Shown here one piece after another: positions 1 through 32,931 of a stretch of DNA of 32,931 nucleotides; positions within the stretch are counted from its first letter, which is position 1, and each line of letters starts with the position of its first letter. Location of the stretch: contig CAKPLV010000001.1 in assembly GCA_934167735.1 (NCBI GenBank), positions 1 to 32,931 on the forward strand. The letters are read 5' to 3'. The position numbers were made by a program, and so were the translations under genes. The stretch comes from an uncultured Clostridia bacterium (lineage in GTDB: Bacteria; Bacillota; Clostridia; TANB77; CAG-508). The notes under the pieces are model-generated. The model made no database searches. It was not told where the DNA came from and saw only the letters and a list, made by a program, of their open reading frames with translations.

Positions 1-1432
1 TACTCATTTCGTTAATACTCTTATTAACTTTTTCATCTTTTAATCTATTGTTTTCAAAATCTGATGTATTTTTTCCTAATACATTATAGATTTTTATCAT
101 TGAATCAAATGCTGAAAAGATTGCAGATAATGAATATAAGTGAACTCCTTCATACATTTCCCATAAGTCATAACTTACATGATAAATTCCTGTATTATCA
201 ATTAAATCTCTTGTATATTTTTTCAAAAATTCAATTGCTTTTTCACACATATGTAAATTGTTTTTCAAGAATTCTTCATTTTTAGTGTATTCATAATGGT
301 TATAAACACCATATACTACACTTGCTGTTTCATCAATTTGATATCCCCAACATGGTGCTAATTTTCCATCTGTATAAAAACGTTGTTCCCACATTCCATT
401 TTTGCTTTGTGTCATTTTACAAAAAGTACTATAAAACTTTTCAGCTTCTTTATTCATTTTTAATATGTCTAATGCTCTTGTTATAAAAACAGCATCTCTT
501 GGCCAGCAATACGCATATCTTCCACATTGTGTTAAATTTTCGTCTATCTCTGGTGCAGCTATAATTCCACCTGTAGTTTCATTTGTTAACAATGGAAATA
601 ATAATATACTTCTTATATATATTGCTTGAATTTTTTCTTCATAGCTGTTTGATGGTTCTTTAAATTCAATACTATTATGTTCTTTAACATATTTTCTCCA
701 ATATGATTTAACATTTATATATTCTTTATTTAAGTCAATTTTTCTGATTCTTTCTATTTCATCTTCAACAGCTTGCATTGTTTTTTTGTTTTCATCAATA
801 TAAATACATATTTCTATTTCTTTTTTCTCACCTGGTTTTACAGTTCCTATATCATAACTTACACTTGAATCTTTTGACATTCCAATATAATCTTTATCTT
901 GAATCATTCCAGATGAAATATTATTATTTGTTCCATTTATTTGATGGCTAAATACACTATATGTTTTTGAAAATGTTGCAACAGTAAAGTCATGAGCATA
1001 TTGAATCATACCATTATTTATCTTCATTCCACCAACAAAATTATTTTGATCTGATAATAATTCTGAATGTATTAAGAAATTTATATTTAAATCAATATTT
1101 CCTTCATTTATGAATGTATATCTTTTTATTAATATATCTTCTTTCATTGATGCAAAATCAGTTTGTAATATTTTAAAATTGAAATATGTATTTGTTATTT
1201 CTGTATTTAGTATATTTGTATCTGTATCGTAATATTGAAGATATGTATTATTTATATCTTCATGTAAATATATCATTCCTGAATCATTTATTTTTACACC
1301 TGTATGAAAATAGTTTAAATATTGTCTATTATCTCTACTAGGATATGATAATCTTAACATTTCTCCTTTTCCAGAAAATGTTGCTAACATTTTTTGATTT
1401 CCTATTATAGCCTCATTCAAATATTTTTCCAT
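1..1432 (-). CDS. Glycoside hydrolase family 15 (glucoamylase/glucodextranase-like); N-terminus complete, C-terminus runs off the window
   Basis: ATG at 1432-1430 with a GAAAGGA RBS a few nt upstream. My translation starts MEKYLNEAIIGNQKMLATFSGKGEMLRLSYPSRDN and stays open to position 2. GH15-type blocks are present: GGIIAAPEIDE..CGRYAYCWPRDAVF, WGYQIDETASVVYG, SYDLWEMYEGVHLYS. It is absent from the ORF track, presumably because no stop lies inside the window. Confidence 0.8.
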   Translation of the reverse strand, partial: MEKYLNEAIIGNQKMLATFSGKGEMLRLSYPSRDNRQYLNYFHTGVKINDSGMIYLHEDINNTYLQYYDTDTNILNTEITNTYFNFKILQTDFASMKEDILIKRYTFINEGNIDLNINFLIHSELLSDQNNFVGGMKINNGMIQYAHDFTVATFSKTYSVFSHQINGTNNNISSGMIQDKDYIGMSKDSSVSYDIGTVKPGEKKEIEICIYIDENKKTMQAVEDEIERIRKIDLNKEYINVKSYWRKYVKEHNSIEFKEPSNSYEEKIQAIYIRSILLFPLLTNETTGGIIAAPEIDENLTQCGRYAYCWPRDAVFITRALDILKMNKEAEKFYSTFCKMTQSKNGMWEQRFYTDGKLAPCWGYQIDETASVVYGVYNHYEYTKNEEFLKNNLHMCEKAIEFLKKYTRDLIDNTGIYHVSYDLWEMYEGVHLYSLSAIFSAFDSMIKIYNVLGKNTSDFENNRLKDEKVNKSINEMS

Positions 1433-1456
1433 TGTAATTCCTTTCTGTGGATATTT

Positions 1457-3103
1457 CTATCCTTCTATAATGCTTAAAATTTGTTTTTCTAGTTCTTTTA
1501 TTTTTTCATTAATTCTAAACATATCTTCTTCTTTCAAATTGGTATCTTTTATGTCATCTCTAACATATTTATCCATATCCTTTATTTCATCTTGTAATTT
1601 ATCTAATCTCTTCATTACTTCTTGTTTCATATTTTTAGTTTTCTTGATTTTGATTTTATTTACAATTTTTAGTTCATCACATAATTCATATGTTTCACCA
1701 TATTCTGGTATTGAAACACCAATTCCTGTTTCTTCTAGTATTTTATTTCTTAATACTTCTTGTGATTCTTCTTCACCATGTACTAAAAAAATGTGTTTTG
1801 GTTTTGATATAAATGAATATACGAAATTCATTAGCCATTCTTGATCAGCATGACCTGAATATCCTTCTATATATTCAACTCTTGCATTTACTACAAATTC
1901 CTCACCAAAAATTGTAACTTTTTTTGCACCATTAACAATTGAATATCCAAGTGTTCCTGGAGCTTGATATCCAACAAATAATATTGTACTCTTTGGATTC
2001 CAAATATTATGTTTTAGATGATGTTTTATTCTACCAACATCACACATTCCACTTGCTGATATTATTATTGATGGTTCTCCACTTTCATTTAATGCTTTTG
2101 ATTCTTCTGCTGTTTGTGTGAATTTTAATCCAGGGAAATCTAATGGATAATCTCCTTTTTCCATCTCTTCTTTTATTTCATCATCAAATAAGTCTGTATT
2201 TTGTCTAAATACTTCAGTTGCTGATATTGCAAGTGGACTATCAACATAAACTGGCACTTTCATTAATGTTTTGTATTTTCTTTCAAATTCTTTATCATCT
2301 TTGTGTTCTTCTTTTATTTTATTTAGTTCATATAAAATTTCTTGTGTTCTTCCAACTGCAAATGATGGTATTACAACCGTTCCACCATTATCTATTGTTT
2401 CAGATACTATATTCAAAAATAGTTCTGCTTTTTCATTATTTCTTACATGTAATCTACTACCATATGTTGATTCCATTACAAGATAATCACAATTGTCTAT
2501 CATCGTTGGAGCTTGTAATAATGGAATATCATTATTTCCTAGGTCTCCTGTAAATACTGCTTTTGTTTGTTTTCCATCTTCTGTAGCCCAAATTTCAATT
2601 ATACTTGAGCCTAACATATGTCCTGCATCATTAAATCTTACATAAATATTTGGATCAATTTCAATTATTTCATCATATTTAACAGGTTCAAATAATTCCA
2701 AACAATTTATTGCATCTTCTGCTGTATATAATGGTGGTAATACTTTTTCACCTTTTCTTTCTCTTTTCTTGTTTTTCCATTCTGATTCCATTTCTTGAAT
2801 ATGACCACTATCTGGTAACATTATTCCACACAAGTCACATGTAGCTTTATGTGCATATATTGGACCTTTAAATCCTTCATTATATAATTTTGGAATCCTT
2901 CCTGAATGATCTATGTGTGCATGTGTTAATAACATAAAATCTAATTCAGCTGGATTATAATCAAATGGTTTAAAATTTTCTAGTTCAAGTTCTGCTTTAC
3001 CTTGAAACATACCACAATCTACTAAAAATCTTTTCCCTGCAGCTTCAACTAAAAAATTTGAACCTGTAACCATTTTGGTTGCACCTAAAAACGTTATCTT
3101 CAT
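1457..3103 (-). CDS. beta-CASP metallo-beta-lactamase-fold nuclease (CPSF73/TTHA0252-like, not RNase J) with a ~90-aa C-terminal coiled-coil tail
   Basis: 548-aa ORF. MBL motifs: FLVDCG, HAHIDHSG (HxHxDH), AGHMLGS, FTGDLG. beta-CASP motifs: MESTYG (A), KHHLKH (B), LVHGEE (C). The K/E-rich heptad-like C-terminus is not part of the canonical fold. AGGAG RBS overlaps the upstream stop. Confidence 0.85.
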   Translation of the reverse strand: MKITFLGATKMVTGSNFLVEAAGKRFLVDCGMFQGKAELELENFKPFDYNPAELDFMLLTHAHIDHSGRIPKLYNEGFKGPIYAHKATCDLCGIMLPDSGHIQEMESEWKNKKRERKGEKVLPPLYTAEDAINCLELFEPVKYDEIIEIDPNIYVRFNDAGHMLGSSIIEIWATEDGKQTKAVFTGDLGNNDIPLLQAPTMIDNCDYLVMESTYGSRLHVRNNEKAELFLNIVSETIDNGGTVVIPSFAVGRTQEILYELNKIKEEHKDDKEFERKYKTLMKVPVYVDSPLAISATEVFRQNTDLFDDEIKEEMEKGDYPLDFPGLKFTQTAEESKALNESGEPSIIISASGMCDVGRIKHHLKHNIWNPKSTILFVGYQAPGTLGYSIVNGAKKVTIFGEEFVVNARVEYIEGYSGHADQEWLMNFVYSFISKPKHIFLVHGEEESQEVLRNKILEETGIGVSIPEYGETYELCDELKIVNKIKIKKTKNMKQEVMKRLDKLQDEIKDMDKYVRDDIKDTNLKEEDMFRINEKIKELEKQILSIIEG

Positions 3104-3113
3104 ATGTATTCTC

Positions 3114-4640
3114 CTAATTAAAAATTTTTATTTTTTTATTTATTTTCATATTGTCTGTAAATTGAATTTCAAACTTTTCTTCTGAAATATTTTCATCAAA
3201 TATTTGTGCATAATATTTATTATCTTGTTTTGTGATTTTATAATATAATTCTTCTAATCCTATTATTCTTGTTTCAAAAACATATTTTAAAATTTCAATT
3301 GGAACTTTGGTTAAAACTTTTTTCTCAACTGACTTTTTCAATATTACTTTTTCAAGTTTACTTTTTTTAATATCTATTTCTGTAAGGTCTTTTATATTTT
3401 TTTCTGTATTAAATGGAAGTAATAAGAAATATCTAAATTTGAATATATATTTTAATATTTCTTCTGAATTTTCTTCTTTTTTAATAAGTATTTCAAAACA
3501 ATCTAAAAATAAATTAATATATTGAATATATACTTCTTCTATTTGTTCTTTAGAACTGTTGATTATTTCGTATAATTCTATTTTTTCAATTATATTATTT
3601 TTTTCCTTAATATAATTATTTGGATTCAAACAGTAATTACATTCTTCAATTGTATTTTTTAATTGTTCTTTTCTATCTAGTAATTGTTGTTTAAATACTT
3701 TTATACTAAATATTTTCTTTTCAATTGGAACATTTGCATTTCTTTTTTTGTATTCTTCAACTAACTTAATATCTTGACTTAATATTTGATCAATCTTTTT
3801 TATTTCTTTTGCAGAATCTTTTTTTATGCTTGATTTTTCAAGTACATATTGTTCTATATTATTAAATTCTTCTAATATTTTGTTTTGTTCATCAATTTTT
3901 TGGATTATTTCTTCTTTATATTTTTCATTTCTTGTTGCTTCATTTATTATTGCAATTTTATATATTAATTCAACTAATTGTTCACAAAGAATCTCTCCAT
4001 ATCTTGATTTTAGTTCTTGTTTTAAAATCTCAACATAATCTATTATTCCATCTGTATCTCTACACCAATTATTTAGAAAATCTTCATCAATTAATAATCT
4101 TAATGTTTGGTATATGAAATTTGAAGGAATACTTTCTATTTCTGTTTTTATTGTAGTCCAAGACCATCCATTAAAATCTCTTAAAACTTCTGTACGATCA
4201 ATATTTTTCCCTGTGTTAATCAAATTCGTTAAAGCTTGTGTTAATATTCCATATCTATTATTAACTATTTTTTTTACATTTGATTTTTTCTCAATTGCGT
4301 ATAAAATTTTTTCTTCTATTGGATATGTTATTATTTCATTTTGATCTATATAAAATTTATGTTTTTCAAGTTCTTTTTGAAGCTCTTGATCTGCGAGTTT
4401 TTGGCTTAGCTTTATTGTTTTTATTTGATTACATTTATTTTCAATATTTTTTAAAATTTCGTCTATATATTCTTTTTGAGTCATGTCTGTTACTTTTGCT
4501 TTTTTGTAATCTTTATATGATACTTCAACTTTATATAAAATTCCTTGGAGAAGATTTTTAGATTGTTCTTCAATATTTTTTTCTTCGAGAATTCTCTCAA
4601 GTTCTTCATTTCTATCTTGTTTCAAAAATTTTTCTAACAT
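3114..4640 (-). CDS. Hypothetical protein, 508 aa, K/E/I/N-rich, largely helical/coiled-coil; no family recognised
   Basis: Long uninterrupted ORF, 23 nt downstream of ftsK and 10 nt upstream of the beta-CASP gene. No TM segment or catalytic motif seen by eye. Confidence 0.65.
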   Translation of the reverse strand: MLEKFLKQDRNEELERILEEKNIEEQSKNLLQGILYKVEVSYKDYKKAKVTDMTQKEYIDEILKNIENKCNQIKTIKLSQKLADQELQKELEKHKFYIDQNEIITYPIEEKILYAIEKKSNVKKIVNNRYGILTQALTNLINTGKNIDRTEVLRDFNGWSWTTIKTEIESIPSNFIYQTLRLLIDEDFLNNWCRDTDGIIDYVEILKQELKSRYGEILCEQLVELIYKIAIINEATRNEKYKEEIIQKIDEQNKILEEFNNIEQYVLEKSSIKKDSAKEIKKIDQILSQDIKLVEEYKKRNANVPIEKKIFSIKVFKQQLLDRKEQLKNTIEECNYCLNPNNYIKEKNNIIEKIELYEIINSSKEQIEEVYIQYINLFLDCFEILIKKEENSEEILKYIFKFRYFLLLPFNTEKNIKDLTEIDIKKSKLEKVILKKSVEKKVLTKVPIEILKYVFETRIIGLEELYYKITKQDNKYYAQIFDENISEEKFEIQFTDNMKINKKIKIFN

Positions 4641-4663
4641 ATCTTCTCCTTTCTTTAGTATAT

Positions 4664-7051
4664 CTATCCTTCTTCTGTATTTTCAGGTTGTGTTCCCATC
4701 TTTAGTTCTGCAAGTTTTTCTTTTGACATTAATACTTGTCTTGGTTTACTTCCTTGATATCCTGAAATAACTCCTCTTTCTTCCATTTGGTCTATAATTC
4801 TTCCTGCCCTTGCATAACCAACTTTAAATCTTCTTTGTATAAATGATGTAGATGCTTGTCCTGTTTCAACAACAATATCTATTGCATCCATTAAGAATGG
4901 ATCTGTATCATCATCCATTTCTGCTTCTTCAGCAATTTCTTTGTCTGTTTTATTACTTTTTTCAATTGATTCTAATATATCTTCACTATATGTTGCTTCA
5001 CCATTTGATTTTATGAATGAAACAATTTTTTCAACTTCATCATCAGAAACAAATGCACCTTGTATTCTTGTAGGCTTTGGAGCTCCTGATGGATAAAATA
5101 ACATATCACCTTTTCCTAGTAATTTTTCTGCTCCAACTTGATCTAATATTGTTCTTGAATCTATTTGTGATGAAACAGCAAATGCTATTCTTGAAGGTAT
5201 ATTTGCTTTTATTATTCCTGTAATTACATCAACAGATGGACGTTGTGTTGCAATTATTAAATGCATTCCTGCAGCTCTTGCCTTTTGTGCTAAACGACAA
5301 ATTGAATCTTCTACTTCTTTTGCAGCAACCATCATTAAATCTGCAAGCTCATCTATTATTATTACTATTTGTGGTAATTTTCCAATACCATCTTCTTTTT
5401 CAACTAAGGCATTATATCCTTTTAAATCTCTTACACCTTTTTGTGCAAATAAATTATATCTGTTATCCATTTCTTGAACAGCCCATGCTAATGCTCCTGC
5501 TGCTTTTTTAGGATCTGTTACAACTGGTATTAATAAATGTGGAATTCCATTATATACTGATAATTCAACAACTTTTGGGTCTATCATTACTAATTTTACT
5601 TCACTTGGTTTTGCTTTATATATTATACTTGCAATTATTGTGTTTATACAAACACTCTTTCCTGAACCTGTTGCACCAGCAATTAAAGCATGTGGCATTT
5701 TTGCAATATCTGCTATTGCCATATTTCCTGCAACATCTTTTCCAAGTGCAACACTTAATTTTGATTTACTATCTTGGAAATCATCACTTTCAACAACATC
5801 TCTAAAGTGAACTGTTTCTTTTTCTGCATTTGGAACTTCTATTCCTACTGCTTGTTTTCCTGGAATTGGAGCTTCAATTCTTATTGTTTCTGCTGCTAAA
5901 TTTAATGCTATATCATCAGCTAAATTTGCTATTTTACTTACTCTAACACCTTCTGCTGGTTTTAATTCATATCTTGTAATGGCTGGTCCAACTGAAACAT
6001 TTTCTACTTTTGCTTGCACTCCAAAACTGTATAATGTTTTTTGTAATTTTGTTGCAATATCTGTTAATGCTTTAGCTCCACCCTTTAATGCTTTTGGACT
6101 ACCTTTACTTAATAGTTCAACTGGTGGATATTCATAATGTTCATCTTCAACAGCTATTGCATGTTCTAATTGTAAAACCTCTTTTACTTTTTCTTCTTTT
6201 TTCTCTTCTTCTTGTTTGAATAAATTATTTTCTATAAAATCAGGTTGTACTTTTTTCTTTTCCATTCCTAATGGAACTATATCATCTTTATTGTGTTTAA
6301 ATTTTTTTCTTCCTTTTGGTTCATCTTCTATTGTTCTACCATTTAGGTTGATTTTTATTTGCTCTTCTTCTTTTGGTTCTTCTTCTATCTCTAAATATGC
6401 TTTTCTATTTTCTTTAATATTATTTTCTTTAATTTTCTCTCTTTCTTTTTCACGTTCTTCTTGCATTGCAAGTTTTCTTTCATGTTTTTCTTTTCTATTG
6501 TTTACACCTGATTGTATCCAACTACTTACAATTCCTGATATATCAATTCCAAATGTTATTGCAAATAATATTAATGAAGCACCTATACTTAATATTATTG
6601 TTCCAACTTTCCCAAAAAGCTTAAATAATGGTACTGCAGCAATTGTTCCTAATGCACCACCACCAATATTATTTTCTCCAAGTTGATATGCATCTTTTAC
6701 TATTTCAGATATATTTTGATTTATATTTATTGTATCATTATATATTTGATATACACTTAATATTACTGCTATAAATATTAATAATAAAGTATATTGAAAG
6801 ATTTTTGATGATATATAATCATCATCATCTTTGCAAGCCATTTTTATCGCAACAGCAAATGATCCTATTGGTAAAACATATTTTATCATTCCAAACATTC
6901 CACCAAAAAAGTCACTTAAAGCTACTCCTACATATCCTGATTCTGTATATATTAATACTGTGATTAATATACTAAATATTATTGTTATTATTACTCCTAA
7001 ATCTATTGATTTTTTTTTAGCTCTTTTTCCTTTATACTTTTTCTTTGCCAT
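4664..7051 (-). CDS. ftsK: DNA translocase FtsK/SpoIIIE
   Basis: 795 aa. N-terminal TM helices, E/K-rich linker, motor domain with Walker A GATGSGKS and Walker B IVIIIDELADL, and a C-terminal gamma winged-helix (ASTSFIQRRFKVGYARAGRIIDQMEERGVI). Confidence 0.95.
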   Translation of the reverse strand: MAKKKYKGKRAKKKSIDLGVIITIIFSILITVLIYTESGYVGVALSDFFGGMFGMIKYVLPIGSFAVAIKMACKDDDDYISSKIFQYTLLLIFIAVILSVYQIYNDTININQNISEIVKDAYQLGENNIGGGALGTIAAVPLFKLFGKVGTIILSIGASLILFAITFGIDISGIVSSWIQSGVNNRKEKHERKLAMQEEREKEREKIKENNIKENRKAYLEIEEEPKEEEQIKINLNGRTIEDEPKGRKKFKHNKDDIVPLGMEKKKVQPDFIENNLFKQEEEKKEEKVKEVLQLEHAIAVEDEHYEYPPVELLSKGSPKALKGGAKALTDIATKLQKTLYSFGVQAKVENVSVGPAITRYELKPAEGVRVSKIANLADDIALNLAAETIRIEAPIPGKQAVGIEVPNAEKETVHFRDVVESDDFQDSKSKLSVALGKDVAGNMAIADIAKMPHALIAGATGSGKSVCINTIIASIIYKAKPSEVKLVMIDPKVVELSVYNGIPHLLIPVVTDPKKAAGALAWAVQEMDNRYNLFAQKGVRDLKGYNALVEKEDGIGKLPQIVIIIDELADLMMVAAKEVEDSICRLAQKARAAGMHLIIATQRPSVDVITGIIKANIPSRIAFAVSSQIDSRTILDQVGAEKLLGKGDMLFYPSGAPKPTRIQGAFVSDDEVEKIVSFIKSNGEATYSEDILESIEKSNKTDKEIAEEAEMDDDTDPFLMDAIDIVVETGQASTSFIQRRFKVGYARAGRIIDQMEERGVISGYQGSKPRQVLMSKEKLAELKMGTQPENTEEG

Positions 7052-7085
7052 TTTCTACTTCCTTTCGATGTTTTTCCTTATTCCT

Positions 7086-7119
7086 AAAAAAAGAGGTAAT
7101 TAGCTATACCTCTTTTTTC
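7086..7119 (-). terminator. Rho-independent terminator between the 167-aa gene and ftsK (symmetrical, A-run/T-run on both sides)
   Basis: AGAGGTA (7092-7098) pairs with TACCTCT (7107-7113), 8-nt loop, flanked by AAAAAA and TTTTTT. Confidence 0.6.
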
Positions 7120-7123
7120 TTTT

Positions 7124-7627
7124 TTATTGAAGTTCTTTTTTACTGTTTTGAATTGTTTTGATTGTGTCTTCTAATGACATTTCCATTAGGTTTATAGCTT
7201 CTCCCATATTCTTTTCAAGTTTTGCTAATGTGTCAGTTAAAACACTTTCTGTTGAATCTAGCAAATTATTTGCATATTCTTTTGTTCCTTGTGATATTTC
7301 TCTTGACATTTCATTTGCAGTTTCTATTATTTCAGCTTTTTGCTCATATGCTTTTCTTGTGATTTCATGTTCATCTATCATTGCAATTATTCTGTTTTCT
7401 GCTTCTTTAACTATGCTATCAGCTTCCTTTTGAGCTTCAACTAATATTCTTTGTCTTTCTTCTTTTACCCATTTTGCTTGTTTTAACTCATCTGGTAGTT
7501 TTATTCTAATTTCTTTTATAATTTCAAGTAATTCGTCTTTATCTACCAATCCCTTATTGGTAAACGGCATTTTTTTACTATTTTCTAATATATCTTCTAT
7601 TGTTTCTAATAATGTAAAAATTTCCAT
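7124..7627 (-). CDS. Conserved coiled-coil protein of unknown function (homologues are, as I recall, auto-annotated as 'ATPase' or ATP-synthase-b/V-ATPase-H-like)
   Basis: 167-aa ORF, 3 nt after rsmD. Contains LPDELKQAKWVKEERQRILVEAQKEADSIVKEAE. No nucleotide-binding motif. Confidence 0.55.
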   Translation of the reverse strand: MEIFTLLETIEDILENSKKMPFTNKGLVDKDELLEIIKEIRIKLPDELKQAKWVKEERQRILVEAQKEADSIVKEAENRIIAMIDEHEITRKAYEQKAEIIETANEMSREISQGTKEYANNLLDSTESVLTDTLAKLEKNMGEAINLMEMSLEDTIKTIQNSKKELQ

Positions 7628-7630
7628 TGT

Positions 7631-8200
7631 TTAACCCCTTTCTAAATTAGGCTTTTTATTTAAAAATATTATTGTCGCTCTTCCATATTTTCTTTTATCA
7701 TTAATTTCTATATCTATATTTTTTATTTCGTTTATTATTCTTTGTTCATCATCTGTTTCTAAAATGATTTGCCCATCTGTTTTTAGAATATTATATTCTA
7801 TTATTTTATCTAATGATTTTTTTATATAATCTGTATCATATGGTGGATCCAAGTATATTATATCAAATTTTTGGTTTTTGATTTTTTCTAAACATTGTTC
7901 AAAATTCAAATTATATAAATAAACTTTATCACTCATATGTGTCTTTTCAATATTTTTCTTTATTATTTCTATAGCTTGTTTTGAATTATCACATAGAACT
8001 GCTTTTTCTGCCCCTCTGCTTAATAATTCTAAGCCTATAGCTCCACATCCTGCAAATAGGTCCAAAACTACTGTTCCTTCAATATCATTTTGGATAATAT
8101 TGAATACTGATTCTTTGACTCTGTCTAATGTAGGTCTTGTGTTAAGTGAATCTAATGTATATAATTTTGTTCCTCTTGCCCTTCCACTAATTATTCTCAT
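7631..8200 (-). CDS. rsmD: 16S rRNA (guanine966-N2)-methyltransferase RsmD
   Basis: 189 aa. MRIISGRARGTKL..TRPTLDRVKESVFNII, SAM motif LDLFAGCGAIGLELLSRGA, and DPPY catalytic tetrad. Confidence 0.9.
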   Translation of the reverse strand: MRIISGRARGTKLYTLDSLNTRPTLDRVKESVFNIIQNDIEGTVVLDLFAGCGAIGLELLSRGAEKAVLCDNSKQAIEIIKKNIEKTHMSDKVYLYNLNFEQCLEKIKNQKFDIIYLDPPYDTDYIKKSLDKIIEYNILKTDGQIILETDDEQRIINEIKNIDIEINDKRKYGRATIIFLNKKPNLERG

Positions 8201-8226
8201 TTTTTTAGCCTTTCTTGTATACTAAT

Positions 8227-8254
8227 ATTTTATTCTTTTTTCTTAGAATGTCAA
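8227..8254 (-). promoter_or_regulatory. Sigma-A-type promoter for rsmD: TTGACA-16 nt-TAAAAT
   Basis: Minus-strand TTGACA at 8254-8249 and TAAAAT at 8232-8227, about 25 nt upstream of the rsmD ATG region. Confidence 0.5.
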
Positions 8255-8269
8255 GACAATTAACAAAAA

Positions 8270-8307
8270 TGTAATATACATTTAATATTTTTGTAATATT
8301 TGTAATA
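8270..8307. promoter_or_regulatory. Phased hexamer array TGTAAT-N5-TTTAAT-N5-TGTAAT-N3-TGTAAT (WalR/OmpR-family-like direct repeats)
   Basis: Plus-strand copies start at 8270, 8281, 8292 and 8301. The array lies 15 nt upstream of the rsmD -35 and shares the 15-mer TTAATATTTTTGTAA with the array at 9454-9493. Confidence 0.4.
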
Positions 8308-8310
8308 CAA

Positions 8311-8346
8311 CACAAAAACAGCATAATCTTTATTGACTATACTGTT
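8311..8346 (-). terminator. Rho-independent terminator after divIVA
   Basis: In the minus-strand RNA, AACAGUAUA pairs with UAUGCUGUU (9 bp including one G.U), 12-nt loop, followed by a U-rich run. Confidence 0.55.
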
Positions 8347-8351
8347 TTGTT

Positions 8352-8837
8352 TTATATATCTTTATTTATATCTTTTATTAATTCTAATTGTGACATTAAT
8401 AATGATTCCATTTTTGCTTTATATATGTCAAATTGTTTTTTTAAATCATCTATTTCTTTTTCTTTCATTTTGATTTGTTGATTTAAATCATCTAATGTTC
8501 TTCTTGAATTTTCTTTTGACTTACTAAGCATTTCATCTGCTTGTCTTTTTGCTTCATTTATTATTTGCTCTGATTGTTGTTTTGCAACATTTTTTACTTC
8601 TTCTGCTGTTGTTTGAGCCATTACTAACGTATTTTGTAATGTTGTTTCTATGTTTTTGTAATGATTCAAACTATTTGTTAATTCTTCAATCTTTGCGTTT
8701 TGTGTTGAAAGATCTTTATAGTTTTTTTCATAATCAACCAATATTTGATCTAAAAACTCGTCAACTTCTTCAACATTATAACCATTCATCATTTGTTTGT
8801 TAAATTTTTTATTTTCTATATCTAATGGTGTAATCAT
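8352..8837 (-). CDS. divIVA: DivIVA-domain cell-division protein
   Basis: 161 aa. Canonical N-terminus MITPLDIENKKFNKQMMNGYNVEEVDEFLDQI followed by coiled coil. GGAGG RBS 9 nt upstream. Confidence 0.9.
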   Translation of the reverse strand: MITPLDIENKKFNKQMMNGYNVEEVDEFLDQILVDYEKNYKDLSTQNAKIEELTNSLNHYKNIETTLQNTLVMAQTTAEEVKNVAKQQSEQIINEAKRQADEMLSKSKENSRRTLDDLNQQIKMKEKEIDDLKKQFDIYKAKMESLLMSQLELIKDINKDI

Positions 8838-8871
8838 ATTGGATAGCCTCCGTTCTTTTTTATAAACGTTC

Positions 8872-9363
8872 TTAGTTTATGCTATTGTTTTTTAGCCAAG
8901 AAACAGAAAGTTTACTCTTTATTTCTTCTCTAGCCATTTCATTTGTTATTTCATAGTTTGTTGGTGCTATTAAGAAAATTGAATTTGATATTTTTTGTAT
9001 ATGTCCATCTAATGCATATACTCCACCACTAATAAAGTCAACTATTCTTCTAGCAACATCTTTGTTTACATATTCTAAATTAACTATTACAGATTTTTTC
9101 TCTTTTAATAAACTACATATTTCTTCTGATTGTTCAAATGTAGTTGGTTGTGATATAACCATTTTTATAGATTGACTTTGAGCATTATTTATAGGTACAA
9201 CTTTAGCCTTTTTTCCTCCAAAGAATTTTCTATCTTCTTCTTCATCATTTTCATATTCGGCTTTATCGTCATATTGATAAACATCCTCATCTTCCATTTC
9301 TTCTGTCTCTCCTTGGTCCATTCCGAATAGACCCCATACTTTGTCCATTATAGCTCCTGCCAT
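8872..9363 (-). CDS. sepF: Cell-division protein SepF
   Basis: 163 aa. Acidic N-terminal half, then a SepF core (MVISQPTTFEQSEEICSLLKEKKSVIVNLEYVNKDVARRIVDFISGGVYALDGHIQKISNSIFLIAP). AGGAGG RBS 7 nt upstream. Confidence 0.9.
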   Translation of the reverse strand: MAGAIMDKVWGLFGMDQGETEEMEDEDVYQYDDKAEYENDEEEDRKFFGGKKAKVVPINNAQSQSIKMVISQPTTFEQSEEICSLLKEKKSVIVNLEYVNKDVARRIVDFISGGVYALDGHIQKISNSIFLIAPTNYEITNEMAREEIKSKLSVSWLKNNSIN

Positions 9364-9411
9364 TTTTTAACCTCCTAATATCTTACACTTTAGTATTCTC
9401 GTTTCGCATAT

Positions 9412-9440
9412 AGTATCTATCTTTTTTTTATTTTTGTCAA
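9412..9440 (-). promoter_or_regulatory. Candidate sigma-A promoter for sepF-divIVA: TTGACA-17 nt-GATACT
   Basis: Minus-strand TTGACA at 9440-9435. The best -10 at 17-nt spacing is GATACT (9417-9412), a 4/6 match. Confidence 0.4.
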
Positions 9441-9453
9441 TAGTTTTTCAAAG

Positions 9454-9493
9454 TGTAATAAAAACTTAATATTTTTGTAACAGTTTTGTAACA
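9454..9493. promoter_or_regulatory. Phased hexamer array TGTAAT-N5-CTTAAT-N5-TGTAAC-N5-TGTAAC; the last pair is a perfect WalR/YycF-type box
   Basis: Plus-strand copies start at 9454, 9465, 9476 and 9487, an exact 11-bp period. The array lies 13 nt upstream of the sepF -35 and abuts the stop codon of the upstream gene. Confidence 0.45.
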
Positions 9494-10699
9494 TTATGGA
9501 TTAACCAAAATTTCATCATAATTGTTTATTTTCTTATACCCTTTTATACTTTTTTCATCATATCCTATTTCTTTTAATTCATCTGTTGAATAAGAAGATA
9601 TTATTGAAAATTTATCTGATTTTCTTTCTATTTTTACTAATATTTTGGTTTGAACCCCTGCTTTATTTCTAACAACATAATTTAATCCATTTTCTTCTAT
9701 TATAGCTTGATTAGGTACTTTTAATCCAGTTTTACTCCACCAAATAACATTAACATCTATTTTTCTGTGGTTTATAAGATTTTCATTCATTTCATTAATT
9801 TTAAATATTATTGTTCTTTTTCCACTTTGTTCATTTATATGCACAATCTTTGCATCTGTTTCCATTTTATCTGTTGTTCTTAATTTAACGGAATTTCCAA
9901 CTTTTGCTTCCATTGCTTTATCTGAATCCATTACAATTGCTATATAACATTTAAAATTATCTATTACTTTTCCAGAATCAGTACTTGTTGATACAATTTG
10001 ACCTGTTTTCAATTCTTTTTCTTCTAAAAATTCTTGTGTCATTTGGCTAAAATTATCCTCAGTAAATACATCTTCAAGTCCATCAACTCTATAGGACACA
10101 ATTCCACTCATTGGTGCTTTTATATATTCTGATCCTTTTTTCAAATTATCTTCATATTTTTTTCTTTGTTGAATTAATTTTTTAATTTCGCTATTTTCAG
10201 TTGCTTCTCCAACAAAGTTAATTTTTTTACCAATTAGTGTGTCTATACTATTTTTATATTCAGTTATTTCTTGATAATTATTTAATTGTTTTAATCCTTC
10301 TATTTTTGATTCAATTTGATTTTCAATTGCTTTTATATCTGCAGATTGATTATTTCCTGTATCTTCTTCAAGCAATTTTTGAATTTGATAATCTATATCT
10401 TTTATTTTTCCTGCTGTTTCTTTCTCACTATTACTGTAATATCTGTATATTGAATCATCTTTTGCGACTTTTTGACCTTCTGTAGCTATTTGATAAATTC
10501 CATTTGTATTATTTGTTGATTCTGGAATTTCTTCATCTCTTATAATATATCCAGCTGTTGTTTCTTCAGCTGATATAGTTCCCTGTTTTACAATATAAGT
10601 ATCTGTCGGATTAACAATCAATAAATATAATGCATATGCAATATATGATAAAATCGCAATTACCAATATTATCGCAATAGCCTTTTTGACCTTACCCAA
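9494..10699 (-). CDS. HlyD/membrane-fusion-like protein with N-terminal membrane anchor
   Basis: 401 aa. TTG start with AGGAG RBS 9 nt upstream, one N-terminal TM, a long coiled-coil hairpin region, a barrel-sandwich-like segment (APMSGIVSYRVDGLE) and a beta-rich C-terminus. Family assignment is by pattern only. Confidence 0.55.
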   Translation of the reverse strand: MGKVKKAIAIILVIAILSYIAYALYLLIVNPTDTYIVKQGTISAEETTAGYIIRDEEIPESTNNTNGIYQIATEGQKVAKDDSIYRYYSNSEKETAGKIKDIDYQIQKLLEEDTGNNQSADIKAIENQIESKIEGLKQLNNYQEITEYKNSIDTLIGKKINFVGEATENSEIKKLIQQRKKYEDNLKKGSEYIKAPMSGIVSYRVDGLEDVFTEDNFSQMTQEFLEEKELKTGQIVSTSTDSGKVIDNFKCYIAIVMDSDKAMEAKVGNSVKLRTTDKMETDAKIVHINEQSGKRTIIFKINEMNENLINHRKIDVNVIWWSKTGLKVPNQAIIEENGLNYVVRNKAGVQTKILVKIERKSDKFSIISSYSTDELKEIGYDEKSIKGYKKINNYDEILVNP

Positions 10700-10723
10700 A
10701 CTTTTTCACTCCTAATCATTTGT

Positions 10724-11644
10724 CTATTTATTTACATTTTCTAAAATAATTTCAATGTTGTCTTTTTTATCTTTTTCTCCATCTAACCATATTGTCTGCT
10801 TATTTTTCTTAAACCATGTTATTTGTCTTTTTGCATATCTTCTTGTTTCCATTTTGATTTTTTCAATCATTTCTTCTTTTGTTACTTTATTTTCTATGTA
10901 TTCAACTACTTCTTTATATCCCAATCCTTGCATAGCTGTTGGAAATTCTTTATATTTCTTTACTAAATTTTCAACTTCTTCTATCAATCCTTGGTCTATC
11001 ATTATGTCTACTCTTCTATTGATTCTATCATATAGTTTTTCTCTTTCCATATTTATTGCAAATACTTTGTAGTCATATTTTACTTCTTGTCTTGACTCAA
11101 GCTCTTGTTGTGTTTTTGTTTTTCCTGTAGCTTTGTATATTTCTAATACTCTTATAATTCTTTTTTTGTCATTTCTACTTATTTTTTGCATTGCTTCTAA
11201 ATCTATTTTTTTTGCTTCTTCATATAATTTATCTAGTCCTTCTTGTTCTGCAATGTTTTCAAGTTGATTTCTATATTGTTCATCTAGTTTTATGTCTTGA
11301 TATTCAATTCCATATATTAAACTATCAACATATAAACCTGTACCACCAACAATTATTGGTGTTTTTCCTTTTTTTAATATTTCTTCAATTTTTTCTGTTG
11401 CATCTTTTTGAAATTCTGCAACACTATATCTTGTATCTGGTGAAACAAAATCCAATAAATAATGGGGTATTCCATCCATTTCTTCTACTGTTGGCTTGGC
11501 TGTACCAATATTCATATCTTTATAAATTTGCATAGAATCACTTGATATTATTTCTCCGTTTATTTTTTTTGCTAATTCAATTGATAATGCTGTTTTTCCA
11601 GATGCTGTTGGTCCACATATCACTATTACTTTTGGTTTGTCCAT
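10724..11644 (-). CDS. miaA: tRNA dimethylallyltransferase MiaA
   Basis: 306 aa. VIVICGPTASGKTALSIELAKKINGEIISSDSMQIYKDMNIGTAKPT with P-loop. Typical position downstream of mutL. Confidence 0.95.
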   Translation of the reverse strand: MDKPKVIVICGPTASGKTALSIELAKKINGEIISSDSMQIYKDMNIGTAKPTVEEMDGIPHYLLDFVSPDTRYSVAEFQKDATEKIEEILKKGKTPIIVGGTGLYVDSLIYGIEYQDIKLDEQYRNQLENIAEQEGLDKLYEEAKKIDLEAMQKISRNDKKRIIRVLEIYKATGKTKTQQELESRQEVKYDYKVFAINMEREKLYDRINRRVDIMIDQGLIEEVENLVKKYKEFPTAMQGLGYKEVVEYIENKVTKEEMIEKIKMETRRYAKRQITWFKKNKQTIWLDGEKDKKDNIEIILENVNK

Positions 11645-11656
11645 TTTTCTCCCTCT

Positions 11657-12085
11657 TTACATTTTTGCTGCAACATCTAAAATTCCTAATTGTATATTTT
11701 TTAAATACATTACTTCTATTACTGAAATTATAATAAATACAATTAGTAATTTAAACAATTTTTGAACAGCTTCTTTTTTACTTATTTCATCAAATTTAGT
11801 ATTACTAAATACTTTTGCAATATATGGCATTAATACTATACCATTTATTGGTGTAAATACCATTACTAATATTTTGCTAACTTCGTGTCTTACTTCATCT
11901 GTTATATAATTCATTCCTCTAGCTGAAAGTGAAAATAAAATACTTGTAATTAGCCAACATACTAAAATTCCTGCTGCACAAAATATAACTCTTTCCATTC
12001 CTTCAAACGCTTCTAATCTATACCATGTAAATCCTACTAGCACTATAAATAATGCTATTACAACTATAATTATAAATGAAGTCAT
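11657..12085 (-). CDS. Small integral membrane protein (about 4 TM), unknown function
   Basis: The ORF-track start at 12115 lies inside mutL. The ATG at 12085 has an AGGAGA RBS 6 nt upstream and begins the first TM (MTSFIIIVVIALFIV), so the shorter 142-aa form is preferred. Confidence 0.6.
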   Translation of the reverse strand: MTSFIIIVVIALFIVLVGFTWYRLEAFEGMERVIFCAAGILVCWLITSILFSLSARGMNYITDEVRHEVSKILVMVFTPINGIVLMPYIAKVFSNTKFDEISKKEAVQKLFKLLIVFIIISVIEVMYLKNIQLGILDVAAKM

Positions 12086-12101
12086 TTTTATTCTCCTATC
12101 T

Positions 12102-14516
12102 TTATTTTCTTGCAAATTTTCTTTCTATATCATATTTTGACATTTTTATTGCTGATGATTTTCCATTAGGACAATTAAATGGATTTGGCCATGACAATAA
12201 TGTATCTAGTAAACGTTCTATATCTGATTGTGTTGTAAGTGTTTGCTCATTTTCTGCTACTTTATGTGCTACTGCTGAAAGGAATTTTTCTTCTACTTCT
12301 TTTTTTGCATTTCTTGATACTGAATTTATTTCTTCTAGTACTTCAATAAACATTTCTTTTGTTTCTAGTTCTAAGCACATTTCTGGTACTCCTGTTAATT
12401 TGATTGTGTTTTCTCCAAATTCTTCTACCATAAATCCTGCTTTTCTAAACATTTTCATATTGTCTTTTGCAATTTCCATTTGTTTTCTATTTAATGTTAT
12501 TATGTCTGGTAATAACATTAATTGAGAATCTTTATTTTCATCATCATAATAGTTTTCTCTTATCTTGTCATATATTAATTTTTCTTTTGCAAGATTTTGA
12601 TCTATTATGTACATTTCTTTGTCTATTTCTACAACAATGTAACTGTCAAATATCAAACCAATGTATTTATATGTAGGTTTTTGATATTCTTCTATATTGT
12701 CAAACATTGATATATTATTACCAAGTTCAGCAATATCATCTACTTCTGTTTTTTCTTCTTCTGGTTTTATTTCATTTTCTTCACTAACAGGTTTTGTACC
12801 AAATAATTTTAAATACATTTCTTCAAATTCTTTTGAGAATCCTGAATTTTCTTCTTTTTCTTCCTTCTGAATTGTATCCACACTATAATGTGTTTCTTCC
12901 TCTTGTACTTGTGGTTCTTCTTGTATTTGTGGTACAACAGGCTCAACCTTTGGCTCTATTACTGTTTTTACTATTTTCTCTAGTTCTGGCTCTATTACCG
13001 GTTTTACTATTTCCTCTTTCTTTGTTTCTATTATAGGTTCTTCAATTGTAGTTACTTCTTCTGGTTTTATTTGAATTGTGTCTTGTTCTTCAGGTATTTC
13101 ATTTAAAATTACTTCTTCTTTTATTTCATGTTTTTCTTCTTGTACAATTTCTGCTTTTGGTTCTTCTATTATTTCATGATTTTTTTCTGTTTCTTCTAAT
13201 TTTGCTTTTAATTCTGGTGATTCTTGTATTAATTTTTCTTTCATTTCTTGAAGTTTTTTTAGTACTTCTTGACTTTTTTGTATTTCAGGAATTGATGTGT
13301 CTATTTCTTCTACTTTTGCTACATTTTCAACATTTCCTGGTTCTACAACTTTTTCTACTGTTTCCACTTTTTCTACTTTGTTTACAGTAGGCATTGGCAC
13401 ACTTCTTGGTATTGAAGGTATTCCATTTAATTGTCTTGCTTTATATATTTGTTCAACTATTGTTTCTACTTTTTCTTTATTTTCGAAAAGTCTATTTTCT
13501 ATTTTTTTAGGTTCTGTTGTACTTATTTCTGCTTGTTCTAGCGTATCTTTTATTGCATGATATACAGCTTTAAATACTCTATTTTCTTCTTCAAATCTAA
13601 CTTCTAGTTTTGCTGGATGAACATTAACATCTACTTTACTTGGGTTCATTTCAAGATTTAATACTAAAAAGCTAAATTTACCCATTGGTATTATTCCTTT
13701 ATATGCTCTTTCTGCTGCTGATGTTAATGACTTGTCTCTAACATATCTTTTATTTACAAAAAATATTTGACTAGATCTGTTTGAACGAGCTATGTCTGGT
13801 TTTCCAATTACTCCACAAACACGAATATCTTCATATTCGTAATTTACATCTATAACTGATTTTGCAATATCTTTTCCATATATACTATATATTACAGTTT
13901 TTAGATCTCCATTTCCATTTGTTTGAATTGCTATTTTTCCAGAATTAATTAATTTTATTGATATTTCTGGATGTACTAATGCTATTCTTGTTATAACATC
14001 TTCTATATATCCTGCTTCTGTATAATCTTTCTTTAGGAATTTGTATCTTACTGGTGTATTATAAAATAAATTGCTTACAGTTATTGATGTTCCAACTGGT
14101 GTTCCTACTTCTGTTTTTTCTAGTATTTTTCCACCTTCTACAACTACTTTATATCCATTTGTTTGTGTAGCCGTTTTTGAAATCATTTCAACTTTTGCTA
14201 TTGAAGCAATACTTGCCAATGCTTCTCCTCTGAACCCCATTGATGTAACAGTGTTTAAGTCATCTGCTGATCTTATTTTACTTGTTGCATGTCTTTCAAA
14301 TGCTATTTCTAAATCGTCTTCAGCAATTCCTTTTCCATTATCTGTTACTCTTATATATGAGATTCCTCCATTTTTTATTTCTACTGTTATATTTGTTGCT
14401 CCTGCATCAATTGAGTTTTCTACCATTTCTTTTATTACTGATGATGGTCTTTCTATAACTTCTCCTGCAGCTATTTTGTTTATTGTTAAATCATCTAATA
14501 ATACTATGTTACCCAT
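12102..14516 (-). CDS. mutL: DNA mismatch repair protein MutL with extended acidic linker and non-canonical endonuclease motifs
   Basis: GHKL ATPase motifs: ENSIDAGAT, DNGKGI, GFRGEALASI, GTSITV. C-terminal dimerisation domain carries the clamp motif QLMLLP. Preferred start is the second ATG (MGNIVLLDD, 14516), 9 nt from GGAAGGA. The ORF-track start at 14525 abuts the RBS. Confidence 0.9.
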   Translation of the reverse strand: MGNIVLLDDLTINKIAAGEVIERPSSVIKEMVENSIDAGATNITVEIKNGGISYIRVTDNGKGIAEDDLEIAFERHATSKIRSADDLNTVTSMGFRGEALASIASIAKVEMISKTATQTNGYKVVVEGGKILEKTEVGTPVGTSITVSNLFYNTPVRYKFLKKDYTEAGYIEDVITRIALVHPEISIKLINSGKIAIQTNGNGDLKTVIYSIYGKDIAKSVIDVNYEYEDIRVCGVIGKPDIARSNRSSQIFFVNKRYVRDKSLTSAAERAYKGIIPMGKFSFLVLNLEMNPSKVDVNVHPAKLEVRFEEENRVFKAVYHAIKDTLEQAEISTTEPKKIENRLFENKEKVETIVEQIYKARQLNGIPSIPRSVPMPTVNKVEKVETVEKVVEPGNVENVAKVEEIDTSIPEIQKSQEVLKKLQEMKEKLIQESPELKAKLEETEKNHEIIEEPKAEIVQEEKHEIKEEVILNEIPEEQDTIQIKPEEVTTIEEPIIETKKEEIVKPVIEPELEKIVKTVIEPKVEPVVPQIQEEPQVQEEETHYSVDTIQKEEKEENSGFSKEFEEMYLKLFGTKPVSEENEIKPEEEKTEVDDIAELGNNISMFDNIEEYQKPTYKYIGLIFDSYIVVEIDKEMYIIDQNLAKEKLIYDKIRENYYDDENKDSQLMLLPDIITLNRKQMEIAKDNMKMFRKAGFMVEEFGENTIKLTGVPEMCLELETKEMFIEVLEEINSVSRNAKKEVEEKFLSAVAHKVAENEQTLTTQSDIERLLDTLLSWPNPFNCPNGKSSAIKMSKYDIERKFARK

Positions 14517-14584
14517 TTTTTTCATTCCTTCCTAAGTACAATTCAGTTTTTACTGCTTTTCTTATGCTATTTTATTACTCTTGT

Positions 14585-14613
14585 ATTTTATCATTTATGT
14601 TTTTTATTATCAA
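14585..14613 (-). promoter_or_regulatory. Sigma-A-type promoter for mutL: TTGATA-17 nt-TAAAAT
   Basis: Minus-strand TTGATA at 14613-14608 and TAAAAT at 14590-14585, about 60 nt upstream of the mutL start. Confidence 0.5.
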
Positions 14614-14814
14614 GTATTTTTTCTATATTTTCAACTTAATAATCACTATTAAATAATAATTTTGTTACAATATTCATTTTTATTTTTTTCATTGTAACAC
14701 AAGAAATTTTTTTCGTATATATTTTTGTAACATTTTTTTCCATAAACCATATTATATATTATCAAAAGAAAAATTACAGAGTTTAAATTTTCTTAATTGA
14801 AAGGGGGGTTTTAT

Positions 14815-14931
14815 ATGCCAGAAAATAGAGGTTGTGGTGGATTCGGTTTCGGTGATGACTGTTGCTGGATAATCATTCTTATACTTTTAATCTGTTGCTG
14901 TTGTGGTGGTAACAGAGGAGGATGTTGCTAA
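14815..14931 (+). CDS. 38-aa Cys/Gly-rich tiny membrane peptide (resembles the YjcZ / TIGR01732 'tiny TM' sporulation-peptide family)
   Basis: Not in the ORF track because it is too short. ATG at 14815 lies 6 nt after the strong SD AAAGGGGGG. Translation: MPENRGCGGFGFGDDCCWIIILILLICCCCGGNRGGCC, then TAA. A good terminator follows directly. Confidence 0.6.
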   Translation: MPENRGCGGFGFGDDCCWIIILILLICCCCGGNRGGCC

Positions 14932-14946
14932 TCCTATAGACATATA

Positions 14947-14978
14947 AAGAAGGCTCCCTTTCGAGAGTCTTCTTTTTT
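14947..14978 (+). terminator. Rho-independent terminator after the small peptide gene
   Basis: AAGAAGGCTC pairs with GAGTCTTCTT (10 bp including one G.U), 8-nt loop, then a T6 run. Confidence 0.65.
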
Positions 14979-15036
14979 ACATTTTGTATTGTATTTTTTC
15001 TATTTTTATATTACAATATTGATGAGGTGTTTTAAT

Positions 15037-16434
15037 ATGAAAAAGAAAATATGTTTAACAATATTTTTGTTAATTATTTTAATGGCAAATAGTGTTTTTG
15101 CTGTTTCAACAACAATGCAAATTGTTGAAGACAATGTCTGTACAATAAATTTAACAGATTCATCTAGTCTTGAAAAGAAATTAATTAGTTATGATTTAAC
15201 TAAACATCAAGTAACTTTACAATTAAAAGTAAAAAATGATTCAAAAGTTATTATTCCATCTGGAGAGTTAATGTTAGTTATTGATAGTTCTCAAAGTATG
15301 GATACAGTTGTTTCTGGAACGACAACAAGAAAAGATTTAGTATTAAATTCAGCTAACAAATTAGTTGAAAGTTTACTAACAGCAAATAGTTCAACATTAA
15401 AAATTGGTGTTGTAACATTTTCAACAAGTGCCGAGAAAGATCCAAATACAGGTGCTTTAATTACAGGAACAGAAGCAGATGCTCAAAAAGTTTGTAATTT
15501 AACAAATAACTTGTCACAATTAAAAACTAGTATTTCAGGAATCCAAGGTGTTGGACAATATACTGACCTAGATTCTGGTTTACAATTAGCTAAAAAATCA
15601 TTTTCATCTGAGAACAATAATAAATACATGATTGTATTAACAGATGGGTTACCAAACATAGCTGTTGGTTATAATGATTTAGTTTCATACCAAGGTTTAA
15701 CAAATATAATTAATCAAACAAAATCAACATTAACTTCTTTTGGAAATACAAAAATTATAACAATGTTAACTGGTATTGATAATGAAGAAGCAACATTTAG
15801 ACAAGAAGGAACTCAAATATATACATATGGTGATGTTATAAAAGCTGTTTTTGGAACAGTCGAAAATCCAACAGTTGGTAAATTCTATAATGTAAAAGAT
15901 ACTGATATAGAAAATACAATAACAAATTCAATTTATAGAGATCTACTACCAATTGCAAAAACTTTAAAAAATATAAAAGTTGTAGATTACTTCCCTCAAT
16001 ATATTGTTGATAATTTTGAAATGACATATGTTGATGGAATAGATACTTCAAATGTTTCTGCACAAATAGATACAACAACAAATAGTATTACTTGGAATAT
16101 TGCAGAACTAGCACCAGATGAAACTGCAACTATCCAATATAATTTAAAATTAAAAGATGAATTTAGTGAAGAAATTATTGATAAGATATTAGACACAAAC
16201 GAAAAAGTTGATGTAACTTATGATGATTATGATGGTAATAAACAAAATAAAACTTCAGATGTTACTCCAAAAATTAAATTAATTAAAGATGAAGAACCAG
16301 TTGTTCCTAAAGATGACACTGTTGCACCAGAACCATTACCAAAAGCAGGATCTGCATTTGTTGCAATCGGAGCATTTATATTACTTACAGGTTCAGCTAT
16401 ATTCTTCGGATATAATTCCAAAAAAATAAAATAA
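15037..16434 (+). CDS. Secreted von Willebrand factor A-domain protein with C-terminal LPKAG cell-wall sorting signal
   Basis: Preferred start is the ATG at 15037, with GAGGTG RBS 7 nt upstream and signal peptide MKKKICLTIFLLIILMANSVFA. MIDAS DSSQSM, and LTDG. An Ig-like stalk region (ITWNIAELAPDETATIQYNLKLK). LPKAG (16336-16350) is followed by a hydrophobic helix and a KKIK tail. Confidence 0.85.
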   Translation: MKKKICLTIFLLIILMANSVFAVSTTMQIVEDNVCTINLTDSSSLEKKLISYDLTKHQVTLQLKVKNDSKVIIPSGELMLVIDSSQSMDTVVSGTTTRKDLVLNSANKLVESLLTANSSTLKIGVVTFSTSAEKDPNTGALITGTEADAQKVCNLTNNLSQLKTSISGIQGVGQYTDLDSGLQLAKKSFSSENNNKYMIVLTDGLPNIAVGYNDLVSYQGLTNIINQTKSTLTSFGNTKIITMLTGIDNEEATFRQEGTQIYTYGDVIKAVFGTVENPTVGKFYNVKDTDIENTITNSIYRDLLPIAKTLKNIKVVDYFPQYIVDNFEMTYVDGIDTSNVSAQIDTTTNSITWNIAELAPDETATIQYNLKLKDEFSEEIIDKILDTNEKVDVTYDDYDGNKQNKTSDVTPKIKLIKDEEPVVPKDDTVAPEPLPKAGSAFVAIGAFILLTGSAIFFGYNSKKIK

Positions 16435-16463
16435 AAAAATGGACTTTTATGGTCCATTTTTTA
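16433..16463. terminator. Bidirectional terminator between the convergent vWA gene and mreB
   Basis: ATGGAC (16439-16444) pairs with GTCCAT (16452-16457), flanked by an A7 run and a T6 run. Confidence 0.6.
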
Positions 16464-17456
16464 TTTTCTATCTAATGCATCTAAATTATCAAGTGCCTTA
16501 CCTGTTCCTAATGCAACACATGATACAGCATCATTTGCAATCATAACATTTATTCCTGTTTTTTCTTGTAATAGTTTATCTAATCCATCTACTAAGCATC
16601 CTCCACCAGTCATATAAATACCTTTGTCACTTATGTCTGCGGCAAGTTCTGGTGGTGTTTTTTCTAATACTGAATGTACAGCATCAACAATCATCATTGC
16701 TGGCTCAATAAGAGCTTCTAGCATTTCACTTGAATATACTGTTATTGTTCTTGGTAATCCAGTAGTTAAATCTCTACCTCTAATCTCCATTTCTGTATCT
16801 TGGATTTTAGGATATACACATCCAATATTAATTTTTAAATCTTCTGCTGTTCTTTCTCCAATCATTATATTATGTTTTTTCTTAATATATTTAACAATAT
16901 ATTCATCAAATTTATCTCCTGCTATTTTTAGAGATGTACTTTCAACAGATCCTCCTAGAGAAATAACTGCTATATCTGTTGTTCCTCCTCCAATATCTAC
17001 AACCATATTTCCACAAGGTTTAGCTATATCTATTCCTGCTCCTATTGCTGCTGCAATTGGTTCTTCTATTAAAAATACTTTTCTAGCTCCTGCTTGTGTT
17101 GCTGCATCTATTACTGCTTTTTTTTCAACTTCTGTAACTCTTGACGGTATACAAATCATTGTCCTTGGTGAAAATAATGTTTTTCCATTTATCTTGTTTA
17201 TGAAATATTTTAGCATTTTTTCTGTTACTGTATAATCTGATATTACTCCATCTCTTAATGGTCTTGTAGCAACTATGTTTCCAGGAGTTCTTCCTAACAT
17301 ACGTCTAGCTTCTTGTCCAACTGCTAAAACTTCTTTTGTATTACTATCTACTGCAACTACAGATGGTTCTCTTAAAACAACACCTTTACCTTTTATATAT
17401 GCAATTACAGTAGCTGTTCCTAAGTCTATACCTATATCTTGACCTAAATTAAACAT
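16461..17456 (-). CDS. mreB: MreB/Mbl-family actin-like rod-shape protein (no mreC/mreD adjacent)
   Basis: 331 aa. IGIDLGTATVIAY, REPSVVAV, VVDIGGGTTDIAVISLGG, GIYMTGGG. Confidence 0.9.
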   Translation of the reverse strand: MFNLGQDIGIDLGTATVIAYIKGKGVVLREPSVVAVDSNTKEVLAVGQEARRMLGRTPGNIVATRPLRDGVISDYTVTEKMLKYFINKINGKTLFSPRTMICIPSRVTEVEKKAVIDAATQAGARKVFLIEEPIAAAIGAGIDIAKPCGNMVVDIGGGTTDIAVISLGGSVESTSLKIAGDKFDEYIVKYIKKKHNIMIGERTAEDLKINIGCVYPKIQDTEMEIRGRDLTTGLPRTITVYSSEMLEALIEPAMMIVDAVHSVLEKTPPELAADISDKGIYMTGGGCLVDGLDKLLQEKTGINVMIANDAVSCVALGTGKALDNLDALDRK

Positions 17457-17510
17457 ATTTTCCCATCTTTCTTTTTTAGATTTAGATTTTATGGATTTAT
17501 CTATAAACCA

Positions 17511-17864
17511 TTATTTCTTTAAATTCATTACTATTACTCCTGCGATTACCATTAATGCACCACCAACAGTATATGCAGAAAATTGTTCTTTTAAAAATAT
17601 AATTGATGCAATTACTATACATGTTTGAGCTATACCATTACAAATTGGTGATATATAACTTACATTATCAAACATCATAACTATTCTTGTAAATAACAAA
17701 AAGCTAATTATGTAACAAACAAATCCTAATGCACTAACTAAGCTCATACTAAAACCAAATTCGCCTGAGCCAAATGTTATTTTCCCTGCATTTCCACCTT
17801 TTTTCATTAATATTAATCCTGCTGAAGTTAATATTACATATACTACTATTAATAAAATTCTCAT
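17511..17864 (-). CDS. Small 4-TM EamA/SMR-like membrane protein (ArnE/ArnF-like; candidate polyprenyl-phosphate-sugar flippase subunit)
   Basis: The preferred ATG at 17864 has an AAGGAGA RBS 9 nt upstream (MRILLIVVYVILTSAG). The ORF-track start at 17918 would overlap the upstream gene by 8 nt. The C-terminus IIFLKEQFSAYTVGGALMVIAGVIVMN is typical of EamA/SMR helices. Confidence 0.6.
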   Translation of the reverse strand: MRILLIVVYVILTSAGLILMKKGGNAGKITFGSGEFGFSMSLVSALGFVCYIISFLLFTRIVMMFDNVSYISPICNGIAQTCIVIASIIFLKEQFSAYTVGGALMVIAGVIVMNLKK

Positions 17865-17910
17865 TATATCTTTTCTCCTTATCTCCATTTTTATTCCTTT
17901 CTTATGAATT

Positions 17911-18849
17911 TTAATCATTTTCTGTTTCGCTTACAATATATACTGGTCTTTTCTTAACTTCTAAATATGTTTTTGATAAATATTGTCCTATTATTCCCAT
18001 TGAAAATAATTGAATACCACTTACAAAAACAATTATACATACAAGTGATGGCCAACCAGATGTTGGATCACCATATATTAAAGTTCTTACAATAATAAAT
18101 ATTATTGCTAAAAATGCTACTCCACAAAATAATAATCCAAGTAATGATGCAATATATAATGGAACTGTTGAAAATGCAGTAATTCCTTCAAGTGCATATT
18201 TGAATAATTTCCAAAATGACCATTTAGTTTCTCCTGCTACTCTTTGAACATTTTCATATTCAAGCCATTTGGTTTTAAATCCAACAAAACTAAATAATCC
18301 TTTTGAATATCTATTATATTCTTTTAATGAGATGATACTGTTAGCTACTTTTCTTGTCATAAGCCTATAATCTCTTGCTCCATCAACCATTTGAACATCT
18401 GACATTTTGTTTATTATTTTATAAAACATTCTTGCAAAAAAACTTCTGATTGGTGGTTCACCTTTTCTTGAAACTCTTCTAGTTCCAACTTGCTCATAAT
18501 CTTCTGTTACTAATATATCATACATTTTTTTAAGCATTGCAGGTGGATCTTGTAAATCAGCATCCATAAATGTTACATAATCACCTTTTGATGCTTCAAG
18601 TCCTGCAAGTATTGCCGCTTCTTTTCCAAAGTTTCTTGAAAATGAAACATATCTTACTTTATCATCATTTTTTCTAAGTTCTTTTATTTCATCTAATGTT
18701 TTATCTTTTGAACCATCATCTATAAATATGTATTCGAAATCAACTATTCCATTAAAATCTTCTTCTCTAACTCTTTCCATTTCTTTATAGAAAAATGGTA
18801 ATGCTTTTTCCTCATTATAACAAGGAACGATTACAGAAATTTTTTTCAT
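17911..18849 (-). CDS. GT2 polyprenyl-phosphate glycosyltransferase (GtrB/CsbB/ArnC-like) with two C-terminal TM helices
   Basis: 312 aa. ISVIVPCYNEE, IFIDDGSKD, FMDADLQDPP and two C-terminal TMs. The start is 1 nt after the galE stop (TAAAATG). Confidence 0.8.
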   Translation of the reverse strand: MKKISVIVPCYNEEKALPFFYKEMERVREEDFNGIVDFEYIFIDDGSKDKTLDEIKELRKNDDKVRYVSFSRNFGKEAAILAGLEASKGDYVTFMDADLQDPPAMLKKMYDILVTEDYEQVGTRRVSRKGEPPIRSFFARMFYKIINKMSDVQMVDGARDYRLMTRKVANSIISLKEYNRYSKGLFSFVGFKTKWLEYENVQRVAGETKWSFWKLFKYALEGITAFSTVPLYIASLLGLLFCGVAFLAIIFIIVRTLIYGDPTSGWPSLVCIIVFVSGIQLFSMGIIGQYLSKTYLEVKKRPVYIVSETEND

Positions 18850-18850
18850 T

Positions 18851-19864
18851 TTATTGCTCCTTCATTTGGTTCTGAATATATCTCCAAGAATCTTTACACA
18901 TATCTTCTAATGTTTTTGTAGCTGTCCATCCAAGTTCTTCTTTTGCTTTTGTTGGATCAGAATAACATGTTGCTATATCTCCTGCTCTACGTGGTGCAAT
19001 TTTATATTTAACAGTTTTACCTGTTGCTTTTTCAAATGCTTTTACCATGTCTAAAACACTATATCCTACACCTGTTCCTAGATTATATATAAATATGCCT
19101 TTTCCTTCTTTTTCAAGTTTTTCAAGTGCTCTCAAATGTCCTACTGCTAAGTCAACAACATGAATATAATCTCTTACTCCTGTTCCATCTGGAGTATTAT
19201 AATCATTTCCGAATACAGATAATTGTTCTAATTGTCCAGATGCAACTCTTACTATATATGGCATTAAATTATTTGGAATTCCTTGAGGTTCTTCTCCAAT
19301 TATTCCACTTTCATGTGCACCAACTGGATTGAAATATCTTAATATAGCTATGTCCCAACTATTATCTGATTTATATAAATCTTGTAAGATTTGCTCTATA
19401 AATAATTTTGTTGTTCCATACGGATTTGTTGTTCCACCTGTTTTACAATCTTCTGTTATAGGAATTCTTTCTGGATCTCCATAAACTGTTGCAGATGAAC
19501 TGAATATAAATTTCTTTACTCCAAATTTCTTCATTGTTTCTAATAAAACTAATGCTCCAGATATATTATTATCATAATATTCTAATGGCTTTTGAACAGA
19601 TTCTCCAACAGCTTTAAAACCTGCAAAATTTAATACTGCTTCAATTTTGTTTTCTTCAAAAACTTTTTCTAAAGCTTCTCTATCCAAATAGTTTATTTCG
19701 TAAAATTTAAAATCTTTTTTTGTTATTTCTTTTATTTTATCTAAAACTTCTTTTTTGCTATTTGAGAAGTTGTCTATAATAACAACCTCTCTTCCAGCAT
19801 TTAATAATTCTATTACTGTGTGACTTCCTATATATCCAGCTCCACCTGGTACTAATATTGCCAT
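18851..19864 (-). CDS. galE: UDP-glucose 4-epimerase GalE
   Basis: 337 aa. [13 protein letters not shown] and the SSSATVYG...YGTTK (YxxxK) SDR signature. Confidence 0.9.
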
Positions 19865-19880
19865 AAGAATTCCTCCTTTA

Positions 19881-22800
19881 TTAATCTCTAAAATATTTTT
19901 TATAACATATATCTATATCAACAAATTCGCTTGGTACTCCTGGTACAGATCCTTTTGATGTATATTGCCAAATTGTATAATCCCCTTTATAACTTGATGG
20001 ATTATTTATTGGATCATCTGTACGAGTATAATGTGCAAGCCAAACATCACAATCTTTTAATTGACTCATATCTATTTGATTTTCTAACCAATCTTTATTT
20101 GCATATAACATGGCTTTTTTACCATCTTGTCTTATTCTTTCAATAAATGCTCTTATTATTGCAGTTCTATCTGCAACTGATAATGAGTCTGCTCTACCTC
20201 CTGATTGTTCAACATCTATTGCTATTGGATATGTTAATTTATCTCCATATCCATAATCATTTACAAGTTTTAACATAAATTCTGCTTCTTCTATGGCTTC
20301 TGGAATTGTAATTGCTTGTGAATATACATATACACCAACTTCAAGTCCATTTGCTAATGCATTTTTTATATTGTTCATATATGTTCTATCTACATTCAAA
20401 CTTCCTGTTCCATAACCTCTAAATGCTGCTCTTATCATTGTAAATTGTATTCCAGATTTTTTTACTTTTCCCCAATCAATTGAGCCATTGTGTACAGATA
20501 CATCTATACCTATATCATATTTATTATATATTACAATTTTTCTGGTTTCAGAATACAATATTTCACCTTCTCTTGAAACAACTTCAAATTTTAAATCTGC
20601 TTTTCCATCTTCAAATTTTGAAATATCTATTTCTGCTTCAAATCCAGGTGTTGGATTTTTTTCTTTTCCACCAAATCCTTTTATTGCATTTATTACATCT
20701 TGTCTTTCTGTTCTAATTAAATCTAAAACATCTTGTTTTTGATTATTTATGTAAAAATTTAATGTTGCTTGCTCATCTGTTGTCATTACCCATCCTGCAA
20801 TATTTAATTTTGCCTTAGATTGTCCCATTATAAGTGGCATATCTATATATGCATCTGCATTATATCTGTTAACATTTATTATTCTTTTATTACTTGCAAT
20901 TATATCACCTGTTCTAGAAACAATATCTACTCTAATTGTATGTTCTCCATCTTTTAAATCTGTTATATCAATAGTATATGAGAACCCTGGTTTTTTATTT
21001 TGTTCTGCTGTTCCAAATCCTTTTATTGCATTTATTACATCTTGTCTTTCTGCTCTTTCTTCTGAAATTGCCTTTGTTTCATTTCCATCTACATAAATTT
21101 TTATTTGTGCTTCTGTGTCATCTGTCATAAGCCAACCATCTACATTAGTTGTTTTTCCTTCTACTTCTTGTAATTTCATTTCTGATGGTGTTTCAACACA
21201 TACATTAGCTTTATATTTTTCTATTATTATATTTCTTTGTTCTGATACAATTATATCTCCGTTTTTTGCTCTAACTTCAACTAATATTACATGTGTACCT
21301 TCACCTATTTTTATTGTATTTAATTCTGCTGAAAATCCTGGTTTTGGGTTTTGAATAGCAGTTCCACATTCTTTTATTCCATTTAAAACATCTTGTCTTT
21401 CATGTCTTTGTATCTCTACTATTTCTTGTTCTTTACCATCTATATAGAATTTTATGTCTGTTTCACTCTCTGTAGTCATTATCCATCCATCAATATTAAT
21501 TATTGGTTTTACAACTCCTAATACTTTAGGATTTTCTATATACATTTGTCCATTATATTTTTGTAAATTTATTGTACTAACTCCTGATGATAATAGCTCT
21601 CCTGTTGCTGATTCAACATTTATTTTTATTATATGTTTTCCATCATTAAATTTTGATAAATCAATATTTAATGAGAATCCTGGTGTTGGATTTTGTTCAA
21701 CATTTCCATAATCTTTTATTGCATTTAGAACATCTTGTCTTTCATGTCTTTGGATTTCTCCAACATTTTGTTCTTTACCATCAACATATATTTTTATTTT
21801 TGATTCAGTATCTGTTGTCATTACCCAACCACCTATAAATAAGTTTGTTCCTAAAATGTTATTTTCTCTAATAGTACTTGGTGTTTCAATACAACTTTGT
21901 GCAACATATTTTTTTAAGTTTATTGCTAATGTGTTTGTAACTAGTATTTCTCCATTTTTAGATTCAACATTTACTTTTATTGTATGTTTTCCATCATTTA
22001 TTTCGGCTAAATCAATTTTTAATGAAAAACCTGGCATTGGATTTTGTTCTGCTGTTCCGAATCCTTTTATTGCATTTATTACATCTTGTCTTTCAAATCT
22101 TTGTGTTTCTGCAATTTTCTGTTCTTTACCATCTATATATACTTTTAGTTCTGAATTAATATCATTAGTCATTAACCAACCATCTATTGAAATCTTATCA
22201 CCTAATATTGTATTTTCAATTCTATTATTTAAAGATTCTACATACATGTCTGCTTTATATCCTATAATATTAATTGTTCGAATATCTGTATCTAGTACAT
22301 CTCCAGCTTGAGATTTTATTTCAGTTTTTATTGTATGTTCTCCACTTTTTAAAGAACTTATATCTAATTTAGCACTATATCCTGGATTAGGATTCTGCTC
22401 AGATGAGCCGAATCCTTTTATTGCATTTATTACGTCTTGTCTTTCATATCTTTGTATTTCTTTTATTTCTTGTTCTTTATTGTCTATTGATATTTTTAAT
22501 TGTGCATTTTTATCATTTGACATATACCATCCATCTATTGTAACTTCATCTCTTGTTGTTACTATATTTTCTATGTATGTTTGTGCATTGTATATGTTTT
22601 TTATATTAATTGTTCTTATGTTATATGTTAATTTTTTTCCTGACTGTGATTCAATTTCTACTTTTAGAATATGTTGACCTAATTTTATTTTAGATGTGTC
22701 TACTTCTGCTGAAAATCCTGGCATTGGATTTTCTTCAATTGTTCCATATCCTTTTATAGCATTTATTACATCTTGTCTTTCATATCTTTCAAGATTAGAA

Positions 22801-23039
22801 ATTTCTTGTTCTATATCATCTATATATATTTTTATGTTTGCTTGAGGATCATTTGACATATACCATCCATTAATTTCTAATTTTTCTGTCGCATCTGTTA
22901 TTCCTATTTCTGATGGATTTTCTATATATGTTTGAGCTATATAATCTTCTTGTTCATTAGCAATTGCCTTTATTGATTTTATATTTATTAAAATCAGCAT
23001 TGCTAATACAACAGTAAAAAGTATTTTAATTTTTTTCAT
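19881..23039 (-). CDS. Secreted GH25 muramidase (lysozyme) preceded by seven ~115-aa tandem repeat domains
   Basis: Preferred ATG at 23039, with AGGAGG 8 nt upstream. The track's first codon is a GTG 2 nt from the RBS. Signal peptide [26 protein letters not shown]-terminal GH25 domain (19884-20516): [31 protein letters not shown]. Confidence 0.85.
20517..22940 (-). repeat. Seven in-frame tandem protein repeats (112-117 aa each) inside the GH25 gene
   Basis: Each unit reads (A)QxYIE..I.GW.M(S/T).D..IKIY(I/V)DGKEQ...(R)xERQDV(I/L)NAIKG(F/Y)G..EQNPxPGFS..(I/L)D(I/L)S....G.H.IKV.V.S..GE.L. A ~32-nt core is nearly identical at 22750, 22414, 22063, 21019 and 20677. Confidence 0.85.
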
Positions 23040-23071
23040 ATACACAACCTCCTATATTTTTATACAGTTAT

Positions 23072-23080
23072 ATTATAACA
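23072..23080 (-). promoter_or_regulatory. Extended -10 promoter element TGTTATAAT upstream of the GH25 gene
   Basis: Minus-strand TGnTATAAT is a perfect match about 30 nt upstream of the GH25 start. No good -35 was found, which is acceptable for extended -10 promoters. Confidence 0.45.
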
Positions 23081-23127
23081 TAAATTATAATAATTTTCTA
23101 TATAATATTTTGCCTATAAGAGGCTCT

Positions 23128-24234
23128 TTATTTTAGTTCTGTTTTTGTTAAATCAAGTGCGGCTCTAATGACTTTGTCCATATCATAGTATTTATAATTT
23201 CCAAGTCTTCCACCAAAAATAACATTTTTTTCTTGATCTGCCAATTCTTTATATTTTTCAAATAATGTGTTATTTTTTTCATCATTTACAGGATAATATG
23301 CTTCATCACCTTTTTTCCAATCCATTGGATATTCTTTAGTAACTACTGTTCCTTTACATTTATTAAACTCAAAGTGTTTATGTTCAATAATACGTGTGTA
23401 TTTTTCATTATGACTTGTATAATTTACAACAGCATTTCCTTGATAATCATCTATATCTTCATATATTTCATTATCAAATTTTAATGAACGCCATTCAAGA
23501 TTTCCATATTTATAATCAAAATATTCATCTATCATTCCTGTATATAATATTTTGTCTGCTAATTCATTATATTTTTCTTTATTTTTTAAGTAATCTACTC
23601 CTACTTCTACATCTGCATTTTCTAGCATTTTTTCAATTATTATGTTATATCCACCTTCTGGAATTCCTTGATATCTATCATTAAAATAATTATTGTCATA
23701 TATGAATCTTACAGGTAATCTTTTTATTATAAATGCTGGTAATTCTTTGCAATCTCTTCCCCATTGTTTTTCAGTATATTCTTTTACAAGTTTTAAATAA
23801 ATATCTTTTCCTACAAGTGATATTGCTTGTTCTTCAAGATTTTTTGGTTCTTTTATATCATATTCATTTTTTTGTTTTTCTATTATTTCTTTGGCTTGTG
23901 CTGGTGTTGCAATTCCCCATAATTTTGAGAATGTATTCATATTAAATGGAAGATTATATATCTCTCCTTTGTAATTTGCTATTGGTGAATTAATATAATT
24001 GTTAAATTCAACAAATTGATTTACATATTGCCATATTTCTTTGTCACTTGTATGGAATATATGTGCACCATATTTATGAACATTTATACCATTAATTTTT
24101 TCACAATATATATTTCCACCTATGTGATTTCTTCTATCTATTACTAGACATTTCTTTCCTTTTTTATTTGCTTCATATGCAAATGTTGCTCCAAATAATC
24201 CTGCTCCAACTATTAAATAATCATATTTTTTCAT
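23128..24234 (-). CDS. glf: UDP-galactopyranose mutase
   Basis: 368 aa. YDYLIVGAGLFGATFAYE..GKKCLVIDRRNHIGGN (FAD fold) and the typical Glf C-terminal GRLGNYKYYDMD. Confidence 0.92.
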   Translation of the reverse strand: MKKYDYLIVGAGLFGATFAYEANKKGKKCLVIDRRNHIGGNIYCEKINGINVHKYGAHIFHTSDKEIWQYVNQFVEFNNYINSPIANYKGEIYNLPFNMNTFSKLWGIATPAQAKEIIEKQKNEYDIKEPKNLEEQAISLVGKDIYLKLVKEYTEKQWGRDCKELPAFIIKRLPVRFIYDNNYFNDRYQGIPEGGYNIIIEKMLENADVEVGVDYLKNKEKYNELADKILYTGMIDEYFDYKYGNLEWRSLKFDNEIYEDIDDYQGNAVVNYTSHNEKYTRIIEHKHFEFNKCKGTVVTKEYPMDWKKGDEAYYPVNDEKNNTLFEKYKELADQEKNVIFGGRLGNYKYYDMDKVIRAALDLTKTELK

Positions 24235-24249
24235 AACAAACTCTCTCCT

Positions 24250-25161
24250 TTATTCTTCATTTTCCTTTGGCATTGCAAATTCTATTTTTGGATTAAAAAA
24301 TATTCCAGCAAAAAATCCTTTTGTTAATGCACCTATTCTTTTTAGTTTTGCATCTTTTGAGTGAAATAATACTCTAAATATCCACATTATATATATTAAT
24401 GGATATTTTATTACTTCTATTGCTCCAAGTCTTTTACTTATGTAAAATGTATTTCTAAAGTTATAATAACATCTATTTACTCTTTCTTTTGGTATTGTAA
24501 CTATATCTGCTGTAACATTTTCTTTCATTTTGTGTATTACAACACTATCTAGATCTAGGTATCCTTTTTTTACTTTTCCAAGTCTTATTGTATATTCCCA
24601 GTCATCACCATAAATGAAGAATTGTGTTATAGGAAGTCCAACTTTTTTTGCAACTTCAAGATTTATATAACATGAAACAAAAGAACTTCTTTCTATATTG
24701 ATTAATCTATCATCTATTTTTTCGTATTCATCAAGCCAATTTGGATTGATGATTTGAACATTCATCTTACATATACTTTTGTTGTCTTTCCATTTTACTA
24801 AACTTCCTAAAAAAGAAAAGTCATTATTTAATATTTTAGTTTTGTTTACTAATGATTCTAAAGCAGTAGGTGTTGGAATTGTATCATCATCCATTACCCA
24901 ACAATAATCATAGTTTCTTTCTATTGCTTGTCTAATTCCAAAATTAAATCCTCCTGCTCCTCCTAAGTTTGCACCTGTATTCATATATTTTAATTTATCA
25001 CTAACATATTTTTTCACAACTTCTTCTGTTCCATCAGTACTTGCATTATCTATTATTAATATATCTAGATTTTCATAACTTTGATTAAGCAAAGCTTTTA
25101 TATTTTCTTCTAATAGTTCTTTTCTATTATAAGTAACTACAACTGCAACAATTTTATTCAT
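24250..25161 (-). CDS. GT2 glycosyltransferase (rhamnosyl/galactofuranosyl-transferase-like subgroup)
   Basis: 303 aa. VAVVVTYNRKELLEENIKALLNQ, ILIIDNASTDGT, NLGGAGGFNFG, WVMDDDTIP. Overlaps the flippase stop by 8 nt (ATGAATAA). Confidence 0.8.
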   Translation of the reverse strand: MNKIVAVVVTYNRKELLEENIKALLNQSYENLDILIIDNASTDGTEEVVKKYVSDKLKYMNTGANLGGAGGFNFGIRQAIERNYDYCWVMDDDTIPTPTALESLVNKTKILNNDFSFLGSLVKWKDNKSICKMNVQIINPNWLDEYEKIDDRLINIERSSFVSCYINLEVAKKVGLPITQFFIYGDDWEYTIRLGKVKKGYLDLDSVVIHKMKENVTADIVTIPKERVNRCYYNFRNTFYISKRLGAIEVIKYPLIYIMWIFRVLFHSKDAKLKRIGALTKGFFAGIFFNPKIEFAMPKENEE

Positions 25162-26614
25162 TACATTGCCCCTCCTTTTTCTTATTATTTATTATTTCTT
25201 TTATATTTTTTATATTATTCATAATAAATTCATCTTTTAAAATTATAAGCATTGTACCATATATTATAATTCCTATTGCAACTAAAATCATTGTATTTAA
25301 TATTGTTGCTGTTAATTTTGTTGATATCAAATATACTATAATTCCCATTGTGATACTGCTTATCCAATATTTCCAAGAATTTTCTGTTATTTCTTTTACC
25401 TTCATTTCTTTTTTCAAGAAATGTACTTGCACAACAAGTACTAGAAATTCAGAAATTACAGAAGCAATGGCAGCACCAGATGCTTTAAATAGTCTTATTA
25501 AAATTATATTTAAAATCAAGTTACTTATTGCACCTACTGTTACTGAAATTGTATATGCTTCATTTCTTCCAGTTGGAATTAAATATTGCATACCTGTTAC
25601 ATTGCTTAACCCTATAAATATTAATATTGGACTTATTGTTATCATTAGTGGAACAACTTCATCATATCCTGTACCATAAAACCATGGTACAACACTTGAG
25701 GCAACTGCCATTGTTCCAAACATTATAGGTAACCCTATGAGCCAAACAAACTTAAATGATAATTTAATATAATCATTTATTTTTTCTTTTGCCTCATTTG
25801 CATATATATTAGATATTCTTGAAGTCATTACAGTTCCAAATGCTGTAACAACCAATAATAATGTTTTTATTATTTTTTGAGCTTGTTCATAATATCCAAC
25901 TTGCTTCATGTCCCCTAAAATTGCACCAATCATTGTTTTGTCTAATACAACATATATTTGTGTAGCAATTTGTGGAACAAATAATACAATCATAGCTTTT
26001 ATATGTTTTTTTAATTCTATTTTTTCTACTTTTTCTATATATTTGGGCATATAAAACCATAAAGATAGGTTTCCAAGTAGGTTTGAGATTGTATATATTG
26101 CTATATATATTGTTAAGTGTTCTGGTGATTTTACAAATATAAATATTGATATTATACTTATTGTTTTAATAACCAAATTTCTTAATACTGTTTTTTTAAA
26201 TTCTTCCAATCCTTGAAAATACCATGTGATATCAAACATTGTAGAAAACATTTCTATCAAAAGAATTTTATAATATAATGTATTTTCTCCTCTTAGACAA
26301 AATGTCATATAATAAGTAACCATTGATATAGTCAATGTAATTGCTCTTATAATTACAATTTCTAAAAAGACTTTGCTTTGTTTTTTCTTATCATTTTGAA
26401 CATATGCAATTTCTCTTTGTCCATACATTGCAGCTCCAAGTGAACCAAATAATACAAAGTATGTTACTATTGAATATGTATATCCATATGTACCTATTGC
26501 TTCTGCTCCTAGAACTCTTGAAACATATGGTGCAGTAATTAGTGGAGTTACTACTAATAATAACTGATAAATCAAATTATATATGTAATTTTTTGCTATG
26601 CTTTTCTTTTTCAC
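25154..26614 (-). CDS. MOP-superfamily polysaccharide flippase (Wzx-like)
   Basis: 486 aa with about 12-14 TM helices. GTG start with AGGAGA RBS. Typical N-terminus (NLIYQLLLVVTPLITAPYVSRVLGAEAIG). Confidence 0.8.
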   Translation of the reverse strand: MKKKSIAKNYIYNLIYQLLLVVTPLITAPYVSRVLGAEAIGTYGYTYSIVTYFVLFGSLGAAMYGQREIAYVQNDKKKQSKVFLEIVIIRAITLTISMVTYYMTFCLRGENTLYYKILLIEMFSTMFDITWYFQGLEEFKKTVLRNLVIKTISIISIFIFVKSPEHLTIYIAIYTISNLLGNLSLWFYMPKYIEKVEKIELKKHIKAMIVLFVPQIATQIYVVLDKTMIGAILGDMKQVGYYEQAQKIIKTLLLVVTAFGTVMTSRISNIYANEAKEKINDYIKLSFKFVWLIGLPIMFGTMAVASSVVPWFYGTGYDEVVPLMITISPILIFIGLSNVTGMQYLIPTGRNEAYTISVTVGAISNLILNIILIRLFKASGAAIASVISEFLVLVVQVHFLKKEMKVKEITENSWKYWISSITMGIIVYLISTKLTATILNTMILVAIGIIIYGTMLIILKDEFIMNNIKNIKEIINNKKKEGQCNE

Positions 26615-26623
26615 TTTTGTCTC

Positions 26624-26830
26624 CTATCTAACTAATATTTTTTGTATTGTTCTAACAAAACGTTGTGGAAAAACTTTTTGTTCTGTATTATATACAGGCA
26701 TCTCCTTTATTTTTAAATTATTATTTTTTTCTAGCCATACTCTAAATAGTCTTTCAGATAAAAAGCCATATATTCTCTTATCATAGTCTGAATAATTTGT
26801 TATATCAACTCTGTTTTCAAGTTCAAATAA
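26624..26830 (-). other. Same-frame continuation of the DUF4422 domain downstream of the TGA (68 codons, ends at TAG 26626-26624)
   Basis: Translation: LFELENRVDITNYSDYDKRIYGFLSERLFRVWLEKNNNLKIKEMPVYNTEQKVFPQRFVRTIQKILVR. It ends 9 nt before the next gene's GTG. Confidence 0.7.
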
Positions 26831-28570
26831 TCATTTATAATAGTCATTAAATATTTCTTTTTTAGATATAAACATATTATATAAATATAATTTTCTACCA
26901 TTTGCAACTTTATCAAAAGCTTCTAAATATTCTGGATATTTTTCAAATATAATTTCTCTACATTTATCCAAATCTTCACCATGATGAAACTTCGCATATG
27001 CTCCTTTTACTGAATATTTTACTATTCTTTCTGTTTCCGGAACAATAATATCATATTCATTTAAGATATTTTTAATATCTTTTTCATCTAATATATCTTT
27101 AATTGAATTTGTATTTTTGTTTTTGAAAAAATATCTTCTATAATGTGTTAGACCTGTTATATCTGATTTATCATTTTTCCAAATCCAATATGCAGCTGTT
27201 AGTTCACAAAAATTTGGATTTTTAGTTGAAATATTTTCTTCTGTATTATCTCTTATTTCTGTAAATTTTTCTTTTGTTCCTACTTGTATTGGTTTATAAA
27301 TTTTGTTTTCTGGAAATGTTGCTGGTTTATGTGATACAACATATATTGTTACATTTTCATTTTTTTCTTGTTTTTCTTTCATTTTATCCTCATATAATTT
27401 TATATATTCTTTAAATTTTAACTCTTTATCATAATGTTTAGAACTTTCTAAACATTCTCTAGTTTTCTTTGGCTTTCCTTTTAATTGTTTAACAATTTTT
27501 TCTACTGAATCTACATCACCTTGTTCTACTACATATCCCCATTCTTTGTCAACACTCTCAACACTTCCACCTGTTTTATATGTAATAATTGGTGTTCCAC
27601 AAGCAATTGATTCTAAATTAGTTGTTGGAAAGTTTTCTTCATATGTAGGATTAAAAAATACATCTGCTGTTGTATATAATTCAGCTAATTGTTCTATACT
27701 CTCTGTTCTTGGAATTGAGATTATATTTTGTGGTATATTTTTTTGTTGAGATTTTTTTAATCCTACTAGAACAATTTGATAATTTTCATCTATTTTTTTA
27801 GATAATCTTATAAAAGATTCTAATCCTTTTCTTTTTTCCCATACACTTGCAACTCCAAGAATTATAAATTTATTTTCTAAATTATATTTTTTTCTAAAGT
27901 CTCCTTGTGTTGGTTTAAATTTTTCTAAGTTAATTCCATTATTTATAACTACTACTTTTTTGTCTTTTAAATATGATTGTTTTACTAAATCTGCAAGCCA
28001 TTGTGATGGTGTAACAAGTGTAAGATCTTTAATATTATTAAATAATTCTTTTTTCTTTTCATAATTTTTCTTTGAATTATCAAATATTAGGCTTGGTGGA
28101 TATGTGGTTTTTTGAGGACAATGTTCACATCCTGTTTTCCATTTATCACATTTTGCATAATCAAAATATGTGCAGTGTCCTGTAATTGCCCAACAATTAT
28201 GCATTGTATATATTACTGGTTTATTTATTTTCGCTAAATATTTTAGTAATACTTCAATATTTATATAATATCCTAGTAAACTATGTAATTGTATTATATC
28301 TGGGTCATATTCATCAATCTTTTTTATTAGTCTATGTGTTGCCCATGTTGATAGAAATGCACTATTATCAAATATCATTGATATCCCTATATGAAATAAA
28401 TTATTAATTTTTCCACATATTTTAATTGTTTTAACACCTTCTGGTGCACCTCTTCTACCATAGGCAATGACACAGTCATTGCCCTCTTTTTCTAATACAT
28501 TATATAAATCTACTGCTATTTTTCCAGTACTACAATTTCCACATACTGCATTTATTTGTAAAACTTTCAT
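26831..28570 (-). CDS. GT4 glycosyltransferase fused to a DUF4422-type domain; standard-code ORF ends prematurely at TGA
   Basis: 579 aa. GT4 part with EENFPTTNLESIACG (EX7E). From residue ~406 a DUF4422-like module (VTIYVVSHK, CELTAAYWIWKN, GLTHYRRYF, YNMFISKKEIF) stops about 70 residues short of normal length. Confidence 0.8.
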   Translation of the reverse strand: MKVLQINAVCGNCSTGKIAVDLYNVLEKEGNDCVIAYGRRGAPEGVKTIKICGKINNLFHIGISMIFDNSAFLSTWATHRLIKKIDEYDPDIIQLHSLLGYYINIEVLLKYLAKINKPVIYTMHNCWAITGHCTYFDYAKCDKWKTGCEHCPQKTTYPPSLIFDNSKKNYEKKKELFNNIKDLTLVTPSQWLADLVKQSYLKDKKVVVINNGINLEKFKPTQGDFRKKYNLENKFIILGVASVWEKRKGLESFIRLSKKIDENYQIVLVGLKKSQQKNIPQNIISIPRTESIEQLAELYTTADVFFNPTYEENFPTTNLESIACGTPIITYKTGGSVESVDKEWGYVVEQGDVDSVEKIVKQLKGKPKKTRECLESSKHYDKELKFKEYIKLYEDKMKEKQEKNENVTIYVVSHKPATFPENKIYKPIQVGTKEKFTEIRDNTEENISTKNPNFCELTAAYWIWKNDKSDITGLTHYRRYFFKNKNTNSIKDILDEKDIKNILNEYDIIVPETERIVKYSVKGAYAKFHHGEDLDKCREIIFEKYPEYLEAFDKVANGRKLYLYNMFISKKEIFNDYYK

Positions 28571-28572
28571 TA

Positions 28573-30183
28573 TTATTTCCTTTCAGCTTGTTTTGATTTT
28601 ATTTTTTCAATTATCATTGTACATAGATATCCAAAGTGTATCAATAATGCCAAATTTACAGCTATATATGATGATATTACATATCTATCAATTAATGCTC
28701 CTAATACTGCATTCATTAATACATTTAAAAATGCATATCCATATAATATTGTTAATAATTCATATATTCTAAGTTTTTTGTTTTCATATTTTTTTATTTT
28801 TAAAACAATAAATTTTATAAATGCTGCTAATGCTAATATTGGTGAAGCTAATAAAAATAGTTTAAATGTATATATTGTTATTAAAAATAATCTTGTCATA
28901 TACATATTTACAAATTTTATTTGTCTATTAACACCAACATAATTTTCTATATAACTATAATAATGTTCAGGAACTCCTAAATCATTGATCATATCTCTAT
29001 AAGTATTGTATCCTATGAAACTATTTTCATAAGTATCTGCCCATGTTAATTCATGTGTTGCAACTGCAGAAGCATCTACTGTTTGTGCTTTGAATAATCC
29101 TATTGTTGTAAAATAATTGCATACATAACCTTTTATAATTGAATTTGGATCTTCCAAAAATGCTGACATTTCAAATTTAAGTGCTTCAGCAACAGATACT
29201 GCTTCTTCTTTTGAATATAATACTTTTATTTTTGTATTATTTGCACATTCATATAATGCATAATTTTTATATTGTTTTGATTTTCCATCTATTATTTCAT
29301 TTATTTTGTCTTTATCCTCTTGAGATATTTTTTCATTTGCAGTTATTTTTTCTTTTGTGTATTCTTCTTTATCTTCTATATAATGATATTCTGTCATTCC
29401 TGCAAGAATTTGACCACTTAAAAATCCTGAAGAAGTTCTTCCTTGTTCAATTACAACATTATAATGTACTAATGTAAAATTCCACAATTTAATACTTGCT
29501 AATAATGTTATTCCACATACTACTAAAGATACTGCTCTTTGTAAAACATTTTTCCAGTTCCAGTTCTTTATGTAACTTAAAATTATACTTATAATTACTG
29601 GTGCAAGTATTGTTAATACATATGGTTGTTTTAAATGCCACATAAATGCCATTGAACATCCAAAGTATAATGTATATATTATATATTTTATTTTACTTGT
29701 CTCAAAATTACATTCAATCCATTTCCATGCAAAATATGATGCAACTATACATGCTGTCATAGAAACAAATTCTGTTAATATTACATGATAATATCCAAAA
29801 ATCATTGGGTTTAATATTATTAAAAACACAGCTAAAATTACTAATGCTATTTTTAAGAATTTATTAAATTTGAATTCTTCATCCATTTCTTTTAATATTT
29901 CATATGTAACTCCCAATACTGCTACATATGCTATAGACATCCCTATTTGTAATGATATTACATTTTCTCCACAAATTACGGTCAAAATGTGGATAATCAT
30001 TGGAAATACTATTCCTCTGGCAACATCCCAATTTTGAAATGATGCTCTATCTCCTATTAAGTTTGACAACCATGTATAGTGTGAAGAATCAACACATATA
30101 ACAATGTTATAACTAAAAAATATTATTGTTAATATAACTAATGCTGTGATACTTAATATTTTTTTTACTTTTTCTTTTCTCAT
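28573..30183 (-). CDS. Polytopic membrane protein with ~170-aa extracytoplasmic loop; candidate GT-C-fold glycosyltransferase or glycan polymerase
   Basis: 536 aa. About 8 N-terminal TMs with an Asp-containing first loop (VCVDSSHY), a soluble K/E-rich loop, then about 4 C-terminal TMs. 1-2 nt junctions on both sides. No family recognised with certainty. Confidence 0.55.
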   Translation of the reverse strand: MRKEKVKKILSITALVILTIIFFSYNIVICVDSSHYTWLSNLIGDRASFQNWDVARGIVFPMIIHILTVICGENVISLQIGMSIAYVAVLGVTYEILKEMDEEFKFNKFLKIALVILAVFLIILNPMIFGYYHVILTEFVSMTACIVASYFAWKWIECNFETSKIKYIIYTLYFGCSMAFMWHLKQPYVLTILAPVIISIILSYIKNWNWKNVLQRAVSLVVCGITLLASIKLWNFTLVHYNVVIEQGRTSSGFLSGQILAGMTEYHYIEDKEEYTKEKITANEKISQEDKDKINEIIDGKSKQYKNYALYECANNTKIKVLYSKEEAVSVAEALKFEMSAFLEDPNSIIKGYVCNYFTTIGLFKAQTVDASAVATHELTWADTYENSFIGYNTYRDMINDLGVPEHYYSYIENYVGVNRQIKFVNMYMTRLFLITIYTFKLFLLASPILALAAFIKFIVLKIKKYENKKLRIYELLTILYGYAFLNVLMNAVLGALIDRYVISSYIAVNLALLIHFGYLCTMIIEKIKSKQAERK

Positions 30184-30184
30184 G

Positions 30185-32743
30185 TTATTCTCCTTTTAAT
30201 TTACCTTTTATTTTTTTAGCAATTCTCCATATTTTTGAACTTCTTAATCTTTCATATTTATAAACAACATGTCCATATGTATTTGTATATATTTCATATT
30301 GATATGCTGTATTTTGTTTTTGATAATCTATTAATCCATATATATTTGCTGGTTCTTCATTTTTATGTTCTACTGATTTATATATATCATAATATTGTTT
30401 TTGCATTTCTTCTACTGATTTGAATTTATAATTTGCAAAATTGCTTTTTATTTTGTTATATTCTTTTGTATTTTTTGATATTTCAGAAATTCTTTTTAAT
30501 ATATCTTCTTCTTTTGTGTTTAAATCAATTGTCCATCCTAAATTTCCAGCTTTTATTCTTTCAGCAATTGCTCCTATATTAAATGAAAGTACTGGTATAT
30601 TTGCCATAAATGCTTCTGTTAATGTATATGAATATGTTTCTGGTACTGTTGATAATATACATACAAGATCAATTTCATTTTTAACAAGCAATTCTGGTAA
30701 TTCTTCTCTATTATATTGTCCATGATAAAAATAGTTTGAGTGATTTTGTTTTAAATAATTGTCATCTGCTTTTCCAAATAAGTGTAATTCTATTTCACTA
30801 TTTGTATTTTTAGCAATCATTTCTTTTAAAACACTGCTTCCTTTATGTGGAACCATTACACCTGTAAATGCAACTTTAAATTTACTTTTATCTTGTTTTT
30901 CATGATGATCTAATTTAACAATTGTTGTTCCATGTTCAATAACATCAATTTTTAATTCTGAATAAAAATTATTAAATATTGTTTTTGTATTATTTGATGG
31001 AACTATTATTTTGTCAAATCTTTTTAAAATATTATAACAATTTCTTCTCCAACTCTCGATAATATTATGATTTATTCCATATCTTTGATGTAGACAATTT
31101 TCACAATTTCTCTTTTCATTTGTTTCACAATATTTTTCTTCATAAACCATATTTATTGAAGGACATAACATATATAAATCATGTAATGATATTACTTTAT
31201 ATGTGTTATATTTTTCTGCAATATCAATTATATCAAATGTTTGGAATAACAAATGATGTACATGTACTATGTCAAATTTATATGCTTCAAATATTTTTTC
31301 TAACATATTTTTATATGAACTGTCTGTATATATAGTTTGTCCATAATCTCTTATTTGTGTTTTAAATGTATTTATTTTTCTTGAATAATTTTTTGTATAT
31401 AAATACAAATCAAATACAGATAAATCAAATCTATTTGGTGCTAGTACAAAACATGCCATTTCATCTTTCATTTTATTTATTATATCTTTTAAATGTAAAG
31501 ATGTTCCACCTGTCATTTGCATATCTTCTTGCCATTCATTTATTAAGAATAATACTCTTTTTTGTTTGTACATTTGTAAGTTAATTATTATATTTTCTTG
31601 AATTTCTCTAAATGGATTTTTAGATATAAACATATCTGTTTTTTGTACATATATTGGGTATTTTTCTCTAAGTCTTTTCATATGACTTTTTACAAGCTCA
31701 GCTCTGGCTTGTGTCATATTTTCTACTTTAAATGATTGTGTTCCTTTATGATATATAAATGTATTATCACATAAAACATTTGTATATCCATAATCTAATG
31801 CTCTATAACAAAAGTCGTTTTCTTCTCCAAATCCTTTTTCAAATGTAATATCATCAAAAAGTCCAATTTCGTCTAGTACAGATCTTTTTATGTACATACA
31901 ATATCCATTTCCTGTAGTTACTTCTGGATATCTTTTTTCTGAACAATCTTCTACAAGTTTTGCAAATTCTTCAAGAGTTAGGTCTTTTGGAAGCTCATTA
32001 TCAACTCCAAAATTAGGTATTGAAAATATTGTTCCATTGTTTGTAAATGGTGTTACTGTTGCAATATGTTCATTTGAATATGCACATTCACTTATTTTTT
32101 CTAACCAATTTGCAGTTACTTCTGTATCACTATTTAATAGTATTACATCATTTTTAGAATATTTCATTCCTTTATTAACTGTTTTTACAAATCCTAGATT
32201 TTCTTCATTATCTAATACTATCGCTTCTTTAAGTTCTTCTTGAACTGATTTTGGAAGTGATTTTATTTGTATAGAAGTTTTTTCTACTAATTCTTTTTTG
32301 CCTTCTTTATTATATTTGAAAACACTTATATATCCATCTTCATTTTCTAATGTGTATTTGTTTGCTTTTGATAAATCCGTACCGTCTTCAGAAGTCTTTA
32401 GAATTATTTGATATTTATTCATTGTTGATACTTCTTTATCTGGATATTTTTCTTTTAATGCTGTTTTTATTTCGTCTTCAGTTTTATTTAATAAGTCCTC
32501 ATTTACTTTACCTAACATTACAGGTATTTCATTATCGTCTTGAAGCCATATTTGGCAATATTCATCTAATTTGAATTTTTGTTTACTAGAAAGATTCTTT
32601 TGAGTTGTGTTGTCAACTTTTGTGCTGTTTGCTTCAAGTGTTTCGTAGCTTTTTACTCCTACGAAAATACCTCCACTTAATAATATTACTCCTAATGCTA
32701 TTAATGACGGAATAATCCAGCGATAATTATCCATGTTTTTCAT
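30185..32743 (-). CDS. Membrane-anchored bifunctional glycosyltransferase: TM + unknown (BofC-like?) module + GT2 core + GT4 domain
   Basis: 852 aa. N-terminal TM (IIPSLIALGVILLSGGIFVGV). GT2 blocks: NLGFVKTVNKG, ILLNSDTEV, GFGEENDFCYRA. C-terminal GT4 with PETYSYTLTEA (EX7E). AAAGGAGGAGGA RBS. Confidence 0.8.
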   Translation of the reverse strand: MKNMDNYRWIIPSLIALGVILLSGGIFVGVKSYETLEANSTKVDNTTQKNLSSKQKFKLDEYCQIWLQDDNEIPVMLGKVNEDLLNKTEDEIKTALKEKYPDKEVSTMNKYQIILKTSEDGTDLSKANKYTLENEDGYISVFKYNKEGKKELVEKTSIQIKSLPKSVQEELKEAIVLDNEENLGFVKTVNKGMKYSKNDVILLNSDTEVTANWLEKISECAYSNEHIATVTPFTNNGTIFSIPNFGVDNELPKDLTLEEFAKLVEDCSEKRYPEVTTGNGYCMYIKRSVLDEIGLFDDITFEKGFGEENDFCYRALDYGYTNVLCDNTFIYHKGTQSFKVENMTQARAELVKSHMKRLREKYPIYVQKTDMFISKNPFREIQENIIINLQMYKQKRVLFLINEWQEDMQMTGGTSLHLKDIINKMKDEMACFVLAPNRFDLSVFDLYLYTKNYSRKINTFKTQIRDYGQTIYTDSSYKNMLEKIFEAYKFDIVHVHHLLFQTFDIIDIAEKYNTYKVISLHDLYMLCPSINMVYEEKYCETNEKRNCENCLHQRYGINHNIIESWRRNCYNILKRFDKIIVPSNNTKTIFNNFYSELKIDVIEHGTTIVKLDHHEKQDKSKFKVAFTGVMVPHKGSSVLKEMIAKNTNSEIELHLFGKADDNYLKQNHSNYFYHGQYNREELPELLVKNEIDLVCILSTVPETYSYTLTEAFMANIPVLSFNIGAIAERIKAGNLGWTIDLNTKEEDILKRISEISKNTKEYNKIKSNFANYKFKSVEEMQKQYYDIYKSVEHKNEEPANIYGLIDYQKQNTAYQYEIYTNTYGHVVYKYERLRSSKIWRIAKKIKGKLKGE

Positions 32744-32931
32744 TACTTATGTCCTCCTCCTTTGTAAATATGTAGGATTTTTATTAGTATCTTAGCCATT
32801 TTTTTGAATATTTATACACTAATAAACTTATATTTTGGTTATATTTTTTGAGCTCCTAAAATATAATTATTAATAATATTTTTATGAAATCGAGGTGTTC
32901 TATTTTGGAAAATAATTCTTATACTTTAGTA

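What the first reader, a model, noticed from the sequence alone, without database searches (positions are those of the whole stretch)
9454..9493. Four 11-bp-phased TGTAAY hexamers, including a perfect WalR-type box, upstream of the sepF-divIVA promoter
The plus strand reads TGTAAT-aaaaa-CTTAAT-atttt-TGTAAC-agttt-TGTAAC, with copies starting at 9454, 9465, 9476 and 9487. The WalR/YycF consensus established in B. subtilis and S. aureus is TGT(A/T)A(A/T/C)-N5-TGT(A/T)A(A/T/C). Three of the four hexamers fit it, and the last pair is a perfect box. The array sits 13 nt upstream of a TTGACA -35, roughly -50 to -95. WalR controls wall hydrolases and some division genes in other Firmicutes, so direct control of sepF/divIVA would be a plausible extension that I do not recall being reported. 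Read on the other strand, the units are (G/A)TTACA, close to B. subtilis PhoP boxes TT(A/T/C)ACA, so another OmpR-family regulator is an alternative. By rough estimate, one isolated box is expected by chance in an AT-rich window of this size. The signal therefore rests on the 4-copy helical phasing and its recurrence at 8270-8307.
Basis: partly seen in the sequence, partly recalled or inferred. Interest (0 to 1): 0.62.

Follow-up and report, generated by a model that had tools for sequence, protein, structure and literature searches.

The report
Phased WalR-type boxes upstream of sepF
A row of four evenly spaced short DNA words just upstream of the promoter of two cell-division genes (sepF, divIVA) is a real, strongly conserved regulatory site in a group of uncultured gut Clostridia. 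It most likely docks a WalR-like response regulator, which would tie cell division to cell-envelope signalling.

Summary
On the + strand, 9454-9492 reads TGTAAT-N5-CTTAAT-N5-TGTAAC-N5-TGTAAC. It lies 13 nt upstream of a TTGACA-17-GATACT promoter for the minus-strand sepF-divIVA operon, and a sister array sits upstream of rsmD.

It is far beyond chance. In this genome's intergenic DNA, TGTAAY pairs 11 bp apart occur 24 times against 0.25 in shuffles, and triples 7 times against 0. Coding DNA is nine times larger and holds only 2 pairs.

The four-slot layout, including the non-canonical third slot, is kept upstream of sepF in 76 related sequences and in three families of the order. Similar arrays are conserved upstream of ftsA, rsmD and dnaA.

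The genome encodes one response regulator whose DNA-binding domain is WalR/VicR-type, with an almost identical recognition helix. The units match the WalR/VicR consensus TGTWAHA.

Best reading (about 0.55): tandem dimers of this WalR-like regulator bind the array and activate the sepF promoter.

Weak points are these. There are no binding data. No boxes precede the two recognisable peptidoglycan hydrolase genes. The target set is mixed, and the cognate kinase is ambiguous.

Novelty: a new member of a known kind, with a parallel in mycobacterial MtrA, which targets sepF, wag31 and dnaA. Interest is moderate.

The parts
9487..9492 (-). Slot 1, distal. GTTACA in gene direction (TGTAAC on +), starting 1 nt after the stop codon of the upstream HlyD_2 gene.
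   Evidence: RTTACA is in register in 66/76 related sequences.
9476..9481 (-). Slot 2. GTTACA in gene direction. With slot 1 it forms a perfect TGTWAH-N5-TGTWAH box that reads as such on both strands.
   Evidence: RTTACA in 66/76.
9465..9470 (-). Slot 3, a non-canonical half-site. ATTAAG in gene direction (CTTAAT on +).
   Evidence: RTTAAR in 67/76 and never RTTACA. The same deviation is kept in families f4 and f5.
9454..9459 (-). Slot 4, promoter-proximal. ATTACA in gene direction, 13 nt upstream of the -35.
   Evidence: ATTACA in 47/76 in register; most of the rest keep xxAACA.
9435..9440 (-). -35 hexamer TTGACA of the sepF-divIVA promoter.
   Evidence: TTGAC is invariant and the sixth base is A in 75 of the 76 aligned sequences.
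9412..9417 (-). -10 hexamer GATACT, with a 17-nt spacer.
   Evidence: Invariant in 76/76.
9371..9376 (-). Shine-Dalgarno AGGAGG of sepF.
   Evidence: read directly.
8872..9363 (-). sepF (163 aa).
   Evidence: Pfam SepF, E 1.4e-26.
8352..8837 (-). divIVA (161 aa), 34 nt after sepF and probably co-transcribed with it.
   Evidence: Pfam DivIVA, E 4.3e-35.
8315..8348 (-). Intrinsic-terminator-like hairpin plus T-run that ends the sepF-divIVA unit.
8270..8306 (-). Sister array upstream of rsmD. In gene direction it reads ATTACA-3nt-ATTACA-N5-ATTAAA-N5-ATTACA, and it lies 15 nt upstream of TTGACA (8254-8249)-16-TAAAAT (8232-8227).
   Evidence: The layout is conserved in related loci.
7631..8200 (-). 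rsmD-type methyltransferase gene served by the second array.
   Evidence: Pfam Cons_hypoth95, E 2.4e-53.

Best explanation
The array is a cis-regulatory site made of four half-sites on one face of the helix (11-bp period). It is most likely bound by two head-to-tail dimers of the genome's WalR (YycF/VicR)-type OmpR-family response regulator, encoded at contig C3:17098-17847.

The half-sites are centred at roughly -52, -63, -74 and -85 relative to the inferred start site. They sit upstream of a promoter with a perfect -35 but a weak -10 (GATACT). The bound regulator would therefore act as a class I activator of sepF-divIVA transcription and couple late division and septum proteins to envelope signalling.

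The same regulator would act through similar arrays at ftsA, rsmD, dnaA and some 30 other promoters.

Shown: the element, its non-random phasing, its conservation, its position relative to the promoter, and the presence of a WalR-type DNA-binding domain.

Inferred: which protein binds, that binding activates, and the physiological signal.
For: 1. Phasing is specific to this hexamer and confined to intergenic DNA. There are 24 pairs at 11 bp against 0.25 in shuffles, 7 triples against 0, and 2 pairs in ninefold more coding DNA.
2. Every one of the 25 genomes of the genus carries 1-12 exact three-copy arrays, and the reversed-pattern control gives 0 in all 25 (1 hit in one genome of another family, G027). 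Across the class only 21 of 151 genomes carry any, mostly 1-3 each.
3. Phylogenetic footprint at sepF. In 76 sequences the C of TTACA is kept in 67/76 at each of slots 1, 2 and 4, in DNA that is about 76% A+T, while the gene end upstream has diverged. The same four-slot layout is present in families f4 and f5, where SepF identity is 58-65%.
4. Arrays upstream of ftsA are conserved in families f1, f3, f4 and f5, in either orientation. A hexamer pair abuts the DnaA boxes of dnaA across the genus.
5. Motif fit. TGTAAY is a subset of TGTWAH-N5-TGTWAH. Position 7 is A in 39/51 units and in all four units here, matching the VicR consensus TGTWAHA-N4-TGTWAHA. VicR and WalR sites work on either strand (PMC4168254, PMC10746227).
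6. The regulator. Among the 5 OmpR-family regulators found, only one is WalR-like.
  - It scores 313 bits on NCBIfam YycF, against 247 for the next model, MtrA.
  - Its DNA-binding domain hits VicR, YycF and WalR structures best (E 3e-33 to 1.5e-31), against RegX3 and MtrA at about 1e-24 and 1e-22.
  - Its recognition helix is RTVDVTVRRIRERIE, against RTVDVTVRRLREKIE in YycF. The helix is conserved across the order.
7. The target set has precedents. [quoted passage not shown] S. aureus WalR binds the dnaA promoter (PMC10746227). M. tuberculosis MtrA targets sepF and wag31 (divIVA) (PMC6265350).
Against: - There are no binding or expression data. RNA runs were not available for this window.
- The regulator scores below the NCBIfam YycF cut-off (313 against 340), and its gene is not next to a kinase.
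- The best candidate kinase (C34:1834-3012) ties between the WalK and PnpS (PhoR-like) models.
- The two recognisable peptidoglycan hydrolase genes have no WalR-type box within 300 nt, so the classic WalR hallmark is missing.
- Targets are mixed and include a Mob_Pre contig and several pilin-leader surface proteins.
- Family f2 keeps the same recognition helix but has no three-copy arrays and none at ftsA or sepF.
- Slot 3 is conserved as a non-consensus word, which simple WalR binding does not explain.
- The genome is only 66% complete, so other regulators may be unseen.
Confidence: 0.55

Rival explanations
1. The array is bound by a different OmpR/PhoB-family response regulator. Candidates are the PhoB-like regulator with its kinase at C27:4069-6301, or a PhoP-type regulator missing from this incomplete assembly. 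It would bind tandem dimers in the way B. subtilis PhoP binds four or more 11-bp-phased TT(A/T/C)ACA boxes.
For: - Direct repeats with an 11-bp period and 3-4 units are the PhoP-type layout (established knowledge).
- At least 5 OmpR-family regulators exist in 66% of the genome.
- The unlinked PAS kinase ties with the PhoR-like PnpS model.
- WalR and PhoP consensus sequences are close.
Against: - The hexamer is RTTACA, not TTHACA. TTTACA shows no peak at 11 bp (2 pairs), and TGTAAR shows none either (5 pairs).
- The recognition helices of the other four regulators differ strongly from WalR and from one another.
- Only the WalR-like regulator matches a protein family whose known site equals the observed word.
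- The one PBP_like_2 (PstS-like) gene found has no array. That test is weak.
Confidence: 0.17
2. The array is not a response-regulator site. It would be either an architectural or UP-like element, where phased A-tracts bend DNA and help RNA polymerase, or the site of an unrelated and so far unknown DNA-binding protein of this lineage.
For: - The spacers are A/T runs (AAAAT, TTTTT) repeated every 11 bp, so intrinsic curvature is likely.
- Phased A-tracts upstream of -35 stimulate some clostridial promoters (established knowledge).
- Targets are mixed and include mobile-element genes, as expected of a general promoter feature.
- Family f2 has the WalR-type helix but no arrays.
- The conserved odd slot 3 is unexplained.
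Against: - The most conserved positions are the C (the G on the other strand) and the flanking bases of the hexamer, not the A-tracts. Information content is 2.5 bits at C against 0.1-0.7 in most spacer columns.
- The A/T-only control hexamer TATAAY shows no 11-bp peak.
- Only about 36 of 785 intergenic regions carry a site, so this is a regulon, not a general promoter feature.
Confidence: 0.2
3. The array is a chance arrangement in AT-rich spacer DNA with no function.
For: One general WalR-consensus box per window is expected by chance (0.93).
Against: - The genome-wide excess is about 100-fold, and shuffles never exceed 2 pairs.
- The array is conserved in 76 sequences and three families.
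- The reversed-pattern control gives 1 hit (in G027) across the 41 genomes and 0 in the 151 genomes.
Confidence: 0.02

Closest known systems
WalR (YycF/VicR) binding sites of Bacillota: TGTWAH-N5-TGTWAH; in S. mutans TGTWAHA-N4-TGTWAHA
   Same: - Same hexamer, same 5-nt spacer (11-bp period) and same A at position 7.
- Works on either strand.
- Sites upstream of -35 are associated with activation.
- ftsAZ (B. subtilis) and dnaA (S. aureus) are known targets.
- A regulator with a near-identical recognition helix is present.
   Different: - Here there are 3-4 phased half-sites rather than one pair, with a conserved non-canonical third slot.
- Only TGTAAY is used, not TGTTAH.
- sepF/divIVA is not a reported WalR target. 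It is not mentioned in the C. difficile or S. aureus regulon papers read here (PMC9210968, PMC10746227).
- No boxes were found at the two peptidoglycan hydrolase genes tested.
- The regulator gene is unlinked from any kinase.
B. subtilis PhoP Pho-box arrays: TT(A/T/C)ACA repeated four or more times with an 11-bp period
   Same: - Multi-unit arrays (3-4 or more) of direct repeats at 11 bp.
- Located upstream of, or replacing, the -35.
- Bound by tandem dimers of an OmpR-family regulator.
   Different: - The first base of the unit is A or G here, not T. TTTACA shows no phasing in this genome.
- The targets are not phosphate genes.
- No PhoP-type helix was seen among the regulators found.
MtrA of Actinobacteria, the essential WalR-like regulator (M. 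tuberculosis, PMC6265350)
   Same: - The regulon includes sepF, wag31 (divIVA) and dnaA.
- Its site is a direct repeat with a GT-A-C core.
- The regulator belongs to the same clade: MtrA is the second-best NCBIfam model, at 247 bits.
   Different: - Different phylum.
- The MtrA motif is G/C-rich and consists of 9-nt repeats.
- MtrA is encoded next to its kinase MtrB.
RpaB HLR1 motif of cyanobacteria: (G/T)TTACA(T/A)(T/A) direct repeats (from memory)
   Same: - The same xTTACA core followed by A/T.
- Same regulator clade: RpaB is the third-best NCBIfam model, at 235 bits.
   Different: - 10-bp period with two units.
- Photosynthesis and high-light genes.
- A different phylum.

Membership tests
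WalR/YycF/VicR binding site | Two direct-repeat hexamers TGTWAH separated by 5 nt | tested here: met
   9476-9492 is a perfect box, and it also reads as one on the other strand. Slot 4 fits the consensus and slot 3 does not.
WalR/YycF/VicR binding site | Adenine immediately after each hexamer (VicR consensus TGTWAHA, PMC4168254) | tested here: met
   All four units here are followed by A. Genome-wide the figure is 39/51 units, against about 38% A in the background.
WalR/YycF/VicR binding site | A WalR orthologue with the conserved recognition helix is encoded in the genome | tested here: met
   - C3:17098-17847 scores 313 bits on NF040534, which is the best model but below the 340 cut-off.
- Its DNA-binding domain hits 2hwv, 2d1v and 2zxj best.
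- Its helix is RTVDVTVRRIRERIE.
- Orthologues are present across the order.
WalR/YycF/VicR binding site | The site is physically bound by WalR | not testable with these tools
   This needs EMSA, footprinting or DAP-seq.
WalR/YycF/VicR binding site | The regulon is centred on peptidoglycan hydrolase (autolysin) genes | tested here: not met
   - The SH3b-NlpC/P60 gene (C19:4038-5363) and the GH25 muramidase gene (window 19881-23045) have no box with 1 mismatch or fewer within 300 nt.
- None of the roughly 40 array-facing genes examined is a recognisable hydrolase. Twenty were scanned with Pfam and the rest were judged by eye only.
- The genome is 66% complete, and a full family scan was cut short.
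WalR/YycF/VicR binding site | walR is co-operonic with walK (a PAS-containing kinase) | tested here: not met
   - The regulator lies between a YnbB-like gene (named by eye, no family scan) and ispH.
- The best WalK-like kinase is elsewhere, at C34:1834-3012 after ftsW-murG (named by eye), about 10 kb from the regulator in relative G019.
- That kinase ties with the PnpS model.
B. subtilis PhoP Pho-box array | Units are TT(A/T/C)ACA | tested here: not met
   The units are (A/G)TTACA. TTTACA gives 2 pairs at 11 bp, and TTHACA gives 14, which is no peak above its neighbours.
B. subtilis PhoP Pho-box array | Four or more units with an 11-bp period near -35 | tested here: met
   Four slots at 11 bp lie 13 nt from the -35.
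B. subtilis PhoP Pho-box array | Arrays precede phosphate-starvation genes (pst, pho) | tested here: inconclusive
   Only one PBP_like_2 gene was found (C17). It has no array and no adjacent pstCAB.
Phased A-tract / UP-like curved DNA | The signal resides in A/T tracts, not in specific G/C positions | tested here: not met
   The conserved C carries the highest information content (2.5 bits) and spacers vary. The A/T-only hexamer shows no 11-bp peak.

The most novel reading that the evidence does not exclude
In this order of small-genome gut Clostridia, the WalR-type regulator has been re-purposed from an autolysin regulator into a cell-cycle regulator in the manner of MtrA or CtrA.

It would sit on multi-dimer arrays (strong-strong-weak-strong) at dnaA, ftsA and sepF-divIVA, as well as at type IV pilin-like and surface-protein genes. 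Its gene is separated from its kinase.

The conserved weak third slot would set a cooperative threshold, so that division genes fire only at high regulator phosphorylation.
Probability: 0.25. Interest if true: 0.65.

Novelty: new member of a known kind. Interest (0 to 1): 0.45.

Why it matters
WalRK is the essential envelope two-component system of Bacillota, and why it is essential is still debated. A direct, deeply conserved WalR-type site at sepF-divIVA would add late-division genes to its direct regulon. Similar sites at ftsA and dnaA point the same way. This would mirror what MtrA does in Actinobacteria and suggest an ancient link between envelope sensing, replication and septation.

The finding also gives a concrete, testable regulon (about 36 intergenic sites) for a lineage known only from metagenomes. 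It also provides a natural series of 2-, 3- and 4-unit arrays for studying cooperative binding by OmpR-family regulators.

Tried and rejected
- I guessed by eye that the two giant surface proteins on C7, which have arrays upstream, carry NlpC/P60 domains. Pfam finds only a SpaA-type fold in one and nothing in the other, so I dropped the guess.
- I suspected that the array at C36:3237-3264 preceded an rRNA operon, because the next 1.7 kb had no ORF in my crude gene map. Rfam finds nothing there, and a 574-aa ORF fills the gap.
- A phylogenetic profile of the WalR-like regulator against array presence does not discriminate. The regulator and its helix are present in all families, including f2, which lacks arrays.
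- Pho-regulon test. The only PstS-like gene has no array, but it is not in a clear pst operon, so the test is inconclusive.
- There is no array upstream of the regulator's own gene, so no sign of autoregulation.
- Rfam on 7900-9800 gives no RNA family, so an RNA-level reading is not supported.
- I considered Spo0A (TGTCGAA), cre/CcpA (an inverted repeat with a CG centre), Rex, CtsR, MraZ and LytTR sites from memory. I rejected all of them on word, symmetry or period.
The planned genome-wide scans for NlpC/P60 and amidase families were replaced by a regex plus Pfam check.

Full report
**What is there**

The window is contig C1 of a 1.27-Mb, 277-contig, 26.5% G+C assembly that is 66% complete. 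Related records are gut metagenome-assembled genomes titled "uncultured Clostridium sp." or "Clostridia bacterium".

All genes around the finding lie on the minus strand: mutL, a 152-aa ORF, miaA, an HlyD_2-family gene (9494-10699), sepF (8872-9363), divIVA (8352-8837), an rsmD-type methyltransferase (7631-8200), a 167-aa ORF and ftsK.

The + strand reads TGTAAT (9454), CTTAAT (9465), TGTAAC (9476) and TGTAAC (9487), exactly as reported. In gene direction this is GTTACA-N5-GTTACA-N5-ATTAAG-N5-ATTACA, followed by 13 nt and then TTGACA-17 nt-GATACT (9440-9412). AGGAGG and the sepF ATG follow. The array begins one base after the stop codon of the upstream gene.

A second array (8270-8306) lies between the divIVA terminator (8315-8348) and a TTGACA-16-TAAAAT promoter for rsmD. 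No Rfam family matches the region.

**Is it more than chance?**

In the window alone the evidence is only suggestive:
- The strict pair occurs once against 0.08 expected.
- One general WalR-consensus box per window is expected by chance (0.93).

The genome settles the question.
- Distances between same-strand TGTAAY hexamers peak sharply at 11 bp (30 pairs) and 22 bp (22 pairs), against 1-10 at neighbouring distances.
- Seven of the eight non-overlapping control hexamers give only 1-5 pairs at 11 bp. The all-A/T control TATAAY gives 18, its flat background. The broader TTHACA and TGTWAH classes overlap the motif, give 14 and 63, and also show no peak. All controls show only codon periodicity.
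- I made a crude ORF map, which% of the genome coding. With it, intergenic DNA (126 kb) holds 24 pairs at 11 bp, against 0.25 +/- 0.49 in 200 dinucleotide-preserving shuffles (maximum 2).
- Intergenic DNA holds 7 in-phase triples against 0 in shuffles. The 1.14 Mb of coding DNA holds 2 pairs.
- Allowing one mismatch gives 60 intergenic sites in 36 clusters, against 72 sites in ninefold more coding DNA.
- An average profile around all 289 intergenic hexamers shows G enrichment recurring every 11 bp.

**Conservation**

The exact three-copy pattern occurs 1-12 times in every one of the 25 genomes of the genus, and the reversed (not complemented) control occurs 0 times in all 25 (once in one genome of another family, G027). 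It also occurs in sister families f4 and f5, but not in f2. Among 151 genomes sampled across the class, only 21 have any, mostly 1-3 each. Multi-copy arrays are therefore a lineage-enriched feature.

I anchored the regions upstream of sepF on the -35 in 76 sequences, with SepF identity of 71-88%. The consensus is aATTACAAaAaTaTTACAaAAATATTAAAatt.tATtACAtTt.aAAAAAcTA-TTGACA-17-GATACT.
- The C of TTACA is kept in 67/76 at each of slots 1, 2 and 4.
- Slot 3 is RTTAAR in 67/76 and never RTTACA.
- TTGAC and GATACT are invariant, and the sixth base of the -35 is A in 75 of 76.
- The end of the upstream gene has diverged or has been replaced in some loci.

The same four-slot layout, including the odd third slot, stands upstream of sepF in families f5 (4 of 4 genomes) and f4 (2 of 4), at 58-65% SepF identity. 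It is absent from f2 and from most of f3.

Other promoters show conserved arrays too:
- The rsmD array is likewise conserved.
- ftsA carries 3-4 phased hexamers next to its -35 across the genus. It also does so in f3 (G026), in f4 and f5 genomes with the opposite orientation, but not in f2.
- dnaA has a WTTACA-N5-ATTACA pair abutting its DnaA boxes throughout the genus, and often a second TGTAAT pair further upstream.

**What binds it?**

Direct repeats with a one-helical-turn period are the signature of OmpR/PhoB winged-helix response regulators. The genome shows five such regulators. One, at C3:17098-17847, is WalR-like.
- NCBIfam YycF scores 313 bits, below the 340 cut-off. The next models are MtrA (247) and RpaB (235).
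- Its DNA-binding domain matches the solved VicR, YycF and WalR domains best (2hwv, 2d1v, 2zxj; E 3e-33 to 1.5e-31), ahead of RegX3 and MtrA (about 1e-24 and 1e-22).
- Its recognition helix and wing are almost identical to those of WalR. The helix is RTVDVTVRRIRERIE against RTVDVTVRRLREKIE, and the wing is KRGVGYY against RRGVGYY.
- Orthologues at 56-88% identity, with the same helix, occur throughout the order.

The observed unit fits the known sites.
- TGTAAYA is a subset of the WalR consensus TGTWAH-N5-TGTWAH and of the S. mutans VicR consensus TGTWAHA-N4-TGTWAHA. A at position 7 is found in 39/51 units genome-wide and in 4/4 here (PMC4168254).
- VicR and S. aureus WalR sites function on either strand, and position relative to the promoter sets the sign of regulation (PMC4168254, PMC10746227). 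This matches the mixed orientations seen here.

The B. subtilis PhoP word TT(A/T/C)ACA fits less well. The first base here is A or G, and TTTACA shows no 11-bp phasing.

**Targets and precedents**

Genes facing arrays include the following.
- Confirmed by Pfam: sepF-divIVA, rsmD, veg, a small RelA/SpoT-domain synthetase, a beta-CASP RNase, an M50 site-2 protease, spoVAC, a VanW protein, and a Mob_Pre gene on a probable mobile element.
- Named by eye only: ftsA, dnaA, polC, nrdD and an exonuclease III.
- Several surface proteins with a prepilin-type leader. Pfam finds RCC1 or LRR repeats in two of them. The leader itself was recognised by eye, without Pfam support.
- Two giant SpaA-fold proteins.

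There are precedents for the division and replication part.
- S. aureus WalR binds several motifs in the dnaA promoter (PMC10746227).
- M. tuberculosis MtrA, the actinobacterial counterpart, targets sepF and wag31 (divIVA) (PMC6265350).
- Neither the C. difficile nor the S. aureus WalR regulon paper mentions sepF or divIVA. In Bacillota this would be a new direct target.

**What does not fit**

- The classic WalR hallmark is missing. The SH3b-NlpC/P60 endopeptidase gene (C19:4038-5363) and the GH25 muramidase gene (19881-23045) have no WalR-type box, even with one mismatch, within 300 nt.
- The regulator gene lies between a YnbB-like gene (named by eye, no family scan) and ispH, not next to a kinase.
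- The best WalK-like kinase has one transmembrane segment plus PAS, DHp and CA domains. It sits after ftsW-murG (named by eye) at C34:1834-3012 and scores equally on the WalK and PhoR-like PnpS models.
- Family f2 keeps the helix but lacks arrays.
- The conserved non-consensus slot 3 is unexplained (note 3).
- There are no binding or transcript data.

**Mechanism proposed**

Two head-to-tail dimers of the phosphorylated WalR-like regulator occupy slots 1-2 (strong) and slots 3-4 (weak plus strong) on one face of the DNA. These are centred near -85, -74, -63 and -52. From there the regulator contacts RNA polymerase and boosts a promoter whose -10 (GATACT) is sub-optimal.

- Shown: the anatomy, phasing, conservation and regulator inventory.
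- Inferred: the identity of the binder (about 0.55), the sign of regulation (activation, from the upstream position), cooperativity through the weak slot, and the physiological input.

Rivals:
- Another OmpR-family regulator (0.17).
- An architectural element or an unknown protein (0.20). This is weakened because the conserved information sits in the C/G position of the hexamer rather than in the A-tracts.
- Chance (0.02).

**Verdict**

This is a real, conserved, WalR-type box array at a new target gene pair, and part of a lineage-expanded family of multi-hexamer arrays. It is a new member of a known kind and of moderate interest, and it can be tested directly by EMSA, footprinting or DAP-seq.

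Noticed in passing
window 9476-9493: TGTAACA is nearly its own reverse complement (TGTTACA). The slot 1-2 pair therefore satisfies the WalR consensus on both strands, offset by 1 nt. Orientation calls for C-type hexamers are ambiguous.
   Followed up: partly
genome contig C3:17098-17847 and C34:1834-3012: The WalR-like regulator gene is unlinked from any kinase. It follows spoIIGA/sigE/sigG-type genes and a YnbB-like gene, and it precedes ispH. A short PAS kinase of the WalK/PnpS group sits directly after ftsW and murG. In relative G019 the two genes are about 10 kb apart on one contig.
   Followed up: partly
genome contigs C46:5219-5246, C190:487-514, C176:325-341, C181:2188-2204, C72:4666-4682, C36:3237-3264: Five array-facing genes encode proteins with the same prepilin-type leader (GITLIALVVTIVVLLILAG), fused to RCC1, LRR or other domains. 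A sixth array precedes a 574-aa ORF that looks like a PilM/PilN-type assembly protein by eye. Pilus or pseudopilus genes may be a major class of targets.
   Followed up: partly
genome contig C40:3441-6702: Three one-mismatch sites lie on a contig that carries a Mob_Pre (plasmid recombination enzyme) gene. A mobile element seems to use the same boxes.
   Followed up: no
window 9412-9419: The -10 region of the sepF promoter, GATACT, is invariant in 76/76 related sequences. The two bases before it, TA, are kept in 72 and 70 of 76. This is more conserved than a plain weak sigma-A -10 would need, which hints at an extra constraint.
   Followed up: no
genome contig C55:5662-5678 and relatives L152-L172: In the dnaA leader the hexamer pair directly abuts a cluster of DnaA boxes (ATTACA-aag-TTATCCACA). 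Binding of the regulator and of DnaA could therefore interfere with each other.
   Followed up: partly
relatives of family f2 (G025, G029, G033, G037): This family keeps the WalR-type recognition helix but has no three-copy arrays genome-wide and none at ftsA or sepF. There ftsA sits behind another gene with a different promoter.
   Followed up: partly
genome contigs C26:5220-5258, C54:1330-1357, C94:3686-3720: Some arrays start or end with an inverted pair, either TGTAAT·ATTACA with 0 nt between or ATTACA-aa-TGTAAT. These may be junctions between oppositely oriented dimers.
   Followed up: no

Follow-up and report, generated by a model that had tools for sequence, protein, structure and literature searches.

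The window analysed here, a 32,931-nucleotide stretch of contig CAKPLV010000001.1 (assembly GCA_934167735.1) from an uncultured Clostridia bacterium, carries on its reverse strand the gene mutL-L (12102..14525), which encodes a long MutL paralogue, L, of 807 amino acids plus stop. Its relatives start at the Met of MGNIVLL, which is residue 4 of the window protein. The Pfam domains HATPase_c_3, DNA_mis_repair and MutL_C follow one another in the order characteristic of the MutL/MLH family, all past their gathering cut-offs (E-values of 1.9e-14, 3.3e-39 and 2e-25, respectively). Residues 1–340 (13506..14525, reverse strand) form an N-terminal GHKL ATPase and transducer domain (NTD), with Pfam matches at residues 25–127 and 212–329. 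The ATP-site residues of the Bergerat fold are present in the translation as KEMVENSIDAG, TDNGKG and MGFRGEALASI, in agreement with an original prediction, made from the DNA sequence of the locus, that the ATPase domain is normal. A disordered linker rich in E, K, P and V follows (approximately residues 341–604; 12714..13505, reverse strand), leading to the C-terminal dimerisation/“endonuclease” domain (CTD; residues 605–807; 12105..12713, reverse strand). HMMER, AlphaFold2 (AF2) and Foldseek indicate that the fold of this last domain is intact and its active site degenerate. The linker measures ~260 residues, against only ~30–90 in a shorter paralogue, S, described below; among the relatives of L it is variable in length and has a dN/dS of 0.3–0.8. 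Orthologues of L, 711–984 amino acids long and located beside miaA, occur in almost every genome of the genus. Upstream of mutL-L lie a divergent VWA/pilin-like gene and then mreB. The gene has no mutS upstream, as had been noted, and mutS fragments of the same genome are found on contigs C163 and C88. Two −35/−10-like sites precede mutL-L at 14634–14585, but sites of this kind are no commoner in the region than in shuffled sequence (22 against 21.6) and do not by themselves support the separate promoter originally proposed.

The nuclease motifs of window L read DQNLAKEKLIYD / AHK / CPNGKS, where those of B. subtilis MutL read DQHAAQERIKYE / SCK / CPHGRP. HMMER and MAFFT alignments bear out the claim that the site has undergone His to Asn, Cys to His and His to Asn replacements: three of the five zinc ligands are changed, as H464N, C573H and H606N (B. 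subtilis numbering). In motif I (D642–D653; 12567..12602, reverse strand), aligned with DQHA(X)2E(X)4E, the ligand His (H464) is replaced by Asn and the terminal Glu by Asp, and the equivalent of E468 is kept. Motif II (12261..12269, reverse strand) is AHK in place of ACK/SCK, with His for C573. Motif III (CPNGKS in place of CPHGRP, C785–S790; 12156..12173, reverse strand) keeps the equivalent of C604 and has Asn for H606, Lys for the catalytic Arg and Ser for Pro. Counting from the start at 14525 reproduces the coordinates originally assigned (12602–12567, 12266–12264 for the codon of H754, and 12173–12156), and the stated spacing of 31 residues is also correct, as H754 to C785 in the window matches C573 to C604 in B. 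subtilis. Two further motifs were rightly predicted to be retained. One is the β-clamp motif QLMLLP (12507..12524, reverse strand), an intact QXX[L/I]XP clamp-binding motif as defined previously (PMC4678855) that every L and S copy retains; the other is the FXR motif, here FARK at the extreme C-terminus (12105..12116, reverse strand), where it ends the tail KYDIERKF[A/S]RK. Compared with MutL endonucleases of the PMS2 or B. subtilis type, window L has the FXR and QXX[L/I]XP motifs and lacks intact motifs I, II and III.

HMMER aligned the window CTD to the B. subtilis MutL CTD (3gab/3kdg/3kdk) with an E-value of 2e-16, pairing DQN with DQH, AHK with SCK, CPNGKS with CPHGRP and FAR with FKR, and MAFFT recovered the same motif columns with more than 110 relatives. 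All six order-level outgroups are invariant in these columns, as are 37 long copies with canonical motifs and 47 short ones, so the substitutions in the window are not noise. An AF2 model of residues 608–807 (pLDDT 84.9) had the B. subtilis MutL CTD structures as its best PDB matches in Foldseek (TM-scores 0.74–0.79), so there is no other structural register that would shift the ligands elsewhere. By homology to residues mutated in characterised proteins, window L is predicted to be unable to cut DNA: the yeast Pms1 variant H703A, altered at the His of DQHA, is inactive as an endonuclease (PMC3814310), and the inactive form of the B. subtilis MutL CTD is C573S+C604S (PMC4678855). The Arg of motif III is catalytic in Aquifex MutL, where R406K retains part of the activity (PMC10366529). 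Window L may keep some residual metal binding, which is conceivable because C604 and E468 are kept and C573 is replaced by His.

The genome bin containing the window (G000) also encodes S, a shorter MutL with fully canonical nuclease motifs and no FxR tail. S is divided between contig C263, which holds the NTD up to ...LIDQHAAHER, and contig C120, which holds ...ACKAAVKAN...CPHGRPT.... The search for a second mutL thus yielded a protein with canonical motifs in the same genome, which explains how the window copy could lose its own site. Every readable copy of S has the motifs DQHA[A/G]HE / ACK / CPHGRP and none has FxR; S has its own clamp motif and a full ATPase. All outgroup MutLs, whether from the family, the order or the class, carry FxR, leaving S alone without it among the MutLs sampled.

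In a rooted tree, S is the sister group of a clade uniting L with the family's other genera (support 98/96), and L groups among the MutL proteins of its own family and order. The position of S outside the order-level outgroups in an unrooted tree was a rooting artefact, overturned by the rooted tree. The rooted tree likewise argues against S being a distant horizontal import, as does the lack of any S-like protein among 250 sampled genomes of the class; S is most similar to the MutL of its own family (55–58% in the NTD, compared with 42–51% elsewhere). An origin as a mobile-element gene was also rejected, given that S has no close phage or plasmid relative (best 45% identity) and no integrase-like neighbours in two annotated S loci. 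Elsewhere in the class, extra MutL matches in five genomes (G357, G431, G597, G365 and G539) were mostly split hits of one gene, and only G597 has a second MutL-like ORF. S and L are neither adjacent nor in a common operon in any two-copy genome, the surroundings of S vary by clade, and a search around S loci found neither a conserved neighbourhood nor linkage to mutS. S appears to have been transferred between species by recombination.

We surveyed 338 species genomes of the genus. Both L and S are present in ~52 of them and a single copy in ~276. Beside S, L is degenerate in 30 genomes and canonical in 22. Within the one-copy group, L is degenerate only in G105 and interrupted by a stop only in G320; its canonical L proteins are ordinary members of the B. 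subtilis type. As L remains fully canonical beside S in 22 species, its decay is not forced by S. In the G105 assembly, which is 95% complete, L is degenerate and both S and MutS1 went undetected. L has never been lost from the ~52 two-copy genomes, and the sole S-only assembly is 86% complete. At least eight state changes are required on the L tree, and the residues that replace the ligands differ from one lineage to the next. The association between the presence of S and the decay of L is drawn from the raw counts and these changes, an independent-contrast test having only four usable pairs and no power.

Replacements at the site are diverse. Close relatives of the window copy have DQN/ASK/CPHGRP (G004), DQQ/ASK/CLHGKP (G003), DQK/ACK/CTNGKS (G101) and DQH/ANK/CPCGKS (G132). 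The motif I His is present in 100% of canonical L and S sequences and is the commonest residue in no degenerate-L column; the motif II ligand position is occupied in other degenerate L by S, K, N, E, Q or F, and motif III takes forms such as NSKGNP, YVPNKQ and TESGIS. The three motifs had been described as altered in a coordinated way, and conservation of the N/H/N pattern in the clade had been considered. Neither idea held: the pattern is not kept across the clade, and the differing replacements in relatives point to drift and not to a coordinated new set of ligands. We read the varied residues at the degenerate site as free drift once constraint had been lost.

Outside the active site, degenerate L is well preserved. 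Loss of conservation is limited to residues 644–647, 750–764 and 784–790, and elsewhere the CTD, with QxxLLP and the tail AIKMSKYDIERKF[AS]RK, is at least 90% conserved. All complete L reading frames, degenerate or not, terminate in KF[A/S]RK, except that of G013 (KFARR). The L and S genes are both under purifying selection. For degenerate L, dN/dS is 0.02–0.17 in the NTD (species pairs), 0.07–0.40 in the CTD and ~0.1 overall. The corresponding CTD values are 0.01–0.04 for canonical L and 0.02–0.09 for S in most pairs (up to 0.26), which corresponds to a ~3- to 5-fold relaxation of constraint on this domain where L is degenerate. This pattern argues that degenerate L is a nuclease-dead yet functional MutL whose cutting role has passed to S.

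A MutH-type replacement of nicking was considered and rejected. No protein of the MutH family (PF02976) was found in G000, which is 66% complete. Of 14 near-complete relatives, 13 likewise gave no match, and the lone match in the other is a 463-amino-acid, double-domain Sau3AI-like ORF. The genomes covered thus show no MutH that could take over nicking.

The likeliest mechanism is an L–S heterodimer with one composite active site. L has kept its ATPase, clamp-binding motif, dimerisation fold and FxR tail; its missing cutting site would be supplied by S. Within the dimer, S would contribute the metal ligands, and L its C-terminal FxR tail together with further non-catalytic roles, much as MLH1 does for PMS1 or PMS2 in eukaryotic MutLα. 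On the strength of the complementary motif losses, we put the probability that L and S pair in this manner at about 50%. In yeast, the Pms1 active site receives a contribution from the FERC tail of Mlh1, and nicking is abolished when that tail is deleted; the C-terminal ends of Pms1 and PMS2 are variable (PMC3814310). By analogy with yeast, we infer that the FxR tail of L could act in trans. L resembles an MLH1-like non-catalytic subunit in several respects: it is without complete metal-ligand motifs and has an intact ATPase and CTD fold, F-x-R-x stands at its very end without extension, and the same genome has a catalytic paralogue whose motifs are intact and whose C-terminal end is variable. 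Its lineage is nevertheless distinct from that of eukaryotic MLH1: in the tree, L lies among the MutL proteins of its family and order, with S as its sister, which makes any likeness convergent. A wider proposal, which we advance more tentatively and with somewhat less than even confidence, is that this genus of gut Clostridia independently evolved a MutLα-like heterodimer from the bacterial homodimer, with S needing the FxR tail of L and the site of L being lost at least eight times afterwards. Several observations weigh against an L–S heterodimer. L is still canonical beside S in 22 species, L is degenerate in G105, where S was not found, S is unlinked to L and its neighbourhood differs by clade, and movement between species by recombination, as S appears to have undergone, is unusual for an obligate partner.

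The independent movement of an unlinked S would sit more comfortably with two separate homodimers, in which S2 is the mismatch-repair nickase and L2 is kept for a non-cutting job such as MutS-coupled signalling, anti-recombination, or clamp loading or blocking. Purifying selection on both genes, each with its own clamp motif and full ATPase, is consistent with this arrangement, as are the canonical L of the 22 two-copy species and the persistence of degenerate L in G105. Left unexplained is why FxR was lost by S alone and is invariant in L even after the site of L is dead. A nuclease-dead L2 that binds the clamp, and presumably MutS too, would also be expected to compete with S2. We know of no role of a bacterial MutL that is independent of mismatch repair. 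In yeast, Pms1 proteins mutated at their metal ligands act as dominant negatives (PMC3814310). We judge separate homodimers unlikely, and the strongest of the alternatives. Even if they were the case, a nuclease-dead L under strong purifying selection would point to a MutL function independent of cutting.

Redundancy followed by slow decay, with S having made L superfluous and L becoming a pseudogene whose active site was the first part to go, is improbable. The relaxed constraint on the CTD and the random look of the replacement residues fit such a process, and L is interrupted in the single assemblies G017, G043, G104 and G320. Yet dN/dS values of 0.02–0.17 in the NTD and ~0.1 in the CTD are far from neutral, the losses are confined to three active-site segments while the nearby clamp motif and tail are at least 90% conserved across independent lineages, and L accompanies S in every S-bearing genome except the one incomplete assembly.

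The original prediction left a choice between a nicking-deficient MutL and a remodelled metal site. The first part stands; the second was rejected, as different residues occupy the same positions in close relatives. A remodelled site would have Asn, His and Asn, with the kept Cys and Glu, binding a different metal, so that L still nicks. The window copy does retain C604, E468 and the Asp of motif I, its replacement for C573 is a possible zinc ligand, and the Lys at the catalytic Arg position recalls the partly active Aquifex R406K. The N/H/N pattern is, however, absent even from the nearest relatives (G004, G003, G101 and G132), distant degenerate L proteins such as those with AEN/TESGIS or AEE/YVPNKQ are without any possible ligand, and a substitution at the DQHA His is by itself enough to inactivate yeast Pms1. 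We consider an active remodelled site very improbable. Sequencing or assembly errors, or a second MutL contributed by a bin contaminant, can be dismissed with near certainty: the metagenome-assembled genome is indeed fragmented (277 contigs, 1.2% contamination, S split over two short contigs), but nine substitutions in an intact 807-codon frame are not random error, the combination of L and S recurs in ~50 other species genomes, several in only 1–20 contigs (for example G101, in one contig, and G004), the clades to which G000 belongs in the two gene trees match, and the GC content of C263 and C120 (0.24–0.25) fits that of the genome (0.264 ± 0.021).

The origin of the asymmetry of eukaryotic MutL heterodimers is open, as the duplications are ancient and, to our knowledge, no intermediates survive. 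Prokaryotic MutL endonucleases are described as homodimers in the literature found, with heterodimers that have a single catalytic subunit confined to eukaryotes (PMC10366529). The genus provides a bacterial comparison series: ~276 species have one canonical MutL, 22 have two complete sites with one copy tail-less, and in 30 the copy that bears the tail has lost its site. If the evolutionary reading is true, with the L site lost at least eight times, species at every stage are alive today, from the homodimer only, through L and S with both sites, to L and S with one. If L and S do form a heterodimer, three ideas would become testable in small bacterial proteins: that the FxR/FERC tail works in trans, that a dimer with a single active site suffices for, or is favoured in, strand-directed nicking, and that complexity can arise by neutral complementary loss.

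Among known systems, the homodimeric MutL of the B. subtilis type (3gab/3kdg/3kdk) shares with window L its domain order, CTD fold, clamp motif position and FXR end. Window L differs in having lost three of five zinc ligands and the catalytic Arg, in its ~260-residue linker and in coexisting with a paralogue. MutL of the E. coli type has no endonuclease and activates MutH. Like window L, this bacterial protein combines an ATPase and a clamp-binding motif with the lack of a working nuclease site; here, in contrast, no MutH was found and the nuclease would be supplied by a MutL paralogue, and the CTD of window L resembles the B. subtilis type much more closely, with FXR and remnants of the motifs. 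Wolbachia is another bacterium with two mutL genes, one copy of which, unlike in the genus studied here, is in a prophage module (bioRxiv 10.1101/2024.08.15.608088). The literature searched contained no report of complementary motif loss in the Wolbachia pair, or of a MutL pair in bacteria divided between nuclease site and tail. MLH2 and human PMS1, the accessory subunits of yeast MLH1–MLH2 and human MutLβ, are, like L, without endonuclease motifs and yet functional (PMC4014439, PMC8074049); MLH2, however, serves MLH1 as an additional accessory partner and is not the universal one. The closest parallel is eukaryotic MutLα (MLH1–PMS1 in yeast, MLH1–PMS2 in humans), which also comprises two paralogues with intact ATPases, only one of them with DQHA(X)2E(X)4E / ACR / C(P/N)HGRP (PMC3814310, PMC10366529). 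Like L, MLH1 has no metal ligands and ends in a conserved F-x-R-x (FERC in MLH1, F[A/S]RK in L); as in S, the C-terminal end of the catalytic subunit varies (PMC3814310). The proposed pair in this genus differs in its independent and recent origin, S having the MutL of this family, not PMS proteins, as its sister group, and in the short linker of its catalytic subunit. It differs too in that L still has a complete site in 22 species, so that the system is seen at several stages.

The long MutL paralogue of the window (L; 12102..14525, minus strand) is an 807-aa protein with three Pfam domains (HATPase_c_3, DNA_mis_repair and MutL_C). As originally predicted, its N-terminal ATPase domain (NTD) looks normal, with the ATP-site motifs all present in the translation, and no mutS lies next to it. 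The upstream neighbours are a VWA/pilin-like gene in divergent orientation and mreB. Downstream of it, also on the minus strand, come a 152-aa ORF (11657-12115), in which membrane helices are predicted and which matches no Pfam family, then miaA and an HlyD-family gene. The 152-aa ORF shares 14 nt with the stop end of mutL, which suggests translational coupling.

L residues 620-806 align with the C-terminal domain (CTD) of B. subtilis MutL (3gab/3kdg/3kdk, E 2e-16, HMMER), and the original prediction of three altered nuclease motifs held in this alignment, all of the coordinates originally given being correct. Motif I (D642-D653, DQNLAKEKLIYD, 12602-12567) has DQN for DQH, motif II reads AHK for SCK, with H754 at 12266-12264, and motif III (C785-S790, 12173-12156) reads CPNGKS for CPHGRP; the 31-residue spacing from H754 to C785 equals that from C573 to C604 in B. 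subtilis. As the window motifs fall in the B. subtilis motif columns, the ligand changes are H464N, C573H and H606N, with E468 and C604 retained; in CPHGRP, the catalytic Arg is replaced by Lys and the Pro by Ser. The clamp motif QLMLLP is intact, and the terminal FAR aligns with FKR of B. subtilis, the protein ending FARK. An AlphaFold2 model of residues 608-807 (pLDDT 84.9) had the B. subtilis CTD structures as its top PDB matches (TM 0.74-0.79) and offered no alternative register with ligands elsewhere in the domain. By homology to inactivating mutations, L would be unable to cut DNA: the DQHA His-to-Ala change alone abolishes activity in yeast Pms1 (PMC3814310), C573S+C604S is the standard inactive form of the B. 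subtilis CTD (PMC4678855), and the CPHGRP Arg is catalytic, its substitution by Lys leaving part of the activity (PMC10366529).

The host bin, in which the window forms contig C1, is a fragmented MAG of 1.27 Mb in 277 contigs, with completeness of 66%, contamination of 1.2% and 26% G+C; its relatives stem from samples of the guts of humans, goats, sheep and deer. When the whole bin was searched with the MutL_C model, two further pieces were recovered: a MutL NTD and linker encoded at the end of contig C263, running into '...LIDQHAAHER', and '...FIATVACKAAVKANMDL...NPFTCPHGRPTTIKMTKDEIIKKLDKEGKI' encoded at the start of C120. Judged by sequence, the two pieces make up a second MutL (S) that is shorter than L and has the canonical form of every nuclease motif. 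The G+C content of both contigs (0.24-0.25) fits the bin (0.264 ± 0.021), and S and L of this genome sit beside the same species set in trees. MutS1 is also present (C163 and C88, with a further, weaker MutS_V match on C185), and no MutH-family protein was found in the 66% complete bin. Among 14 near-complete relatives, the sole MutH-family match was an ORF of 463 aa (G052:C2:115863-116837) that contains a pair of MutH/Sau3AI-type domains and is most likely a Sau3AI-like restriction enzyme.

Across the genus (338 species genomes, all MAGs or species representatives), L (711-984 aa) occurs in nearly all genomes and S (557-640 aa) alongside it in ~52. The window L has an E/K/P/V-rich, low-complexity linker of ~260 residues (12714-13505, minus strand), very variable in length among relatives and fast-evolving (dN/dS 0.3-0.8), whereas that of S has only ~30-90 residues. 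Both copies from all ~52 two-copy genomes were entered in a motif-column table. All readable S copies carry DQHA[A/G]HER.LYE, ACK, CPHGRP and the clamp motif; none has the C-terminal FxR, the tails being variable (for example ...ELFKDFK, ...EELLKINN and ...EYLEEHL). L has canonical motifs (DQHA(X)2E(X)4E, ACR/SCK, C(P/N)HGRP) in 20/20 sampled one-copy genomes and all outgroups; among the genomes that also have S, 22 carry a canonical and 30 a degenerate L, and L has been lost from none of those with both copies. The degenerate replacements are highly diverse (NQRKAKERILYE/AKK/NSKGNP, DIYLAQERILYE/AEN/TESGIS, NERVARERIIFD/AEE/YVPNKQ). Conservation of the N/H/N pattern within the clade, raised originally as a check, was not borne out, close kin reading DQNAANEKIMYE/ASK/CPHGRP (G004), DQQ../ASK/CLHGKP (G003), DQK../ACK/CTNGKS (G101) and DQH../ANK/CPCGKS (G132). 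To widen the tally, all 338 genomes were scanned for two DNA patterns (CPHGRP and DQHA[A/G]HE), and G112 and G241 were examined separately. Degenerate L was then seen in one of ~276 one-copy genomes with MutL, G105 (95% complete), which sits in a clade where all other members carry S; S without L was seen only in G106 (86% complete). One exception each way is what missing contigs would produce, since the assemblies average ~90% completeness.

Several genomes depart from these patterns. In single assemblies, L or S is interrupted: two ORFs stand in place of L in G017 (L047, 231+634 aa), G104 (L052, 441+409) and G043 (L119, 228+637), one-copy G320 has an in-frame TGA stop within CPHGRP of L (L067), and in G125 (L141) the open frame of S is limited to a C-terminal piece of 262 aa; these cases are either real pseudogenes or errors in the low-complexity linker. 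The L of G105 (L049) is fully degenerate (AQK / NSNVNP); S and MutS1 were not found in this 95% complete genome, whose sole MutS_I match is a 137-aa ORF (31.6 bits), and which may represent a lineage naturally deficient in repair that still retains L. G091 (L110:2925-4674) and G240 (L109:2895-4644) share a 1-nt insertion inside YKFIGIS of S (ATCCGGAATT for ATCGGAATT), which splits it into 404-aa and 195-aa ORFs. Because their L copies are also degenerate, it is possible that no MutL nuclease is intact in this clade, or that the CTD is made separately. No MutL of either kind was detectable in G141, G198, G081 and G096 (91-98% complete), in which MutS1 is full-length or nearly so (870-885 aa in 3/4). 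Small ORFs (83-190 aa; up to five per genome) matching the MutS domain I model only (23-50 bits) occur in G096 (C21, C14, C1, C12), G141 (C8, C2, C16, C1), G081 (C38), G198 (C47) and G105 (C3), as stand-alone proteins resembling MutS domain I.

When 31 degenerate and 37 canonical L CTDs were compared, the degenerate set had lost conservation at residues 644-647, 750-764 and 784-790 of the window protein and at a few isolated columns, and nowhere else; at least 90% conservation persists in YKFIGI, QxxLLPD, FGENTIKLTGVP and the final 16 residues, AIKMSKYDIERKF[A/S]RK. Pairwise dN/dS between close species (Nei-Gojobori) was 0.02-0.17 for the NTD of degenerate L and 0.07-0.40, typically ~0.1, for its CTD; values for the CTD were 0.01-0.04 in canonical L and 0.02-0.09 in most pairs of S (up to 0.26). 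The confined loss and low dN/dS indicate that L is a functional gene in which the active site alone has been freed from selection. The state of L requires at least eight changes on the NTD tree, every one of them within S-bearing clades. A sign test on independent pairs had four usable pairs and no power; the association between S and L degeneration rests on the counts and on repeated, differently worded losses.

In a rooted tree of 84 rows with a class-level outgroup, S forms a single clade (100/100), sister to a clade (98/86) of L plus three other sampled genera of the family, and the two together are set apart from the order's other families (98/96). S has a stem length of 0.49, its NTD is 55-58% identical to MutL of its own family versus 42-51% elsewhere in the class, and no close relative was found among phage or plasmid records. 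On these grounds S is, by sequence, a fast-evolving paralogue born in or near the genus lineage. FxR ends all outgroup MutLs at family, order and class level; S alone lacks it. S also seems to be partly mobile, spreading between species of the genus by recombination: in L096/L099 (G052/G045), L100/L098 (G148/G211) and L040/L039 (G003/G004), synonymous divergence is about ten times lower for S than for L, and S with 3-5 kb upstream is 95-98% identical, against 75-87% for the long-mutL loci. The similarity block stops cleanly at the S stop codon in the first two pairs and continues in rearranged pieces in G003/G004. Neighbours of S vary from clade to clade; in G003/G004 it immediately follows genes for nucleotide-pool sanitising enzymes, namely Ham1 (ITPase), NUDIX and another Ham1 (L039:6377-8126, G004), with unrelated neighbours in other clades. 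In another family of the class, a 655-aa ORF open from stop to stop (L204, G597:C2) matches MutL_C and carries ACHK, CPHGRP and FKR; neither a DQHA motif nor a recognisable ATPase N-terminus was seen in it, a different contig of this genome carries a MutL fragment of normal appearance, and the ORF may be another divergent MutL paralogue.

Taken together, L is probably nuclease-dead and backed up by S. The S site must work, given motifs that are 100% conserved and dN/dS mostly below 0.1, and something in L appears indispensable, as it is kept in all ~52 two-copy genomes with an invariant tail. S has the nuclease motifs without FxR, and degenerate L has FxR without a nuclease site. Because this complementarity is the pattern of eukaryotic MutL-alpha, we propose that L and S form a heterodimer with a single composite active site, to which S would supply the nuclease site and L the FxR tail; we put the probability of this heterodimer at roughly 50%. 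The main rival, two homodimers with separate jobs, fits the unlinked genes, the mobility of S and the degenerate L of G105, where no S was found, but it leaves unexplained why FxR is kept in L and missing from S, and we consider it possible though distinctly less likely. Simple decay of a redundant L conflicts with the confined loss and low dN/dS and is improbable. Of the two outcomes originally offered for L, a nicking-deficient protein is favoured by homology to inactivating mutants, whereas a remodelled metal site, at odds with the diverse motifs of relatives, is very improbable.

In the papers searched, prokaryotic MutL endonucleases are described as homodimers, with one-sided heterodimers reserved for eukaryotes (PMC10366529). 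In the literature searched for bacterial MutL paralogues, we found only the two mutL copies of Wolbachia, for which complementary motif loss was not reported. The resemblance to MutL-alpha extends to both partners. MLH1 lacks nuclease motifs and ends precisely in the conserved FERC, a tail that nicking requires and that contributes to the active site of Pms1 (PMC3814310), much as degenerate L ends in FxR; Pms1/PMS2 is catalytic with a variable C-terminal end (PMC3814310), as S combines canonical motifs with a variable tail. The L/S pair may be a recent bacterial counterpart of MutL-alpha that arose by convergence and is seen at several stages of its evolution.

Follow-up and report, generated by a model that had tools for sequence, protein, structure and literature searches.

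A 12-nt deletion probably truncates a two-module glycosyltransferase gene in a surface-polysaccharide locus of an uncultured gut Clostridia-like bacterium

WbbM (6U4B) is the founding member of the GT111/DUF4422 glycosyltransferases. Single glycosyltransferase genes in O-antigen and capsule loci undergo strain-specific inactivation by small deletions, frameshifts and IS elements; the rfb-50 IS5 insertion in wbbL, for example, makes Escherichia coli K-12 rough. In the classical slipped-mispairing model, deletions arise between short direct repeats in replication. Low-level UGA-to-Trp read-through is documented in Bacillus subtilis. DUF4422 corresponds to the GT111 UDP-galactofuranose (UDP-Galf) transferase fold, which includes the DUF4422 domain of WbbM (PMC12269835).

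We analysed a stretch of 32,931 bp (hereafter the window) that constitutes one entire contig and has a GC content of 26.4%. The contig is probably part of a metagenome-assembled genome (MAG), its sequence probably being a metagenome-assembled consensus, and the host is an uncultured, low-GC gut Clostridia-like bacterium from a Gram-positive-type gut Clostridia lineage. A cell-surface polysaccharide cluster is present on the window. Its minus strand carries a 579-aa ORF (positions 26831..28570) with matches to the Pfam families Glyco_transf_4, Glycos_transf_1 and DUF4422. This ORF comprises an intact N-terminal GT4 module (approximately residues 1-400) and the first ~175 residues of a DUF4422/GT111 module. 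The next gene downstream encodes a 486-aa Wzx-type polysaccharide flippase (25154..26614, minus strand) with matches to Polysacc_synt, Polysacc_synt_3 and MurJ. An apparently split copy of this flippase in L001, one of the loci aligned below, was rejected as a scaffold gap followed by foreign sequence rather than biology.

The flippase gene is followed by genes for a 303-aa GT2 glycosyltransferase (24250..25161, minus strand), whose best NCBIfam match, galactofuranosyltransferase GlfT1, falls under the family cutoff, and for the 368-aa UDP-galactopyranose mutase Glf (23128..24234, minus strand; GLF, PF03275, E 6e-82). Glf, three genes downstream of the GT4-DUF4422 ORF, makes UDP-galactofuranose, the expected GT111 donor, and UDP-Galf supply is thus encoded in the same locus. 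The GT2 glycosyltransferase is a possible second UDP-Galf user. Elsewhere the locus varies strongly between strains (its neighbouring glycosyltransferase has 852, 741 or 660 aa depending on the strain), and all window coding sequences apart from the GT4-DUF4422 gene are intact.

The 579-aa ORF ends in FNDYYK at a TGA stop (26831..26833, minus strand). Beyond this stop, the same frame continues through 68 sense codons (LFELENRVD...QKILVR) to a TAG at 26626-26624, coordinates that agree with the preliminary description. We regard this segment (26624..26830, minus strand), identified by Pfam and by DNA alignments, as the orphaned 3' remnant of the DUF4422/GT111 gene together with its original stop. 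At the off-frame stop rate of this contig (0.118 per codon, 26.4% GC), a 68-codon open frame has a probability of ~2e-4 and would not be expected by chance. We considered independent translation of the remnant and rejected it, as the sole in-frame ATG lies 24 codons from the end with an AAGGAG directly abutting it.

The flippase GTG (26614-26612) lies 9 nt from the TAG and 216 nt from the TGA, and it is preceded by an AGGAGA ribosome-binding site (26625-26620) that overlaps the original TAG (together 26612..26625, minus strand); these spacings, too, had been described correctly. The layout suggests that in the intact allele translation of the glycosyltransferase gene is coupled to that of the flippase. 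With the stop now 216 nt before the flippase start, coupled wzx translation may weaken. A search for a terminator in the newly untranslated stretch found none. The earlier statement that other cluster junctions span -8 to +15 nt holds for neighbouring genes and fails cluster-wide, with junctions of 82 and 54 nt further downstream.

Several observations identify the remnant as the genuine C-terminal part of the domain. First, when the stop is read through, the translation matches Pfam DUF4422 (PF14393) in one stretch at residues 409-616, covering profile positions 2-219 of 220 (E 1.8e-75) with a score of 254 bits against a gathering cutoff of 25. The profile thus aligns across the stop, as had been proposed. 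Second, taken by themselves, the 68 residues after the stop match positions 184-219 of the profile (E 2.2e-11, 44.4 bits). Finally, the module of the intact allele aligns with PDB WbbM 6U4B (E 7.6e-37, query residues 3-228) across the W-L-F-x-I-L and E-R-L motifs, and W-L-F-S-I-L is conserved in that alignment. Homology to a solved structure settles the DUF4422 fold. The intact gene is accordingly annotated here as a putative two-module glycosyltransferase whose C-terminal GT111 module would be a UDP-galactofuranosyltransferase.

The stop falls on a conserved Trp codon, as the preliminary description proposed. Among 60 modules of other species, this position is W in 57 and the neighbouring F is present in all 60, and the W-L-F-x-I-L-x-x-L columns are gap-free. 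Positions further downstream are similarly constrained in the same modules (R 58/60, G 59/60, E 60/60, L 57/60). All of these near-invariant W, F, R, G, E and L positions lie beyond the window's stop, and because they are removed, galactofuranosyl transfer by the truncated product is most probably lost, a reading that draws on conservation.

We identified 14 other variants of the protein in gut metagenomes, occurring on ~20 contigs from independent gut metagenomes. All have 652 aa and carry the complete domain in one ORF, with TGG at the codon in question and the motif KWLFDIL[F/L]ELE (KWLFDNILELE in one). The 579-aa product is confined to the window's contig among these ~20, and the deletion allele is therefore known from a single contig. 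Neither the 579-aa product nor the 852-aa protein next to it had any exact match on record when both were looked up for further deletion contigs. Scans of JGI metagenomes matched neither the deletion junction nor the intact junction; that collection lacks the species and so is uninformative on the allele. In a scan of GTDB species representatives, the best matches were 80% identical and came from uncultured Clostridia MAGs.

Pairwise DNA alignments to L001, L003, L004 and L086-L089 place the TGA at a deletion junction. The closest alleles (L003 and L086-L089) read AAA TGG TTG TTT GAT ATA TTA TTT GAA at the site, and the window differs from them there by one 12-nt loss, GTTGTTTGATAT, and nothing else. 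Over 3,951 nt, the window differs from L003 by this gap and two SNPs, both at least 600 nt away; from L086-L089 it differs by the same gap and four distant SNPs. Compared with every relative, a 12-nt (four-codon) deletion abuts the stop, and four conserved residues are gone as well. Across the site, the deletion allele reads AAATG followed at the junction by ATTATTTGAA, and the intact allele reads AAATGGTTRTTTGATATATTATT. T26833 and G26832 derive from the Trp TGG and A26831 from the third position of the Ile ATA, with GTTGTTTGATAT missing between 26832 and 26831. The stop thus appears, with good probability, to be the TG of the Trp codon fused by the deletion to the A of the Ile codon.

These alignments revise the earlier account of the site. 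A single TGG-to-TGA transition had been proposed; the closest alleles differ at the site by the deletion alone. The sum 174 + 1 + 68 = 243 residues, previously taken as about the family length, is four residues below the intact module. The consensus given there, WLF..ELE, is two residues too short, which is why the deletion was overlooked. Of the earlier suggestions, a mutation that is recent and specific to the strain is supported, with an assembly error as a lesser possibility; a G-to-A transition is not the best explanation of the TGA.

There are no substitutions at the site, and the 204 sense nucleotides downstream (26830-26627) are identical to those of the closest intact alleles. With a remnant that matches intact alleles throughout and has kept its frame, the deletion event would be very recent. 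As an observation in its own right, an undecayed remnant fits a very recent event, an artefact or continued use equally well.

The deletion is flanked in the intact alleles by imperfect 9-nt direct repeats. The copies, GTTGTTTGA and ATTATTTGA, are 12 nt apart and identical at 7 of 9 positions; ATTATTTGA survives in the window (26823..26831, minus strand; identified by sequence comparison), and GTTGTTTGA, which lies 12 nt upstream in intact alleles, was lost with the deletion. A single 12-bp event removing GTTGTTTGATAT from the intact sequence would be one base off codon phase, so that four codons are lost and the TG is fused to an A, creating an in-frame TGA. During replication, the nascent strand, having copied the downstream repeat, may slip forward onto the upstream repeat. 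The slipped pairing would comprise seven Watson-Crick and two G.T wobble pairs, and its product would be the exact window sequence. The junction has no perfect microhomology, and the model requires both wobble mispairs. The terminal G.T wobble is needed because one base of the retained copy falls outside the perfect 8-nt core, and the same one-base offset from the core yields a stop codon rather than a clean in-frame deletion. Overall, a repeat-flanked deletion of this kind fits replication slippage.

The same final sequence would also result from two mutations, a TGG-to-TGA transition and a separate, codon-aligned in-frame loss of TTG TTT GAT ATA. If slippage involved the TTRTTTGA repeats alone, the deletion would be in frame and TGG would be retained, as this account supposes. 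However, it demands that adjacent bases were hit twice in a lineage with just 2-4 SNPs over 2-4 kb relative to intact alleles, and the 14 variants include no intermediate, whether TGA alongside the 12 nt or TGG in their absence. We consider two mutations quite improbable.

A different concern is that the organism keeps an intact 652-aa gene and that the deletion arose from assembly, merging or polishing of reads from mixed strains. The allele is on one contig among ~20, and in the same study breaks in related scaffolds fall where strains vary. L002 is an independent scaffold from a strain with 99.9% identity; of its three N-gaps, one (10 N) coincides exactly with the deletion boundary, and in L001 an N-gap followed by foreign GC-rich sequence lies within the flippase gene. 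Two haplotypes that are several SNPs apart right after the site also exist in these samples. The gap in L002 fits the co-occurrence of two alleles in that sample. De Bruijn assemblers cannot create junction k-mers, such as AAATGATTATT, that the reads lack. Moreover, the window contains no Ns and shows no other indel against L002 over 16 kb, and a loss of exactly 12 nt between imperfect direct repeats is the pattern of biological slippage. An artefact therefore seems doubtful, and one recent biological 12-bp deletion that inactivates the GT111 module is the best explanation and a fairly probable one.

We also asked whether the TGA is decoded. Reading by a near-cognate tRNA-Trp, as in the low-level case of Bacillus subtilis, would yield a 648-aa bifunctional enzyme at low level and leave the gene partly active. 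No further stop interrupts the frame before the original one, and the TGA occupies a Trp codon. In E. coli reporters, TGA leaks more than the other stops, and Trp is mostly inserted there (PMC11126739). The same study reports that a T after the stop raises termination efficiency, and the base following the window's TGA is this unfavourable T (PMC11126739). The UGA-to-Trp read-through envisaged earlier would not restore a family-length protein: four residues would still be missing from a segment without gaps in 60 modules, and the register of conserved I/L positions would be shifted. Programmed read-through would be expected to show a stop conserved among relatives and purifying selection on the extension beyond it, whereas the stop is unique here and TGG in all 14 conspecific variants gives no visible sign of selection for it. 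The open frame is fully explained by recency, given zero downstream substitutions. Functional read-through is thus very unlikely. We give equally little credence to a further reading, in which the deletion is a real standing polymorphism of gut populations and acts as a glycan on/off variant. The scaffold break at this base in another sample hints that the two alleles coexist; a little UGA-to-Trp read-through would then provide traces of an active GT111 module shorter by four residues, so that most of the glycan would lack Galf and a small part would be decorated. Phase variation, in which a homopolymer or short tandem repeat reversibly changes length and switches the frame, does not fit the site either: 12 nt were lost once between imperfect repeats, with neither a repeat tract nor an easy route to reversion.

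An alternative code or recoding, in which TGA is a sense codon (Trp in code 4, Gly in code 25, or selenocysteine), is the least credible reading. The genome is very AT-rich (26.4% GC), and no TGA occurs among the genuine stops of the 22 other window coding sequences or of 33 conspecific called genes. This TGA had indeed been noted as the only one among 24 complete coding-sequence stops; it is the sole one, and the count is 23 (at least 100 aa; 18 TAA, 4 TAG, 1 TGA). Code-4 genomes at such GC content use TGA for most Trp, whereas all 78 Trp codons in the window are TGG and a scan of 9,971 codons found no in-frame TGA elsewhere, which leaves systematic decoding unsupported. A UGA-sense code would show many in-frame TGA codons at Trp, favoured over TGG. 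In the off-frames, TGA is as common as TAG (622 versus 616), so its avoidance is restricted to the reading frame. Conspecific genes (33 called, some recurring between loci) contain no internal stops, and conspecific alleles have TGG at the codon. A search for tRNA genes in the window found none. We know of no precedent for selenocysteine at a structural Trp position. Judged by these comparisons, the locus represents strain-specific gene inactivation, not stop-codon recoding.

Under a single recent deletion, the 579-aa product would keep its GT4 module intact and lack the last 73 residues of GT111. The likely effect is the loss of one galactofuranose transfer step, which would produce a strain-specific glycan variant. 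The finding is an ordinary one, and its overall importance is limited. It is one more case of a hypervariable surface-glycan locus that differs between strains, here in an uncultured Clostridia lineage of the human gut. Annotators should mark the 579-aa product as a disrupted gene, with GT4 intact and GT111 truncated, rather than as a natural architecture, and the 207-nt "intergenic" stretch is a gene remnant rather than regulatory DNA. Methodologically, an in-frame stop on a conserved codon may mimic a point mutation or recoding while being a deletion junction, and DNA comparison with close alleles is needed before read-through is invoked.

The locus shares with bacterial UGA-to-Trp read-through, in Bacillus subtilis and elsewhere, a UGA at a native Trp position. 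It differs in that UGA-U is unfavourable on the E. coli reporter and proteome evidence (PMC11126739), and reading through would give a product four residues short of wild type.

[quoted passage not shown] In both proteins DUF4422 is fused to a second glycosyltransferase module, and both are encoded near glf. The partner in WbbM is a C-terminal GT8, whereas here it is an N-terminal GT4, and the window's module is truncated at the conserved Trp, without 4 + 69 residues; its activity and linkage are putative. As in classical slipped mispairing, the deleted block equals the 12-nt repeat spacing, 9-nt repeats flank it and one copy is retained. The repeats here are imperfect (7/9), and the retained copy has a base beyond the perfect 8-nt core. 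As in the inactivation of O-antigen and capsule glycosyltransferases such as wbbL, one surface-glycan gene is knocked out and close relatives remain intact; here, by contrast, a 12-nt deletion would create the stop, and the bifunctional enzyme loses its second module only.

The truncated glycosyltransferase ORF runs on the minus strand from an ATG at 28570 to a TGA at 26833-26831 and encodes 579 residues (C-terminal end ...YNMFISKKEIFNDYYK). Past the TGA, the same frame stays open for 68 sense codons (LFELENRVDITNYSDYDKRIYGFLSERLFRVWLEKNNNLKIKEMPVYNTEQKVFPQRFVRTIQKILVR) up to a TAG at 26626-26624, which overlaps an AGGAGA ribosome-binding site (26625-26620, minus strand); the flippase GTG start follows at 26614-26612 (minus strand). 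In the read-through translation, Pfam places GT4 domains at residues 18-375 and a single DUF4422 (PF14393) match across the stop (residues 409-616, profile positions 2-219 of 220, E = 1.8e-75). The 68 remnant residues by themselves match DUF4422 profile positions 184-219 (E = 2.2e-11, Pfam). ORF reading and the spanning Pfam match thus confirm the preliminary description of an in-frame TGA that splits the DUF4422 module, and its coordinates are exact. The window has a GC content of 26.4% and 0.118 off-frame stops per codon, a frequency at which a frame would stay open for 68 codons by chance with a probability of ~2e-4. Stops of the window CDS of at least 100 aa number 23 (TAA 18, TAG 4, TGA 1) rather than the 24 counted earlier, and TGA is indeed unique to the truncated gene.

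Used as a protein query, the read-through translation recovered a 652-aa protein (P0001, 99% identity over the full length) and two further matches with 82% and 79% identity. These three proteins align as ...NDYYKWLFDIL[L/F]ELENRVD..., relative to which the window product has a stop at the Trp and lacks the four residues directly after it. The sum of 174 + 1 + 68 = 243 residues, previously taken as the family length, is therefore four residues short of the relatives. Fourteen of the 15 members of a 90%-identity protein cluster are 652 aa long and contain the Trp and the four residues, with DNIL in place of DILL/DILF in one of the 14. This variant, P0127, reads KWLFDNILELE rather than KWLFDIL[L/F]ELE at this short segment. 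At this AT-rich, repeat-like site, the difference is another case of variation, or possibly noise from assembly. The fifteenth member (P0132, NCBI/ENA) matches the 579-aa window product exactly and lies on a contig of 32,931 bp, the same length as the window. The window is thus one whole deposited contig, most probably from a metagenome-assembled genome. Contigs with intact alleles come from several human-gut metagenomes that are independent of each other, Hadza samples and Logan assemblies among them.

The closest alleles (loci L003 and L086-L089) read GAC TAT TAT AAA TGG TTG TTT GAT ATA TTA TTT GAA CTT where the window reads GAC TAT TAT AAA TGA TTA TTT GAA CTT. The comparison with L003 spans 3,951 nt and shows one 12-nt gap and two SNPs (27459 and 27434), both at least 600 nt away; in the ~1,980-nt gene region compared with L086-L089 (window 28580-26600), the same gap occurs together with four distant SNPs. 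The gap corresponds to GTTGTTTGATAT and falls between window bases 26832 and 26831. No substitution relative to these five loci was found at the site or in the 204 nt downstream. Because the gap comes without any substitution at the site, the TGA is a junction codon, composed of the TG of the Trp codon and the final A of the Ile codon ATA, and one event accounts for both the stop and the four missing codons. A recent mutation at the Trp codon of the module is thereby borne out (intact alleles have TGG and the remnant is identical downstream), and the proposed single TGG-to-TGA transition gives way to a 12-nt deletion, the only difference at the site. When the window is aligned to the L001 allele (TTA TTT GAT ATA TTA TTA), which is more distant, the gap falls elsewhere and leaves an apparent G/A mismatch, from which a transition could be mis-inferred. 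A two-step origin, in which a G-to-A transition was accompanied by an independent codon-aligned 12-nt deletion, is very improbable, as it requires a second, adjacent event and no intermediate allele occurs among 14 conspecific variants.

The absence of substitutions in the downstream frame relative to intact alleles points to a very recent deletion, so the open frame needs no functional explanation. Use of TGA as a sense codon was considered and rejected: Trp is encoded by TGG in 78 of 78 cases in 9,971 codons, with no in-frame TGA. Off frame in the window, TGA is as common as TAG. The 33 genes called in conspecific loci (some recurring across loci) end in TAA or TAG, and none contains an internal stop. 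The lack of genuine TGA stops in the window (0/22) is unremarkable given how AT-rich the genome is and how few stops were sampled. Some near-cognate tRNA-Trp read-through of UGA is possible in principle. At least in the E. coli reporters described in PMC11126739, TGA is mostly replaced by Trp and termination is more efficient when the stop is followed by T; the base after the window TGA is T. The suggestion of meaningful UGA-to-Trp read-through is not supported. Any protein made in this way would remain four residues short within a conserved segment that is free of gaps.

The deletion probably arose by replication slippage. The intact allele contains two 9-mers, GTTGTTTGA and ATTATTTGA, 12 nt apart and differing only by two purine transitions. 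With the coding strand as template, a nascent strand that had just copied ATTATTTGA and slipped forward onto GTTGTTTGA would form seven Watson-Crick pairs and two G.T wobbles, of which one is terminal. Extension would then yield the exact window sequence, keeping the downstream repeat copy whole; a slip one base earlier would have left TGG in place and removed four codons cleanly. The model is weakest at the deletion junction, which lacks perfect microhomology.

We consider it likely that the deletion is real, and nearly as likely that it was made in one step. An assembly artefact is improbable: the contig is free of Ns and, over 16 kb, shows no further indel relative to a 99.9%-identical scaffold, and all other window genes are intact. 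De Bruijn graph assemblers, moreover, cannot generate junction k-mers that the reads do not contain. Some caution is nevertheless called for: the deletion allele is found on the window contig only, and related MERR22-1 scaffolds are mosaics. In addition, L002/L005 (scaffold_2581), from an independent metagenome with a strain 99.9% identical to the window, is interrupted by 10-N gaps at three places in 23.7 kb, one exactly at the start of homology to the window and another exactly at the deletion boundary (...AAATGGTTATTTGATAT-N10-TATTATTAGAA...; L002:9773-9782 = L005:13252-13261, matching window 26831/26832). Within the 65-80 nt following the boundary gap, the SNPs are those of a different haplotype (L001 type). 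Because one of three gaps would land within 2 nt of a given base with a probability of only ~6e-4, the site is genuinely strain-heterogeneous or hard to assemble in that sample. The presence of both an intact and a deleted allele would account for the gap, and gap and SNPs suggest that the sample contains two alleles or strains. In one of the mosaics, L001, the flippase gene appears split into two ORFs, a reading we rejected: a 10-N gap and, after it, ~55 nt of foreign, GC-rich sequence (ACCTTCTGGTCCGTAGCCAGACGCTCTATCCAATTGGGCTATGGGCGC..., tRNA-like by eye; L001:5731-5800) mark a scaffolding chimera.

The DUF4422 module is homologous to the N-terminal domain of Klebsiella WbbM (PDB 6U4B, E = 7.6e-37), with which it shares a Y-x-x-W-L-F-x-I-L segment and an R-x-x-G-x-x-x-E-R-L motif. 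According to PMC12269835 (citing Clarke et al.), this domain is a UDP-galactofuranosyltransferase that defines family GT111. Across 60 DUF4422 modules from other species, the stop-site residue is W in 57 and F in three, the following F is invariant, and the W-L-F-x-I-L-x-x-L columns contain no gaps; past the stop, conserved positions include R (58/60), G (59/60), E (60/60), and L (57/60). The 579-aa product retains a complete GT4 module. Its GT111 module lacks 73 of ~250 residues, including six near-invariant positions, and is thus most probably inactive or unfolded, judging from sequence conservation.

The surrounding cluster encodes a UDP-galactopyranose mutase (Glf, 23128-24234), a GT2 (24250-25161) whose closest NCBIfam model, GlfT1, scores below cutoff, a Wzx flippase (25154-26614), further GTs that include an 852-aa GT2+GT4 fusion and a second GT2, and an epimerase; the flanks contain housekeeping genes (FtsK, DivIVA, SepF, MiaA, MutL, MreB). 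Since glf and a second candidate Galf-transferase remain, an altered glycan is likely, rather than loss of the whole pathway. In intact alleles, stop, ribosome-binding site, and start lie within 14 nt (TAGGAGACAAAAGTG), which suggests translational coupling of the glycosyltransferase and flippase genes. A stop 216 nt upstream may lower flippase translation; the newly untranslated stretch contains no terminator-like site.

Gene content of the glycan locus varies by strain. The 852-aa fusion, two genes upstream of the truncated gene (30185-32743, minus strand), has counterparts of 741 aa in L086-L089 (L086:6161-8386) and 660 aa, GT4 only, in L002 (L002:4425-6407), where homology stops at a scaffold gap. 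Directly upstream of the truncated gene, a strongly hydrophobic 536-aa protein (28573-30183, minus strand; 100% conserved in L002) has no Pfam or NCBIfam match and could be a Wzy-like polymerase or GT-C-type enzyme. Mid-cluster, a 1,054-aa protein (19881-23045, minus strand) combines Big_7 Ig-like repeats with a C-terminal GH25 muramidase domain; its gene contains two 220-nt segments (~20921-21142 and ~21965-22186) that are 77% identical. The sole long plus-strand gene (14989-16434; TTG start in the mechanical ORF call) encodes VWA and GBS104-like tip-pilin Ig domains and may specify a pilus tip adhesin. Positions 1-1456 contain no ORF of at least 100 aa wholly inside the window on either strand and may belong to a gene that is cut off by the contig end, or be non-coding.

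Only one feature is unusual: a 12-nt deletion, being out of phase with the codons, creates a stop on a conserved Trp codon and so mimics a nonsense transition or recoding site. The kind of event is already known: in a hypervariable surface-polysaccharide locus, one glycosyltransferase gene is disrupted in a strain-specific manner.
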